From an uncultured Actinomycetes bacterium (GTDB lineage Bacteria; Actinomycetota; Acidimicrobiia; IMCC26256; DASPTH01): a stretch of 64,000 bases of DNA. The notes beneath the pieces were generated by a model, which was not told the origin of the DNA, ran no database searches, and saw only the letters and a program-made list of their open reading frames with translations. This document shows, piece by piece, positions 1-64,000 of the stretch. Within the stretch, counting starts at the first letter, position 1. Each line of letters opens with the position of its first letter. Both the position numbers and the translations under genes were made by a program. The stretch is taken from assembly GCA_963720765.1 (NCBI GenBank), contig CAVRGS010000007.1, positions 136,663 to 200,662 of the forward strand. The letters run 5' to 3'.

Positions 1-910
1 GCTCCTGCGCGAACTGGAACACCTGGGTCACGAAGATCTGCACGAGGATGCCGCGCTCGAACCACCGGTACGCCGACAGCCGGTGGTGACGGAGCCGCAC
101 GACGCCGATGACGATGAGCACGCCCGACACGCCACTCGAGACGACGGTCGCCCACTCCTCGAAGCCCCGGATCGCACCGTGGTCGGCAGCGAGGAACAAC
201 ACCACGAGCAACTGGCCCGAACCGATGACGACGAACCACCAGGTCACCGCGCGCTGGAACCAACGTTTCGTGGCGCGCTCCAGGTACCACGCCCGGATGC
301 TGCGCCCGGCGCGCTCGAAGGCGTTCGGGCGAGGGTCCGGGAGCCCGGACTCGTCGGCGAGCAGCGCGTGCACCTGGATGGCGATCGCATCGTCGGCACC
401 GGTCTCGTCGAGGAGTGAGATCGCCGACCGGCGCCGCGGTTCGCTCAGCTCACCGATCGCCGCGGCCTTGACTGCTTCGAGCCCGTTGAGCACCGCTTCG
501 TCGGCCGTGTACTCGCGCCGCTGGATGCCACGGAACAGGAGATACATCGCGATGAAGACGAAGTAGATGAGCGCGATGGCCGGCTTGAAGAAGTAGTTGA
601 CGTCGCGAGTGATGAACTTGCCGAGCTCGTCGATGAACCAGCCGAAGCCACATCCCCCGATGAACGCGATGAACGTGCGGTTGTTGGGCGCCAGGAACGA
701 GATCGAGAAGATGACTGCGGCCGCCATCATCAGCGCACCCCAGATCGCGTGCGAGATGTGGAGGGTGCCGTTGCCCAGCTGCGGGTATCCGGTGACGATC
801 AGGAAGACCCGGTTGCCGATGACCGAGCCGACCGCGCAGACCAGGAACAGGTCGAGCCGACGTCCTGAGTCGTAGCTCCGCAGCGCGAAGCGCGGGATCG
901 TCCTGCTCAT
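1..910 (-). CDS. Integral membrane protein of unknown function (3' end runs off the window)
   Basis: Not in the ORF track. Manual translation from ATG at 910 gives [62 protein letters not shown]...[19 protein letters not shown]. Several hydrophobic helices; frame open to position 1. Confidence 0.75.
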
Positions 911-956
911 CGGTTGTCGCAGACCGCGGCGTCGATTGGCGTTCGCCTGCGGCTCA

Positions 957-2213
957 CTATGCGGATCGGCGCTCGCCCTCGTCGGTCGTGATCAGCGTCG
1001 GGTGCACGCGGTCCATGACCACCGCCCGGTCGACCACGCACCGACTGATGTCGTCGCGGCTCGGCAGGTCGTACATCACCTCGAGCAGCACACCTTCGAG
1101 GATGGCGCGCAGACCACGAGCTCCGGTGCCGCGCTTGAGCGCTTCGTCGCCGACGGCGTCGAGCGCGTCGTCGGTGAACACCAACTCGACGTCGTCGAAG
1201 TGGAAGAACTTCTGGTACTGCTTCAGCAGCGCGTTCTTCGGCTCGACGAGGATGCGGATGAGCGCTTCCTTGTCGAGGTTGTTCACCGCGCTGATGACCG
1301 GGAGACGACCGACGAACTCCGGGATGAGCCCGAACTTCAGGAGGTCTTCGGGGAGCACGGACCGCAGGATGGTGCCGACGTCCTTCTCCTCGGAGCGGCG
1401 CACGTCGGCACCGAAGCCGATGCCCTGGTTGCCGGTGCGGGTCTCGATGATCTTCTCGACGCCGGCGAACGCGCCACCACAGATGAAGAGGATGTTGGTG
1501 GTGTCGATCTGGATGAACTCCTGGTGCGGGTGCTTGCGGCCGCCCTGGGGCGGCACCGACGCGGTGGTGCCCTCCAGGATCTTCAGCAGCGCCTGCTGCA
1601 CACCTTCACCGGAGACGTCGCGCGTGATCGACGGGTTCTCGGCCTTGCGGGCGATCTTGTCGATCTCGTCGATGTAGATGATGCCGGTCTCGGCCTTCTT
1701 GACGTCGTAGTCGGCGGCCTGGATCAGCTTGAGGAGGATGTTCTCGACGTCTTCGCCGACGTAGCCCGCCTCGGTGAGCGCGGTGGCGTCGGCGATCGCG
1801 AACGGCACCTTCAGCAGTCGGGCGAGCGTCTGTGCGAGCAGCGTCTTGCCGCAACCGGTGGGACCGATCAGCAGGATGTTCGACTTCTGCAGCTCGACGT
1901 CGGGGTCGCCGTACGCGCCGGCCTGCACCCGCTTGTAGTGGTTGTAGACCGCGACCGAGAGGATCTTCTTGGCGTTCTCCTGTCCGATCACGTAGTCGTT
2001 CAGGTACTCGTAGATCTCACGCGGCTTCGGGAGCTCGTCGAACTTGACCTCGGAGCTCTGCGAGAGCTCCTCTTCGATGATCTCGTTGCAGAGGTCGATG
2101 CACTCGTCGCAGATGTAGACGCCGGGACCGGCGATGAGCTTCTTGACCTGCTTCTGGCTCTTCCCACAGAACGAGCACTTCAGCAGGTCGCCACCGTCAC
2201 CGAACTTGGCCAC
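957..2213 (-). CDS. clpX: ATP-dependent Clp protease ATP-binding subunit ClpX
   Basis: N-terminal zinc finger [30 protein letters not shown], Walker [32 protein letters not shown] and IGF loop. Confidence 0.99.
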
Positions 2214-2263
2214 GTGTCCCCCTCCTGGTCCTGCTGGATCGAGTCCGACGCTGGAGCGTCAGG

Positions 2264-2897
2264 TCAGCTCACACCTGCCGGCACGCCGACAGCCGCGAGT
2301 TCACGGTTGGAGATCACCTCGTCGACGATCCCGTATTCCTTCGCCTCCGCCGCACCGAGGATGAAGTCGCGGTCGGTGTCCTTGGCGACCTTTTCGACGT
2401 CCTGCCCGGTGTGGTGGGCGAGGATCTCGTCGAGCGACTCGCGCATGCGCACGATCTCCTTGGCCTGGATCTCGATGTCGACCGCCTGGCCCTGACGCAC
2501 CACCGTGCGGCTGGTGGATCAGCACCCGCGAGTGCGGGAGGATGTAGCGCTTGCCGGGCGTCCCGGACGCGAGGATCACGGCCGCCGCCGACGCCGCCTG
2601 CCCGAGGCAGATGGTCGAGACGTCGGGCTTGATGAACTGCATCGTGTCGTAGATGGCGAAGAGACCGGTGATCTCGCCGCCGGGCGAGTTGATGTAGATC
2701 GAGATGTCCTTGTCGGGCTGCTCGCTCTCGAGATGGAGGAGCTGGGCGATCACGATGTTGGCGACGACGTCGTCGATCGGCGTGCCGAGGAAGATGATCC
2801 GGTCCTGCAGCAGCCGGGAGAAGATGTCGTTGCGGTCGGGTCCGCGCGGGGTGTCCTGGGTGACGTTCGGGACGTAGACGTTCTGGAAGTTGCTCAC
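2264..2897 (-). CDS. clpP: Clp protease proteolytic subunit ClpP (one frameshift near 2490, probably a sequencing error)
   Basis: [30 protein letters not shown] (catalytic Ser), HQPHGG, then [12 protein letters not shown]...DTDRDF in another frame. AGGAG precedes GTG at 2897. Confidence 0.95.
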
Positions 2898-4328
2898 GAC
2901 GCTGGCTCCTCTTCGGTCTGCTGATTCGTCGCTGTCCGTGCCGGCGCCGGGGCCGTCGCTTTCCGTTCCCTCCGATGTCTCCGTGTCGGAGACCGGCGGC
3001 TGTGGGAGCGACAGATCGACGGTGTTGCCGTCGGCGTCGACCACCTCCGCGTGGTCCATCAGGAACGCGAGCGCCTTGCCTCGTGCGATGTCCGAGCGTA
3101 CCGCCTCGATCACGCCCCGCCGTTCGAGATCCTTGCGGACCTTGGCCGGCTTCTCGTCCATCTGTTGCGCGATGCGTTCGACCTCGGCGTCGACCTCGTC
3201 GTCGCTCGCCGCGATCTCTTCCTGGGTGATCACCGCACGCAGCGCGAGGTCGGCGCGCACGGCTTCGGTGGCGCCGGCGCGCACGCCGTCGACGAACTCC
3301 TGCTGGTCCTGGCCGGTGGCGGCGAGGTACTGCGGGATCGTCATGCGCAGGCCCTGCTCCTCGAGCCGGTGCGCGAGGTCGTGCAGGCGCCGTTCCATCT
3401 CGCTGTTGACGAGCGTCTCGGGCACCTCTTCGGGCACGAGCGCCGCCGCCGCTTCGAAGACCTTCTCCCGCATCGCCATGGATGCCTGCACGCGGGCGTA
3501 CATGTCGAGCCGCGTGCGCACGTCGTCCTGCAGCGCGTCGACGGTCTCGAACTCGCTGACCTCGCTCACCCAGTCGTCGGTGAGCTCGGGCAGCACCTTC
3601 TTCTTCGCTTCCTTCACCAGCACCTGGAACGCGACCTCGTCGCCGGCGCGTTCGCCGAAGCGCTCGGGCAGCGTGTCGTCGAACTTCAGGATGTCGCCGG
3701 GACGCTTGCCGTGCAGCTCTTCGTCGAGCTTCGGCACCACGATCCCCGACCCGACCTCGTAGAGGTAGTCGGTGGCAGTGAGGCCCTCGACCGACTCCTC
3801 GTCGACGAAGCCCTTGATGTCGATCTCGGCGTAGTCGCCGTCGGTGAGCGGCGCCTCGCTGTCTTCCAGGTCGGCGAAGCGGTCACGCAGCTGGTCGATC
3901 TGCGTCGCCACGTCGTCATCGCTGACGTCGGGCTTCTCGATCTCGATGACCAGCTTGTCGTGACCCTCGACCGTGAAGACGGGGCGCACCTCGACGACGG
4001 CGTCGAACTCGACGTCGCCTTCTTCTTCGCCGGCGGTGATGTCGATCTCGGGCGCGGCGATGACGTCGACGTCTTCCGCGACGACTGCTTCGGCGTAGTA
4101 CTCGGGGAGCGAGTCGCGCAGTGCCTGGTCGCGCGCCATCTCGGTCCCGAGCCGAGCTTCGAGCAAGCGGCGCGGCGCCTTGCCGGGACGGAAGCCCGGC
4201 ATCTTGACTTCCTTCGCCAGCTTGCGGAACGCGGCGTCGATCGCGCGCTCGAAGTCTTCTGCCGGGATCGCGACGTGCAGGCGGACCTTGTTGTCTTCGA
4301 GCGGTTCGACCGACGTGGAGAGTGACAT
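2894..4328 (-). CDS. tig: Trigger factor (probable indel near the 3' end makes it read through into clpP)
   Basis: [19 protein letters not shown]...[10 protein letters not shown] ribosome-binding motif; canonical position upstream of clpP-clpX. An alternative frame ends [11 protein letters not shown] overlapping the clpP GTG. Confidence 0.95.
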
Positions 4329-4387
4329 GGGGCTGCGCAGTCTATTGGCTCGCTTCGCCCGTTCCGACACCCCGGCTGCTCGGGCGC

Positions 4388-4852
4388 TCAGATGCCGAGC
4401 TTGCGGAAGTCCCAGCTCGCGATCTTGGTGGGCGTGACCTTGAGCCAGGCGTGACGGCCGTCGTGGAACATGCCGTCGCCCGCGCCACCCTGGTACTTCG
4501 CGTGGAACAGGCGCTCGGGCTCGGCGAGCGCGTCGACCGGTTCGCCGGTGCGCGGCACCTCGCCGGTGGGCTCGACCCGCCCGTGGATCTCGACGCCCCG
4601 CAACTCGTTGTACTCCTCGCCCGCTTCCACCAGGATCGCCACGCGGGGGTCGCGCTCGAGGTCGGTCCAGCGCTGGCTGCGCGTGATGGAGTAGAGCCAC
4701 ACGCACTCGCCGTCCCAGACGAACCAGAGCGCGGTGACGTGCGGACCGTCGTGGCTCACGGTGGCCGCCGTGCACGTGCGCTCGCTCCCGAGGTACTCGT
4801 CGACCTCCTCGGGCGTCATGGCGATCTTGCGGCCTCGCTTCTGCTCCTGCAT
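4388..4852 (-). CDS. Pyridoxamine 5'-phosphate oxidase-like (PPOX class, possibly F420-dependent) protein
   Basis: [12 protein letters not shown]...GPHVTALWF...[24 protein letters not shown]...SWDFRKL; TACGGT -10 seven nt before the ATG. Confidence 0.85.
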
Positions 4853-4911
4853 GGCGCGCACCGTACAACGACCACGGCGGCTCTCGGGCCGTGTCGTAAC
4901 CTGATGCGCTC

Positions 4912-4985
4912 CGGGGAGTGGCGCAGTTCGGCAGCGCACCTGCTTTGGGAGCAGGAGGTCGGGGGTTCAAATCCCCCCTCCCCGA
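4912..4985 (+). tRNA. tRNA-Pro (TGG)
   Basis: Cloverleaf CGGGGAG...CTCCCCG, anticodon arm CCTGC-TTTGGGA-GCAGG, T-loop GGTTCAAATCC. Confidence 0.97.
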
Positions 4986-5016
4986 CGCCACCAACGGTGG
5001 ATGTGATGCACGACAC

Positions 5017-5087
5017 GCGGGCGTAGCTCAATGGCAGAGCCTCAGACTTCCAATCTGATGACGCGGGTTCGATTCCCGTCGCCCGCT
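5017..5087 (+). tRNA. tRNA-Gly (TCC)
   Basis: GCGGGCG...CGCCCGC acceptor stem, anticodon arm TCAGA-CTTCCAA-TCTGA, T-loop GGTTCGATTCC. Confidence 0.97.
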
Positions 5088-5128
5088 CTCATGGAATACG
5101 CCGAGATGCTCGTTGGTTCGGCGCACCG

Positions 5129-6316
5129 ATGACGAGTCCGATCACGCCCGTCCCGTTCCCCTCGCCCGAAGAGGAATGGACGCACCGACCAGACGCCGAC
5201 GAGGTGCGCCTCACCGCCGCGGGCATCGTCGGCGCCGCCACGCCGCCCGACGGGCTCACCGAGGTGCAGCGCGCGGTGCTCAACGCGCACGTCGCGTCGA
5301 TGACCGAGCACCCCGTCGACGTCACCGCCGTCACCCCACTCGGGCCCGAGGAGTTCGCCGAGGCGCTCCGCTACCGCAACCGGGCGTTCCGCGAGCGCAT
5401 GGTGCAGATCATGCTGTTGTCGGAGATGCTGCTCGTCCCGATCCCCCGCGAGGTCTCCGAGCGCGTCGAGACCTACGCCGCGTGGCTGGGCGTGGGCGAC
5501 GACATGATCCGCGTGGTGCGGCGGATCGCCAACGGGTCGTTGGGACTCGCGCTGATCGACTTCGAACGCAGCGGCTACTTCGAGCAGATGCTCGCCGAAC
5601 CACCCGAGCACCTCCACACCTCGCGCGCGCTCGACGAGGCGTGGGAGGCGGCGTGCTCCGACGACGACCTCTACGGACGCTGGGCCGCGCTCGAGCACTG
5701 CCCCGAGGGCTCGCTCGGCCTGGGTGTCTGGCGCTTCTACCGCGCCCGCGGCTTCACCTTCCCGGGCCGCCCCGAGAGCGCGCCTCCAGCGCTCGCGCAG
5801 CACGACTGGATCCACGTGCTCGCCGACTACGGGTCGACGGTCGAATCGGAGATCGAGGTGTTCGGTCTGATCTCCCGGGCCAACGACGACCCGGGCGCCT
5901 TCTCCCTCCTCGCCATGGTGCTCGGGCTGTTCGAGACCGGGTACCTGTACGGCGCGGCCAAGGGGTTCTTCGAGTACGACCGCGGGCACTTGTCGCGCGA
6001 CGTCGACCGGATGGCGGTGCGCCTCGCCGACGCCACCTATCGCGGCGCCATGCTCGCGACGCATCTCAACGAGACCGGCCGCGGTTCGAAGGCCACCGAC
6101 CTCCTGGCGACCGACTGGTTCGCGCACGCCGACCGTCCGGTCGACGAGGTGCGCGCCGACTACGGCCTCCCGCCGCGCTCGGCGGCGGCGATCGCCGCGG
6201 GGTCGAGGACCGCGTGGGAGCCCGGTGGCATCTCGCCGTTCCAGTACGCGCACGGCCGAGACGTCGCGCACGCCGAGGAGCACGAGTACGACTCCTACGG
6301 CGCGGAACCGGCGTAG
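5129..6316 (+). CDS. Hypothetical protein with a Coq4-like HDxxH...E metal-binding motif
   Basis: 395 aa with host-like codon usage; LEHCPEGSLG...HDWIHVLADYGSTVESE resembles the Coq4 family signature. Confidence 0.7.
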   Translation: MTSPITPVPFPSPEEEWTHRPDADEVRLTAAGIVGAATPPDGLTEVQRAVLNAHVASMTEHPVDVTAVTPLGPEEFAEALRYRNRAFRERMVQIMLLSEMLLVPIPREVSERVETYAAWLGVGDDMIRVVRRIANGSLGLALIDFERSGYFEQMLAEPPEHLHTSRALDEAWEAACSDDDLYGRWAALEHCPEGSLGLGVWRFYRARGFTFPGRPESAPPALAQHDWIHVLADYGSTVESEIEVFGLISRANDDPGAFSLLAMVLGLFETGYLYGAAKGFFEYDRGHLSRDVDRMAVRLADATYRGAMLATHLNETGRGSKATDLLATDWFAHADRPVDEVRADYGLPPRSAAAIAAGSRTAWEPGGISPFQYAHGRDVAHAEEHEYDSYGAEPA

Positions 6317-6335
6317 CGGCTCAGCGACTCGCCTG

Positions 6336-6409
6336 CGCCCCCGGCAGGACTCGAACCTGCGGCCTGAAAGTTAGAAGCTTTCTGCTCTGTCCAGCTGAGC
6401 TACGGAGGC
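6336..6409 (-). tRNA. tRNA-Arg (TCT)
   Basis: Reverse complement GCCTCCGTAGCTCAGCTGGACAGAGCA-GAAAG-CTTCTAA-CTTTC-AGGCCGCAGGTTCGAGTCCTGCCGGGGGCG; uninterrupted, 74 nt. Confidence 0.96.
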
Positions 6410-6463
6410 AACGCGAAAAACTGTATCTGCCAATCCGCGCGGTCCATTCGTACTGTCGTTCGT

Positions 6464-6934
6464 ATGCGACCTCACCACACCAAGGACAAGGGCGACATCG
6501 GCGTCGCGCACGCGATCGCAGATCTGGCCGACCACGGCTTCGTCGTTCTGAGCGCCCTGTGCGAACACGCACCGTTCGATCTCGTCGGCTATCGCGATGG
6601 CATGTTCCTCCGCGTCTCGGTCAAGTACCGAGCACTCTCGTCACGAGGAACGATCGACGTCAGGTTCTACAGCACGTACTCAGATTCGAACGGCACGCAC
6701 TCGCGTCCCACCGACAAGGACGAGGTCGACGTCGTGTGCATCTATTGCCCGGACACTGGTGCCTGCTACTACATCGACCCCAAGGCCTTCAACACCGCCG
6801 TGTCGCTGAGAGTCCGACCGAGTCGCAACAACCAGTCGCGGAACGTGCTCGTCGCGGAGGACTACCGGGGTCTTCCTGCCGCCGTGGGAGTCCGCCAGAT
6901 TGGGACCGTGCCGGGCATCCCGACGGTCTCGTAA
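6464..6934 (+). CDS. Group I intron-associated-type PD-(D/E)XK endonuclease (PDDEXK_5 / I-Ssp6803I-like), free-standing
   Basis: HHTKDKGDIGVAHAIADL...EHAPFDLVGYRDGMFLRVSVKYR...EVDVVCIYCPDTGACYYI matches the family pattern; codon usage is less GC-skewed than the neighbours. Confidence 0.8.
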   Translation: MRPHHTKDKGDIGVAHAIADLADHGFVVLSALCEHAPFDLVGYRDGMFLRVSVKYRALSSRGTIDVRFYSTYSDSNGTHSRPTDKDEVDVVCIYCPDTGACYYIDPKAFNTAVSLRVRPSRNNQSRNVLVAEDYRGLPAAVGVRQIGTVPGIPTVS

Positions 6935-6944
6935 CCTCGCCTTC

Positions 6945-8096
6945 ATGCGTCGCACGCAGTTCACCGAGGAACACGACCTCTTCCGCGAGAGCTTCCACAC
7001 GTTCGTCGAGCGCGAGATCGCGCCCCACGACCAGGAGTGGAACGACGCCGGTGTCGTGTCGCGTGACCTCTTCACCAAGGCCGGTGCCGCCGGGTTCATC
7101 GGCATGGCCGTCCCCGAGGAGTTCGGCGGCAGCGGGGTCGACGACTTCCGCTTCAGCCAGGTGATCGCCGAGGAGCTCCAGTACGCGGGCGTCGCTGCGG
7201 CCGGGCTCGGCCTCACGCTGCACACCGACATCTGCCTCCCCTACTTCCTGTCGCTCGCCGACGACGAGCAGCGCGCGCGCTGGCTGCCCGGCATCGCGTC
7301 GGGCGAGCTGATCACCGCCATCGCCATGACCGAGCCCGGCATCGGGTCCGACCTCGCGTCGATGAGCACGTCGGCGATCCGTGACGGCGACCACTACGTC
7401 GTCAACGGCGCCAAGACGTTCATCACCAACGGCATCAACGCCGACCTCGTGATCACCGCGGTGAAGACCGACCCCACGCAGAAGCACGCGGGCATGAGCC
7501 TGCTGGTGATCGAGCGCGGCATGGACGGCTTCGAGCGCGGCCGCAACCTCGACAAGGTGGGGCTGCACGCGCAGGACACCGCCGAGCTGTTCTTCACCGA
7601 CGTGCACGTGCCCGTCGGCAACCTGCTCGGCGTCGAGGGCAAGGGCTTCGCCCACCTCGTCGACAACCTGCCGCAGGAGCGACTGTCGATCGCGGTGAGC
7701 GGCGTCGCCGCCGCCGAGGCCGCGTTCCGCTGGACGCTCGACTACGTGAAGCAGCGCACCGCGTTCGGCTCGCCGGTCGCGTCGTTCCAGAACACGCAGT
7801 TCGAGCTGGCCGAGATGCGCACCGAGATCGACGTCACCCAGGTGTTCGTCGACCGCTGCGTCGAGGCGCTCAACGCGGGTGAGCTCTCGGTCGAGGAAGC
7901 CGCCGAGGCGAAGTGGTGGTGCACCGAGCTGCAGAAGCGCACCGTCGACCGGTGCGTGCAGCTGCACGGGGGCTACGGCTACATGCTCGAGTACCCGATC
8001 GCGCGCGCCTACCTCGACGCCCGCGTCACCACCATCTACGGCGGCACCACCGAGATCATGAAGGGGATCATCGGGCGCAAGCTCGCACGGGGGTGA
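6945..8096 (+). CDS. Acyl-CoA dehydrogenase (long-chain type)
   Basis: AIAMTEPGIGSDL, NGAKTFITNG, QLHGGYGYMLEYPIARAYLDARVTTIYGGTTEIMK. Confidence 0.95.
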   Translation: MRRTQFTEEHDLFRESFHTFVEREIAPHDQEWNDAGVVSRDLFTKAGAAGFIGMAVPEEFGGSGVDDFRFSQVIAEELQYAGVAAAGLGLTLHTDICLPYFLSLADDEQRARWLPGIASGELITAIAMTEPGIGSDLASMSTSAIRDGDHYVVNGAKTFITNGINADLVITAVKTDPTQKHAGMSLLVIERGMDGFERGRNLDKVGLHAQDTAELFFTDVHVPVGNLLGVEGKGFAHLVDNLPQERLSIAVSGVAAAEAAFRWTLDYVKQRTAFGSPVASFQNTQFELAEMRTEIDVTQVFVDRCVEALNAGELSVEEAAEAKWWCTELQKRTVDRCVQLHGGYGYMLEYPIARAYLDARVTTIYGGTTEIMKGIIGRKLARG

Positions 8097-9453
8097 ACGT
8101 GGACGACACCAACGACGAGGTCGAGCAGCTGCTCACCGACTGGTGCCGCGACGCACCTCGGGGCCGAGGTCACCGCCATCCGCCAGCAGGCGCGCTGGCG
8201 CCCGGTGTGGTTCGTCGACATCGAGCGCGACGGCGAGGCGACCACCGTGATGGTGCGCGGCGACCGCACCGACGCCGCACCGCTGTTCCCGCTCGAGCAC
8301 GAGATGCGCTTCCAGCAGTTGCTGGAGGCCGACGGCATTCCGGTCGCGCACGTGTACGGCTGGGTCGACGACCCGCGCGCGTTCGTGATCGACGTCGTGC
8401 CCGGCGAGAACAACTTCGACGCGTCGACCGACGACGCAGCGCGTCGCGGTGATGGACGAGTACATGGGCATCCTCGCCCGCATCCACGCGCTCGACCCCG
8501 AGCCCGTACGCGCGACGCGGGCATCACCCGTGCGTCCACGCCGAGCGGATCGGGACGAGTGGGTCTCGACGTGTACCTCGCGGGATACCGCGCCACGAAG
8601 GTGCGGCCCGATCCGTTCCTCGAGTTCTGCCTCGGGATGGATCGACCGCAATCCGGTCGACACACGCGGCCGCGAGGCTCCGGTGGTGTGGGACTCGGGG
8701 CAGTTCCACCAGCAGGACGGTCACGTCACCGCCATCCTCGACCTCGAGCTCGGACACCTCGGCGACCCGATGATGGACCTCGCCGCGTTCCGCATGCGCG
8801 ACACCGTGCTCGGCTTCGGCGACATGAACGTGCTCTACGACCAGTACGCCGAGCACTCGGGCGCACCGGTCGACCTCGACGCGATCATGCACCACCACTT
8901 CGTGTTCGCGCTGACCAACCAGATGGTGTTCCACGCCGCGCTGGCCGAGCCGCCGGCGGCGTCCGACTACATGACCAACATGCAGTGGGCGAGCGAGACC
9001 AACCTGTTCGCGCTCGGAGGGCCTCGCCGAGATCATGGGCGTCGACGAGCTCGACACCGTCGAGATGCCGGAACCGCGCGACTCCCCCGTCGCGAACGCG
9101 CACGAGCACCTCGTGCGCTCGCTGCGCACGCTCGACCTCGCCGACGAGTACGAGCGCCACCAGCTCCGCATCGCGTTCCGGCTCGCGCGTCACCTGCAGC
9201 GCTTCGACGAGATCGGCGACGCGTGCACCGCAGCCGACCTCGACGACCTGCGCGCGTTCCTCGGCCGGCGGCCCGCGACCTGGCAGGAGGGCGACGCCGC
9301 GCTGGAGGAGTTCGTGCTCGCCGACGCGCGGCGCCCACGACGAGGAGCTCCTGCAGCTCTTCCACCGCCGGTACCTGCGCTACAAGATGCTCTGCGGTCC
9401 GGAGGGTTCGGCCATGGCCCGGCACGAGCCCATCCAGAAGTTCCGCTCCCTGA
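8093..9453 (+). CDS. APH/choline-kinase-like phosphotransferase family protein (several frameshifts)
   Basis: Fragments in successive frames: RQQARWRPVWFVDIERDG, GIPVAHVYGW, VVWDSGQF...AILDLELGHLGDPMMDLA. GTG overlaps the upstream TGA. Confidence 0.75.
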
Positions 9454-9565
9454 CGGCGCGTTCTTGAGCAGTTCTCACGTCGGTCCACACCGGGGCTTCA
9501 CACTCGGGGCGCAGGGTGAGGGTGCACAACGGAACCCCCACCGATCCCCACCGAATCGAGGCGCC

Positions 9566-10058
9566 ATGACCGCTCTCCACGAACCCGCCGAGGCCACCGC
9601 CGCATCCGCCGAGTCCGCTCGCTACCGCCGCTTCCGCCTCATCCGCGGCGGGGCCCGCGGTCACGACCACGTGATCGCCGAGCCCCCGCCCAAGCTCGTG
9701 CTGCTCTCCCCCGCGTCCGCCCGCTGGCTGCCGGCGCTCACCGAGGCGCTCGGCCCGTCGTACCGGGTCTCCACCGAGAGCATCGACACGCCCGGCCGCG
9801 ATCGTCGTCGACAGCCGCGACGACGAGCTCGTGCACCTGATCCAGGACCAGCGCAGCTCGACGCGCGTGATCGTCGTGCACACCGGCCACCCGTCGGAGC
9901 AGCCGATGGCCCCGTCGGAGATCCTCGACCTCGGCGCCGACACCTACCTCGCGCCGGTGTCGCTGCCCGCGCTGGCTGCGCACCTGAAGGCGTTGACCAG
10001 ATCGTGGGACGCGTTCCCGCCCCGCCCGGCGGGACCAGCCGCCGGTCAGATCGCGTAG
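9566..10058 (+). CDS. Hypothetical protein with a degenerate receiver-like domain (frameshift near 9795)
   Basis: MTALHEPAEA...PKLVLLSP joined to IVVVDSRDDELVHLI...ILDLGADTYLAPVSLPALAAHLKALTR, which resembles the C-terminal half of a response-regulator receiver. Confidence 0.5.
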
Positions 10059-11102
10059 ACCGACACGTCCGTCGCCTTGACCGTCGCCCACACGTCGACG
10101 CCGTCGTGCAGCCCGAGGTCACCGACCGCCCCTGCGGTGACCTCGGCCACGATGGGCACGGCGCCGTCGACATGGATGCGGACCCGGTCGCCGAGGAGAT
10201 CCACGCCCCGTACGCGGCCGCTCCAGACGTTGCGGGGACTTCCCTCGGGCTGCGCCCGGTGCAGGCTCACCGAGTGCGGCTGGATCGCGACGTACACGTC
10301 GCCCGCGACCGGGTCCGCGGTGATCACCACGCCGCCCTCGCCGAGCGTGACCTCGTGTCCCTGCGCCACGCCCCGCAGCAGGTTCACGCCCACGAGGTCG
10401 GCGACGTAGCGCGATCGGGGCCGGGTCGTCACCTCGTGCACCGGGCCCGACTGCGCGACGCGGCCGTCCTCGAGCACGACCAGCCGGTCGGCGAGCGCCA
10501 CGGCGTCGAGCAGCTCGTGGGTCACGAGCACCCGCGCGCCGCCGAAGGTCGCGAGCTGCGTGCGCAGCTCACGGCGCAGCTCGGTGCGCGTCCCGACGTC
10601 GAGCGCGGCCAACGGTTCGTCGAGCAGCACGAGGCGCGGTTCGGTGACCAGCGCGCGCGCCAACGCGACACGCTGTTGCTGACCGCCCGACAGCGACACC
10701 CGGCTTCGCGCTCGCCGCGATCGGCGAGCCCGACCCGCGCGAGCCACTCCTGCGCCCGGCGACGCGCGTCGCCGCGCCCGACGCCGCGACTCCGCAGCCC
10801 GAACGCCACGTTCTCGAGCACCGTGAGGTGCGGGAACAGGAGGTAGTCCTGGAACACGACGCCGACGCCGCGACGCTCGGGCACGACGAACGTGCCCGCC
10901 GCCGGATCGTCCATCACCAGTGTCGTCGATGCGCGATCGAACCCTCGTCGAGGGGCACCAGACCCGCGAGCGCGCGCAACAGCGTCGACTTGCCCGCACC
11001 GTTGGGACCGAGCACGGCGACGGTCTCGCCGTCGGCGGCGTCGAGCGCGACCGACAGGTCGAAGCGCCCGAGCCGCACGCCGACGTCAGCGCGCAGTGTC
11101 AC
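10046..11102 (-). CDS. modC: Molybdate ABC transporter ATP-binding protein with TOBE domain (frameshifted)
   Basis: [49 protein letters not shown] and a C-terminal TOBE ([10 protein letters not shown]), spread over three frames. Confidence 0.88.
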
Positions 11103-11926
11103 GCCGACTCCCTGTCACGCCGTCTCCGGTCACGGAGGCCCCCGAACCAGTGGTCGCGCAGCGAGACGAGGATCACGATCGAGATCGCGAGCAGCACCAG
11201 GCTGAGCGTGATCGCGACCGGTTGCTTCGTCTCGAGGAGGTTGTACACCGCGAGCGGCGTGGTCTGGGTGCGGCCCTGGATGTTGCCGGCGAAGGTGATG
11301 GTGGCGCCGAACTCGCCGAGGGCACGCGCCCACGCCAGCGCGGCGCCGGCGATCAGCGCGGGCGCGATCATCGGCACGGTCACGCGACGGAACACCGTCC
11401 ACCGACCGGCGCCGAGACTGGCGGCGGCGTCCTCGTAGCGACGGTCCATCGATCGCAGTCCCGCTTCGACGGTGATCACGAGGAACGGCATCGCGACGAA
11501 CGTCTCGGCGAGGATCACGCCCCACTTCGAGAACGTGAACTGGAAGTCGAACAGGTCGTAGATCAGCCCACCGACGAGGCCGTCGTTGCGTTGGAACGCG
11601 AGCAGCAGCGCGACACCGCCGACCACCGGCGGCAACACCATCGGCAGGACGACGAGCGCACGCACGAACGAACGGCCGGGGAAGCGCGCGCGCGCGAGCA
11701 CGTACGCGAGCGGCACGCCGAAGAGCACCGAGAAGAACGTCGACCAGAGCGAGCACTCGATCGACAGGCGGATCGCGTCGCGCGCCGCCGGTTCCTGCAG
11801 CGTGCTCCCGAGATCGCTCCACGGCACCCGCCGCAGGAGCCCGATCAGCGGGAGCGCGAAGAACGCGATCGCGACGACAGCGAGGAGCACCGCGACCAGC
11901 GGCACTCCCCGCCCTCGGCGCCTCAC
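11099..11926 (-). CDS. modB: Molybdate ABC transporter permease
   Basis: [36 protein letters not shown] (EAA motif), [17 protein letters not shown]. Confidence 0.92.
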
Positions 11927-12741
11927 CCGGTGGGAGGCGGCGGGAGGAACCCGAAGCTCTGCAGCGTCCGCTGGCCGGCCGGCGAGACCGTGTAGTCGAT
12001 CCACGCGCTTCGCGAGGTCCTGGTTGGTGGACGCCGCGATCGGGCGCGATCGGGTAGATCGCGTAGGCGTTCTGCCACGCCGGGATGGGCACGGCGGTCA
12101 CAGCTCGCACCGGCCGCCTTGGCGTCGCGTGACGTACACGATCGCGGCGTCGGCGTCGCCGGTGGTGACCGCGGCGAGCGTGGTCTTCACGTCGGCGCCG
12201 CGCGTGATCTTCGACGGGTCGATGGTCACGCCGGCACCCGACGAGGATCTGGTCGGCGTACTTGCCGCACGGCACCGTCTCACCGCAGAGCGACACGACG
12301 TCGAGCTTCGCGAGGTCGGCGATCGACTTCACCTTCTGCGGGTTGCCCGGCTTCACCACGATCGTGAGCAGGTTCGACGCGAACACCGTCGGCTCGGCGG
12401 TGACCTGTCCGCCGTTCACCAACTTCTGCATGTTGGCGCCGTCGGCCGACGCGAACACGTCGGCGGGCGCGCCGCCCTGGATCTGCGCGGCGAGCGTTCC
12501 CGACGAACCGAAGTTGAACGTGACCGTCGTGCCCGGGTTTCGCTGTCTGGAAGTCGGCGCCCATCTTGGTGAACGCCTCGGTGAGCGACGCCGCCGCCGA
12601 CACCGTGATCGTCCCGGTGACCTTGTTCGCCTTCGCCGCGTGTGCGACGCCGACGCCCCGACGAGCGCCGATGCCGGCGATCAACAGCCGCCGACGAAGC
12701 CGCAACGAATCGCGTCGCTTCACGATTGCTCCCGATCTCAT
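11923..12741 (-). CDS. modA: Molybdate ABC transporter substrate-binding protein (frameshifted)
   Basis: ITVSAAASLTEAF, DVFASADGANMQKL, VPCGKYA, DVKTTLAAVTTGDADAAIVYVT, spread over several frames. Confidence 0.88.
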
Positions 12742-13133
12742 TCCGGTCGTGGGACTTCCACGACCACGTTCGTCGACTTCACGACCGCGACCGCGAGATC
12801 ACCGGGCTCGATGCCGAGGTCGTCGGCGGCCTCACGCGTCATCAGCGACGTCACCCGGTGCGGACCGGCCTGGATGTGCACGACCGCGACCAGGCCGTCC
12901 TTCTGCACCTGGGTGACGACCCCGGGAAACCGGTTCCGGGCCGACTCCAGCACCGGCGGCTCGTCGCTCACCGGCGCGGTCTCGGTGAGGAAGCGCGCGA
13001 GCTCGGCGCCCTCGATGAGCCGCTCGCCGCCCTCGGGCGCGAGCCGAACCTGCCCGTCGTCGACCCAACGCCGGACGGTGTCGGCGCTGACCCCGAGCAG
13101 CTCGGCCACCTGACCCACCCGATACGTCGTCAC
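12738..13133 (-). CDS. HTH (excisionase/MerR-like) plus TOBE molybdate-responsive regulator
   Basis: VTTYRVGQVAELLGVSADTVRRWVDDG...SARNRFPGVV...AVAVVKSTNVVV; first gene of the mod operon. Confidence 0.88.
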   Translation of the reverse strand: MTTYRVGQVAELLGVSADTVRRWVDDGQVRLAPEGGERLIEGAELARFLTETAPVSDEPPVLESARNRFPGVVTQVQKDGLVAVVHIQAGPHRVTSLMTREAADDLGIEPGDLAVAVVKSTNVVVEVPRPE

Positions 13134-13145
13134 AGGTGCGAGACC

Positions 13146-13200
13146 ATACTGCGTCTCAGCCCAGTATATGCAAGTTAGACATGCGACTTGTACCTTGCAT
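13146..13200. promoter_or_regulatory. Divergent promoter region with nested inverted repeats (candidate operators)
   Basis: AT-rich; ATACTG 13146-51 / CAGTAT 13162-67, ATGCAAG 13168-74 / CTTGCAT 13194-200, CAAGT 13171-75 / ACTTG 13186-90. Confidence 0.45.
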
Positions 13201-13273
13201 CTGCCGCTATGGGCACGAGCGAGGTCCGCCGCGTTAGCGTTTGGGCGCCGCACAACAACCAGGGAGCACCGTC

Positions 13274-14790
13274 ATGGCCACCACCGAAACCGATCGCCCG
13301 GCCGCCGTTCAGGGCGAGGTCCGCATGCTCATCGACGGAGAGCTCGTCGAAGCCAGCGTCGGGCAAGACGTTCGACAACATCAACCCCGCCACCGAAGAG
13401 GTGCTCGGCCAGGTCGCCGACGCGTCGGCCGAGGACATGCAGCGCGCCATCGCCGCCGCCCGCCGTGCGTTCGACGAGACCGACTGGTCGACCAACCACG
13501 CGTTCCGCAAGGAGTGCCTGCTCCAGCTCCAGGCGGCGATCGAGGCCGAGGCCGAGGAGCTGCGTCAGGAGCTCGTCGCCGAGGTCGGCTGCCCCATCGC
13601 ACTCACCTACGGTCCGCAGCTCGACGCGCCGCTCGGCGACGCGCTCCGCTGGCCCGCGGAGTTCATCGACCAGTTCGAGTGGAGCCGCGACCTCCCCAAC
13701 GGCACCGCGTTCGGGGGCAACTCCAAGCGCTGGGTCGCGCGCGAGGCCGCGGGAGTCGTCGGCGCGATCGTGCCGTGGAACTACCCGTTCGAGGTGTCCT
13801 CGCAGAAGATCGGCCAGGGTCTCGCCACCGGCAACACCGTCATCCTCAAGCCCGCACCCGACACGCCGTGGAACGCGACGCGCATCGGCCGGCTCGTGGC
13901 CGAGAAGACCGACATCCCGCCGGGTGTGCTCCAGGTCGTCACCTCGTCCGACCACCTCGTCGGCGAGGAGCTCACCACCAGCCCGCTCGTCGACCTCATC
14001 TCCTTCACCGGTTCCACCGTCACCGGCAAGCGCATCTTCGAGAAGGGCGGCGCCACCATGAAGCGCCTCTTCCTCGAGCTCGGGGGCAAGTCGGCCGACA
14101 TCGTGCTCGACGACGCCGACCTCGAGGCGAAGATGGGCATGGCGTGCATGGTCGCGGTGCACGGCGGTCAGGGCTGCGTGATGGCCACCCGCATGCTGGT
14201 CGACCGCAAGATCTACGACAAGGCGATCGAGATCGCGACACCCGGCTTCGAGAACTTCCCGTACGGCGACCCCAACGACATGGGCAACCTGATGGGGCCG
14301 CTCGTGAGCAAGAAGCAGCGCGAGCGCGTGCTCGGCTACATCGAGAAGGGCAAGGAGGAAGGTGCGCGCGTCGTCGCCGGCGGCGGTCGTCCCGAGCAGT
14401 TCGACAAGGGCTGGTTCGTGCAGCCCACCCTCTTCGCCGACGTCACCAACGACATGACCATCGCCCGCGAGGAGATCTTCGGGCCGGTGCTCATCGTCAT
14501 CCCGTTCGACGGCGACGACGAAGCCGTGCGCATGGCCAACGACAACCAGTACGGCCTCGGCGGCTACGTCACCTCGGGTTCCGAGGAGCGGGCGCTGGCG
14601 GTCGGGCGCCAGCTGCGGGCCGGCACCGTCAGCATCAACGGCGGCGTCACCTACGGCGCCGACGCCCCGTTCGGCGGGCTACAAGGCCAGCGGTATCGGC
14701 CGCCAGAACGGCATCGAGGGCTTCCAGCAGTACACCGAGGTCAAGACCTACGGCGTCAACATCCCGGCCGAAGAGTCAGGCGAGCCGCCG
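13274..14790 (+). CDS. Aldehyde dehydrogenase (frameshifts near 13355 and 14680; end approximate)
   Basis: IVPWNYP, LKPAPDTP, SFTGST, LELGGKS, GQGCV, EEIFGPV, APFGG(Y)KASGIGRQNG. Confidence 0.92.
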
Positions 14791-15600
14791 TGCGGGTCAG
14801 CTTCGTCGGAGCGGGCCAGATCGGCGCCCCCATGTCGGAGCGCCTCCTGGCCGCCGGCCACGAACTCACCGTCTACGCCCGCCGGGCCGAGGTGCGCGAG
14901 CACTTCGCCCGGCTGGGCGCGGCGGTGACCGAGTCCCTGGTCGAGGCGGCCGAGGGGGCCGACGCGGTCCACCTCGCCCTCTACTCCGACGAGCAGCTGG
15001 CCGAGGTCACGCTGGGCGAGCGGCGGGTCTCGTCCCTCACCTCGGGCGCGAGACCCTGCTCGTGTCCCACACCACCGGCTCGCCCGCCACGATCCGGCGC
15101 ATCGCCGACGCGGGGAACGGTCACGTGGTCGACGCCCCGTTCAGCGGCGGCGCCGACGACGTGCTCGCGGGTCATCTCACCGTGATGCTCGGCGGCGCGC
15201 CCGACGACGTCGCACGCGCACGCGACACCGTCGGCGCGTACGCCGACCCGATGGTCGACATCGGCGCACTCGGCAGCGCGCTCGTCGTGAAGCTCGTCAA
15301 CAACGCGTTGTTCGCCGCGAACATCCAACTCGTCGCGCAGGCAGAGCAGATCGCGAACGACCTCGGTGTCGAGACTCCGACGCTCGCGCGCGTCATCCAG
15401 GAGTCGAGCGGCGCGAGCTACGTGATGGGATCTGATCGCGATGATGGGCTCCACGACGACGCTCGTCGACGCCGCGGGTCACTACATGCGCAAGGACATC
15501 GACGTCGTGCGCGAAGTGGTCGACGGCCTCGGTGTCGACCTCGGGATCCTGGGCACGGTGCTCGACGGCGGGCCCGCCCGGTTCACGCGCCCGTTGACCA
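14790..15600 (+). CDS. NAD(P)-dependent oxidoreductase, 3-hydroxyisobutyrate/6-PGDH family (frameshifted; end approximate)
   Basis: VRVSFVGAGQIGAPMSERLLAAGHELTVY, VDAPFSGG, VKLVNN, YMRKDI. Confidence 0.82.
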
Positions 15601-15714
15601 GGTCGCGCACCGCAGCTGAGAGCCCGCTGACCAGCACCGATCCCTTCGACGGCAGAAGGTCCGGTTCGGGCCGGTACAGTGAATCTCCCGGCGCGCAGGG
15701 CGGTGCGCCGACAT

Positions 15715-15792
15715 GGTGGCCGTAGCTCAGTTGGCTAGAGCGCCGGGTTGTGGTCCCGGAGGTCGGGGGTTCGAAACCCCTCGGTCACCCCA
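15715..15792 (+). tRNA. tRNA-His (GTG)
   Basis: G-1 plus GTGGCCG...CGGTCAC-C-CCA, anticodon arm CCGGG-TTGTGGT-CCCGG, T-loop GGTTCGAAACC; TACAGT -10 upstream. Confidence 0.97.
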
Positions 15793-15816
15793 GCGCGGAC
15801 CCGGCTGCGGCGAACG

Positions 15817-16730
15817 TCACGCCGCAGCCGGTGCCGCCAACACCGCGCGCAGCGCGTCGTCGAGCTGCGGGTGCACGAACTCGTAGCCGCTGCTGCTCGA
15901 GCACCCGCGGCACGACACGCTGTCCCTTGACGAGCAGATGCTCCACGAGCTCCGCGCCGTACACGGCCTTCAACGGGAACAGCGGCGTCGGCAGCACGGT
16001 CGGGCGGTGCACGCGCGTCACCGAGTGCCTTGGTGAACTCGACGTTCGTCGCCGGGTTCGGCGCGGTGAGGTTGGCCGCGCCCCGCACCGACTCGGCGGT
16101 GAGCAGGTGGCGCATCGCACCGACGTGGTCGTCGAGGGCGATCCAGCTCATGTACTGATCGCCCGATCCGATCCGGCCACCGAGACCGAGCTTGAACGGC
16201 AGCAGCATCCGCTGCAGGGCGCCCCCGTGAGCGGCCAGGACGATGCCGGTACGGAGATGGACGACCCGGATCCCGGCCTCCTCCGCAGGTGCGGTGGCGG
16301 CTTCCCAGGCGACGCAGACCTGGGCCGGGAAGTCGTCACCCGGAGCCGACGTCTCGGTGATCTCCTCGGCACCCCGATCGCCGTAGTACCCCACCGCCGA
16401 CCCGGAGAGCAGCACCTTCGGCGGACGGCCGAGGCCGGCCAGGGTGCGGGCGAGGAGGTCGGTGCCCTGGGTGCGGCTCTCGAGGATGAGCTGCTTGCGC
16501 GCCGGGGTCCACTTCTTGTCGCCGATGCCCGCCCCGGCGAGGTGCACGACGGCGTCGACCCCCTCGATGCCGGCGGCGTCGATGGTGCCCGCGGTCGGGT
16601 CCCAGCGGACGTCGTCGGAACCTTCCGGGTCGGTGCGCACGAGCCGGACGACGCGATGGCCGTCGGCACGCAGGCGAGGGATGAGCGCGGAAGCGATGAG
16701 ACCGTGGGCACCGGTGACGAGCACATCCAT
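15817..16730 (-). CDS. TIGR01777-family NAD-dependent epimerase/oxidoreductase (frameshifted near the 3' end)
   Basis: MDVLVTGAHGLIAS, AVVHLAGAGIGDKKWT, SGSAVGYYG, RTGIVL, GGRIGSGDQYMSWI. Confidence 0.9.
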
Positions 16731-16777
16731 GTTCGCACCGTACCCCCGGTGTCGCGCATTCGTCCCCGCTTGCTCGT

Positions 16778-17798
16778 TCAACGACCGATGTCGGACTGCT
16801 TCGCCGCGCGCACCAACTCCTTCGCGTCGGCGTCGACGAGGAATCCAGCTCGACGCGCCGCGTTCGTCGCTCGGGTCCACGCGACCACGAACGCGCGATG
16901 GTCGGGGTAGAGCGCGGTGAGTTGCTCCGACGTGAACGGCGTGGTCGACCCGAACAGGAAGCAGAACGACGTCCCACCCGCGCTCACGCCCGTGAGGGTG
17001 GCGACGGGCGCGTCGACCGCCGGGGTGCGTCTGCCACCCAGCGTGTAGCCGTGCGCGTCGACCGCAAACGTGAGCGGCGTGTCCGACGTGGTCCGCATGC
17101 GCGGTGCCGTCGGCGGTTCCTTGCCCTTCCCCACCCACTGGTTGAGCCTTCCCCACCCACTGGTTGAGCCTTCCCCACCCACTGGTTGAGATGGTGACAG
17201 GCGGCGTCGAGGACGTAGTGCGCGGGTCCGGTGTTGATCGGCGCCGCGCACGTGAAACCGCCGACCGGCTCGCTGGTCGGGTGCAGCATCGCTTCGAGCA
17301 CCGCGGCCCCGGCCTGGCCGTGACCGGTGTCGGAGGGACCGATGCTGAGGCCGTACTGGTCGTAGTGCGCGGTGCCGGGCACCTCCCAGAGGCGGTAGGT
17401 GCTGGTGTCCGGTTGGCGCGCCGCACCGTTGCTGAAGGTCGCGTCGGTCTCGGTCATGAACACGAGGACCGGCACACCGACATCGTCCCGGATGGGAGCA
17501 CCATCGGCTCGCGAATGCAGCAGGAACCCGTCGTACACGTGGGCGAGCGGGTGAACGGCGTCGATGTAGGTCGTCAGCAGGACCGCCGACTGCGATACAC
17601 CCGCAGCGATGAGATGGCGAGGATGCAGACCGCTCAACAGCGTGCGGGCGTCGTCACGCACGGCCTCCCCGGCCTGCGAGCAGATGTCGTACGAGAAGTC
17701 GTCACCCGGGTGCGACAGACCGGCGTCGGCATGGCGACCGCGCACGCGCCCAGTGCCGCCGCGCACCTCGTCCACCAAGGTCGACCACCCACGCGCAT
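16778..17798 (-). pseudogene. Degraded secreted alpha/beta-hydrolase-domain gene (internal deletion plus 22-bp triplication)
   Basis: A signal-peptide-like start (MRVGGRPWWTRCAAALGACAVA) joins out of frame to LSHPGDDFSYDI..AAGVSQSA..TYRLWEVPGTAHYD. The C-terminus (GGRRTPAVDAPVATLTG...GFLVDADA) is in another frame beyond the repeat. Confidence 0.7.
17125..17190. repeat. Perfect tandem repeat, 3 x 22 bp (CCTTCCCCACCCACTGGTTGAG)
   Basis: Units at 17125-17146, 17147-17168 and 17169-17190 with no spacers. Confidence 0.97.
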
Positions 17799-17979
17799 CC
17801 CCCCTGGTGCGGCCCCATCCTTGCCCGTGGGAATCGGTGAGGTCAGGGCACCACGCGGGCCTTCCGCGCGTGCGCCCCGACCACGCCCAGCGCCACATCG
17901 GCGGACGCGGGCGCCGGGTGACGTTTCCGAGGCTCGTCGGGGAATCCCGAGCGAGTAGATTCGCACCTCGCACCAACGA

Positions 17980-18056
17980 GCGCCCCTAGCTCAACTGGCT
18001 AGAGCAAATGACTCTTAATCATTAGGTTCCGGGTTCGAGTCCCGGGGGGCGTACCA
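17980..18056 (+). tRNA. tRNA-Lys (CTT)
   Basis: GCGCCCC...GGGGCGT-A-CCA, anticodon arm AATGA-CTCTTAA-TCATT, T-loop GGTTCGAGTCC; TAGATT -10 upstream. Confidence 0.97.
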
Positions 18057-18098
18057 CTCCTCGATCTTCCCGCGGGCGCGGGCGAACGACCCCGCCGA

Positions 18099-18659
18099 TC
18101 ACGCGAGGACCTCACCTGCGACGACCGTCGCCGCCAGCGCGGTGCGGTGGTCCTTGGTCCAGGGCGGTCCGAACGCCGCGCGCGGCCCGTCGAGCACCGC
18201 GTGCATCCGGTCCCCGAGCACGGCGGCAGCCTGCCCGATGACGGCCTTGGCCTCGTAGCAGTGGATCGCCCACCCTCGTTCGCGCGCGAGCTCGACGAGC
18301 ACCTGTCGGTACATCACCGCGTCGGCGCGGGCCTCGTACGGCGCGCGCCGCAGCACCGCGATGTCGACGGGGAAGTTCGCGGGCAGCGCCCGGAGCGAGA
18401 TCGAGGCCACCGGTCCGGTGACCGATCCCGCGAGCTCGTCGAGCGCGTCCCCCGTCGCGCGCGCGACCGAAGCGCGCACCTCTGCGACCAGGGCCGCGGC
18501 GCCTGCGTCGTCGAGGTGCTTGCTCTCGTAGTGGATCGGCGCCTCGGTGACACCGGGTTCCACCAGCGCGATCCGTCGACGGTCGACGACTTCGTGGCGA
18601 TCGGTCGCCGTGATCGCCACGGCCCACCCGAAGTGATCGGCGACGCCCACTCGCAGCAC
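18099..18659 (-). CDS. Conserved hypothetical protein
   Basis: VLRVGVADHFGWAVAITAT...VVDRRRIALV...EAPIHYE...FGPPWTKDHRTALAA is the protein-like C-terminal part of ORF 18099..19586. Confidence 0.7.
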   Translation of the reverse strand: MLRVGVADHFGWAVAITATDRHEVVDRRRIALVEPGVTEAPIHYESKHLDDAGAAALVAEVRASVARATGDALDELAGSVTGPVASISLRALPANFPVDIAVLRRAPYEARADAVMYRQVLVELARERGWAIHCYEAKAVIGQAAAVLGDRMHAVLDGPRAAFGPPWTKDHRTALAATVVAGEVLA

Positions 18660-18704
18660 GAGTCGGACCCTACGCGACGCATTCGGTACACGTAACGTTC
18701 CGCG

Positions 18705-19484
18705 ATGGAGCTCGACCTGGAGTTCGACCTGGGTGGGGGCGGGGTCAACGTGCCGCTGCTCGTGTGCTTCGCTGCGTTCGTCGTGACGTTCCTCGTGACC
18801 CGCACGATCACGCGGATGATCCGCGCCGGCAAGGGGCCGTTCCGGGACAACGTGTCGAGCAGCGGGCTGCACGTCCACCACGCCGTCCCCGGCATCGTGC
18901 TCCTCGTCATCGGCGCGTTCATGGCCGTCGCCACGACCGGGTCGGGCTCTGCGTGGCCGATCGTTGCGGCGCTGCTGGTCGGCGTGGGCACGTCGTTGGT
19001 GCTGGACGAGTTCGCGCTGATCCTGCACCTGCAGGACGTGTACTGGGCCGACGAGGGTCGGATCTCGGTCGAGATGGTCAGCCTGGCCATGGCGTGCCTC
19101 GGGCTCGCGGTGGTCGGACTCACGCCCTTCGACGTGCGCGGCGTCCAAGGCGGGGTCGAGGGTGCGGTCGCGCTCGTGCTCGCGATCGCAACCGTCCTGT
19201 GGCTCATCGTCGTGAGCGTGATGAAGGGCAAGTACAAGCTCGCCCTCTTCGGCGCGTTCATCCCGCTGATCGCACTCGTCGCCGCAGTGCGGCTCGCCCG
19301 GCCTGAGTCGCGCTGGGCACAGCGTCGGTACGGACCCGAGAAGCTCGCTCGCGCACGGCAGCGCGCCGCTCGCTACGACGCGCGCTTCGGTCCAGCCACC
19401 GCGTGGATCAGCGATTTCGTCGCCGGGAAGCCGTCGGCAGCAGATCCACCGCCGAGCGCGCGTCCGGCGCCGCGCGAGGCCTGA
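18705..19484 (+). CDS. Integral membrane protein (actinobacterial, unknown function)
   Basis: TRTITRMIRAGKGPF...LHVHHAVPGIVL...LVLDEFALILHLQDVYW; about 6 TM helices; TAACGT -10 six nt before the ATG. Confidence 0.8.
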   Translation: MELDLEFDLGGGGVNVPLLVCFAAFVVTFLVTRTITRMIRAGKGPFRDNVSSSGLHVHHAVPGIVLLVIGAFMAVATTGSGSAWPIVAALLVGVGTSLVLDEFALILHLQDVYWADEGRISVEMVSLAMACLGLAVVGLTPFDVRGVQGGVEGAVALVLAIATVLWLIVVSVMKGKYKLALFGAFIPLIALVAAVRLARPESRWAQRRYGPEKLARARQRAARYDARFGPATAWISDFVAGKPSAADPPPSARPAPREA

Positions 19485-19606
19485 GCGTGCAGCATGGCGT
19501 GCGGTCACGATGCGCCGCCGGCCGACCCGCGCGTACCGTCGCAGTGCTCGAGCCGATCGCCGACAGGTAGGTTCTACCGAGATCATCGCCGCGCAGGAGG
19601 ACGCAC

Positions 19607-20254
19607 ATGACGCCGACCACCTCGCTCGAGTCGCAGCTCGACACGATCGCCGCGCAGCTCCCCGGCGCCTTGGCCGAACGGATCGCGGCGGCCGCGTCCG
19701 AGGTCACGGCGTCAGGCGTCGCGAACGGCGTCGCGGTCGGAGAGCGTGCCCCTGCGTTCGCCCTTCCGGACGCGAGCGGACGGGTGGTGACGCTCGACGA
19801 CCTGATCGCACGAGGTCCGGTCGTGGTGGTCTTCTACCGGGGGGCATGGTGCCCGTTCTGCGACCTCACGCTGCGTGCCTTCCAGGCTGCGCTCCCCGAT
19901 CTCCGCGCCCGTGGTGCGTCACTCGTCGCCATCAGCCCGCAAGCACCCGATCGTGCACTCTCGGCAGTCGAACAGGCCGCGCTCGAGTTCCCCGTGCTGA
20001 GCGACGTGCAGCAGCGCGTGATCGGCGAGTACCGCGTTCGCTTCGAGATCCCGGCCGACCTCCAGGCGCTCTACCTCGACGACTTCGGGTTCGACCCACG
20101 CCGGCAGACCGCTGACGGAAGCTGGAACCTCCCGATCCCAGCCATCTTCGTCATCGGTCGCGATGGGATCGTCGTCGCGAGCCACGTCGACGCCGACTAC
20201 CGGCACCGGATGGAACCCTCGGCGGTGCTCGACGCGCTCGACTCGACACCCTGA
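19607..20254 (+). CDS. Peroxiredoxin-like AhpC/TSA family protein
   Basis: APAFALPD, VVVFYRGAWCPFC, LVAISPQ, LPIPAIFVI; AGGAGG RBS. Confidence 0.9.
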   Translation: MTPTTSLESQLDTIAAQLPGALAERIAAAASEVTASGVANGVAVGERAPAFALPDASGRVVTLDDLIARGPVVVVFYRGAWCPFCDLTLRAFQAALPDLRARGASLVAISPQAPDRALSAVEQAALEFPVLSDVQQRVIGEYRVRFEIPADLQALYLDDFGFDPRRQTADGSWNLPIPAIFVIGRDGIVVASHVDADYRHRMEPSAVLDALDSTP

Positions 20255-20307
20255 GCCGTCGACCCGAATCAGGTTGCTACGGCTGACCGATCGGGTACCA
20301 CACACAC

Positions 20308-20673
20308 ATGGCTGACGACGAGAAAGCGGTCATCGCGCTCGAACGCGCCGGTTGGGACGCGTTGGCGACCAGCGGTGACGCAGCGTCGAGCTTCTACGAC
20401 GACGTCCTCGCGCGGGACGTGCTCATGCTGCTCCCGGGTGCCACGGTGATCGAGGATCGCCACGAGGTCGTCGCCTCGATGGGCGGCGCACCGTGGGACG
20501 ACTACGAGCTCGGTCCGATGCGAGCGCTCACGCTGCACGAGGACTGCATCGCGCTCGCCTACCGCGCGGCCGCGCGCCGTGGCGAGCACCGCTACGACGC
20601 GATCTTCTGCAGCGTCTACGTGCGGACCGCGGGCGACTGGCAGCTGGCACTGCACCAGCAGACACCGACCTGA
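20308..20673 (+). CDS. NTF2/DUF4440 family protein
   Basis: LERAGWDAL...FYDDVLA...SVYVRTAGDWQLALHQQTP. Confidence 0.85.
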   Translation: MADDEKAVIALERAGWDALATSGDAASSFYDDVLARDVLMLLPGATVIEDRHEVVASMGGAPWDDYELGPMRALTLHEDCIALAYRAAARRGEHRYDAIFCSVYVRTAGDWQLALHQQTPT

Positions 20674-20677
20674 TCGC

Positions 20678-21891
20678 TCAGGGCCGTGGCTCCCTGGGGA
20701 GACCCAGCACCTTCTCGCCGATGGTGTTGCGAACGATCTCCTCGGTGCCGCCACCGATGCGCGCGCCCGGGGTGGAGAGCAGGAACTCGTCCCACGCGTA
20801 CGTGCCCCACTCCCCGGTGTCGGCTGCGAGACGCGACCCGAGGACCTCGGTGAGCAGGTGCACGAGCTCCACGTTGACGCGGCGGTTGTGCAACTTCAGG
20901 ATCGACATCTCCGGACCCGGTGTCATCCCCGGTTCGAGCGCGGCGCGCCACCGCTCGATGAGCAGCTCCTTCACCCGGTCGAGGATGAAGAGCTGCGCGA
21001 GGCGCTGGCGCGGCCAGGGGTCGCGGCGGTCGCCGAAGTTGTCCACCAGGCCGAGCAGCCGCTCGTACGGGCCGATGCCGCGACCCGACGACGGCGCTCG
21101 CGTCGCGATCGTGCGCTCGTTGCCGAGCGTGGTGAGGATGACACCGAAGCCGTGGTTGAGGTCGCCCACTCGATGCGAGTCGGGGACGCGCACGTCGGTG
21201 AGGAACACCTCGTTGAAGTTGGCGCTGCCCGTCATCTGTCGCAACGGCCGAACGTCGACGCCCGCTGCGTGCATGTCGACGAGGAACGTGGTGAGCCCCT
21301 GGTGCTTGGGCGCGTCCGGATCAGTGCGACACACCGCGAGCGCAACGTCGGCGACGTGTGCACTCGACGTCCAGACCTTCTGACCGTTGACGACCCACTC
21401 GTCGCCGTCGCGCACCGCCGCGTGCTCGCCGACGCGAGATCGGATCCCGCGTTGGGCTCGCTGAACAGTTGACACATGATCAGGTCGCCGCGGTACAGGC
21501 GGGGGAGGTACTGGGCCTTGAGCTCGGGTGCTGCGCACGCGAGGAGCGCAGGTCCGACGAAGCCGACCGCGATGGTGAGGATGGAGAGGTCGGGCAGGTC
21601 GTAGGTGCTCTCGAGCTCCTGGTACGCCCGGGCGTGGTCGAGGCTGAGCCCGCGACCGCCGAACTCGACCGGGCCGTCGACCCATCCGAACCCGGCGTCG
21701 AAGCGCGCCGCGGCGTACTGCTTGGCCGCGGCGAGCGTCGTCTCCATCTCGGACGCTTCGGTCTCCTCGAGGATGTTCACGCGGTCGGAGCCTTCGCCCC
21801 ACACGAACCTCTCGTCGGACTCCGTCCGCGGTTCGAGGTGGGCGTCGAGGAAGACGCGCGCGTCGTCGAGCAGCTCGTCGATCGAGATCAC
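20678..21891 (-). CDS. Acyl-CoA dehydrogenase (frameshift near 21430)
   Basis: CQLFSEPNAGSDLAS / VVNGQKVWTS, FNEVFLTDVRVP, RIGGGTEEIVRNTIGEKVLGLP. Confidence 0.9.
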
Positions 21892-21963
21892 CGCTCGCAG
21901 GCTACGGGTCCCCTGACGCGCACCCCCTGGCGCACCTCTCTCTCGGTGACCTCTCTCGGTGAC

Positions 21964-23095
21964 CTAATGGGCCGTCCAGCGCCCTGCTGCGGCGACCCAG
22001 GCGGCGAAGCGGGGGCGGATCGCGTCGAGGTCGAGCCCGAAGTCGGCGGGATCGCGTGCGGGTGACGGTTCGCGGTTCTCCGCGTTCGCCGTCCACCACT
22101 GCTGCATGCGCGACTCGAATTCGTCGTTGACCGGCTCGCCGAGCCAGTCGTACAACCCGCGCACCTCCCCGATCGGGTCGGCCTGCATGGCCCGGAAGTC
22201 GATGTCGTAGAAGCGGTCGTCGTTGCCCGCGGCGCGGAAGGCGAGCGCTCGATCGGTGGCGAGCGACCACTGCTTCACGTTGAGCTCACCGATGAACTTC
22301 TTGTCGAGGTCGTCGGTGAACGTGCCGCAGATGTCGGCGTACACGTCGCACACCGACAGCATCACGTCGGTGGGATCGCGGTGGGTCATCACGAACCGCG
22401 CATCGGGGAACACCGCGTCGAGGTTCGGGAGGTACAGCATGTGCATCGGCGTCTTGAGCCGCCACGGGCGCGTCGGCTGACCCCACTGCAGGAGCTTCAG
22501 CACCCGCAGCTCGTAGCGGTACGCCGACGACAGGTCGGCGTCGAGCAGCCAGTCGGCGTACGACGGGATCTGCGCGAACGCGAGGAACATCTGCGATTTG
22601 AAGTCGAGCGCCAGGAGGTCGAGGCATTCGAACGGTCCCTCGATGTCGCTGGGCACGTGGTCGCGCGTGCCGACCTTCTGACCCTGGCCCGACCCCTGGG
22701 GGATGCGCGCGTCGTCGCCCACGACCGTCGACGGCGGTGGGCACGGTGTGGCCGACTCCCACATGTGCAGGTAGCGGACGTCGGGATCCTGCGCGAGCAG
22801 GAAGGAGAGCGCCGTCGAACCGGTGCGCGGCAGGCTCAGGCCGATGAGCGGCGCCTCGACGCGCTCGTCACCGATCTCGGGGTGACGCCGGTACCAGTCC
22901 TCCACCTGCAGACGTTGCGCGAGGTATCCGGTGACGCGCGGGTAGAGGTATCCCTCGCCGGCAGCGTTGAGCCGGGCCTCGTCGCGCGAGCGCGCGCACG
23001 AGGAGCTCGAGCCCTTCGCGGAACGAGTCGTCGCCGAAGTCGTCGAGACCGGTCTCGGCGCTCGCGGCGTCCATGAGCTCACCGTGCGACACCAT
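21964..23095 (-). CDS. Sulfotransferase family protein (frameshift near 22990)
   Basis: ETGLDDFGDDSFREGL, SLPRTGST (PAPS-binding loop), WRLKTPMH, FPDARFVMTHRDP. Confidence 0.88.
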
Positions 23096-23137
23096 CCGGC
23101 GCCTCCCCCAAATTGGCGGCAGTACGATGCCACCATT

Positions 23138-23758
23138 GTGAGTGGCCCGTCAACCACCGAAGGTCGACGCCCGTACGACAGCCCGGTGCGTCGCCAGCAG
23201 CTCGCGGCCACCCGCCTGCGCATCGTCACCGCCGGATCCGAGCTGGTGCACGAGTTCGACTCGTGGCGCTGGGACGCGCTGACGTTCCGCGCCGTCGCCG
23301 AGCGTGCCGGGGTCGGCGAACGCACCGTGTACCGCCACTTCCCCACCGAACGTCATCTCCACGACGCGGTGATGGCCCGCCTCGAGGAGGAAGCCGGCGT
23401 CACGTACGAAGGCCTCGATCTCACCTCGCTCCCCGAGATCACGGCGCGCGTGTTCTCGTCGCGGCGGTCGTTCGCGGCCCACGCGACGATCGACGTCACC
23501 GAGGATCCGGTGCTCGGCGAAGTCGACCAGCGACGCCGCGACGCGCTGCTGCACGCGGTGACCATCGCGACGCCGGACTGGACGGAGACCGAACGGCGCC
23601 GAGTCGCCGCGTTGCTCGACGTGGTGTGGAGCATGCCCGCCTACGAGCGGCTGGTCGGCGCGTGGGACCTCGACGGCGACGACGCCACCGAGGCGATCAC
23701 CTGGCTCATGTCGTTGCTGACGCAGGTGATCGACGAGGGCCGTAGCATCGCGGGGTGA
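23138..23758 (+). CDS. TetR/AcrR family regulator
   Basis: RRPYDSPVRRQQ...LTFRAVAERAGVGERTVYRHFPT; divergent from the sulfotransferase. Confidence 0.9.
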   Translation: MSGPSTTEGRRPYDSPVRRQQLAATRLRIVTAGSELVHEFDSWRWDALTFRAVAERAGVGERTVYRHFPTERHLHDAVMARLEEEAGVTYEGLDLTSLPEITARVFSSRRSFAAHATIDVTEDPVLGEVDQRRRDALLHAVTIATPDWTETERRRVAALLDVVWSMPAYERLVGAWDLDGDDATEAITWLMSLLTQVIDEGRSIAG

Positions 23759-24309
23759 GCGCACCTCGGAGCGCAGACCCGCCGGTGTACCTCGCGGGGC
23801 CCGACGTCTTCCTGCCCGACTCCACCGCGGTCGGCCGTCGCAAGCAGGCGATCTGCCGCGCGCACGGACTCGAGGGGCACTACCCAGGCGACGCGGTGGA
23901 TCTCGCCGGGCTCGAACCGACCCAGCAGGCCCGGGCGCTGTTCGAGTCGTGCGTGACGATGATGGACCGCTGCGTCGCCGGGCTCGCCAACGTCACCCCG
24001 TTCCGCGGGGTCAGCGCCGACGTCGGCACCGCGTTCGAGATGGGCTACCTCTTCGGACGCGGCTGTCCGGTCTGGGGCTACACCTCGCATGCGGCCGACT
24101 ACGCGAGCCGCATGTCGGCCGACGTCGCCGACGACGGCGACCAGCTCGTCGAAGCGTTCGGATTGGCCGACAACCTGATGCTCGAGGGCCCGATGCTGCG
24201 GCGCGACCACACGATCGTTCGGGTCCCCGAGGCGGGCCCGGACTCCGCCGCTGCGTTCGAGGCGTTCGAGCTCGTGGTCAGACTCGCGGCCGCGGAGCTC
24301 CTCGCGTGA
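23755..24309 (+). CDS. Nucleoside 2-deoxyribosyltransferase / nucleotide hydrolase family protein
   Basis: VYLAGPDVFLPD...ANVTPFRGVSADVGTAFEMGY...EAFGLADNLML. Confidence 0.88.
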   Translation: MSAPRSADPPVYLAGPDVFLPDSTAVGRRKQAICRAHGLEGHYPGDAVDLAGLEPTQQARALFESCVTMMDRCVAGLANVTPFRGVSADVGTAFEMGYLFGRGCPVWGYTSHAADYASRMSADVADDGDQLVEAFGLADNLMLEGPMLRRDHTIVRVPEAGPDSAAAFEAFELVVRLAAAELLA

Positions 24310-25482
24310 CCATGACCACCCGGCGCGTCCTCGTCGCGGGTGCGTCGACCGTGGTCGTGGTCGTCGTCGCGATCGTGATCTCGTTGCGGAACGACGACGG
24401 TGTCGACGACCACGCGTCCGTCGCGACCCCTGACTCGACCGCGGTGAGCACGCCGGCCACGACCGCGCCGACGACCACGACGGCCGAGAGTGCGACACGT
24501 GGCCCGCGCGGCAACGGCAACGCGGTGACGTTCGCGTTCGCGGGTGACGTGAACTTCCCCGAGGTGTGGGACACCGAGGACGGCCCACCGCCGAACGCGC
24601 CGCCACTCGCCGAACAGGTGCGCGCCGACCCGCACCACGTCCTCGACGCCATCACGCCCGTGCTCTCCGACGCCGACCTCACGATGGTGAACGTCGAGAC
24701 CGCGATCACCGACGGCGGCGAGCCCGTGGCGGGGAAGAACTACCACTTCCGCTCCCCCGCCCAGACCTTCGAAGCGCTGAAGTCGGCGGGCGTCGACGTG
24801 GTGAACATGGCCAACAACCACTCGCTCGACTACGGGACGAGTGGCATGCGGGACACGTTCGCGGCGATCGCGGCGGCCAAACTGCCGGTGACCGGCCTCG
24901 GCCACGACGCCGACGAGGCCTACCGCCCGTACCGCACGACGATCAAGGGTCAACGCATCGCGATCGTCAGCGCCAGCGATTGGCTCGAGCCCGCGCTGGT
25001 CGACTCGTGGTCGGCCACCGACACGCAAGCGGGCATCGCGTTCTCCATCGACCGCACGCGTCTCCTCGCTGCCGTGCAGCAGGTGCGACCCGAGGTCGAC
25101 ACCCTCGTCGTGTTCCTGCACTGGGGCACCGAGGAGACGTGGTGCGCCTCGGGCGAGCAACAAGATCTTGCGACCGCGCTGCTCGGCGCGGGCGCCGACA
25201 TCATCGTCGGCAGCCACGCGCACCGGGTGTTCGGCGCGGGCAAGGTCGGGCCCGCGCTCGTCGCCTACGGGATGGGCAACTTCGTGTACTGGCGCGAAGA
25301 CGGCGAATCGGGACGCAGCGGTGTGCTCGAAGGTGACCGCCACCGGACGCGAGGTCGACGACTACTCGTGGATCCCCGCCCGCATCACCAACGGGGTGCC
25401 GGTACCGGAATCCGGTGCCGCCGCCGACGCCGATCTCGCCGAGTGGAACAGCCGTCGCGCGTGCAGCGGCATCTCACCCTGA
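24306..25482 (+). CDS. CapA family metallophosphoesterase, membrane anchored (frameshift near 25330)
   Basis: N-terminal TM helix; FAGDVNF, VNVET, MANNHSLDYG, FLHWGTE, GSHAH, AYGMGNF. Confidence 0.88.
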
Positions 25483-25563
25483 CGTCAGATCCCGGGACCG
25501 ATGAGTTCGCGCCGTGCGTGCGGTCCTCACTGCATGACGCTGACCCAGGGCTACCCTGCGAGC

Positions 25564-26556
25564 ATGACCGAGGTCGCCGAGACCGGACTCGACGAAGTCC
25601 TCGAACGCCACCGGCGCGAGCTGACGGCCCACTGCTACCGCATGCTCGGCTCGTCGTTCGAGGCCGAGGACGCGGTCCAGGAGACGATGGTGCGAGCGTG
25701 GCGCTCGTACGGCGGCTTCGAGGGCCGATCGCAGCTGCGGTCGTGGCTCTACCGCATCGCCACCAACGTGTGCCTCGACATGCTCAACGGCCGCAACCGG
25801 CGCGCCCGCCCGATGGACCTCAGCGGGCCTTCGACCGCCGACACGCCCGCCGCCGCCCAGCTTCCCGAGTCGGAGTGGGTGCTCCCGGTGCCCGACAACC
25901 GCGTGCTGCCGATCGACGGGGACCCCGCCGAGCTGGCCGAGGCCCGCGAGACCATCCGGCTGGCGTTCATCGCTGCGCTGCAGCATCTCCCGCCACGCCA
26001 GCGCGCGGTGCTCCTGCTCCGCGACGTCGTCCGTTGGCACGCGACCGAGGTCGCCGAGTTCCTCGACACCAGCGACGCGTCGGTGAACAGCGCGCTGCAA
26101 CGAGCGCGCTCCACCATCGCCGAGCGCAACATCACCGACACCGATCCGGTCATGCCGATGGACGATGCACAACAGCACTTGCTGGAGCGCTACGTCGATG
26201 CCTTCGAGCGCTACGACATGGACTCGCTCACGTCGCTCATCCACGAAGACGCCACGCAGTCGATGCCCCCATACGAGCTGTGGCTCCGCGGCCGCGACGA
26301 GATCCTCGCCTTCTGGCAGACCCAGGGCGCCGAATGCGCCGGTTCGCGCCTCGTCCCCACCGTGGCCAACGGCAAGCCGGCCTTCGGGCAGTACCGCCGC
26401 AGCACCACCGGCGACGGCCACGACCCCTGGGCGCTCCAGATCCTCGACATCGTCGACGGCGAGCTCGTCGAGCTCAGCTTCTTCCTCGACACCGCGACCC
26501 TGTTCCCGTTGTTCGGGCTGCCACCCCACCTCGACCCCGAGCAACTGGCGTCCTGA
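25564..26556 (+). CDS. ECF sigma-70 factor with C-terminal SnoaL-like extension (SigG-like)
   Basis: HCYRMLGSSFEAEDAVQET, WLYRIATNVCLD, LQHLPPRQRAVLLLRDV, SVNSALQRAR, SMPPYELW, ANGKPAFGQY; TACCCT -10 six nt before the ATG. Confidence 0.92.
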   Translation: MTEVAETGLDEVLERHRRELTAHCYRMLGSSFEAEDAVQETMVRAWRSYGGFEGRSQLRSWLYRIATNVCLDMLNGRNRRARPMDLSGPSTADTPAAAQLPESEWVLPVPDNRVLPIDGDPAELAEARETIRLAFIAALQHLPPRQRAVLLLRDVVRWHATEVAEFLDTSDASVNSALQRARSTIAERNITDTDPVMPMDDAQQHLLERYVDAFERYDMDSLTSLIHEDATQSMPPYELWLRGRDEILAFWQTQGAECAGSRLVPTVANGKPAFGQYRRSTTGDGHDPWALQILDIVDGELVELSFFLDTATLFPLFGLPPHLDPEQLAS

Positions 26557-26596
26557 CCAGACTCGTTTAGGATCGGCAGCTTCGAGGGGGCTTCCG

Positions 26597-27280
26597 ATGC
26601 CTGCGGCACGCGACACGAAGAGTTCCAACCCGGCCGACGCCACACCGGCCAACGGCAACGGGGACGGCCCGCGCCGTTCCTCGCTGGTGCAGGAACGCTC
26701 ACGCCGCACGCGTCAGGAGCTGGTGAACGCCGCGGTGAAGCTCTGGACCGAGCGAGGGTTCGAGCACGGCGTCGAGAACACGACCGTCGAGGAGATCGCA
26801 CGCGCCGCCGGCGTCACCAAGGGCACGTTCTACTTCCACTTCGCGCACAAGGAAGACGTGCTGCTCGAGATGAGCCTCACGACGAGCGACGCGGTCAACG
26901 ACATCGCTCGGCGGGCCGCGGAGCAGGGTGCGACCATCGACGAGATCGTGCAGCAGGCGTTCAACGAGATGGCCCGCCGCACCGAGCGGCTCCCACGCGC
27001 GGCGATCGCCCGCACCATCCGCGAGTTCTACAGGTACCCCACCCGCGCCCGTGAGCTGAGCATGACCCGGCGCGCGTGGCCCGAGATCCTCGCCAACGCA
27101 CAGGCGCGCGGTGAGCTGCCCGAAGGCATCGACCCCGAGGACATGAGCGACATGATGAACGCGCTCATGATCACTGCGGTCGAAGGGTGGGTGCACAACG
27201 CGCACGACGCGCTCGCACCCGAGTTGGCGTACCGCATGCGTGTGCTCCTGGCCGGCGTGCGCGCCGAACACGCCGGCTGA
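26597..27280 (+). CDS. TetR/AcrR family regulator
   Basis: QERSRRTRQELV...TTVEEIARAAGVTKGTFYFHFAHKEDVL. Confidence 0.92.
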   Translation: MPAARDTKSSNPADATPANGNGDGPRRSSLVQERSRRTRQELVNAAVKLWTERGFEHGVENTTVEEIARAAGVTKGTFYFHFAHKEDVLLEMSLTTSDAVNDIARRAAEQGATIDEIVQQAFNEMARRTERLPRAAIARTIREFYRYPTRARELSMTRRAWPEILANAQARGELPEGIDPEDMSDMMNALMITAVEGWVHNAHDALAPELAYRMRVLLAGVRAEHAG

Positions 27281-27295
27281 AGCGGCGGACGCCGC

Positions 27296-28364
27296 GTGCC
27301 CCGTCTCCCGCTCGACCCCCGTCACGGCACGCACGAACCGACGACGTCGGTCCCACCGCGGGCGCGGGGTTCGGTGCGGCGCACCACCTCCATCGACATC
27401 CTTCGCCCCAGTGGTGTCGACGCCGAACTCGTGCTCATCGGCCGCGCCCGCGACCTGCTGACCGCCGTCCACGGCACGGCGCACGTCCTCGAGACCGCCG
27501 CGGTCGAGGCCACCATCGACTTTCCCGACGCGCAACGCGTCACCGCGATCTCCTCGACGCCCGAGATCCCCAGCCTCGAGCAGCTCGTCGGCCGTTCGGC
27601 CTCGACGGGGTTCCGCGGCGCCATCGACGTCGCCGTCGCCGGTCACGACGTCGTCGGCCATCCCGTGTACCAGCTGCTCGACGATCTCCCCGTCGCCACA
27701 CTGATCTCGGGCTACGCGCCCAGCACGCACGCGCGCCGAGACCATCGGTCGGGCCGAGGCGAAACTGCAGCAGCCGTTGCAGAAGACCGCACCCGCCGGG
27801 CTGGCGATGCTGCAGCAGGCCGATCTGTGCGCGGGCTGGAAGGCCGGCGGCACGATCATGCAGGGCTTCGCCGAGAACAACCCGCCCGTCGTCACCGGCC
27901 CCGCCGCGCCGTCGCTCGACGATGGTGACGACCCGTTGGCCTGGCACGAGCTCCCGGGCCCCTTGCCGGTGCACGGCATGCGTCGCCGCCGGCGCATCGA
28001 CGTGCTGCCCTCGCCCGACGGTGAGGTCTTCGCCGTCGACGCCCACTTCCGTGACTCGTACGTCGACGAAGAGGGCGAGACGGTCGTGCACGAGTACACC
28101 GTCGTCGCCCGGGTCGACGTGGCCAGCGCCACCGTGCTGGAGGCTGGTGCCACCGACCACGTCCTCCCCTGGTTCGAGTGCCCCGAGGCGGTCGCCAGCG
28201 CCGGTCGCTTGGCCGGGCGCACCCTGGACTCGCTCCGGGCGGGGGTGCGGGCGGAGTTCCTCGGCGCCTCGACCTGCACCCACCTCAACGACATGCTCCG
28301 GGCCCTGGCCGACGTCGCCGTGCTCGGTGGCCGAGTTGTCACGCCCTCGGGCCACCTGCCATAA
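27296..28364 (+). CDS. DUF2889-domain protein (frameshift near 27730-27775)
   Basis: GSVRRTTSID, LLDDLPVATLISGY / DLCAGW, GMRRRRRIDV, AHFRDSY, HEY, LPWFECP, CTHLNDMLR. Confidence 0.78.
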
Positions 28365-28433
28365 TCGTACTCAGCCTAACTTTCGCTCCGCCCGAACACT
28401 TGCCCCGACAGCCCTTCACAAGGAGGCCGGCCC

Positions 28434-29636
28434 GTGCCGTCACGCATCCTCGACTATCCGATCTTCGACGCCGACAACCACATGTACGAGACCCCCGACG
28501 CGCTCACCAAGCACCTCGAGGACCCGTACAAGGAAGTCATCAAGTACATCGACATCTCGGGTCGCACCAAGATCACGGTGAAGGGCCAGATCAGCGAGTA
28601 CATCCCCAACCCCACGTTCAACGTGGTGGCCGCGCCCGGCGCCCAGGAGGAGTACTTCAAGAACGGCAACCCCGAGGGCAAGTCGCGGCGCGAGATCCTG
28701 GGCAAGGCGATCCGCTCGCCCGAGGCGTTCTTCTCCCCCGAGCCGCGCATCAAGCTCATGGACGAGCTCGGCATCGACCGCGCCATGATGTGGCCGACCC
28801 TCGCCAGCCTGGTCGAAGAGCGCCTGCGTGACGACCCGTTCGCCACCGCGGCCGTGATCAAGGCCCTCAACCGCTGGATGTACGAGCAGTGGTCGTTCAA
28901 CTACGAGGACCGCATCTTCGCCACGCCGGTCGTCAACCTCGCGCTGCTCGACAACGCGCTCGAGGAGATCGACTGGATCATCGAGCACGGCGCACGCGTC
29001 GTCCTCATCCGTCCCGCGCCCGTCACCACGCTCTACGCGACGCGCTCGATGGCGTTGCCCGAGTTCGACCCGTTCTGGGAGCGCGTCGTCGAGGCCGACC
29101 TCGTCGTCGGCATGCACGCGTCGGACAGCGGCTACCAGCGCTACATCAACGAGTGGGAGGGCGTGCCCGGCGGTGAGATGCTGCCGTTCAAGGACGGCTC
29201 CGGCTTCGCCGCGCTGAGCACCATCGGCCACCGCGCCATCGAGGACACCATCGCCGCGGTGATCGGCCACGGTCTGCCCACGCGGTTCCCGACCATCAAG
29301 ATCCTCCCGGTCGAGAACGGCAGCCACTGGGTGCGTCCGTCGATCGAGCACTTCAACCAGGCCTACGAGCTGCAGCCGCAGCTCTTCGACGAGCACCCCG
29401 TCGACGTGCTCAAGCGCAACGTGTGGATCCACCCGTTCCACGAGGAGGACCCGAAGGGGCTCATCGACCTCGTCGGCGTCGACCACGTGTGCTTCGGTTC
29501 CGACTACCCGCACGCCGAGGGCATGTCCGACCCGATCACCTACGTCGACGACCTCGAGGGACTCCCCGAAGAGGACAAGGCGAAGATCATGGGCGGCAAC
29601 CTCGCCGGCCTGATGAACGTGGGCGTCCCCGCGTAG
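28434..29636 (+). CDS. Amidohydrolase family protein (Amidohydro_2)
   Basis: IFDADNHMYE, GMHASDSGY, VENGSHW, FGSDYPHAEG; AAGGAGG RBS. Confidence 0.92.
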   Translation: MPSRILDYPIFDADNHMYETPDALTKHLEDPYKEVIKYIDISGRTKITVKGQISEYIPNPTFNVVAAPGAQEEYFKNGNPEGKSRREILGKAIRSPEAFFSPEPRIKLMDELGIDRAMMWPTLASLVEERLRDDPFATAAVIKALNRWMYEQWSFNYEDRIFATPVVNLALLDNALEEIDWIIEHGARVVLIRPAPVTTLYATRSMALPEFDPFWERVVEADLVVGMHASDSGYQRYINEWEGVPGGEMLPFKDGSGFAALSTIGHRAIEDTIAAVIGHGLPTRFPTIKILPVENGSHWVRPSIEHFNQAYELQPQLFDEHPVDVLKRNVWIHPFHEEDPKGLIDLVGVDHVCFGSDYPHAEGMSDPITYVDDLEGLPEEDKAKIMGGNLAGLMNVGVPA

Positions 29637-29769
29637 TCGTCAACACGCGCGTCGCCTGACGCGAGCGGCGCAACGAAGACGGAGCGAGCGGAGCGAGTGA
29701 CGGTGACCAGGAGGCACCCCTCGGTCGGGCCCGGGTAAGTTCCGGGTTCGACCGGGGGGTGTTTCGTCC

Positions 29770-32241
29770 ATGGCAGCAGGTCCGCTCGCAGGGCTCAGAG
29801 TCGTCGACCTCTCGACGACGCTCACCAGCACGACGGCCAGCGGATTCCTCGCCGACTACGGCGCCGACGTCGTCGCGGTGGAACCACCGGGCGGCAGCCC
29901 GCTGCGATCGCAGCCCGCGTTCCCGTTCTGGGGTCGCAACAAGCGCAGCATCGCGCTCGACCTCCACGACACCGACGACGCCGCGGTCGGGCGGGCGCTG
30001 GCGTCACGCGCCGACGTGGTGATCGAGACGTTCCGCCCCGGCGTCGTCGAACGCTTCGGCCTCGGGTACGACGACCTCGCGGCCACCAACCCGGGCCTCG
30101 TGTTCGCGTCGGTCACCGCGTTCGGGCGCACGGGCGAGCTGGCGCAGGTGAAGGGCTACGAGGGCCTGGTGATGGCCCGCCTCGGTGGTCACGACTCACT
30201 GGGCGTGATCATCGACCGGCCCGGGCCCGCGTTCTGCTCGCCCCCGTTCGCGTCGTGGAGCGGCGCGCAGACCGCTCTCCACGGCATCCTGGCCGCGCTG
30301 TTCGAGCGCGAGCGCAGCGGCCTCGGCCAGCGCGTCGACACCACGCTGGTGCAGGCCTTCGTCGCGCAGGATCCGTGGAACGCGATGATCCACCACATCG
30401 CCCGGCAGTACCCGGACGCGTTCACCCAGGCCGGGCTCGCCGACGACGGCGCGTCGGTGCCGAACAACTCGCTGTTCTTCCGGCTGCTCGTGGCGTTGTC
30501 GGCCGACGGCCGCTGGCTGCAGTTCTCCCAGACGACGCCGCGACTCTTCGAGGCCTTCATGCGGGTGCTCGGCCTCGACTGGATGTTCGACGACCCGAAG
30601 TGGAAGACCGTTCCCGACTTCGACGACATCGACCAACGCACCGAGTACTACGAGATGATGCTCGCGGCGGTGCGCGCCAAGACCGCCGCCGAGTGGCAGG
30701 AAGTGTTCGACCGCGAGCCGAACGTCTGGGCGGAGATCTTCCGCCGCGGCAGTGAGCTCCTCGATCATCCGCAGATGGTCCACGACCGCGCGGTGGTCAC
30801 CATCGACGACCCGACCCTCGGTCGCGTGCGTGCCCCGGGTCCGATGGTGAGCCTCGCGGCCACCCCGGGCGAGGTCACCGCGAGCGCGCCCCAGCTCGAC
30901 GAGCACGCGGCGCAGGTGCGCGCCGACGCAAACGAGACCGAGCCGGCGACGACGTCGAGCACGGCCTCCGAGACCGCCACCACGACAGATGGTGCACCCG
31001 CCACGCCGCCACTGGCCGGCGTGACCGTGATCGAGCTCGGCACGTACTTCGCGGCCCCCTACGGGGCGACGCTCCTCACCGACCTCGGTGCCCGCGTGAT
31101 CAAGGTCGAACAGCGCGACGGCGACCCCCTCCGGCACATCGTGCCGTTCCCCGAGGTCGGCGCGGTCAAGGTCCTCCAGGGCAAGGAGTGCATCGCGCTC
31201 GACGTCCACTCCGACGCCGGGCGCGCGATCGTGCACGAGCTCGTGCGCCACGCCGACGCCATCCTGGTGTCGTTCCGCGCCGGCGTCGTGGAGCGCCTCG
31301 GGCTCGACCCGGCCACCCTGCTCGCGCTGAACCCCGATCTCGTGTACCTGACCGCGCCCGGATACGGCAGCGACGGCCCGTGCGGCCACCGCCCGGCGTT
31401 CGCGCCCACGATCGGCGCCGGCTCCGGACTCGCCATGCGCAACCTCGGCGAGTCGGCGCCCTCGGGTCCCGACCTCGACGTCGAGGTGGTCAAGCCCACC
31501 GCGCTGCGGGTGGCGCAAGCCGCGATGTCGGTGGCGAACGCCGACGGCTTCTCGGCCCTCGGCGTGGCCACGGCGCTGCTCCTCGGCCTGGTCGCCCGCG
31601 ACCGCGGCGCGCCGGGCCAGGCGATGCAGACGTCGATGTTGCGGACGTTGTCGCACGTCCTCGTGGAGGACATGGTCGAATACGACGCCCGCCCGGCGCG
31701 ACCGATCGCCGACTCCGGACTCCACGGTCTCTCGGCGCGCTACCGCCTCTACGAGACCAGCGAAGACTGGGTGTTCCTCGCCGCGCCCGCCCCGTCGGAG
31801 TGGGACGCGCTCACCGCAGGTCTGCTGCCCCACGCCGACCTCGCCGCCGACGCGCGCTTCAGCGACGAAGTCGAACGCACGAAGCACGACGACGAGCTCG
31901 CCCAGGTGCTCGCCGCCGCGTTCATGAGCCAGCGCGCGTCGGAGTGGGAGGAGCAGCTGCTCGCGCGCGACGTCGGCTGCGTGCGCGTCCGACACGGCTC
32001 CGCCGACCGGCAGATGTTCGTGGAAGGCAGCATGGGTGACGCGAAGGGCTGGGTCACGGAAGTCCCCCACCCCACCTTCGGCACCGCCCCGCGCCTGATG
32101 CCCCTCGTCGAGTTCTCCCGTTCCGCCACCGTCGTCGGCACCAGCGCGCTGTGCGGCACCCACACCGAAGCCGTGCTCACCGAGCTCGGCTACGACCGCG
32201 ACCGCATCGACGCCCTGCGCACCGCCGGCGTCATCAACTGA
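29770..32241 (+). CDS. Class III (CaiB/BaiF) CoA-transferase with two tandem domains
   Basis: GPLAGLRVVDLS...RNKRSIALDL...FRPGVVERFGLGY, repeated as PLAGVTVIELG...GKECIALDV...FRAGVVERLGLD. Confidence 0.92.
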   Translation: MAAGPLAGLRVVDLSTTLTSTTASGFLADYGADVVAVEPPGGSPLRSQPAFPFWGRNKRSIALDLHDTDDAAVGRALASRADVVIETFRPGVVERFGLGYDDLAATNPGLVFASVTAFGRTGELAQVKGYEGLVMARLGGHDSLGVIIDRPGPAFCSPPFASWSGAQTALHGILAALFERERSGLGQRVDTTLVQAFVAQDPWNAMIHHIARQYPDAFTQAGLADDGASVPNNSLFFRLLVALSADGRWLQFSQTTPRLFEAFMRVLGLDWMFDDPKWKTVPDFDDIDQRTEYYEMMLAAVRAKTAAEWQEVFDREPNVWAEIFRRGSELLDHPQMVHDRAVVTIDDPTLGRVRAPGPMVSLAATPGEVTASAPQLDEHAAQVRADANETEPATTSSTASETATTTDGAPATPPLAGVTVIELGTYFAAPYGATLLTDLGARVIKVEQRDGDPLRHIVPFPEVGAVKVLQGKECIALDVHSDAGRAIVHELVRHADAILVSFRAGVVERLGLDPATLLALNPDLVYLTAPGYGSDGPCGHRPAFAPTIGAGSGLAMRNLGESAPSGPDLDVEVVKPTALRVAQAAMSVANADGFSALGVATALLLGLVARDRGAPGQAMQTSMLRTLSHVLVEDMVEYDARPARPIADSGLHGLSARYRLYETSEDWVFLAAPAPSEWDALTAGLLPHADLAADARFSDEVERTKHDDELAQVLAAAFMSQRASEWEEQLLARDVGCVRVRHGSADRQMFVEGSMGDAKGWVTEVPHPTFGTAPRLMPLVEFSRSATVVGTSALCGTHTEAVLTELGYDRDRIDALRTAGVIN

Positions 32242-32252
32242 GGAGCACCCCG

Positions 32253-33485
32253 ATGTCGTATGCAGAGCCCACCGCATCCTCCGCCGAAGGCGCTCCTGAC
32301 GGCGCCGAGCTGTTCTCGCTCGACCCCGAAGCCAACCGGCACCCTCAGGAGATGTACCGGGCGTTGCGCGACACCGCGCCGGTGCTCAGCCTCGACGGGA
32401 TGGGCCACGTGCTCACCACCAAGGAAGCGGCGATGGAGGCGTTCCGCCTGCCCGAGGTGTTCTCCTCGGCCGCGACCGTCGACGTGTTGGCGATGGGCGC
32501 GGTGCGCCCGCTCATCCCGCTGCAGATCGACCCGCCCGACCACGTGAAGTACCGCAAGATCCTCGACCCGCTCTTCGCGCCGCGGAAGATGGCGGCGCTC
32601 GAGGCCCCGGTTGCGGCATTGGTCAACGATCTCATCGACGGCTTCGTCGAACGGGGCGAGGTCGACTTCGCCCAGGAGTTCTCGGTGCCGATGCCCACGC
32701 AGGTGTTCCTCACCCTGCTCGGCTTGCCGCTCGCCGATCTCGACCTGTTCCTGAAGATGAAGGACGGCATCATCCGCCCCGACCACGTGATCGGCAAGCC
32801 CCGCGACGACGAGGAGACCCTCGCCTACCAGAACGCGATCGGGCAGTCGATCTACGACTACTTCAACCGCGAGCTCGACTTGCGCGAGGCGGAACGTCGT
32901 GACGACCTCCTCAGCGGCTTCCTCGACGCCGAGGTCGACGGTCAGCGTCTCACCCGCGAGGACATCCTCGACATCTGCTTCCTGTTCTTCATCGCCGGCC
33001 TCGACACCGTGAGCGCGTCGCTCGACTGCTTCTTCGGCTACCTCTGCGAGCACCCGGAGCAGCGGGACAAGCTGGTGGCCGACCCCACGCTGGTGCCGTC
33101 GGCGGTGGAGGAGCTCCTCCGCTGGGAGACGCCGGTCGGTGGCATCATGCGCGTCGCCGCCGAGGACACCGAGCTGCTCGGCTGCCCCATCACCAAGGGC
33201 GAGATGGTGAGCATCAGCCTCGGCTCGGTCGACACCGACGAGGCCGCACTCCCCGACGCCTACGACGTGCGCTTCGACCGCGAGGTGAACCCGCACAACG
33301 CGTTCGGTGGCGGCGTGCACCGCTGCCTCGGCTCGCACCTGGCACGGCTCGAGCTCCGTGTGGCCCTGCGCGAGTGGCATCGTCGCATCCCCGAGTACGC
33401 GGTGAAGGACGGCCACGAGCTCGTGTACACGCCGGCCATCCGATCGCTCGAGACCTTCCCGATGGTCTTCCGCGCTGCCGATTGA
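32253..33485 (+). CDS. Cytochrome P450
   Basis: DPPDHVKYR, AGLDTV (I-helix), EELLR (ExxR), FGGGVHRCLG heme ligand. Confidence 0.96.
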   Translation: MSYAEPTASSAEGAPDGAELFSLDPEANRHPQEMYRALRDTAPVLSLDGMGHVLTTKEAAMEAFRLPEVFSSAATVDVLAMGAVRPLIPLQIDPPDHVKYRKILDPLFAPRKMAALEAPVAALVNDLIDGFVERGEVDFAQEFSVPMPTQVFLTLLGLPLADLDLFLKMKDGIIRPDHVIGKPRDDEETLAYQNAIGQSIYDYFNRELDLREAERRDDLLSGFLDAEVDGQRLTREDILDICFLFFIAGLDTVSASLDCFFGYLCEHPEQRDKLVADPTLVPSAVEELLRWETPVGGIMRVAAEDTELLGCPITKGEMVSISLGSVDTDEAALPDAYDVRFDREVNPHNAFGGGVHRCLGSHLARLELRVALREWHRRIPEYAVKDGHELVYTPAIRSLETFPMVFRAAD

Positions 33486-34241
33486 TGGCGCGTCGCCTCT
33501 ACCTCCACGAGACCGTCGACGTCGTCGGCCAGGGTCAGTACGAGTACATGGAGCACCTCTGGAAGGACCCGGTGCTGCGGATGCCCGACATGTTCGGGCT
33601 CCAGGGTTCGTTCTACGTGTGTGCGGCGGGCGGTGGTCGGTGGCCGCGGGTGATCAACATCTGGGACGTCGGGTCGCGCGGGCTGGATGGGTTGGGCGTC
33701 CAACGTCGACCGCATGAACCTGAAGCGGCGCAAGGCGTTCTACGGCGAATGGTGGGACGAGGCGGCCAAGTGGCGCACCGGCGGCTTCGACCGGTTGTGC
33801 GGCGCGGTGCCCGGCTGCCCCACCAGCGAGGAGCTGATGGACGCGGGGGTGCGCGGCACGTTGTTCGTGCACGAGGCGCTGACCGTGCGTCCAGGTGCCC
33901 CGCTCGACTTCCTCGCCGCGGTGGCCGAGACGCGGGTGCCGCTCATGCGTGAGTACGGCCACGAGGTCACCGGCCTCTACGAGGTGCTCTCGAACCAGCA
34001 CGAGGTCGTGATGGTGTGGGCCACCGACATCCCCTCACAGGTGCGGCTGCGCCGGAACCGCGACGCTGCCCGCGGTCTCGACGACGACGGTGAGGCCGAC
34101 GACCGACTCGTCGCTTGGGAGCGCGCCGCGGCCGAATTCGTGACCGGCGGCGACACCCACATCATGACCCCCCTCCCGCGTACCGTGTACGGGCCTCCCG
34201 ACTGGGAGGACGCATCGCTCGAAGACTGGCTGGAGAGCTGA
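33485..34241 (+). CDS. Hypothetical protein, possibly NIPSNAP-like dimeric alpha/beta barrel (frameshift near 33685)
   Basis: MARRLYLHETVDVVGQGQYEYMEH...GRWPRVINIWD / LFVHEALTVRPGAPLDFL...HEVVMVWA; translationally coupled to the P450 (TGATG). Confidence 0.65.
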
Positions 34242-34243
34242 AC

Positions 34244-35041
34244 GTGAAGACCGAGTTCGAGACCCTGCTGTACCGCGAGGAGAACGGCGTCGCGTACGTC
34301 ACGCTGAACCGGCCCGAGGTGCAGAACAGCTTCGACTACGTCATGATCGACGAGCTCGCCGAGGTGTGGCAGGCGCTCCGCGGGAACGACGACGTCCGGT
34401 GCGTGGTGCTGACGGGGGCGGGCGACCGCGCGTTCTGCACCGGGAACGATCGCAGCACCATCCCGTTCGACGTGAAGTGGGATCCGTACACCTACGACGA
34501 TCCCGGCCTCACGATCGGCCCGCGCGTGAACCGCATGTGGAAGCCGGTCATCGCGGCGGTCAACGGCACCGCCGCCGCCGGCGCGTTCTACCTTCTCGGT
34601 CAGGTCGACTTCATCATCGCCGCCGATCACGCCACGTTCGTCGAACCCCATGTCACCTACGCGATGCCGGCGGTGTACGAGCCGATCGAGGCGCTCGCCA
34701 AGATGCCCTTCGGCGAGGCGATGCGCATGGCGCTGCTCGGCACCCACGAGCGCATGTCGGCGCAGCGCGCCCACGAGATCGGGTTCGTCACCGAGGTGGT
34801 GCCGCTCGACGAGCTGATGGCCGCGGCCACGTGGGCGGCCGAAGCCATCGCGGCGCAACCACCCGCCGCGATCCAGTCGACGCTGCGCACGCTGTGGGCC
34901 GCACGCGACATGTTCCCCTCGCAGGCCACGGCGCTCGGCAACACCTTCCTCCACCTCGGCATGGACGCCGACAAGGAGAACCTCAAGGAGGGCGAGGAGG
35001 CGTTCGCCAACCGCCCGAGGAGCAAGCCGCGAGTGCGCTGA
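34244..35041 (+). CDS. Enoyl-CoA hydratase/isomerase
   Basis: VTLNRPEVQN, LTGAGDRAFCTG, KPVIAAVNG, ERMSAQRAHEIG. Confidence 0.92.
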   Translation: MKTEFETLLYREENGVAYVTLNRPEVQNSFDYVMIDELAEVWQALRGNDDVRCVVLTGAGDRAFCTGNDRSTIPFDVKWDPYTYDDPGLTIGPRVNRMWKPVIAAVNGTAAAGAFYLLGQVDFIIAADHATFVEPHVTYAMPAVYEPIEALAKMPFGEAMRMALLGTHERMSAQRAHEIGFVTEVVPLDELMAAATWAAEAIAAQPPAAIQSTLRTLWAARDMFPSQATALGNTFLHLGMDADKENLKEGEEAFANRPRSKPRVR

Positions 35042-35339
35042 ACGTCGCAGACCGGTAGATGTCGAGTGTGTCTCCTGCGGTTCCGCGGGGCCTGTCCACC
35101 GGCGCGCGGAGCGGAAGCTCTGGCGTTGCGATCGTGTCCGCCGATCAGGGCCTCGGCTCCCGCACTCCGGTTACCCACCACCAGAACGTGAGCCGCCGAC
35201 CATAAGAGTGCGAGGTCAGTTGCGTCGCTCTCGCTGCCGTCCATCCGCTCCATCGCTGCCTTGTACGTCGCCCGGAGCGGACGTTGTTCACGAGAACTCA
35301 CCCGGTCAGCATGGCTGATCGGTCAGTTCAGCGCGGGAG

Positions 35340-36299
35340 TCATGGCACCCTCTTCGCCTTGGGCGGCTTCCTGTCGCATGAGGAGCCTGCGCCGAGGCAG
35401 ATCACACGCCATTCCTCCGGTGTCGCTTCGTGGAAGGTCGCGTTCGCGATGTCGAAGGCTCCGGCGTTGGCGGTGACGATCACGAACGTTGCGTTGTCTT
35501 GGTCGAACTGCCGCGCCGTTGCGTTGCGAGGCGTAGTGGAGAAGACCGCGCTGTAGCGGCTCGCCTGATCGCCGCGGATTTCAGTGATGCTCGCGCTCTG
35601 TCCCTGTTGGTTGTGGCAATCCGACGTGGACACGGTCACCGTGCCGGTCATTCCGAGTGACACGAGGCCTTGAGGAAGCGAGGCGGCCCCTGCGTCGAGT
35701 TGCTCGGCCACCGCGCGCATCTCATCCTCGGTGAGCCCCTGCTGCTCGAGCAGCGCCGACCCTCCAGACGAAGCATCCCAGTTGACGCCACCGTACGTGC
35801 CGTAGAACTCGACGTCAGCGTCGCGCCCGTTGACGTGGGAGTTCGCGATCTTGCCGCCCGCGGCGTCCCCATCACCCGTGGGCAGCAATGCCCCCGAGCC
35901 TCTCTCGAAGACGACGAGTGGCCCGGAGACGCCTCGTGCGGGATCTGCGAACACCTCCGCAGGAACCGGATTGAACCAACTCGCGCCACCGACCGCCTCC
36001 CTCGCGCTCGTCGTCGTGCAACCATCGAGCACCGGTCGGGCTGGAGAGACGCTCGGGACGACAGTCGACGGGCTTGTGCCCGTGTTGATGCGTCGACTGG
36101 AACTCCGGTCACGGGCGACGACAAGGAGACCTCCTGCGACGAGGAGCACCACCACGGCAACGGCTCCGCCGAGGAGTCGTCGCGCGGTGCTGCGCCGACG
36201 CGTCCGCGCGGTCACGTCGTCGAGATCGGGCTCAGGAAGTTCGCCGCCGTCGCCCGCCTCATGGAGGGTCGTGACGAGCCGTGCTTCGAGGTCTTTCAT
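35340..36299 (-). CDS. Putative single-pass membrane anti-sigma factor
   Basis: MKDLEARLVTTLHEA...RRRSTARR, then a TM helix and an extracytoplasmic domain; overlaps the sigma stop (ATGA). Confidence 0.65.
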   Translation of the reverse strand: MKDLEARLVTTLHEAGDGGELPEPDLDDVTARTRRRSTARRLLGGAVAVVVLLVAGGLLVVARDRSSSRRINTGTSPSTVVPSVSPARPVLDGCTTTSAREAVGGASWFNPVPAEVFADPARGVSGPLVVFERGSGALLPTGDGDAAGGKIANSHVNGRDADVEFYGTYGGVNWDASSGGSALLEQQGLTEDEMRAVAEQLDAGAASLPQGLVSLGMTGTVTVSTSDCHNQQGQSASITEIRGDQASRYSAVFSTTPRNATARQFDQDNATFVIVTANAGAFDIANATFHEATPEEWRVICLGAGSSCDRKPPKAKRVP

Positions 36300-36787
36300 T
36301 GCAGGGCCTCGCGAAGTTCGCGCAAAGCTCGATGCAAACGTGATTTCACGGTGCCAGGCGCGATGTTCAGCGTTCGTGCGATCTCTGCCTCCGGCAGATC
36401 GAGGTAGTAACGCAACAACACGACATCCCGACGATCGCGGGGCAACCTACGCACCGCGTCGATGATGTGATCCGCGCCGAGGTCCATGCGATCCAAGAAA
36501 CCTGGGCGGTGGAGTAGCGACAGTCGACGCCGTCGGAGGTGTCGACGACACCCGTTGAGGACCGCGGCTCGCAAGTACGCGTCTCTGCTCTGAGCCTCGA
36601 TGCGATCGAACTTCGGGTAGATGCGCGAGAAGGCGTCCTGAACGACCTCGACGGCGTCTTCTCGATCGTCGACGAGCAGCCGCGCCAAACGCACCATCAG
36701 GCCCCACGTCCTCCGGTAGAAGTCCTCGAACGACTCGACCGCGACGACCTCAGGCGACAGGTCGTCGCCACACTCGATTCGTCCCAC
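36296..36787 (-). CDS. ECF sigma-70 factor (actinobacterial SigE-like)
   Basis: FEDFYRR...LARLLVDDREDAVEVVQDAF, AYLRAAVLN, LRYYLDLPEAEIARTLNIAPGTVKSRLHRAL; start codon uncertain. Confidence 0.88.
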   Translation of the reverse strand: MGRIECGDDLSPEVVAVESFEDFYRRTWGLMVRLARLLVDDREDAVEVVQDAFSRIYPKFDRIEAQSRDAYLRAAVLNGCRRHLRRRRLSLLHRPGFLDRMDLGADHIIDAVRRLPRDRRDVVLLRYYLDLPEAEIARTLNIAPGTVKSRLHRALRELREALQ

Positions 36788-36798
36788 TACTTGATGAG

Positions 36799-36823
36799 AG
36801 ACCCGAGCCACCCTGCTGGTTCC
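36799..36823 (-). promoter_or_regulatory. Candidate ECF-type autoregulatory promoter
   Basis: Minus strand GGAAC-N16-GTCT directly upstream of the proposed sigma start. Confidence 0.4.
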
Positions 36824-36921
36824 CGACCGGCGAAGATTCTCCCGGAGCGGTTGCCCGAGATGCCGCACAGATTGCCTCGCCTGGCGAGCCGGTGCGCCAG
36901 ATCTGGCGGGCCGGGTCGCGG

Positions 36922-37125
36922 CTACTGAGGCACGTGGAAGCCCGCGTCCGCTCGCTGATCAATGAGTGACTTCACATCGAAGTACTCGCGCATTTGTGCG
37001 ATCTTGCCGTTTGGGGCGAGCTCGAACGTGGCCATGACCTTCGCATTGACGGCCGAGTCGCCTGCCAGAAACCCGCCATGCCATTCGACCATGACCCGGG
37101 CCAGTGCGCATCCGTTCTGGCGTAC
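36922..37125 (-). pseudogene. C-terminal remnant of a SnoaL/limonene-epoxide-hydrolase-like gene
   Basis: VMVEWHGGF...KVMATFELAPNGKIAQMREYFDVKSL with no plausible N-terminus. Confidence 0.55.
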
Positions 37126-37136
37126 CGGGCGGGCTA

Positions 37137-37343
37137 TCAGGAATCCTCCCCGCGTGGCCTCTTGTAGAAGCCAAAGTCCCGGTCGTTGGCGATGTTGAAG
37201 CCCGCCAAGTACTTCTGCTCGCCGCCGTCGTCTTCGCTGGCCCGGTAGTCCGGCCCGCGCACCGGGCGGTTCCGCCACGCCCACACGATTCCGGAGAGCA
37301 GCAGCAACGCGCCCCCTCCGACCAGTATCCACGTGAGCACCAC
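37137..37343 (-). CDS. Small membrane protein (hypothetical)
   Basis: 68 aa; single N-terminal TM helix (VLTWILVGGGALLLLSGIVWAW) followed by RNR. Confidence 0.45.
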   Translation of the reverse strand: MVLTWILVGGGALLLLSGIVWAWRNRPVRGPDYRASEDDGGEQKYLAGFNIANDRDFGFYKRPRGEDS

Positions 37344-37446
37344 GCCATGAGCCTATGGGCGCGTGATCACCGTGGGCCTGTACGGTCCGTCATTCGCACT
37401 GGTTCCTCGGATGATCTCGCGGATGTTGGTCCGCGCGGTCGCGCGG

Positions 37447-37850
37447 TCATCGGTGAGCAGGTCGACCACCGCGGCCTCGACGACCCCGGCGCGTACAGTC
37501 ACTCCCTGGCGGAGGGCGATAGTGCGCGTCGATGATCACGACTCGGCCGTCGTCGAGCGAAGAGACATCCACGTTTTCGTGGACGTCCAACCCGCGGCCG
37601 AGATCCAGACCGAACTCGAAGAGCGCGACACCGTGACGGCCTTCACCGGAGGTGTACACCGGGCCCGATAGGCGGTGGCTCCGCATGACACCCGAGGCGA
37701 CCTCGAAGTACGCGCGGATGGCTTCGATTCCTTCGATTGCGGGGTTGGAGACCGGATCGCGGAGCACCGCGCCCGGAGCCAGCAGCGCGCACACCGCATC
37801 GAGATCACACTTCGACCACGCAGCGGAATACTGCTCCGTGGAGTTGACCC
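37447..37850 (-). pseudogene. SnoaL/NTF2-like gene, possibly degraded
   Basis: EQYSAAWSKCDLDAVCALLAPGAVLRDPV...EGIEAIRAYF...DDGRVVIIDAHY; start unclear. Confidence 0.55.
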
Positions 37851-37966
37851 GCGTCGGGTGGCACGGCTGGTCGCGAATCCGAGGCTGGATGAGCCACCGA
37901 TGGAGCGACAAGACCTCGCGGGCCCGAGCAACGCCAGAACTGCTCGGCCGCGGCGGATCGAGCAGT

Positions 37967-38460
37967 ATGCGTGGGTGGGCAGACGTGTGGCCTGTGCGCT
38001 GTCTGGGGTGCTCGTGGCGATGGCGGTCGTCGTCTCGTGCTCGTCGACGGACTCGGCGGACAAGGCGACGAGGTCTGGGCAGGTCGAGGCGGCGGTCGAT
38101 GGGCTGACGCGTGGCGCGCGCCTGCCCCAACAGCCTGTTGACGTTGTTGCTTCTGGCGTTCCTGCGCGCAGCGACCTACTCGCGAACAATGTGGTCGGCG
38201 TGAGGCTTCTGCGGCGACTGGAGAACCGAGACTGTGGTCCAGGCGGCACGCTCGATGTGTACGCGGTGACCCGAGACGCAGACGCATTGTGGCGACGAAT
38301 GCTCCGTCGATCCAGTGACGGCGAGCTGACGAAGGCCGAGACAGAGGCCGACGGGCAACGCATTCGATACCTGCGCCAATCGGGCTTCGACTACGACACC
38401 GAGGTGGCGATGAGCGGAAGCTCCCGCGGGACGGTGCTCGCGCTGCGGACTTGCAGTTGA
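37967..38460 (+). CDS. Putative lipoprotein (hypothetical)
   Basis: Basic N-terminus, hydrophobic stretch and VVVSC lipobox-like motif; start codon uncertain. Confidence 0.45.
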
Positions 38461-38697
38461 CTCGACCTCGAAGGCAGCACCCTCTTCGAGAGCCGGGGAC
38501 TGCTGCACTGGCGGCGGGGTCGGGCATCATGTACCTGTGACACGCGCTCGGTTGACGGCCGATTCGCTGGCGTGCGCCGCGCCATGACTGACCGTTCCTG
38601 ACCCCCGCGGCGCGCGCCAGGACGGCCGCTACGCGCTCGGCAGTTCGCGTGAAATGCAGCGCGCCGTTCGCAAGCCAGACGACATGATGGTCTGGGT

Positions 38698-39210
38698 ATG
38701 GCAGTGCAACTCGTCCTCCGCCCCGTCCGCGCCTCGGACGAGCAAGATGTCCTCGCCGCGCAGCGGACACTGCAAGCTGAGGGCTTCAACTTCGCTGTCG
38801 GTCTCTCCGGCATGCGCTGGACCGACTACGTAGCCTTCCTCGACGCGGCACGCTGCGCTGGAGAGCTACCGGCACCTTGGGTGCCCTCAACGTTCCTGCT
38901 CGCCGATGTCGACGGCGCGATCGTGGGCCGCACGTCCATCCGGCACAGCCTGACCGACCGACTCCTGCGCATCGGCGGACACATCGGCTACGCCGTTCTC
39001 CCCCCGTATCGGCGTCGCGGGTACGCAACCGAGATACTCCGCCAGAGCCTCGTCATCGCTCATTCGCTGGATATCAGCCCCGTTCTCGTGACCTGCGAAG
39101 AAGGCAACGAACCTTCAGCCCGGACCATCGAACGCTGCGGCGGCACCCTGGAGAACGTCGTCGACAATCCAGACGGCGGCTCCCCCGAGCGGCGCTACTG
39201 GATCGATTGA
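38698..39210 (+). CDS. GNAT family N-acetyltransferase
   Basis: WVPSTFL...IVGRTSIRHSL...GGHIGYAVLPPYRRRGYATEIL...NEPSARTIERCGG...RRYWI. Confidence 0.9.
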   Translation: MAVQLVLRPVRASDEQDVLAAQRTLQAEGFNFAVGLSGMRWTDYVAFLDAARCAGELPAPWVPSTFLLADVDGAIVGRTSIRHSLTDRLLRIGGHIGYAVLPPYRRRGYATEILRQSLVIAHSLDISPVLVTCEEGNEPSARTIERCGGTLENVVDNPDGGSPERRYWID

Positions 39211-39280
39211 CCTCGAAGAAGACGAGGCGTCGACGATCGCCCGGAACTGCCACCCGGCCCGCGGTCGCTTCGGGCAGTCT

Positions 39281-40081
39281 GTGAGTGTGCAGTCGGTGGA
39301 GGGGTTGACGGGCCAAGTGGCATTGGTGACCGGCGTGAGTCGCCGCGCCGGGATCGGATTTGCTGTGGCGCGGCGTCTCCTCGGCGATGGGGCCTCCGTG
39401 TACTGCCAGTCTTGGTCCCCTCATGACGCAGAACGGAGTTGGGGTGCCGATCCTGCAGGAGTAACCGGCGTCATCGCTGCTCTCGGTGCTCCAGAAGAGC
39501 GCGTCGCGCATGCCGAGCTCGACCTTGGCGACGCGGCGAGTGCCGAGGCACTGATCTCGAGTGTCGTTGACACGTTCGGTGGTGTCGACCTGCTGATCGT
39601 GAATCATGCACGCAGCTCCGCACAGTCACTCTCGTCGATGACGGTGGAGGAGCTCGATCGGTCGTGGGCCGTCAACGCGCGAGCTTCGGTGCTGCTCGTG
39701 CAGGCATTCGCTGCTCAGCACGACGACGATCGACGTGACGGACGAGTTGTGCTCTTCACGTCTGGACAGCATCGAGAACCAATGAGCGGCGAACTCCCGT
39801 ACGCGATGAGCAAGGGAGCGATTCACCAGATGACGCTGTCGCTCGCCGATGCGCTTGCGGACCGTGCCATCACCGTCAACACGTTGAACCCCGGTCCCAC
39901 GGACACCGGCTGGGCATCTCCCGAGGTGGCTGCCAGAGTGACGGCATCGATGCCGCGGCGTCGCTGGACGACGCCCGACGAGATCGCTGCGGTGGTCCGT
40001 TGGCTGGTGAGCGAGGACGCCGCCACCGTCACCGGACAAGTGATCGACGCGGAAAGCGGGTTCAGGCGATCGGCCAGGTAG
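39281..40081 (+). CDS. Short-chain dehydrogenase/reductase
   Basis: ALVTGVSRRAGIG, FTSGQH, YAMSKG (YxxxK), VNTLNPGPTDTGW. Confidence 0.92.
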   Translation: MSVQSVEGLTGQVALVTGVSRRAGIGFAVARRLLGDGASVYCQSWSPHDAERSWGADPAGVTGVIAALGAPEERVAHAELDLGDAASAEALISSVVDTFGGVDLLIVNHARSSAQSLSSMTVEELDRSWAVNARASVLLVQAFAAQHDDDRRDGRVVLFTSGQHREPMSGELPYAMSKGAIHQMTLSLADALADRAITVNTLNPGPTDTGWASPEVAARVTASMPRRRWTTPDEIAAVVRWLVSEDAATVTGQVIDAESGFRRSAR

Positions 40082-40153
40082 CGAAACGAGCAGCCGTCTC
40101 GTGCGCCGGAACCGCCGGTCGGCATTGCTCGCGGCGGCGTTGCAGGGGGCGCG

Positions 40154-40957
40154 CTACTGCTGGCCGACCACATCCGCCAACAGGTCGCCGATGCCGTCGG
40201 CCGACATCATCGGGCCCGGCGGCACGATCGTGAGCTCGGGGATGGTGAGCTTCGGGTGTGCGACCAGCATCGCCAAGAACTCGGCGATGGTGCGCCCGAG
40301 GTCGTCCGACTCCATGTGGTTGGCGTAGATCACGCTCGCCGCCAACCACTTCGGGAACAGCGCGCCCGCGTGGTCGGCGTCGAAGTCGCGCGCGAAGTCG
40401 GTGCCGAGGGTGTCGCCGACCGCCATGCACACGAACCGCTTGTCAGGCCGCTCCATGCGCCACGAGCGCACGGTGCGGTCGAGCGCGGCCTTGCTCGCAC
40501 CGTACGACGCGAGACCGTGGTGCCCACCGCCGACGGTGATCGACGACAGGAAGATGATCACGCCGTTGTCGGGAATGTGCTCGAGCGCGGCCTGCGCGAC
40601 GAGGGCGGGCGCGATGGCGTTGGTGGCGATGACGTCCTGCCACGTCTCGGCGCTCACCTCGTCGAGCGGGGCGAGCGGCGAGACCGCGGTGGAGAACACC
40701 AGCGCGTCGAGACCGCCCATCGCATCGACCGCTTCGGCGACGATCCCCGAGCAGCGCTCCGGGTCGCGCACGTCGGCGGCGATGCCGGTGCCCTTGCCCG
40801 CGGTGGTGACGACCTCGCGCAGCTTCTCTTCGCTACGACCCACGACGGCGATGTCGGCGCCCGCCGCGGCGGCGGCGAGCGCGGTGCTGCGCCCGATGCC
40901 CGACGATCCCCCGACGACGAGCAGGCGCTGGCCGGCGAGGTCGATGTCGACCGACAT
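40154..40957 (-). CDS. Short-chain dehydrogenase/reductase
   Basis: LVVGGSSGIG, IIFLSS, YGASKAAL. Confidence 0.9.
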   Translation of the reverse strand: MSVDIDLAGQRLLVVGGSSGIGRSTALAAAAAGADIAVVGRSEEKLREVVTTAGKGTGIAADVRDPERCSGIVAEAVDAMGGLDALVFSTAVSPLAPLDEVSAETWQDVIATNAIAPALVAQAALEHIPDNGVIIFLSSITVGGGHHGLASYGASKAALDRTVRSWRMERPDKRFVCMAVGDTLGTDFARDFDADHAGALFPKWLAASVIYANHMESDDLGRTIAEFLAMLVAHPKLTIPELTIVPPGPMMSADGIGDLLADVVGQQ

Positions 40958-40959
40958 GG

Positions 40960-42132
40960 TCAGCGGGCCTCGATGATCAGCGCCGATCCCATGCCGCCAC
41001 CCGCGCACATCGCCAGCAGGCCGTGGGTCTTGCCCCGACGGCGCAGCTCGTGCGCCATGGTGACGACCATGCGTGCGCCGGTCGCTGCGATCGGGTGACC
41101 GAGGCTGCAGCCGCTGCCGTTGACGTTGACGATGGAGGGATCCAGGCCGAGCTTGCGGATGGCCGCCACCGGGACCGAGCAGAAGGCCTCGTTGATCTCG
41201 ATCAGGTCGATGTCGTCGACGGTGAGGCCGGCCCGCTCGAGCGCCTTCGGGATCGCGAGCGTCGGGCCCATGCCCGTGCGGGCCGGGTCGATCCCCGCGT
41301 TGGCCCACGACACGATCCGGGCCAGGGGGCTCAGACCGTGCGACTCGGCGAAGGTGTCGCTGGTGAGCACGAGCGCGGCGGCGGCGTCGTTGATGCCCGA
41401 CGCGTTGCCCGCGGTGACCGTCGGCGACTCGAGCTCGGGGTGGATGGGCTTGAGCTCCGCCAGCGTCTCGACCGTCACCCCGCGGCGCGGGTGCTCGTCG
41501 ACGGCGAACGTGCGTGCCATGCCCTCACGGTCGAGGTACTCGACCGGCACGATCTCCTCTTCGAACGCGCCCGAGTCGATCGACGCGATGGCCTGACCGT
41601 GGCTGTACGCAGCCCACTCGTCGACGTCGCGCCGGGTCAGACCCATCTCGTGCGCGGCGTTCTCGCCGACGGTGATCGACATGTCGAACGCGGGCGCGTC
41701 GGGAGTCTCGGGGTGGCTCGGCGACATCCACATCTGCGGCTCGCCGCCCGGCTCGAGCACCCGCCACGACTGGGGCGCGGTGCTCATGCTGTTCGTCCCG
41801 CCGGCGACGACCACCGTGTCCATGTCGGACTTGATGCTCCCCGCGGCCAGCTGCACCGCGCTCAGGCCTGACGCGCAATGACGGTTGTCGGCGATGCCGG
41901 CGACGTTGTCGAGGCCGAGGACCACGGCGGTGTGCCGGGCGATGTCACCACCGCCGTAGAGCGCCTCGCCGAGCACGATGTCGTCGATCTCGGCGGCGTC
42001 GATGCCCGAGCGGGCGACCGCCTCACCGACGGCGATCTCCGCGAGGCGGAACGCGTCGACGTCGACGAGCGAACCCTTGCGGGCCCGACCGATGGGGGTG
42101 CGGGCGGCGGCGACGATGACTGCTTCGGTCAC
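40960..42132 (-). CDS. Thiolase (acetyl-CoA C-acyltransferase)
   Basis: AARTPIG, NRHCASGL, TAGNASGINDAAAA, EINEAF, GHPIAATG, MCAGGGMG. Confidence 0.95.
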   Translation of the reverse strand: MTEAVIVAAARTPIGRARKGSLVDVDAFRLAEIAVGEAVARSGIDAAEIDDIVLGEALYGGGDIARHTAVVLGLDNVAGIADNRHCASGLSAVQLAAGSIKSDMDTVVVAGGTNSMSTAPQSWRVLEPGGEPQMWMSPSHPETPDAPAFDMSITVGENAAHEMGLTRRDVDEWAAYSHGQAIASIDSGAFEEEIVPVEYLDREGMARTFAVDEHPRRGVTVETLAELKPIHPELESPTVTAGNASGINDAAAALVLTSDTFAESHGLSPLARIVSWANAGIDPARTGMGPTLAIPKALERAGLTVDDIDLIEINEAFCSVPVAAIRKLGLDPSIVNVNGSGCSLGHPIAATGARMVVTMAHELRRRGKTHGLLAMCAGGGMGSALIIEAR

Positions 42133-42200
42133 GGGTGGCTCCTCGAGTGCGTGGTCGGGGTGCTCGCACTGTAACGCCGCGCCCGATCTCGGGCCCCGGC

Positions 42201-44399
42201 TCAGCCACCGACCCGGGCCGTCTCCTCGGCGGTGAGCCGAGCCAACTCGGCGTCGACGTCGGGCCCCGCTTCCACGTGGAGACGGGGGATGACCCGGTCG
42301 AGCCAGCGCGGGAACCACCAGTTCCGGTCGCCCAGCAGCTCCATGGTGGCGGGCACCAGGACCATGCGCACCACCGTCGCGTCCACCAGGATCGCCGTCG
42401 CCAGCCCGACTCCGAAGAGCTTCACCAAGGTGGCGTCGCCGAGGACGAAGCTGCCGAAGACGCACACCATGATGAGGGCGGCCGCGGTGATCACGCGTGC
42501 GGTCGAGGCCAGGCCGTCGGCCACCGCGACCGCGTTGTCGCCGGTGCGGTCGTACTCCTCACGGATGCGCGACAGCAGGAAGACCTCGTAGTCCATCGAC
42601 AGCCCGAAGAGGATGGCGAACATCATCATCGGGATGAACGGCGCGATGGGCCCGGTCTGCTCGACGCCGAGGAGGCCGTTCCCCCATCCCCACTCGAAGA
42701 CCGCGACGACCACGCCGTACGCGGCGCCGATCGACAGCAGGTTCATGACGACGGCCTTCAGCGGGACCAGCAGGCTCCGGAACACCGCCATCAGGAGGAG
42801 GAAGCTCAACACGAGCACCGCGCCGATGAAGATCGGGAGGCGCGCCGCCAGTCGTTCCGACACGTCGATGCTCGACGCGGTGAGGCCACCGACGTGCACC
42901 TGCACATCGGAGCCGCGCACCGAAGCCGGGATGACGTCGTCGCGCAGCGCACCGACGAGATCGGTCGTCGCGACCGACTGCGGCGAGCTCTTCGGGATCA
43001 CGCGGATCACCGCGGCGTCACCCGACGGGCTCATCGTGGGCCCGACCACGGCGGCGACGTCGGGCGTCTGCTGGAGGCGCGTCGCAAGTTGGTCGAGCGC
43101 CTGCGTGTCGCTGCCCTTCGGGAACTCGGCGGCGAGCACCAGGGGCCCGTTGAAGCCGGCCCCGAAGCCCTCGGCCACGAGGTCGTAGGCCTGGCGCGAC
43201 GTGTCGGCCTTGGGGTTCCCGCCCGCGTCCGGGAACGCGAGGCGCATCGACAGGAGCGGCACCGCGAGCAGGAGCAGGAACGCGAGCCCGGCGATGGCGG
43301 CCGGCCACGGGCGACGTTGCACGACGCGACTCCACCGGTACCACATCGTCCGGTCGGCGGGCTTGGGCACCTTGCGTCGCCGCACCGAGAAGCGGTCGAT
43401 GGTGCGCCCGGCGAACCCGAGCAACGCGGGCAGGAGCGTGATCGACGCCAGCATCACGATGGCGACGGTGACCGACGTGCCGAGCGCCATGCCGTTCACG
43501 AAGTCGACGCCCATGAGGAACAGCCCGAGCAGCGAGATCACCACTGTGGTGCCGGCGAACACGACCGCCCGGCCCGCGGTGTCGATGGCGCGCACGACGG
43601 CATGCTCGGGCTGGAACCCCTCCTCGAGACCCTGGCGGTAGCGGGTGACGATGAAGAGCGCATAGTCGATGCCCACGCCGATGCCGATCATCGACGCCAG
43701 CTGCGTGGCGAAGTCGGGTGTCGCGATCGTGTGGCTCAGCAACTGGACGAGCCCGAGACCGATGCCGATGCCGAACAGCGCGACGAGGATCGGGAGACCC
43801 ATCGCCAGCAGCGAGCCGAACGCCACCAGCAGGATGACGATGGCGGCGAGGATGCCGATGAGCTCAGCGGGACCGAGGCCGCCGGGTTCCTGGAACATGC
43901 GGCCGCCGAGCGCGACGCGCACACCGTCACCGGTAGCGGCGTCCTTGAGGTCACGGATGCGCTGGATGGAGGAATCGGAGATCTTCGACGCCACGCGGTC
44001 GAACTGCACGGTCGCGTACGCGATGTCACCGGACCGGGCGACCTGCTGCGCGCCGTCGGCCGAGTAGGGGCTCACGACCGCGGTGACACCGGGGACCTTC
44101 GCGACGTCGTCGAAGAGCTGCTCCATGCGGGCCTGGACACCCGCGTCCTGCACGCCGCCCCCGTCACCCGTGGCGTCGTGGGCGAAGACGATCTGGCCCT
44201 CGTCGCCGGCGCGGGCGGGGAACCGGGTCTCGAGCAGCGCGGCGGCCCGGTGCGATTCCGTGTCGGAGAGGTTGAAGCCCTGGGAGAAGGACGAGCCGAC
44301 GTTCGATCCGATCACGCTCACCGCGACCAGGGCGACGACCCACAGCACGACGACCGTCCGACGGCGTCCGTAGCACCAGGCGGCCAGTCGTTGCAGCAT
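42201..44399 (-). CDS. MMPL family (RND) transporter
   Basis: GVGIDYALFIVTRYR, AGRAVVFAG, FGLSMDYEVFLLSRIREE, ATMELLGDRNWWFP. Confidence 0.95.
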   Translation of the reverse strand: MLQRLAAWCYGRRRTVVVLWVVALVAVSVIGSNVGSSFSQGFNLSDTESHRAAALLETRFPARAGDEGQIVFAHDATGDGGGVQDAGVQARMEQLFDDVAKVPGVTAVVSPYSADGAQQVARSGDIAYATVQFDRVASKISDSSIQRIRDLKDAATGDGVRVALGGRMFQEPGGLGPAELIGILAAIVILLVAFGSLLAMGLPILVALFGIGIGLGLVQLLSHTIATPDFATQLASMIGIGVGIDYALFIVTRYRQGLEEGFQPEHAVVRAIDTAGRAVVFAGTTVVISLLGLFLMGVDFVNGMALGTSVTVAIVMLASITLLPALLGFAGRTIDRFSVRRRKVPKPADRTMWYRWSRVVQRRPWPAAIAGLAFLLLLAVPLLSMRLAFPDAGGNPKADTSRQAYDLVAEGFGAGFNGPLVLAAEFPKGSDTQALDQLATRLQQTPDVAAVVGPTMSPSGDAAVIRVIPKSSPQSVATTDLVGALRDDVIPASVRGSDVQVHVGGLTASSIDVSERLAARLPIFIGAVLVLSFLLLMAVFRSLLVPLKAVVMNLLSIGAAYGVVVAVFEWGWGNGLLGVEQTGPIAPFIPMMMFAILFGLSMDYEVFLLSRIREEYDRTGDNAVAVADGLASTARVITAAALIMVCVFGSFVLGDATLVKLFGVGLATAILVDATVVRMVLVPATMELLGDRNWWFPRWLDRVIPRLHVEAGPDVDAELARLTAEETARVGG

Positions 44400-44436
44400 T
44401 GCCGTCCCTCCCGTACAATGGATGGAGCAATCATTG

Positions 44437-44448
44437 GGTTGCTCAACC
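44437..44448. promoter_or_regulatory. Palindromic candidate MarR operator
   Basis: GGTTG-CT-CAACC in the 74-bp gap between the divergent MMPL and MarR genes. Confidence 0.5.
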
Positions 44449-44473
44449 ATTGACCGTAGCACAGGAGTTCAGG

Positions 44474-44923
44474 GTGTCTGGCACCGGGGGGAAGACAAGG
44501 GGCGCACCGCTCTCACGTGAGGTGCTGGGTCACCTCATGGGCGTGATGCACGCCATGAAGGACCACGTGGCCACGCTCGCGGCGACCCTCGACCTCTCCC
44601 CTTCGCAGCTCGCCGCGCTCAGCCACCTCGACGAACCGTGCTCGCAGCGGGAGCTCGCCGAGTTGCTCCACTTCGACGCGTCGAACATCACCGACATCGT
44701 CGACCGCCTCGAGGCGCGTGGCCTCGTGGTGCGCACCGTGGACCCGAACGACCGTCGCGTGCGGCGCATCGTGCGCACCCCCGAGGGCGATGCGCTCCGG
44801 CACAAGGCACTGTCCGAGGCGATCGCCTCGGCGCCCACCGTCGCGCCGCTCAGCGAAGCGGAGCAACGGAAGCTGTGCGAGCTGCTCGGCAAGATCGCCG
44901 AGCCCGTCGAGCTCCCCTTCTAG
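44474..44923 (+). CDS. MarR family regulator
   Basis: LSPSQLAAL...SQRELAELLHFDASNITDIVDRLEARGLVVRTVDPNDRRVR. Confidence 0.93.
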   Translation: MSGTGGKTRGAPLSREVLGHLMGVMHAMKDHVATLAATLDLSPSQLAALSHLDEPCSQRELAELLHFDASNITDIVDRLEARGLVVRTVDPNDRRVRRIVRTPEGDALRHKALSEAIASAPTVAPLSEAEQRKLCELLGKIAEPVELPF

Positions 44924-45546
44924 CTCCAGAGCTCCACGAGCTCGTCGGTGGTCGTGATCTTGGCCACCAGCGAGAGCGTGTTCTTGATGATCACGTCGGT
45001 GTAGTCGACCGGGTACCCCGTGATCGCGTCGCGTGGGATCACCACGTTGAACCCGAAGTTGACGCAGTCGAGTGTGGCGTTCGGGATCGCGACGTTGGTC
45101 GAGACGCCCGCGATCACGACCGTCTTGGCGCCGAGGTTGCGCAGCAGCGTCGGCACGTCGGTGCCGTTCACCGGCGACAGCCCGCCGATGCGGGTGGAGA
45201 CGAGGTCGCTCTCGGCCGCTTCGATGCCGTCCATCAGCTCGGTGCCCGGGCCACCAGGGCTCATCGGGCCGGGACCGGTGTTCTCGCCGCGAGCGGTCCC
45301 GCGGAACAGGGGTGCGTTGGTGCTGGCGCCGCGCCGGTCGTCGCGGGTGGCGGCGATGCAGTGCAGGATGCCGCAGCCTGCCGCCCGCCCGGTGGTGACC
45401 AGGCGGTTGACGTTCTCGACCAGCCCGATCACCTTCGCCGACTCCGCCAGCGCGGGGAGCAGGCTCAGGTCACCGATCACGCCCTTCTGGCACTCCTGCG
45501 TGAGGACGACGGTCGACTCCGGCGCCACCAGTTCTGCGAGCTTCAT
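44920..45546 (-). CDS. Isochorismatase-like (cysteine hydrolase fold) protein lacking the catalytic Cys
   Basis: TVVLTQECQKG, LLRNLGAKTVVIAGVSTNVAIP, FNVVIPRDAITG. Confidence 0.85.
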   Translation of the reverse strand: MKLAELVAPESTVVLTQECQKGVIGDLSLLPALAESAKVIGLVENVNRLVTTGRAAGCGILHCIAATRDDRRGASTNAPLFRGTARGENTGPGPMSPGGPGTELMDGIEAAESDLVSTRIGGLSPVNGTDVPTLLRNLGAKTVVIAGVSTNVAIPNATLDCVNFGFNVVIPRDAITGYPVDYTDVIIKNTLSLVAKITTTDELVELWS

Positions 45547-46475
45547 GGCCGCACCGTATCTGCTTCTCGGCGGGTCTTCACGATGCTCGCCCCGATGGCG
45601 CCGGTGACGATGGCGACGATGACGCCGAGGGACGCGACGGTCGGGAAGTGCCACCAATGGGACACGATCATCTTGACGCCGACGAACACCAGGATCGCCC
45701 CGAGCGCGTGCGCGAGGTAGTGGAACCGCTCACGGGCGTCGCCGAGCAGGAAGTACATGGCGCGCAATCCGAGGATCGCGAACGCGTTCGACGCGAACAC
45801 GATGAACGGGTCGCGCGACACCGCGAGGATGGCGGGCACGCTGTCGACCGCGAACACCACGTCGGTCACCTCGACGACGACCAGCGCCGCGAGCAGCGGC
45901 GTCGCCACCCACCGCACCTTCTGGCCCGGGCTCGGCGCCTCCTTGACCACGAAGTGCTGCTCGGCCAGCTCCGAACGCACGGGCAGGAACCGCCCCAGCA
46001 GCTTGACCGCACGGTCGTGTTCGTGCTCGCCCTCGTCGTCCTTGTGGCGGATGACCTTGAAGCCGGAGACCAGGAGCACGACCCCGAACACGAGGAGCAT
46101 CCACCAGAACTCCTCGATGAGCGCGGCGCCGGCGAAGATGAAGATGGCGCGCATCACCAGCGCGCCGAAGATGCCCCAGAAGAGCACCCGGTGCTGGTAG
46201 CGGGCCGGGATGGCGAAGCTGGAGAAGATCACCGCCCACACGAACACGTTGTCGATGCTGAGTGACTTCTCGATCACGTAGCCGCTCAGGTACTCGGAGA
46301 ACGCCTGCCCGCCCATCCACACGAGCACGACCACCGCGAAGCCGAGACCGCACGCCACCCACGCCGCCGACTCGATCAACGCGCGCTTGGTCGTGGGCTC
46401 GTGGTTGCCGCGGTGCAGCAGCAGGTCGACCGTGAGCAACGCCACGATCACTGCGATGAGGACGACCCACTCCAT
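45543..46475 (-). CDS. TerC/Alx family metal (Mn) homeostasis membrane protein
   Basis: GYVIEKSLSIDNVFVW, QHRVLFWGIFGALVMR, DVVFAVDSVPAI, SNAFAILGLRAMYF. Confidence 0.95.
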   Translation of the reverse strand: MEWVVLIAVIVALLTVDLLLHRGNHEPTTKRALIESAAWVACGLGFAVVVLVWMGGQAFSEYLSGYVIEKSLSIDNVFVWAVIFSSFAIPARYQHRVLFWGIFGALVMRAIFIFAGAALIEEFWWMLLVFGVVLLVSGFKVIRHKDDEGEHEHDRAVKLLGRFLPVRSELAEQHFVVKEAPSPGQKVRWVATPLLAALVVVEVTDVVFAVDSVPAILAVSRDPFIVFASNAFAILGLRAMYFLLGDARERFHYLAHALGAILVFVGVKMIVSHWWHFPTVASLGVIVAIVTGAIGASIVKTRREADTVRP

Positions 46476-46521
46476 GACGATCCCTTCGAAACCGGCCCTG
46501 TGCAAGGCGCTGTCGGGTTTC

Positions 46522-46622
46522 GAAGGTCTCTCCCACCACTCGCTGGCGAGTGGCACGGGCGCCGGGCCTGCCCAGCGGCATGACCGTGATGACGACGTCC
46601 CGTCGGGGGGATACTCCCCTTC
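46522..46622 (-). ncRNA. yybP-ykoY (Mn2+) riboswitch
   Basis: Minus strand GAAGGGGAGTA...GTCGTCATCACGG...GCCCGGCG...GAGAGACCTTC with P1 GAAGG/CCTTC, directly upstream of a TerC/Alx gene (the canonical association). Confidence 0.85.
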
Positions 46623-46727
46623 ACGTGTCCGCCCATCCTACCGGGCCGCGCCGCCTGAGTGACGCTCTGCGAGTTCGTCCGTCTCATCGGACCCATGGGT
46701 CCATGACGCCCACGAAATCGGAGAGGC

Positions 46728-47029
46728 ATGCCGAGACCACGCCGCAGCCACGTGTTCCGCCTCGATGCGGCGGTGCTCGACGTCGGCGCGTACCTCGCCA
46801 CCCGCGAAGCGCGCGAACGCTGCTACGGCCTCGAGGCCGCGACGCTGCTCGAACGCGAGCGCAGCACCGTCGACACGTCGCTCCACCGGCTCGTGACCCT
46901 CGGGTTGCTCGAGGACGAGTGGGAGGGCGGCCGCCGCTACCACCGAGTGACCGAGTTCGGGCGTCGATCTCTGCCACGCGCTCGCGGCGGCGCTCGGGTC
47001 TTCGGGCGCACCGACGAGCGTTTGCGTAG
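46728..47029 (+). CDS. PadR-like winged-helix protein (reads in frame into the downstream cupin in this assembly)
   Basis: CYGLEAATLL...TVDTSLHRLVTLGLLEDEWEGGRRYHRVTEFGR matches the PadR pattern; true stop unclear. Confidence 0.55.
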
Positions 47030-47039
47030 GGTCCGAGGC

Positions 47040-48038
47040 ATGGAGCTGCTCCCCGAATTCACGGCACGACGGGTGGTCACCGGACACGACGCCGAGGGTC
47101 GGGCGGTGGTCCGCTCCGACGGTGCGCCGCCGAACACGATCCGGGCCAACGGGTTCGCAGTGGCCACGTGGTTGTGGCTCGACGGGCCGCCGGCCACCGT
47201 CGACGACGGCGGCGACGAACCGGAGGGTTCGATCCGCCTCGAGCCACCGGTCGGTGGTTGCTCGGTGCGGATCATCCGCTTCCCCGGCGCGCGCGAAGGC
47301 GGCGGCGAGTGGATCCGGGTGGAGAACGACGACCCCGACGAACCCGGGATGCACGCCACCGACACCCTCGACTTCATGGTCGTGATCGACGGCCGCATCG
47401 TGCTCGGCCTCGACGACGGCGAGCACGAGCTCGGGCCTGGCGACGTGGTGATCCAACGCGGCAACCGCCACCGCTGGCGGGTGGTGGGCGACGGCCCGTG
47501 CACGTACGTCGTGTGCATGCTCCGCCCCGATCCCGACGCGCCGCCGCCCGCGCAACCGCAGCTACCCGCGACCAGTGTCGAGGGTGACGGACCGCGCCGC
47601 CTGGTCGCCGCCACCGACGCCGACGGTCGCTCCCACGTCCTCGCCGACGGCACACCACCGTCCGCGATCGGGGGCGGCGGCACTGCGCTGGTCGAGCTGT
47701 GGCAGACCGGCGGCGCACTGGGCGCGCCCGACCAGGGCGGCGACCCCGAGGGCGGATGGGAGCTCGAGCCCCGAGGTGGCCCTGGATCGGCTGGCATCTG
47801 CTTCCGCACCGTCGAGCACCCACCCGGGTTCGACCCCGGTGAGGCGGGGTGGCACACGACCGCGACCATCGACGTCGACATCGTGCTGTCGGGGCAGCTC
47901 GAGCTCTCGCTCCCCGATCAGCGGCCGGTCGTGCTCGGGCCCGGTGAGGCCGTCGTGCAGCGCGGCACCCACCACCGGTGGCGCCCGGTGGGTGACGAGC
48001 CGGTCGTGTGGGCCGCGCTCATGCTGGCGCTTCAGTGA
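47040..48038 (+). CDS. Tandem (bi-)cupin domain protein
   Basis: Two repeats: RRVVTGHDAEGR...GMHATDTLDF..GDVVIQRGNRHRW and RRLVAATDADGR...GWHTTATIDV..VVQRGTHHRW; own TAGGGT -10 seven nt before the ATG. Confidence 0.88.
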   Translation: MELLPEFTARRVVTGHDAEGRAVVRSDGAPPNTIRANGFAVATWLWLDGPPATVDDGGDEPEGSIRLEPPVGGCSVRIIRFPGAREGGGEWIRVENDDPDEPGMHATDTLDFMVVIDGRIVLGLDDGEHELGPGDVVIQRGNRHRWRVVGDGPCTYVVCMLRPDPDAPPPAQPQLPATSVEGDGPRRLVAATDADGRSHVLADGTPPSAIGGGGTALVELWQTGGALGAPDQGGDPEGGWELEPRGGPGSAGICFRTVEHPPGFDPGEAGWHTTATIDVDIVLSGQLELSLPDQRPVVLGPGEAVVQRGTHHRWRPVGDEPVVWAALMLALQ

Positions 48039-48058
48039 CGGCCGTAGGCTGACCGGCC

Positions 48059-48820
48059 ATGTTGACCGACATTCTGATCGGCGAAGACCGCGACCACGTC
48101 CGCCTGCTCACGTTCAACCGCCCCGATCGGGCGAACGCGTTCAACGAGGAGCTGTACCATGCGTCCGCCGACGCACTGCGCGCGGCAGCCACCGACGACG
48201 ACGTCGCGGTGGTCGTGTTCACCGGCGCGGGCAAGGCGTTCTGCGCCGGCACCGACCTGCTCGAGATGGCGGAGACCGTCGACGCCGGCGTCGGCGGCGA
48301 CACGGTGTCGCGCAACGGCTTCCCCGCGTTCGTCGACGTGCTGCAGGAGTTCCCCAAGCCGCTGCTCGCCGCGGTGAACGGAGCGGCGGTCGGCCTCGGG
48401 TTCACCATGCTCGCCCACTGCGACCTCGTGTTCGTGTCCGACAAGGCGCGCCTGCTCGCGCCGTTCACCAACATGGGGGTCGCGCCCGAGGCCGCGAGCA
48501 GCTACCTGTTGCCGCGCCGCATGGGCCGTCAGCAGGCGTCGCTGTCGTTGTTCACGTCCGACTGGATCTCGGCGGCGGACGCGGTCGCCACCGGGCTCGC
48601 GGTGCGGCAGTGCTCGCCCGAGACCCTGGTCGACGACACGATGGAGCTGGCCACGCGCATCGCGTCGAAGTCGCTGCCGTCGCTCAGGGCCACGAAGCGC
48701 CTGCTGCTCGACGCCGAGCGGGAGGGCATCGCCCGCGCCCGCACGCTCGAGAACGCCGCGTTCGCCGAGCTGCTCGCGCTCCCCAACGCCAGGGACGGCG
48801 TGCTCGGTCAATTGGATTGA
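48059..48820 (+). CDS. Enoyl-CoA hydratase/isomerase
   Basis: LTFNRPDRANAF, FTGAGKAFCAGTDL, KPLLAAVNGAAVG, GVAPEAASSYLLP. Confidence 0.93.
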   Translation: MLTDILIGEDRDHVRLLTFNRPDRANAFNEELYHASADALRAAATDDDVAVVVFTGAGKAFCAGTDLLEMAETVDAGVGGDTVSRNGFPAFVDVLQEFPKPLLAAVNGAAVGLGFTMLAHCDLVFVSDKARLLAPFTNMGVAPEAASSYLLPRRMGRQQASLSLFTSDWISAADAVATGLAVRQCSPETLVDDTMELATRIASKSLPSLRATKRLLLDAEREGIARARTLENAAFAELLALPNARDGVLGQLD

Positions 48821-48849
48821 CTCGCGCCCATTCTGGGCACGAACGCGAG

Positions 48850-49137
48850 ATGAAGAATCCGAAGCAGCTGGCCTGGCAGGGTGTCGCCATCGCGTCGGGA
48901 ACGCTCGCGGCGGCCGCAGTCCGACGGGTCGCGACCACCACCTGGCGCACCGCCAAGCACGAGGACCCGCCCGAGAACCCGGCGGCGCGTGACGTCAGCT
49001 GGCCCGACGCGCTCGCGTGGACGATCGCGGTGGCGGTCGGCGCCGCCGTCGCCCGTCTCGTCGCACAACGCGGCGCGGCGGCCGTGTGGGAACGTGCTAC
49101 GGGCGAGTCAATTCCTGTTCCAACTGATGCTTCATGA
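48850..49137 (+). CDS. DUF4235-like small membrane protein
   Basis: MKNPKQLAWQGVAIASG...WRTAKHEDPPENP..VSWPDALAW...AAAVWERATG. Confidence 0.78.
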   Translation: MKNPKQLAWQGVAIASGTLAAAAVRRVATTTWRTAKHEDPPENPAARDVSWPDALAWTIAVAVGAAVARLVAQRGAAAVWERATGESIPVPTDAS

Positions 49138-50753
49138 CCTTGCCCGTCTGGGTGTAGGGCAACTCGGTGCGGAACTCGACGTACGCCGGCACCTTGAACC
49201 GGGCGAGTCCCTCCGCCACCCACTCCTGCACCGCGGACGGTTCGAGTGACGCGCCTGGCTGCAGCACCACGACGGCCATGACCTCCTGGCCGAGCGTGCG
49301 ATGCGGGACGCCGATCACCGCGGCATCGGCGATGTCGGGGTGCTCGATCAGCCGGTGCTCGATCTCCATCGGGTAGATGTTCTCGCCGCCGCGGATGACG
49401 AGGTCGCGCATGCGGCTCTCGAGCCAGAGCACGCCATCCTCGATGCGGCCGTAGTCGCCGGTGTGGTACCAGCGCTCGTCGTCGAGCACCTTGGCGGTGG
49501 CCTCGGGGTCCTCCCAGTACCCGGTGAACACCACGCCGCCGCGCAGGCAGATCTCTCCCACCTCACCCTCGGCGAGCGGGTTGCGATCGTCGTCGCGGAT
49601 CTGCACCTCGATGGTGGGGTACGGCGCGCCCACCGACTCACGGTGCGTGAAGTAGCGCGCGCCCGACAGCAGCGTGCCCGCGCCCATCGACTCGCTCATG
49701 CCGTACCCGTTCGACAGGTTGGCGGTGGGGATCTTCTCGTTGAGCACGCGCATCAGCTCGGGCGGGAAGGGCGCGCCACCCGACGACACCATCGTGAGAC
49801 ACGACAGGTCGAACGAGTCGAAGTCGGGGTGTTCGAGCATGCGCCAGAACTGCGTGGGAACGCCCGACCACGCCGACACGCGGTTGTCCGCGGTGAGGCG
49901 CAGGTGCACCTCGGGGTCCCAACGCCCCGGGGGCGGGAACACCAGCGACGACCCGAAGCGCGCACCGGTCATGAACAACGGCGCGGTGCCGGAGATGTGG
50001 AAGAACGGTGTCGCGCAGATCGACGCGGGCGGCGGCGCGTCGGGCGGCGGAGGCGGGACGTTGTTGAGGATCATCGTGACCGCGCGCCCGTACGCCATCG
50101 CCGAACCCATGTGCACCATGTTCCGGTGGGTCAGCGTCGCACCCTTCGGACGTCCGGTGGTGCCCGACGTGAAGAGGATCATGAACGGATCGTCTTCGTC
50201 GATGGCGACGTCGGGGAGCTCCGCCCGTTCTTCGGCCGCGACGTGCAGCATCGGTGTGCCTTCGATGCCGACCTCGGCCAGCCGTTCGAGGCGGACCTCG
50301 TCGCCGAACAGCACCGTCGGCCGTGTGAGCTCCATGCCGTACGCGAGCTCGGGCCCCGTCCACCAACCGTTCAGCCCGACGATGATCGCCCCCAGGCTCA
50401 CCACCGCGAGCTGCGCCAGCGCGTAGTCGAGGCTGTTGGCGCTGGCGAACGCGACGCGATCGCCCTTGCCGACCCCGTACTCGTCCGCGAGCACGCGCGC
50501 GATCGCGCCCGCGCGCCGGCACCTCGCCGAACGTGATCACTTCATCGGGAAACACCAGGTACGGACGATCTCCGAACTGCTCGGCGCTCGTGCGCAGCAC
50601 CTCGACCAGGTCGTGCGGGCGCTGCACGAACACCTCGCACTCGGCCCCGAGCACCACTTCGGTGGCGCGCTCGAACATCGCGCCGGGCCCGCTCAGCGCG
50701 GCGCGCTGCTCGGGCGTGAGCCGCTCCTCGTCGTAGTACCGGAGAGTCGTCAC
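49097..50753 (-). CDS. Acyl-CoA synthetase / AMP-binding enzyme (frameshift near 50510)
   Basis: LFTSGTTGRPKG, GYGMSE, YHTGD, IRGGENIYP, TGKVMK. Confidence 0.92.
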
Positions 50754-50754
50754 C

Positions 50755-51621
50755 TCAATGCAGCTTGAGGACGCGCTCCGCGTTCTCCTTGAGGAACTTC
50801 GGCCACACGTGGTCGCGGAACGGCACGTTCACCATGTCACCCATGATGCGGTCGAGGGTGAGCCCCATCGGGTAGTACCCGGCGTAGATGATCTTGTCGG
50901 CGCCACGCGTGTTGGCGTAGTCGATGATCGCCTTCGGATAGTGCTTCGGCGCGAACGCGCTGGTGCAGTAGTGCAGGCCCGGCCACTTGAGCATGAGCTT
51001 CACCGCGAGGTCCTCCCACGGCTCGCACCCGTGTCGGGTCACGAACACGAGGTCGGGGAAGTCGTACATCACGTCGTCGATGTACTCCACCTTCTGCGGG
51101 TCCATCTTCAAGCGCGGCCCCGGCACGCCCGCATTCACGAACACGGGGATGCCGAGCTCCACGCACTTCGCGTACACCGGGTACATCTGCGGCGCGTTGA
51201 TGCGGATCTGCGGGAACAGCCCGCACGGGAAGATGTCGACGGCGCGGATGTCCCACTGCTCGTGCGCCTCGGTGATGCGGCGAAGCACGCCCATGATGTC
51301 GTTGGGGTCGACGCTGATCGCACCGACGAAGCGATCGGGGTGGTCCTTCAGCGCACGCTCGGAGTTGCTGCTCCCGATGCCGATGAGGCCGCGCTCGATG
51401 TTGTGCTTGTCCATCTCGCGCAGCGTCACCGCGACGGGGTCCTCGCCGTCCTTGTTCTCGTCGGGCACGTCCTTGAACATGTACTCGACCGGGAACTGGT
51501 ACTCGTCCTTCGACTGCGAGTCCTTCGTCTGCTTGGTGATGAACTCGTACAGCTTCTTCTTGTCCTCGATCGGGAAGCTGATCATGCAGTCGATGATCGG
51601 GACGTCGGTGGGCATCGCCAT
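50755..51621 (-). CDS. Amidohydrolase family protein (Amidohydro_2)
   Basis: YPVYAKCVELGIP, GVPGPR, RHGCEPW, SAFAPKHYP, KIIYAGYYP. Confidence 0.88.
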   Translation of the reverse strand: MAMPTDVPIIDCMISFPIEDKKKLYEFITKQTKDSQSKDEYQFPVEYMFKDVPDENKDGEDPVAVTLREMDKHNIERGLIGIGSSNSERALKDHPDRFVGAISVDPNDIMGVLRRITEAHEQWDIRAVDIFPCGLFPQIRINAPQMYPVYAKCVELGIPVFVNAGVPGPRLKMDPQKVEYIDDVMYDFPDLVFVTRHGCEPWEDLAVKLMLKWPGLHYCTSAFAPKHYPKAIIDYANTRGADKIIYAGYYPMGLTLDRIMGDMVNVPFRDHVWPKFLKENAERVLKLH

Positions 51622-51648
51622 GGGACGGTTCGCTCCTCGGAGGGACGA

Positions 51649-52572
51649 CTACTTGATGGGCCCGAACACCATGCCGCGATGGCGGGTCTGGAACAACTCG
51701 GTGGCCATGGTCATCCCGAGCTTCTCGGCGTCCCACGGCTTGCCGTCACAGCTGACGTCGGCGCGCTCGTACCAGCCACCCATCCAGATGAGCTTGTCGT
51801 GGATCACCCGGATCACCTGGCCGGTCACGTAGTCGGCCTCGTCGCTCGCCAGCCAGGCCACCACCGGCGAGCTGTTCTTCGGGTCCATCGGGTTCCACTC
51901 GCCCTCGGGAACGTCGTTCGGCTCGAACGCCTCGCCCGAACCCGGCATGGTCGCGGTGATGCGGGTGAGCCCCGCGGGACCGATGCAGTTCACGGTCACG
52001 TTCGAGCGGTAGAGCTCCTGCGCGAGCGTGAGGGTGAGGCCGACGATCGCAGCCTTGGCGGTGGCGTAGCCCGACTGCCCGAAGTTGCCGCCCAGACCCG
52101 CACCCGACGTCGTGTTGATGATGCGGCCGTGGAACGTGTCGTCGTTCTTCGCCCGGTCGCGGAAGTACTTCGACGCGAAGTGCGAGGTGGACCACGTGCC
52201 ACGCACGTGCACCCGCATCACCAGGTCCCAGTCGTCGACCGGCATGTTCCAGATGGCGGCGTCGCGCACGATGCCGGCGTTGTTCACGACGATGTCGAGC
52301 TGACCGAACGTGTCGATCGCCTGCTGGACGAGCTCGCCGCACTGATCGTGGTCGCTCACGTCGCCGTAGTTCGACACCGCTTCACCGCCGGCGTCGACGA
52401 TGAGCTGGACGGTGTCGTCGGCCGCTTTGCCGGTGCCCTCGCCGCGCTCGCTGCCACCGAGGTCGTTCACCACGACCTTGGCGCCGTGCCGGGCCATCTC
52501 CATTGCGTGACCCCGACCGATGCCGTGGCCCGCGCCGGTGACGATCGCTACCTTGCCGTCGAGCAGCCCCAC
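51649..52572 (-). CDS. Short-chain dehydrogenase/reductase
   Basis: IVTGAGHGIG, VVVNDLG, NNAGIVRD, NFGQSGYATAK. Confidence 0.93.
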   Translation of the reverse strand: MGLLDGKVAIVTGAGHGIGRGHAMEMARHGAKVVVNDLGGSERGEGTGKAADDTVQLIVDAGGEAVSNYGDVSDHDQCGELVQQAIDTFGQLDIVVNNAGIVRDAAIWNMPVDDWDLVMRVHVRGTWSTSHFASKYFRDRAKNDDTFHGRIINTTSGAGLGGNFGQSGYATAKAAIVGLTLTLAQELYRSNVTVNCIGPAGLTRITATMPGSGEAFEPNDVPEGEWNPMDPKNSSPVVAWLASDEADYVTGQVIRVIHDKLIWMGGWYERADVSCDGKPWDAEKLGMTMATELFQTRHRGMVFGPIK

Positions 52573-52643
52573 GGCTCCCCCTGTGATCTCGAGTGCGTGC
52601 GTTTCTGACGGGTCGTCAGGCGCCGGATTGTATATTCCGCCCC

Positions 52644-54233
52644 GTGAGCACCCACATCCCACCGCCGGACACGGTGCCGGGCGTCGTGCACCGCGCGGCT
52701 GCTCTCTGGCCCGACGACGAGGCGGTCGTCGACCGAGCCACTCGCTTGACGTTCGCGCAGCTCGACACCGCGGTGCGCGAGGCGGCCAAGGCCTTCGTGG
52801 CCACCGGCCTGCAACCGGGGGACCGGGCGTCGGTGTGGGCGCCCAACATGCACCAGTGGATCGTCACCGCCCTCGGTCTCTATGCCGCAGGCGGTGTGCT
52901 GGTACCGCTCAACACCCGGTTCAAGGGCACCGAGGCCGCGCACGTGCTGCGCACGTCGGGGGCGCGCTTCCTGTTCACCGTCACCGACTTCCTCGACACG
53001 AACTACGTCGAGCTGCTCGATGACGCCGGCGCGCGCGACCTGGTCGAGGAGATCGTCATCCTCGAGGGCTCGGTGCCCGACGGCACCGTCAGCTGGGGCG
53101 ACTTCCTCGCTCGCGGCGCGCCCGTCGCTGATGCCGACGTCGACGCGCGTGAAGCGACGCTCACCGGCGACACGATGTGCGACATCATCTTCACGTCGGG
53201 AACCACCGGCGCACCGAAGGGCGCGATGCTCCGCCACGGTGCGAGCGTGCGGTTGTACGCGTCGTGGGCCGAGGTCGTGGGACTGCGCCACGGCGACCGC
53301 TACCTGCTGATCTACCCGCTGTTCCACACCGCGGGACTGAAGTCGGGTCTGCTCGCGTCGTTGCTGATGGGCGCGACGTTGCTCCCTCACCTCGTGTTCG
53401 ATCCGCAGACGGTGATGGCCACGGTGCAGGCCGAACGCATCTCGATGCTGCCGGGGCCGCCCGCGATCTACCAGACCATCCTCAATGCCGACGTCAGCGA
53501 GTACGACGTGTCCTCACTGCGCCTGGCGGTGACCGGGGCGGCGGTCGTCCCGGTCGAGCTGGTGGTGAAGCTGCGCAACGAGCTCGGGTTCGATTCGGTC
53601 GTCACCGGTTACGGGCTCACCGAGACCACCGGCACGGTGGCCATGTGTCGCCACGACGACGACCCCGAGATCATCGCCCACACCTCGGGCCGGCCGCTCG
53701 ACGGCATCGAGATGAAGATCGTCGACGCCGACGGCGACGAGGTGCCCACCGGCGACCAGGGCGAGATCGTGACGCGCGGGTACCAGGTGATGATCGGCTA
53801 CTTCGACAACCCGGAAGCGACGGCAGAGGCCATCGACGCCGACGGCTGGCTGCACACCGGCGACGTGGGGTACGTCGACGCGCAGGACAACGTCACCATC
53901 ACCGACCGCATCAAGGACATGTTCATCGTCGGTGGCTTCAACGTGTACCCCGCCGAGATCGAGGGACTCATGCTCGAGCACCCCGACCTCGCGCAGGTCG
54001 CGATCGTGGGCGTGCCCGACGAGCGCATGGGCGAGGTGGGCATGGCGTTCGTGGTACCGACCGCCGGCCACGCCGTCGACCACGACGCGGTGCTGTCGTG
54101 GGCGCGCGAGCACATGGCCAACTTCAAGGCGCCCCGCTACCTCGAGGTCGTCGACGCGCTCCCGCTGAACGCGAGCGGCAAGGTGCTGAAGTTCGAACTG
54201 CGCGAACGGGGGCGCGAGCTCACTGGTTCCTGA
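52644..54233 (+). CDS. FadD3-like acyl-CoA ligase
   Basis: PLNTRFKGTEA, IIFTSGTTGAPKG, GYGLTE, LHTGD, KDMFIVGGFNVYPAE, NASGKVLK; TATATT -10 seven nt before the GTG. Confidence 0.92.
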   Translation: MSTHIPPPDTVPGVVHRAAALWPDDEAVVDRATRLTFAQLDTAVREAAKAFVATGLQPGDRASVWAPNMHQWIVTALGLYAAGGVLVPLNTRFKGTEAAHVLRTSGARFLFTVTDFLDTNYVELLDDAGARDLVEEIVILEGSVPDGTVSWGDFLARGAPVADADVDAREATLTGDTMCDIIFTSGTTGAPKGAMLRHGASVRLYASWAEVVGLRHGDRYLLIYPLFHTAGLKSGLLASLLMGATLLPHLVFDPQTVMATVQAERISMLPGPPAIYQTILNADVSEYDVSSLRLAVTGAAVVPVELVVKLRNELGFDSVVTGYGLTETTGTVAMCRHDDDPEIIAHTSGRPLDGIEMKIVDADGDEVPTGDQGEIVTRGYQVMIGYFDNPEATAEAIDADGWLHTGDVGYVDAQDNVTITDRIKDMFIVGGFNVYPAEIEGLMLEHPDLAQVAIVGVPDERMGEVGMAFVVPTAGHAVDHDAVLSWAREHMANFKAPRYLEVVDALPLNASGKVLKFELRERGRELTGS

Positions 54234-55125
54234 GGTCGCGTCGCAGGGTCGCCTTGCCGTCCGTGGCCTTCACCACGTCGACGATCTGGTGCGCGGCCGC
54301 CGCGTCGCCCTTCAGGGAGTGGTTCCAGAACAGGACCGTGGTTGCGTCGACGATCGCGCTGGAGGCGTCGCGAGGGACCTCGAACGGCGGCGAGTGGCCC
54401 TCCTCGTGCAGGGTGATGAACCACTTGGGCGGCGCGAGCTGCGCGTACGCGCTCTGGCTGTTGTGCAACCCGACGTCGGCGTCGCCGTGCAGCAACAGCA
54501 CGGGCACGTCCTGGTGGACGTACCTCCCGGTCGGGAACACGTCGTGCACGCCGGCCATGACGACCGCGGCCGTGATCCGGCCGTCCTGGCAACAGGTGTG
54601 CGAGATCAGTCCGTACACCGTCATCCCGCCGAGCGACATGCCGGCGGCCCCGACCTCGTCGGGATCGATCCCGAGGGCGCGGGCACGGTCCAGGACCTCG
54701 TCGAGCACGAAGCGCGCGTCGGCGGCCTGGTCGACGACCTCACTGCGCAGTGCCTTGCCGCGTGCGTCCTTCGTCGTCGTGGGGAACGTGGGAGCCACCA
54801 CCACGTAGCCCGCCCGCGTCCACCCGTCGAGCAGTGGCGCCAGTGAGCTCGGATTCCCGTCGAGCCCGTGGATGGCCAGGATCACCGGCACCGGAGTCGC
54901 GGGTGACGGTGCGGGTTCGCGCACCTGTGTCACAAGGGTGCGACACCGGCCGCGGACGCGATGAGCGAAGGTGTAGTCGGTGCGCGTGACGCCCGCGCTC
55001 GCCGGCTTCGGCGTCCCCGACGCAGGGCCGTCGACGCATGGGCTCGACACCGCCGCCGATGCAGGCGCGGCGGGCAGGGAGGCGCAGCACACGAGAACGG
55101 CGATCGCGAAGGGCACGGCGCGCAC
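54220..55125 (-). CDS. Secreted alpha/beta hydrolase
   Basis: Signal peptide, ILAIHGL, GMSLGG nucleophile elbow, LLLHGDAD, EGH. Confidence 0.85.
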   Translation of the reverse strand: MRAVPFAIAVLVCCASLPAAPASAAVSSPCVDGPASGTPKPASAGVTRTDYTFAHRVRGRCRTLVTQVREPAPSPATPVPVILAIHGLDGNPSSLAPLLDGWTRAGYVVVAPTFPTTTKDARGKALRSEVVDQAADARFVLDEVLDRARALGIDPDEVGAAGMSLGGMTVYGLISHTCCQDGRITAAVVMAGVHDVFPTGRYVHQDVPVLLLHGDADVGLHNSQSAYAQLAPPKWFITLHEEGHSPPFEVPRDASSAIVDATTVLFWNHSLKGDAAAAHQIVDVVKATDGKATLRRDLRNQ

Positions 55126-55188
55126 GCGCCCGACGGTACCGACGAGACCTGTGAACCAGCCGAGTGTGGTTCGCGGCAGGCGCGCCTC

Positions 55189-55479
55189 TCAGCTCTCGAC
55201 GATCTCGCTGGTCTGCATGACCGGCTGGATGTCGGTGTAGTTGGCCACGTCGGCCATGATCGCCCCGGTGCCCTCGGCACCCATGGCTTCGCCGATGGCG
55301 TCGGTCGACGGGAAGAAGAAGTGCACCGCAGCCTCGTACGGGCCGTTCAGGCCCTTGTCGATCTCGACGCGCTCGACGCCCCAGGTCGACACCGCGAGCG
55401 GCACGTGCTTGTCGCGGTAGTAGTCGTGGTCGAACCTCGCACCGTCGGTCTTCGGGTACAGGACGCTGAGTCGGATCAT
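55189..55479 (-). CDS. EthD family protein
   Basis: MIRLSVLYPKTDGARFDHDYYRDKHVPL...IMADVANYTDIQPVMQTSEIV. Confidence 0.9.
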   Translation of the reverse strand: MIRLSVLYPKTDGARFDHDYYRDKHVPLAVSTWGVERVEIDKGLNGPYEAAVHFFFPSTDAIGEAMGAEGTGAIMADVANYTDIQPVMQTSEIVES

Positions 55480-55587
55480 CGCCGGAGTCTCGCACAGGAG
55501 CGGGCCGGGCGGCCATGGCCCGAGTCGCTCATCCCCACGTAACGTCGGATTCACCGGACGCGCACCACTTCGTCACAACGCCTGCGT

Positions 55588-55660
55588 ACGGTGCATCCCC
55601 AGGTGAGCCGGGAAGTCTGGTCGGCCTGCTGCCGGGGTGCACTCGGCGGCAGCACATCCG
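55588..55660 (+). ncRNA. Candidate cis-regulatory RNA (riboswitch-like) in the nhaA leader
   Basis: GGTGCATCCCCAGGTGAGCCGGGAAGTCTGGTCGGCCTGCTGCCGGGGTGCAC, with competing stems, immediately upstream of nhaA. Confidence 0.45.
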
Positions 55661-55683
55661 TCGAATGATGGGGTTGCAGCTCG

Positions 55684-56907
55684 ATGCCGGCCACCACCAC
55701 CGACGCGCCCGCGCGTCCCCGCCGCCGCCGTCCCTCGGCGGTCGGCGAGTTCCTGTCGACCGAGTCGCTCGGCGGCATCGTCCTCCTGACCGCGGTCGCA
55801 GCTGCCATCATCTGGGCGAACACCGCGCCGGGTGCGTACGGTGCGTTCTGGTCCACCGACCTGACCCTCGGCATCGGTGACCTCGCCGTCACCGAGACGC
55901 TCGCACACTGGGTGACCGAGGGGTTGATGACGATCTTCTTCTTCGTCGTCGGCCTCGAGATCAAGCGTGAGCTCGTGCGCGGCGAGCTCCGCGATCCTCG
56001 CCGGGCCGCGCTGCCGGCGATCGCGGCGGTCGGGGGCATGGTCGTGCCGGCGATCTGCTTCGTGCTGTTGAACCTCGGCAAGCCGACGGCCGACGGGTGG
56101 GGCATCCCGGTGGCCACCGACATCGCGTTCGCGGTGGCGGTGCTCGCACTGTTCGGCTCGCGGATCCCGCGGCCGCTCAAGGTGTTCCTGCTCACGCTGG
56201 CGATCGTCGACGACATCGGCGCGATCGTCGTGATCGCGATCTTCTACTCGCGCGGCGTGTCCGGCGCGTGGCTGCTCGCCGCGGCGCTCGTGGTGATGGG
56301 GATCGTCGCGATGCGACACCTCGGTGTGAGCCGCGTCGCGTGGTTCGTCGTCCCCGGTGCGGCGCTCTGGTACTGCTGCCTCGAGTCCGGGATCCATCCG
56401 ACCATCGCAGGCGTCGTCCTCGGCCTCCTGGCCCCCACCGGAGACGTCGGTGGCCGTCCGTTGCTGGAGCAGCTCGAGCACCGCTTGCACCCGTGGTCGA
56501 GCCTGCTCATCGTGCCCCTGTTCGCACTGGCGAGCGCAGGCGTCGTGCTCGACGTCGAGTCGCTGCGTCACGCCGCCGGGAGCTCGGTCACGTGGGGGGT
56601 CGTCGTGGGGCTCGTGGTCGGCAAGCCGCTGGGGATCCTCCTGGCGTGCGTCGTCGCGCTCCGGCTGCGGATCGGTCTGCTGCCGTCGCACGTGCGCCAC
56701 TCCCACCTGCTGGGCGCTGGTTGCCTCGCCGGCATCGGCTTCACGGTGTCGCTCTTCGTCGCCGATCTCGCGTTCCGGGGCGTGTGGTTGCGCGACGCCA
56801 AGCTCGGCATCCTCGCGGCGTCGATCACCAGCGCTGCGATCGGCGCCCTCGTGCTCGCCGTCCTCCCGTCGAAAAGGTCTGGCGCCCACGAGGAGGTGAC
56901 GCCATGA
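55684..56907 (+). CDS. nhaA: Na+/H+ antiporter NhaA
   Basis: GLMTIFFFVVGLEIKRE, GWGIPVATDIAF, LAIVDDIG (twin Asp), PLFALASAGV, VGKPLGI, GIGFTVSLF. Confidence 0.95.
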   Translation: MPATTTDAPARPRRRRPSAVGEFLSTESLGGIVLLTAVAAAIIWANTAPGAYGAFWSTDLTLGIGDLAVTETLAHWVTEGLMTIFFFVVGLEIKRELVRGELRDPRRAALPAIAAVGGMVVPAICFVLLNLGKPTADGWGIPVATDIAFAVAVLALFGSRIPRPLKVFLLTLAIVDDIGAIVVIAIFYSRGVSGAWLLAAALVVMGIVAMRHLGVSRVAWFVVPGAALWYCCLESGIHPTIAGVVLGLLAPTGDVGGRPLLEQLEHRLHPWSSLLIVPLFALASAGVVLDVESLRHAAGSSVTWGVVVGLVVGKPLGILLACVVALRLRIGLLPSHVRHSHLLGAGCLAGIGFTVSLFVADLAFRGVWLRDAKLGILAASITSAAIGALVLAVLPSKRSGAHEEVTP

Positions 56908-57389
56908 GCACCGTCGAGGTCCGCACACGCGACGACGGTGCGCAATGGCGCCTCGCCCGGTTCGTGGTCGTCCAGCCCGTCGACGACGCCGCCGAGCTCG
57001 ATCCGCCCGTGGAGCGGGCGATGCCCTTCGACGACGTCGAGCCGTGGCCGGTCCTGGACGCTGACGGGCTCCTGCGCTTTCGTGGTCGTTGGGTCGCGGT
57101 GCCTCCCGCGCAGGTCGCACTCGTGCGCGTCCTGCTCCACCGCTTCCAGTCCACGGTGTCGGACGACGAGCTCCTGACGACGTTCGCCACCGGCTCCTCG
57201 GCGGGATCGGCGCGCAAGCTCGCCGGTGCGATGCACCGGCTGCGGGGCCGGGTGGCGGAGTGCGGTCTGGTCCTGAGCCGCGTGCGCGCCCGCGGATACA
57301 TCCTCGACTACGCGCACGTACCCGTCATGGAGCCGTCAGAAGACGGTGCCACTCCGTCAGGTTCGGCGGTGAACCTGTCAGTCGACTGA
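56904..57389 (+). CDS. Winged-helix (OmpR/PhoB C-terminal-like) protein without a receiver domain
   Basis: LDADGLLRFRGRWVAVPP...LVRVLL...KLAGAMHRLRGRV...LSRVRARGYIL; ATGA overlap with nhaA. Confidence 0.7.
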   Translation: MSTVEVRTRDDGAQWRLARFVVVQPVDDAAELDPPVERAMPFDDVEPWPVLDADGLLRFRGRWVAVPPAQVALVRVLLHRFQSTVSDDELLTTFATGSSAGSARKLAGAMHRLRGRVAECGLVLSRVRARGYILDYAHVPVMEPSEDGATPSGSAVNLSVD

Positions 57390-57482
57390 CGCTGATCTGA
57401 CATCGACCTGAGACGGCGGCGTCACCCACCGTTCGTAGGTTGCGGAGCGTTCCGTACTTCCGACTCGAAGGGAACGCTCGGC

Positions 57483-58820
57483 GTGAAACTCAAACTGCTC
57501 CTGCTCCCGGCCCTGGCCCTCACGGTGCTCGGCGCCGGCGCATCACCCGCCTTCGCGGCGGACGGCGCCGCGAAGGTCCAGTCGATCCTCGACAACGTCT
57601 GGATCCTCGTCGCCGCCGTGCTCGTCATCTTCATGCAGGCCGGCTTCGCCCTGGTGGAAGCCGGCCTCACCCGGGGCAAGAACGTCAGCAACATCATGAT
57701 GAAGAACATGATGGACTTCTGCTGCGGCGTGCTCGCGTTCGCGCTGGTGGGCTTCACCATCGCGTTCGGCAAGGGCAACGACCTGTTCGGCCACACCGGC
57801 TGGATGCTCGACAGCAAGCAGTACGACTTCGGCAACCTCACGTTGCCCACGTACTTCATCTTCCAGGTGGCGTTCGCGGCGACGGCGGCAACCATCGTCT
57901 CCGGCGCGATGGCCGAACGGACGAAGTTCAAGAGCTACATCATCTACTCGGTGTTCATCACCGCGCTGGTGTACCCGGTCGTGGTGCACTGGGTGTGGGG
58001 CGGCGGGTGGCTCTCGCAGCTCGACACCCCGTTCGTCGACTTCGCCGGCTCCACCGTCGTGCACAGCGTCGGCGGCTGGGCCGCGCTGATGGGTGCGATG
58101 ATCCTCGGACCGCGCATCGGGAAGTACGGACCCGACGGCAAGCCGCGTGCGATCCCGGGGCACTCGGTGCCGTTCGCCATCGTCGGCGTGTTCATCCTGT
58201 TGGTCGGATGGTTCGGGTTCAATCCCGGTTCCGAACTGGCAGCCGACCTGGCGGTGACGACGATCGCCGTGACCACCGTGCTCGCGGCCGCCGCGGGGGC
58301 GGTGACCGGGATGATCACCATCTGGCTCATCAGCGGCAAACCAGACGTCGCCATGACCGGCAACGGTGTGCTGGCCGGGCTGGTCGGGATCACCGCGGGC
58401 TGCGCCAGCGTCAGCAACTGGGGTGCCGTGATCATCGGGGGCATCGCCGGCGTGATCGTGGTGTTGGCGGTGCTGTTCTTCGACCGCATCCGCATCGACG
58501 ACCCGGTCGGCGCGGTCTCCGTGCACGGTGTCTGCGGTGCATGGGGCACGCTCGCGGTGGGGCTCTTCGCCACCGAGGGCGGGCTGTTCTACGGCGACGG
58601 GGCCGACCAACTCCTCACCCAGGCGATCGCCGTGGTGGCGGTGTTCGCGTTCGTCGTGATCACCACCGGTGCGCTGTTCCTCGCGCTGAAGCACACCATC
58701 GGACTCCGGGTCAGCCCGGAGGAGGAGCTCGAAGGACTCGACGTCCACGAACACGGGGCGGCCGGCTACGGCCTCGAAGTCTTCCCGAGCGGTCCCGAGC
58801 CCACCCCCGTCGGCGCCTGA
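57483..58820 (+). CDS. amtB: Ammonium transporter
   Basis: FMQAGFALVEAG, FQVAFAATAATIVSGAMAER, DFAGSTVVH, GWFGFNPGS, IDDPVGAVSVHG, GLDVHEHG. Confidence 0.97.
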   Translation: MKLKLLLLPALALTVLGAGASPAFAADGAAKVQSILDNVWILVAAVLVIFMQAGFALVEAGLTRGKNVSNIMMKNMMDFCCGVLAFALVGFTIAFGKGNDLFGHTGWMLDSKQYDFGNLTLPTYFIFQVAFAATAATIVSGAMAERTKFKSYIIYSVFITALVYPVVVHWVWGGGWLSQLDTPFVDFAGSTVVHSVGGWAALMGAMILGPRIGKYGPDGKPRAIPGHSVPFAIVGVFILLVGWFGFNPGSELAADLAVTTIAVTTVLAAAAGAVTGMITIWLISGKPDVAMTGNGVLAGLVGITAGCASVSNWGAVIIGGIAGVIVVLAVLFFDRIRIDDPVGAVSVHGVCGAWGTLAVGLFATEGGLFYGDGADQLLTQAIAVVAVFAFVVITTGALFLALKHTIGLRVSPEEELEGLDVHEHGAAGYGLEVFPSGPEPTPVGA

Positions 58821-58833
58821 TCGAGGAGGATCT

Positions 58834-59172
58834 GTGCAGCTCATCACCGCCATCATCAAGTCGTACAAGATCGACGATGTGAAGGAGGCGCTCACGACAG
58901 CCGGTGCGACCGGCATCACCGTCAGCGACGTCAGGGGCTTCGGCCGCCAGGGCGGGCACACGGAGACCTACCGGGGCGCCGAGTACCGGGTCGACTTCCT
59001 GCCCAAGACCAAGCTCGAGGTCGTCGCCGACGACGCGCTGGCACCGGCGCTGGTCGAGGTGCTCGTCGCCGCCGCCCGGACCGGCAAGATCGGCGACGGC
59101 AAGGTCTGGGCGACCCCGGTCACCCGCCTGGTGCGGGTGCGGACCGGCGAGGAGGGCCCGGAGGCCGTCTAA
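58834..59172 (+). CDS. glnK: Nitrogen regulatory protein P-II
   Basis: GFGRQGGHTETYRGAEY, RTGKIGDGKVW, VRVRTGEEG; directly downstream of amtB. Confidence 0.95.
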   Translation: MQLITAIIKSYKIDDVKEALTTAGATGITVSDVRGFGRQGGHTETYRGAEYRVDFLPKTKLEVVADDALAPALVEVLVAAARTGKIGDGKVWATPVTRLVRVRTGEEGPEAV

Positions 59173-60659
59173 CCGGGGCCCGGGCGCACGGCGCGGTCGA
59201 CCAGCTCGCGCAGCAGGACCTTGCCCACCTCGTTGCGCGGGAGGTCGGCGACGGCTTCGAAGCGAACGGGGACCTTGTAGGGAGCGAGGTGCTCGCGGCA
59301 CAACGCCGCGAGCACCTCCGCGTCCACCGTCGCACCCTCACGGGGGACGACGAAGGCCCACGGCACCTCACCGAGGCGGTCGTCGGGGACGCCGGCGACC
59401 GCGCACTCGGCCACGTCAGGCGAGAGACGGATCACCTCGGCGACCTCTTCGGGAAAGACCTTGAGCCCACCGCGATTGATCATGTCCGAGACCCGACCCT
59501 CGATCCAGAGGAAGCCCTCGTCGTCGAGGCGACCGAGGTCGCCGGTGTGGAACCAGCCGTCGACGAGACGCCCGTCCATGTCGTCGCCCGCCGCGGTGCG
59601 CTCGTCGATCATCGGGGTGCGCACCAGGATCTCACCCAGGTCGTCGTCGATGCGCAACTGCACGTTCTCGTGGCCGCGGCCGACCGCGCCGAGGTGCGTG
59701 TCGCCGAACTCCTTGGCGTCCTGCGCGCTCCACCCGACGATCTCGCCACCGATCTCGGTCTGACCCCAGCCGTTGAGCACGAACACGCCGAAGCGGTCGC
59801 GGAACCGGCGCGCCTGCAGGGGCGACAGCGGCGCGGTGATGCTGCGCACGTACTTCAGCGGCGCGAGCGAGGTGATCGACTCGTCATCGACGAGCATGGT
59901 CATCGCCGCCGGCGGGAGCACCGTGGAGCGCAGTTGGAAGCGTTCGACGAACCCCGCGAAGGCCTGCGTGTCGAAGCGGTCCATGATGATCACCGCGGCG
60001 CCGGCGCGGAAGGCGAAGATCACGTTGTAGATCCCCGCCCACAACGACAACGACGTCGGGATCAGGTTCGGCATGGGAGAGCGCTTCGGCGTGTCGGATC
60101 TCGGCGTGGCGCTCGTGGCACCTCCACGCAGGGTGCCCAGCACACCGTCGATGAGACCGAGCACGTTGTCGTGCACGAGCGGCACCGGCTTCGGTCGGCC
60201 GGTGGTGCCGGACGTGAAGGAGATCGCGGCGACTCCCGCGGGCGATGCCGGCGCGTCGGCATCGAGCGGCACCGGTGCGTCCCAGGTGCCGTCGCCGGAG
60301 GCGAGCACGACGGGGACGTCGACGACGCGCGCCGCGTCGTCGGGCTGCGTGATGATCGCGGCCGGGCGGTCCTCGGCGATGACGTGCGCGAGCTCGTCGC
60401 GCGAGAGGCGAGGGTTGAGCGGGACGTACACACCGCCCGCGAACCAGACCCCGAACAGCGCGGCCACGATGTCGGGTCCGTTCGGCAACATCACGCCCAC
60501 CGCCTGGCCCGGTCGCAGACCGCGGTCGCGCAGCAGCGCGGTCAGCGCCTCGGCCCGTGCGCGCAGCTCGGCGCGCGTGACCTCCGTGGTGGTGGTGTAG
60601 ATCGCGACGGTGGTGGTGGCGTCGTCGTCCCGCGGGCCGAGGACGTCGGCGAGATTCAC
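59169..60659 (-). CDS. Acyl-CoA synthetase / AMP-binding enzyme
   Basis: SFTSGTTGRPK, GWGQTE, FHTGDLG, NRGGLKVFP, NEVGKVL. Confidence 0.92.
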   Translation of the reverse strand: MNLADVLGPRDDDATTTVAIYTTTTEVTRAELRARAEALTALLRDRGLRPGQAVGVMLPNGPDIVAALFGVWFAGGVYVPLNPRLSRDELAHVIAEDRPAAIITQPDDAARVVDVPVVLASGDGTWDAPVPLDADAPASPAGVAAISFTSGTTGRPKPVPLVHDNVLGLIDGVLGTLRGGATSATPRSDTPKRSPMPNLIPTSLSLWAGIYNVIFAFRAGAAVIIMDRFDTQAFAGFVERFQLRSTVLPPAAMTMLVDDESITSLAPLKYVRSITAPLSPLQARRFRDRFGVFVLNGWGQTEIGGEIVGWSAQDAKEFGDTHLGAVGRGHENVQLRIDDDLGEILVRTPMIDERTAAGDDMDGRLVDGWFHTGDLGRLDDEGFLWIEGRVSDMINRGGLKVFPEEVAEVIRLSPDVAECAVAGVPDDRLGEVPWAFVVPREGATVDAEVLAALCREHLAPYKVPVRFEAVADLPRNEVGKVLLRELVDRAVRPGPG

Positions 60660-60674
60660 AGGGGTGGGGTCACG

Positions 60675-61487
60675 TCACGGCGCCCAGCGGGGTTCGCGCT
60701 TCTCGGCGAACGCCAGCGGGCCCTCGGTCTGGTCGGGGTGGCCCCACATCGACACCAGCTGCTGCGCGCCGGCGCGGCACCCGTCGGTGAGCCCGTGCTC
60801 GAGCGCGCCCCACAACGCCTGCTTCGTGGCACGCATCGCCGCGGGCGAGTTCTTGGCGATCGTCTCGCCCAGCTCCTGCGCGACCGCGCGCAGCGTGTCG
60901 GGCGGATCGACGATCTGCGAGATCATCCCGAGCTCGTAGGCACGCTGCGCGTTCATGCGCTCGTAGCGGCCCACCAGCGCCATGCGCATCACCGCCTCGA
61001 ACGGCATCTTGCGGAGCAGTGCGATCGCTTCGATGGCGACCACCTGCCCGACCGACACGTGCGGATCGAAGAACTGCGCGTCGCTCGCCGCGATCACGAT
61101 GTCGGCCTCGGCCACCCAGTGGAACGCGCCACCGGCGCAGATGCCGTTGACCGCGGTGATCACCGGCTTCTGCACGCCCTGCTGCCACGCGGTGAAGTGC
61201 AGGTCCCAGTTCTCCACCGATTCCCGGTAACGCTCCATGCCCATGCCGTCGGTGGCGAGCTCCTGCACGTCGACGCCGGTCTGGAACGCCCGACCCTCGC
61301 CGGTGTGCACGATCACCTTGACCTCGGGGTCGGCGTCGAGCTCGAGCCACGCGTCGCCGAACTCGTCGCGCATGTGGCTGCTCATCGCGTTGAGCTGCTC
61401 GGGCCGGTTGTTGATCAACCAGCCGACCGGACCGTGGCGCTCCACGATGAGCGTGTCGAACTTCGAGAAGGTCAATGGGTCTCCCAT
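60675..61487 (-). CDS. Enoyl-CoA hydratase/isomerase (tandem paralog A)
   Basis: HGPVGWLINNRPEQLNAM, KPVITAVNG, FFDPHVSVGQ, WGHPDQTEGP. Confidence 0.92.
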   Translation of the reverse strand: MGDPLTFSKFDTLIVERHGPVGWLINNRPEQLNAMSSHMRDEFGDAWLELDADPEVKVIVHTGEGRAFQTGVDVQELATDGMGMERYRESVENWDLHFTAWQQGVQKPVITAVNGICAGGAFHWVAEADIVIAASDAQFFDPHVSVGQVVAIEAIALLRKMPFEAVMRMALVGRYERMNAQRAYELGMISQIVDPPDTLRAVAQELGETIAKNSPAAMRATKQALWGALEHGLTDGCRAGAQQLVSMWGHPDQTEGPLAFAEKREPRWAP

Positions 61488-62262
61488 TCGGGCGCGCGCT
61501 TCTCCGAGAACGCGAGCGGGCCTTCGTTCTGGTCGGGGTGGCCCCACATGTCGACGAGCTCCTGCGCGCCGGCGCGGCACGCGTCGGTGAGCCCGTGCTC
61601 GAGCGCGCCCCACAACGCCTTCTTGGTCGCGCGCATCGCCGCCGGCGAGTTCTTGGCGACGGTCTCCCCCAGCTCCTGCGCGACGTCGCGGAGCATGTCG
61701 GGGGGATCGACGACCTGCGAGATCATCCCGAGCTGGCGTGCGCGCGACGCGGGCATGCGCTCGCTGCGGCCGACCAGCGCCATGCGCATGATCGGCTCGA
61801 ACGCCATCTTGTGCGACAGTCCGACGCCCTCGTACGACATGGCCTGCCCCACCGACACGTGGGTGTCGAAGAACGTCGCGTCGCTCGCCGCGATCACGAT
61901 GTCGGCGTCGGCGACGAAGTGCAGGCCGCCGCCCGCGCAGCTGCCGTTGACGGCCGCGATCACCGGGGTCCACACCTGGTTGTGCCACGCGGTGAAGCGG
62001 AGCTCGGCGTCGCGGTGCGACGCGACTGCTCGGTCATCGCCTCCTTGTCCCGACTCAGCGCGGCGACGTCGAGCCCGGTCTGGAAGTTTCGCCCGTTCCC
62101 CGTGTTCACGATGGCGCGGACCGCGGGGTCGTCGTCGAGCTCGCGCCACGCCTCCTCGAGCTCGGTCATCATCCGCGCGTCCATCGCGTTGCCGACGCCG
62201 GGGCGGTCGAAGATCAACCACCCGACCGGACCGTGGCGCCGGACTTCGAGACGCTCGTACAC
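61472..62262 (-). CDS. Enoyl-CoA hydratase/isomerase (tandem paralog B; frameshift near 62020)
   Basis: HGPVGWLIFDRPGVGNAM / FTAWHNQVWTPVIAAVNG, FFDTHVSVGQ, WGHPDQNEGP. Confidence 0.9.
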
Positions 62263-62263
62263 G

Positions 62264-63082
62264 TCAGCGCCCGCCGAACTCGGGTGACCGCTTCTCGCCG
62301 AACGCCTTCAGGCCTTCACGGAAGTCCTCGCTGCGCGACGACAGCTCCATCGCGAAGGCCTCGTTGCGGAGGTGCTCCTCCAGCGGTGTCGTCGCACCCA
62401 CGTGGAGCAGCCACTTGGCGAGGCCGAGGCCGACGGTCGCGCTCCGCGCGAGGGTGGCGACGAGCTCGGCCACGGTGGCGTCGAGCTCGGCTTCCGGAAC
62501 GGCCCGGTGGATCATCTGCCAGTCGGCGGCCTCGGCCCCGTCGACGACGCGACCGAGGTGGATCATCTCGCGGGCGCGCACGTCGCCGATGCGCCGTGGG
62601 AGCAGCCAGGTGGCGCCGCTGTCGGGGGTGAAGCCGCGATCGACGAACGGCGCCCAGAAGCGGGCGTCGCCGGCGGCCACGGTGAAGTCGGCCGCGAGCG
62701 CGAGGTTCAAGCCGATCCCGGCGGCCCAGCCCCGCACCGAACAGACCACCGGCACCTGCACACTGCACAGCAGCGGAACCAAGCGGTGCGCCTGTGACGG
62801 CAAGCGGCGCTGGATGCTCCCTGCACGGGGCTTGACGCCGGTCTCCTTGGTCTCCTGGTTGCGCGCCACCCAGTCGAACCCGGAGCAGAAGTGCTCCCCC
62901 GCGCTCGTGAGCAGGATCACCCGCACCGCTTCGTCGCGCCCGGCGAGATCGACTGCGTCGATGGCCGCGTACATCATCGTGTCGTTCATCGCGTTGCGCT
63001 TGTCGGGCCGCGCCAGGCGCAACGTGAGCACGCCGTCGGCGAGCTCGATGTCGAGTCCGTCGACCGACGCGTAGGCGCTCAT
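62264..63082 (-). CDS. Enoyl-CoA hydratase/isomerase
   Basis: LRLARPDKRNAM, HFCSGFD, RGFTPDSGATWLLPRRIG, DFREGLKAFGEKRSPEF. Confidence 0.92.
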   Translation of the reverse strand: MSAYASVDGLDIELADGVLTLRLARPDKRNAMNDTMMYAAIDAVDLAGRDEAVRVILLTSAGEHFCSGFDWVARNQETKETGVKPRAGSIQRRLPSQAHRLVPLLCSVQVPVVCSVRGWAAGIGLNLALAADFTVAAGDARFWAPFVDRGFTPDSGATWLLPRRIGDVRAREMIHLGRVVDGAEAADWQMIHRAVPEAELDATVAELVATLARSATVGLGLAKWLLHVGATTPLEEHLRNEAFAMELSSRSEDFREGLKAFGEKRSPEFGGR

Positions 63083-63092
63083 CGAATGCCCT

Positions 63093-64000
63093 TCATCGAG
63101 CTGCGAACGCTTCGCTGATGGCGGTGAGTGAGGTTTCGAGGTCGGTGCCGGGTGGGTCGGGGAGCCGCACGGGGCCGTGGTCGCGTGAGGGCAGGAGGAT
63201 GGTGGCGGTGCCGGGGGTGGTGACGGTGCCACGCTGGTTGGTGGCGGTGAGTTCGAGATCGACCGCGGGCCGATCGCCGTCGGTGAGGTACTTGCGCACG
63301 ACGGTGCCGCTGAGGTGGTGGACGTCACCGACGTAGTTGAACCCGCGGAAGGAACACTCGAGCTTCCAGAGCCAGGCGTCGTCGCCCATCCAGTCGGTGC
63401 AGAGGTGGATCAACCACGTTTCGCGCATGCGGCCGTAGTCGTAGGTGGTCGGGTTCCCCGCCTGGCGGGCCCACTGCGGGTCCCAGTGCACGCGTTGCAT
63501 CACGTCGGGGATGCCCTGGTCGTCGTCGTGGAAGAACCTGGGGATCCGCCGCCGGTTCGCGACCCCGAGCGCGAGGGGTTTGACGTCGTAGAGGCCCATG
63601 CCCATCCCGACGTGCCAACACACCATGTCGGTCACCAACAGCGGGCCCTTCACCATCGGCCCGACCGGGTCGCCTTCGTCGACATCTTCCCAGAACCTGG
63701 GTTCGCCACCCCGACGCGAGGACGCGGCGTACTCGGCGTCGAGCTCGGCGATCTGCTCGGCGCTCCAGTGCGCGGGTTCGATGGCGTCGTACTTCTTCTT
63801 CTCCCGCGCCTTCTTCCGCTCCGTGCGGATCATCAACCGGTACTGGCCCGACAACACCGTCCCGTCGTCGTCGCGGAACACGTTCGCCGACCACTCGTGC
63901 ACCGCCCGGCCCGCGAACTCGCTGGACTTGTCGAGCACCGCCACCATCGCGTTGCGCCGCCACACCCGCCGGTCGGCCCGCAGCGGCGCCCACCACTCCC
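63093..64000 (-). CDS. MaoC/FAS1-like (double hot-dog) dehydratase, 5' end outside the window
   Basis: RFWEDVDEGD...VKGPL, QRVHWD, YDYG, TDWMGDDAWL, FNYVGD, TNQRG. Confidence 0.85.
   Translation of the reverse strand, partial: EWWAPLRADRRVWRRNAMVAVLDKSSEFAGRAVHEWSANVFRDDDGTVLSGQYRLMIRTERKKAREKKKYDAIEPAHWSAEQIAELDAEYAASSRRGGEPRFWEDVDEGDPVGPMVKGPLLVTDMVCWHVGMGMGLYDVKPLALGVANRRRIPRFFHDDDQGIPDVMQRVHWDPQWARQAGNPTTYDYGRMRETWLIHLCTDWMGDDAWLWKLECSFRGFNYVGDVHHLSGTVVRKYLTDGDRPAVDLELTATNQRGTVTTPGTATILLPSRDHGPVRLPDPPGTDLETSLTAISEAFAAR

Follow-up and report, generated by a model that had tools for sequence, protein, structure and literature searches.

The DNA analysed here is a single stretch of 64,000 nt, called the window, and all coordinates are positions within it. 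It carries a gene for a Na+/H+ antiporter, nhaA, and the profile match given in Table 1 agrees with the preliminary description, which had recognized nhaA 3' of the leader. The intergenic gap before the gene measures 130-204 nt, depending on which start is chosen for a divergent EthD-like ORF, and nhaA is, as far as the sequence tells, the gene that would be under the control of this leader. An ORF of 161 aa overlapping the end of nhaA is probably co-transcribed with it. Its product shows a weak match to the OmpR/PhoB-type winged-helix domain (Trans_reg_C, E 7.6e-5, 23.1 bits against a cutoff of 26.2 bits), and it shares 59% identity with the 155 C-terminal aa of an NhaA fusion ORF (557 aa) from a genome of the same genus. 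Upstream of the promoter are three direct repeats, and TTCAC-n6-..-n6-GTCAY-like boxes are also present in orthologous leaders. These repeats, which resemble GlnR/PhoP boxes, possibly form a putative response-regulator site of the GlnR/PhoP/OmpR type and lie outside the RNA element. A -10-like hexamer follows, and transcription is predicted to start at around 55600-55602. A scan of the leader for E. coli-type promoters and terminators gave nothing, and no terminator-like site was seen. From its place 10-17 nt before the AUG, we infer that the purine-rich GAUGGGG is the Shine-Dalgarno (SD) site.

Table 1. Features in and around the nhaA leader, in window coordinates.
Feature	Position	Strand	Remarks
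Three direct repeats TTCACC / CGCACC / GTCACA, 11-nt period	55550-55577	+	5' of promoter; read from sequence
-10-like hexamer TACGGT (TANNNT)	55587-55592	+	9 nt 5' of G1 of motif M
Motif M, GGUGAGCCGGGAAGUCUGGUCGGCC, 25 nt	55602-55626	+	near 5' end of leader
M 5' tail, G1-G4	55602-55605	+	conserved GGNG
P1 5' strand, N5-G10	55606-55611	+	
P1 9-nt loop, GAAGUCUGG	55612-55620	+	
P1 3' strand, U20-N25	55621-55626	+	
Hairpin P2, CUGCUGCCG with CGGCGGCAG	55626-55634 with 55644-55652	+	
Block ACAUCCGUC, then purine-rich GAUGGGG	55654-55673	+	block invariant among orthologues (alignment)
nhaA, Na+/H+ antiporter, 407 aa	55684-56907	+	PF06965, E 1.2e-139, profile positions 2-374 of 374
GCCGGCC, counterpart of D in the window	55686-55692	+	complements G18-C24 (55619-55625)
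161-aa ORF	56904-57389	+	overlaps nhaA stop (ATGA)

Near the 5' end of this leader lies motif M, which includes the core GAGCCGGGAAGTCTGGTCGGC already singled out in the preliminary description; the core is indeed present and conserved far above chance. The 18-mer of M occurs in 162 of the 264 genomes of the window's order, with one to four copies each, against four matches of a reversed-pattern control. M was found in three classes, Actinomycetes, Acidimicrobiia and Thermoleophilia, and single copies are in one Chloroflexota MAG and one Saccharimonadota MAG, the latter in AT-rich surroundings. Positions outside the searched 18-mer are also kept (G1 and G2 in 164/166 copies each, G4 in 162/166, C24 in 161/166), and 20 of the 25 positions, stem bases included, are nearly totally invariant across the three classes. 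Among the 27 NhaA loci of the family, nine have M (eight exact, one with one mismatch) and the remaining 18 have nothing M-like within four mismatches; the window's own genome has one copy in a 21-mer search allowing up to three mismatches. When the pattern is made one N longer than M, 401 genomes give 23 matches and the control 14, which shows the background rate. Twenty one-mismatch copies were examined. Five of them have the GGNGN prefix and a promoter context, and these include two true single-base variants (L213, G18C; L216, G9U) and three copies (L226-L228) that differ solely at the free position 15. One more copy (L217) has the prefix in an ambiguous context, and the other 14, without the prefix, are in apparent coding regions.

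What kinds of genes follow such a motif? A same-strand downstream gene is assignable for 136 of 164 copies. As the first gene after M, NhaA appears 79 times, CPA exchangers (PF00999) 17 times, DUF2254 proteins 10 times, Na/Ca exchangers 6 times and small CBS-pair proteins 5 times among the 164 copies, and other genes after M are those for Mrp, TrkH, NatA-like ABC and AmtB proteins. A set of 42 metagenomic variants adds NhaA (30), Kup (3) and an Na/Ca exchanger (1). The genes linked to M are predicted to be monovalent-cation transporters that are not homologous to one another. M always reads toward the gene, and its presence before many nhaA homologues and other cation transporters speaks for the view put forward in the preliminary description, that a riboswitch-like leader precedes nhaA; of the two options named there, a variant or a new class, a new class is the likely one. 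Kept nearly letter for letter across actinobacteria before cation-transporter genes, M looks like an undescribed RNA switch. It is undescribed in the open literature on nhaA riboswitches, Na+/Li+ riboswitch classes, Streptomyces nhaA and DUF2254, and as a letter string it has no literature match; nor did a term search find any mention of it in PMC11109978, PMC8632094 and the preprint 10.64898/2026.10.21.760802.

The distance between M and the promoter is nearly constant. A TANNNT hexamer lies 5-9 nt 5' of G1 in 105 of 159 copies, in all 105 at spacers of 6-9 nt, while a control window 25-29 nt upstream contains it in 6/159 and one downstream in none. This spacing would make M the 5'-terminal part of the mRNA, the leader RNA and its start site being themselves predicted from the DNA. 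In the window, too, M is just 3' of the -10 element, so the predicted start is not downstream of it.

M can fold into a hairpin, P1, with the pairs Y5-R25 (a wobble), G6-C24, N7-N23, C8-G22, G9-C21 and G10-U20 around the invariant 9-nt loop GAAGNCUGG. Metagenomes were scanned for variant stems with C7 forbidden and positions 8, 22 and 23 left free. Positions 7 and 23 pair in all 73 promoter-bearing variants (U:A 60, A:U 8, G:C 1, U:G 4), and C8:G22 is retained in 72 of these; among 40 matches without TANNNT, 7:23 pairs in 25 and 8:22 is scattered. Such variant stems are absent from the window's own order (0/264 genomes), and the 7:23 changes are therefore lineage-bound. Positions 5 and 25 also co-vary, in an unusual manner: U:G (67/82) and C:A (37/43) prevail with an MI of 0.416, and Watson-Crick combinations are rare (U:A 10, C:G 3), the sum of 13 in 166 copies comparing with about 54 expected from marginal frequencies. 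The metagenome set repeats this (U:G 46, C:A 15, other 12), and on the NhaA tree eight independent pairs give about 5.8 changes in the same way against 0 in the other way, with a median p of 0.03. G6, G9, G10, U20, C21, C24 and the whole loop are invariant in the collected copies (C24 in 161/166), partly because the search patterns fixed stem and loop positions; since these do not vary, covariation is limited to 7:23 and 5:25.

Several other readings of the same 25 nt were considered and ruled out. RNAalifold and RNAfold favour another register (G6-U20, C7-G19, C8-G18, G9-U17, G10-C16), which is rejected because the fixed G19 is no partner for the A7 or G7 of the variants, and 7:23 is paired in 73/73. 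A two-tier G-quadruplex from the four GG runs, considered as a K+/Na+ sensor, is rejected because A23 in 60 variant copies breaks the fourth run. A leaderless small ORF starting from GUG at positions 2-4 is rejected as well, because 41 of 166 copies have a base other than U at N3 and because the variable positions fall on codon positions 1 and 2, third positions being invariant. Pairing of the GGNG tail with the loop, which would make M a pseudoknot, is a conjecture; positions 3 and 15 show no covariation (MI 0.03).

The 3' strand of P1 has a second possible partner. CCGACC, called D, is complementary to this strand and occurs within 90 nt downstream of M in 54 of 159 copies, as compared with 6 on the upstream side, 9 for the reverse complement and a mean of 12.3 in shuffles (maximum 22); the shorter CGACC is in 78/159. 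Its distance from M varies from 3 to 87 nt, and in 47 of 51 modelled leaders the SD follows it after 0-10 nt. The base 5' of CGACC tracks position 23 of M: with G23 it is C in 53 copies and T in 13, with A23 it is T in 22 and C in 10 (Fisher odds ratio 9.0, p 3.7e-6). A recognisable D is present in about one third to one half of the copies only, and many leaders have the SD 3-15 nt behind M, too close for an expression platform to fit between them. In the window the counterpart of D covers the last base of the start codon, G, together with the six nt that follow; a 7/7 complement (G-U allowed) beginning 2 nt into the start codon is found in five of eight orthologues, and a sixth has the canonical GCCGACC at -8. 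Duplex energies show the 3' strand of P1 to pair with the downstream leader slightly better than shuffles (-11.63 vs -10.80 kcal/mol). For the 5' strand the energy is no better than in shuffles (-9.70 vs -10.03 kcal/mol), and capture of the SD by this strand is rejected on that ground. Nearest-neighbour models in which either state was forced gave the same openness of the SD and start, 0.45 vs 0.45, in 51 leaders, and mixed results in the eight orthologues.

How does the rest of the leader compare? The interval as a whole folds no better than chance (MFE z = -0.52, equalled by 60 of 200 shuffles), and sub-stretches of the leader have z values from -1.4 to +0.3 against shuffles. The strings quoted in the preliminary description are all at their places, GTGCATCCCC at 55591-55600, GGGGTGCAC at 55634-55642, TGCTGCCG at 55627-55634 and CGGCAGCA at 55647-55654, and the folds drawn from them fared differently. 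The first helix, GTGCATCCCC with GGGGTGCAC, supposed to enclose the core, has 54.5% of cells paired over eight orthologous leaders, a value reached by 239 of 500 shuffles; it is unsupported also because its place is over, or 5' of, the -10 element and the start of transcription as predicted. The second helix, TGCTGCCG with CGGCAGCA, does exist, in a register shifted by 3 nt: as drawn, 85.9% of cells are paired, and P2, in the shifted register, has 98.6% paired in the eight leaders (18 of 500 shuffles reach this), and in two of the eight a C-G pair is replaced by U-A, both strands having changed. P2 appears from this alignment to be a lineage-specific hairpin. With the enclosing helix unconserved, the two competing folds do not stand as they were drawn. 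The actual competitors are P1 and the helix between M and D, and it is these two mutually exclusive helices that show base-pair covariation, by which the proposed folds were to be judged.

Putting these together, the nhaA mRNA very probably begins with M, which would act in cis as a two-state RNA switch setting the expression of nhaA. In one state M would fold on itself into P1; in the other, the 3' strand of P1 (GGUCGGC) would pair instead with the complementary segment farther downstream, which would lie 0-10 nt before the SD in most lineages and over the start codon in the window. The choice between the states would set the output of nhaA, and probably that of co-transcribed genes too, most likely at the step of translation initiation. 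The forced-state models, with equal openness of the SD and start, favour neither sign nor any one step of this control. We favour a scheme in which P1 would be the sensor, stabilised by its trigger to give the ON state, and the trigger would be a monovalent cation that the RNA binds directly, either Na+ or Li+. The ion pocket might then be made up of the loop, which is invariant, of the GGNG tail and of the wobble pairs under selection. As the trigger, a protein dedicated to binding this RNA comes close to the cation in likelihood. Only tentatively, at less than even confidence, do we propose M as the aptamer of a new class of alkali-metal-ion riboswitches of about 25 nt, spread phylum-wide in Actinomycetota and binding Na+ (or Li+) directly.

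If a protein reads the same hairpin, M would be the site of a trans-acting RNA-binding regulator that responds to Na+, pH or osmotic state, and the RNA would bind no ion. We regard this as possible, though less likely than not. Twenty nearly invariant positions out of 25 over three classes fit sequence-specific recognition of a small hairpin by a protein, and 21 nt is very little for a hairpin that is to form a selective alkali-ion pocket; where M is 3-15 nt from the SD without D, as in many leaders, steric repression would suffice, and CBS-pair proteins come first after M in 5/164 copies. On the other side, no known family of RNA-binding regulators is among the 136 assigned downstream genes, the copy in the Saccharimonadota MAG would, once transferred, depend on the protein as well, and both the set of transporters and the layout of an aptamer with an alternative helix match known Na+/Li+ riboswitches as described in PMC9646797, PMC5737381 and PMC9337991. 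A hairpin of this kind could also do its work without switching, as a constitutive 5'-terminal stem-loop that stabilises the mRNA against 5'-end-dependent RNases or enhances translation. The location at the extreme 5' end with a 4-nt overhang only, the lack of D in many copies and the unchanged openness of the SD in the modelled switch agree with such a role. However, for a stabiliser a helix is enough, and it has no use for a loop and 5' tail that never vary or for a selected wobble pair; neither the restriction to one functional class of genes nor a co-varying alternative partner is expected of it, which makes this role improbable.

Could M then act as DNA? A conserved transcription factor bound to double-stranded DNA from +1 to +25 would block RNA polymerase, and the fixed distance to the -10 element, the extreme invariance of the sequence and the partly palindromic arms (GCCG...CGGC) are what one would look for in its operator. 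The co-change of 7:23 keeps the half-sites identical and the variants are lineage-bound, as in co-evolution of factor and operator; indeed, a palindromic operator co-evolving with its protein could mimic the 7:23 change taken alone. But the 9-bp centre is asymmetric and yet invariant, and the changes at 5:25 (U:G or C:A), the invariant G10:U20 and, in part, 7:23 (U7:G23 in 4/73) are wobbles in RNA and asymmetries in DNA. D, lying near the SD 3-87 nt away and co-varying with position 23, has no reason in a DNA site, and no transcription-factor gene is first after M in the 136 assigned copies. M also carries about 40 bits, far above the usual information of an operator. We consider a DNA operator very improbable.

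The preferred reading, a cis-acting RNA switch, calls for comparison with known RNAs, and the window and its relatives were compared with all 4227 families of Rfam 15 by cmscan. At the gathering score the whole window gave five tRNAs only. Positions 55400-55800 (401 nt), searched at E up to 10, gave one chance lncRNA match (E 4.6) and no nhaA-I, nhaA-II or DUF1646, so that the likeness to nhaA-I suggested in the preliminary description found no counterpart in these models. In 20 other M loci, searched at E up to 1, no family matched over M; the same search detected c-di-AMP and fluoride riboswitches in those loci, and the method therefore works there.

Small RNAs read in leaders are known in other forms. 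Small H-type or hairpin aptamers of the preQ1-I type are tiny, have nearly all their nucleotides conserved and control translation via a shared strand. M resembles them in size, in conservation and in the strand shared with an alternative helix, with no relation in sequence. ANTAR-target RNAs are two tandem hairpins with hexaloops, located in actinobacterial leaders at translation starts and read by a protein. M is like them a small conserved hairpin of a leader, but only this one hairpin is conserved, and its loop has 9 nt; P2, which comes after it in the window, is lineage-specific.

Closest in setting are nhaA-I (Li+-I/Na+-II, RF03057) and nhaA-II (Li+-II), which are cis leaders before nhaA and other monovalent-cation transporters, in which a conserved sensor is followed by an expression platform and the exporter is expected to be on as the cation rises (White et al., 2022, PMC9646797; Weinberg et al., 2017, PMC5737381). 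Na+-I (DUF1646) has a comparably mixed, non-homologous set of Na+-related genes, in which antiporters stand beside pumps driven by ATP and membrane proteins whose function is unknown (White et al., 2022, PMC9337991). M shares with all three its placement in leaders before nhaA or other Na+/Li+ transporters, and appears to have both a structured sensor domain supported by covariation and an expression-platform helix that would exclude the sensor helix, as riboswitch-type RNAs do. Is M, then, a divergent member of one of these families? The common association with nhaA and other Na+ transporters would suit membership, but none of the 4227 models matches over M, and the architecture is different: M, right at the 5' end, consists of one hairpin of 21 nt preceded by a tail of 4 nt, without a two-stem aptamer and without a terminator in the leader, while nhaA-I and DUF1646 are described as having P1 and P2 stems and nhaA-II as unrelated to both (PMC9646797, PMC5737381). 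M is found in Actinomycetota, whereas the validated examples of nhaA-I and nhaA-II that are named in the paper come from Proteobacteria (White et al., 2022, PMC9646797). Unlike Na+-I, M lies in other taxa and its gene set includes DUF2254, AmtB, Kup and TrkH. Membership in one of these families is therefore extremely improbable.

Antibiotic producers belong to the actinobacteria, as do many species that live in soil or with hosts, and to our knowledge no mechanism by which they sense sodium is known. In bacteria generally, only one protein has been shown to be selective for Na+ sensing, and the known Na+ riboswitch class is called relatively rare, as stated in one report (PMC9337991). Here, one element of 25 nt recurs in three classes, and in one order over half of the genomes sampled have their cation-homeostasis regulon marked by it. 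If the proposed riboswitch class is real, M would govern the genes with which Streptomyces, Nocardia, Mycolicibacterium, Micrococcales, Acidimicrobiia and others extrude Na+ and take up K+, and if it is true that the RNA binds the ion itself, M would be among the smallest natural aptamers. It would offer a sensor that can be tested directly, a regulatory part of very small size for use in high-GC hosts, and a ready genomic marker for genes of Na+/K+ homeostasis, including those of the uncharacterised DUF2254 family.

When the 204-nt intergenic region 5′ of nhaA was compared by BLAST with 61 related genomes, only about 25 nt of it were matched outside the closest relatives, and these are 96-100% identical in other families and often present in several copies per genome. 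This core, here called M and numbered from G1 to position 25, occurs once in the window's own genome. In a set of 264 genomes of the order, which includes six unpublished ones (G068, G069, G085, G086, G106 and G107), its 18-mer GCCGGGAAGYCTGGTCGG was found with at most one mismatch in 162, against 4 matches of a reversed-pattern control. When each species was represented by one genome, a scan gave at least 124 stretches, with at least 92 in Actinomycetes, 11 in Acidimicrobiia and 8 in Thermoleophilia among the members with a class named; outside Actinomycetota, the matches listed include one Chloroflexota and one Saccharimonadota MAG. Conservation extends beyond the 18-mer used for searching (G1 and G2 in 164 of 166 copies each, G4 in 162, C24 in 161); position 5 is G in none of the 166, and position 25 is A or G in 148. 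Presence of M before NhaA is all-or-none: among 27 NhaA loci of the family, 8 have an exact M and one has a single mismatch, while the 260 nt upstream of the other 18 contain nothing M-like at 4 mismatches or fewer. The Candidatus Saccharimonadota MAG (L182) has an exact GC-rich M, with GGCGC prefix and C:A pair, although the leader that holds it is AT-rich; the gene that follows is NhaA-like. This copy points to transfer from actinobacteria, the hosts of the Saccharibacteria group to which the MAG belongs.

In actinobacteria, a promoter is often little more than a TANNNT -10 element. Such a hexamer lies 5-9 nt 5′ of G1 in 105 of 159 copies, in all 105 at spacers of 6-9; the control window has one in 6 of 159, and none was found downstream. 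From this spacing, the predicted transcript should open with the 25 nt of M.

Features of the nhaA locus and tRNA genes in the window
Feature	Position	Strand	Evidence or remark
tRNA genes (five)	4912-5087, 6336-6409, 15716-15789, 17980-18053		Rfam
Three direct repeats, 11-nt spacing	55550-55577	+	TTCACC, CGCACC, GTCACA; precede nhaA promoter
-10-like hexamer	55587-55592		TACGGT
M	55602-55626		25-nt core of nhaA leader
nhaA	55684-56907	+	Full-length NhaA Na+/H+ antiporter; PF06965, E 1.2e-139
161-aa ORF	56904-57389	+	Overlaps nhaA stop codon (ATGA); weakly matched to an OmpR/PhoB-type winged helix (Trans_reg_C, E 7.6e-5, under the cutoff)
amtB	57483-58820		Downstream of nhaA; PF00909
P-II gene	58834-59172		Downstream of nhaA; PF00543

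Judged by covariation, M is an RNA hairpin, P1, predicted to pair positions 5-10 with 20-25 around a 9-nt loop. Because M hardly varies, metagenomes were searched with a pattern in which C was barred at position 7 and positions 8, 22 and 23 were left free. At least 118 stretches were obtained, and among the matches listed 113 are distinct, 73 of them with a correctly spaced TANNNT. Pairing of 7:23 is kept in every one of these 73 (U:A 60, A:U 8, G:C 1, U:G 4) and C8:G22 is retained in 72, whereas in the 40 listed matches without TANNNT, an internal control, 7:23 pairs in 25 and 8:22 is scattered. At 5:25 the covariation is of wobble type, U:G in 67/82 and C:A in 37/43 with Watson-Crick combinations rare, and its mutual information of 0.416 is the highest long-range value in the M alignment; in the independent metagenome set, the matches listed have U:G 46 times, C:A 15 and others 12. 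Traced on a tree built from 57 NhaA proteins, position 5 has changed at least 10 times; of 8 independent pairs, about 5.8 have position 25 changing along with it and 0 have it changing the opposite way (median p 0.03). The window has A5:C25, in which C25 doubles as the first pair of a lineage-specific hairpin.

The 3′ strand of P1 has a second candidate partner, and pairing with it would exclude P1. CCGACC, the complement of G18-G23, occurs within 90 nt downstream of M in 54 of 159 copies; the corresponding counts are 6 for the upstream side, 9 for the opposite strand and a mean of 12.3 (maximum 22) for shuffles. Its distance from M varies from 3 to 87 nt, and in 47 of 51 leaders modelled it lies 0-10 nt 5′ of the Shine-Dalgarno sequence. 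The base of this distal element opposite position 23 is C 53 times and T 13 times for G23, and T 22 times and C 10 times for A23 (odds ratio 9.0, p 3.7e-6, Fisher); the A7:U23 variants listed have the partner CGACG directly 5′ of AAAGG. In the window and 4 of 7 orthologues GCCGGCC, or a G-U variant, begins on the start codon's G, and in a sixth orthologue GCCGACC is located at -8. Because position 23 is tied to two alternative partners, and both co-vary with it, we regard this as the hallmark of an RNA switch.

What kind of switch would it be? In forced-state modelling the alternative state comes out as the more stable one, by about 9 kcal/mol, and neither state was seen to open the ribosome-binding site, no terminator-like site was found in the leader, and about half of the M copies have no recognisable distal element. 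For these reasons M is proposed only in general terms as a translational (or stability) switch. P1 is favoured as the ON state, which a putative trigger would stabilise, because of the analogy with Li+/Na+ riboswitches and because the alternative helix would cover the start codon in the window.

The preliminary description had drawn two other helices in competition. All the strings that it quoted are indeed present where it placed them, and its interval folds no better than shuffles (MFE z -0.52). Leaders of eight orthologues, drawn from the genus and family of the window, were aligned. The share of paired cells is 54.5% for the enclosing helix (55591-600 with 55634-42), a value equalled by shuffles. 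For the second helix it is 85.9% in its own register, and for 55626-34 with 55644-52 it is 98.6% with one compensatory pair, so that a hairpin was correctly seen there with its register 3 nt off. From the pairing of both helices in this alignment, the hairpin is real but the competition as drawn is not.

A likeness to nhaA-I had also been suggested. No Rfam 15 family matches M, in the window or in the other M loci scanned, and a covariance-model check of nhaA-I, nhaA-II and DUF1646 gave no match to it; at the gathering score, only the five tRNA genes were matched in the whole window. The same run picked up c-di-AMP and fluoride riboswitches elsewhere in M loci, namely a fluoride riboswitch (L063:1616-1678, plus strand, 39.7 bits) divergent from a cation/proton exchanger gene led by M, and a c-di-AMP riboswitch (L076:2496-2666, minus strand, 63 bits) about 1 kb away from another M copy. 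In the available portions of the papers, the architectures of the motifs nhaA-I, nhaA-II and DUF1646 differ from that of M (PMC9646797, PMC5737381, PMC9337991). A term search of the available text of Breaker-lab genome surveys (PMC11109978, PMC8632094) and a 2026 preprint (10.64898/2026.10.21.760802) gave no such nhaA/antiporter motif, and a literature search for M as a letter string gave nothing relevant. From these negatives and differences, M appears to work, by analogy, like the known alkali-ion riboswitches, and it belongs to none of their families. The earlier interpretation as a riboswitch-like leader, possibly of a new class, holds, with a core that is real and unusually well conserved; its particular helices and the suggested likeness to nhaA-I fail.

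Around nhaA, the divergent upstream neighbour is a small EthD-like ORF (PF07110, E 6.5e-5), and a dienelactone-hydrolase-like ORF is the next gene past it. A 155-aa homologue of the 161-aa ORF (59% identity) is fused in frame with NhaA into a 557-aa ORF in a genome of the same genus (L230:1018-2691, minus strand); the ORF in the window may be a transporter-tethered DNA-binding domain or reflect a frameshift. The direct repeats, to which similar boxes exist in orthologous leaders, resemble GlnR/PhoP-type response-regulator sites. Since amtB and the P-II gene come after nhaA, the operon may be under nitrogen control too, or the winged-helix ORF may control it. Another NhaA paralogue is encoded in the window's genome (G000:C2:202058-203221, minus strand, 58% identity); it is of the type found in most genomes of the family and has no M-like sequence.

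Which genes follow M? The count covers 164 copies that have a GGNGN prefix, including two, L040 and L041, from unpublished genomes, and takes for each the first plausible same-strand gene downstream. This gene encodes NhaA in 79 (78 by phmmer, 1 by Pfam), PF00999 cation/proton exchangers in 17, DUF2254 in 10, the Na/Ca exchanger family in 6, CBS-pair proteins in 5, AmtB and ABC ATPases in 4 each, cation-efflux (CDF), Mrp-like (one weak) and PPDK_N proteins in 2 each, and TrkH, CitMHS, SulP, an amino-acid permease and peptidase S15 in 1 each; 28 are without family assignment, and no transcription factor is among the assigned first genes. In four genomes of the window's order (L008, L010, L013, L036) M lies 110-230 nt 5′ of amtB with no nhaA between, which may be left over from an nhaA-amtB operon of the kind seen in the window or may reflect a true ammonium link. 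In two loci of the window's genus (L006, L007), leaders near-identical to the window's, with M, the P2 hairpin and the ACAUCCGUC block, precede ORFs of 172 and 198 aa, respectively, that are not NhaA and have no Pfam match. Among the metagenome variants listed, 64 are followed by an ORF of at least 45 aa, and the 42 of these scanned gave NhaA 30 times, Kup 3, weak Usp 2, CBS 2, Na/Ca exchanger 1, DUF2061 1 and no family 3. The A7:U23 variant occurs in leaders of lower GC content ahead of Kup-type K+ uptake genes (L265, L275, L318 and similar metagenome loci). Judged by these predicted genes, Na+ extrusion systems dominate the set after M, and the Kup loci would link M to K+ uptake besides Na+ export.
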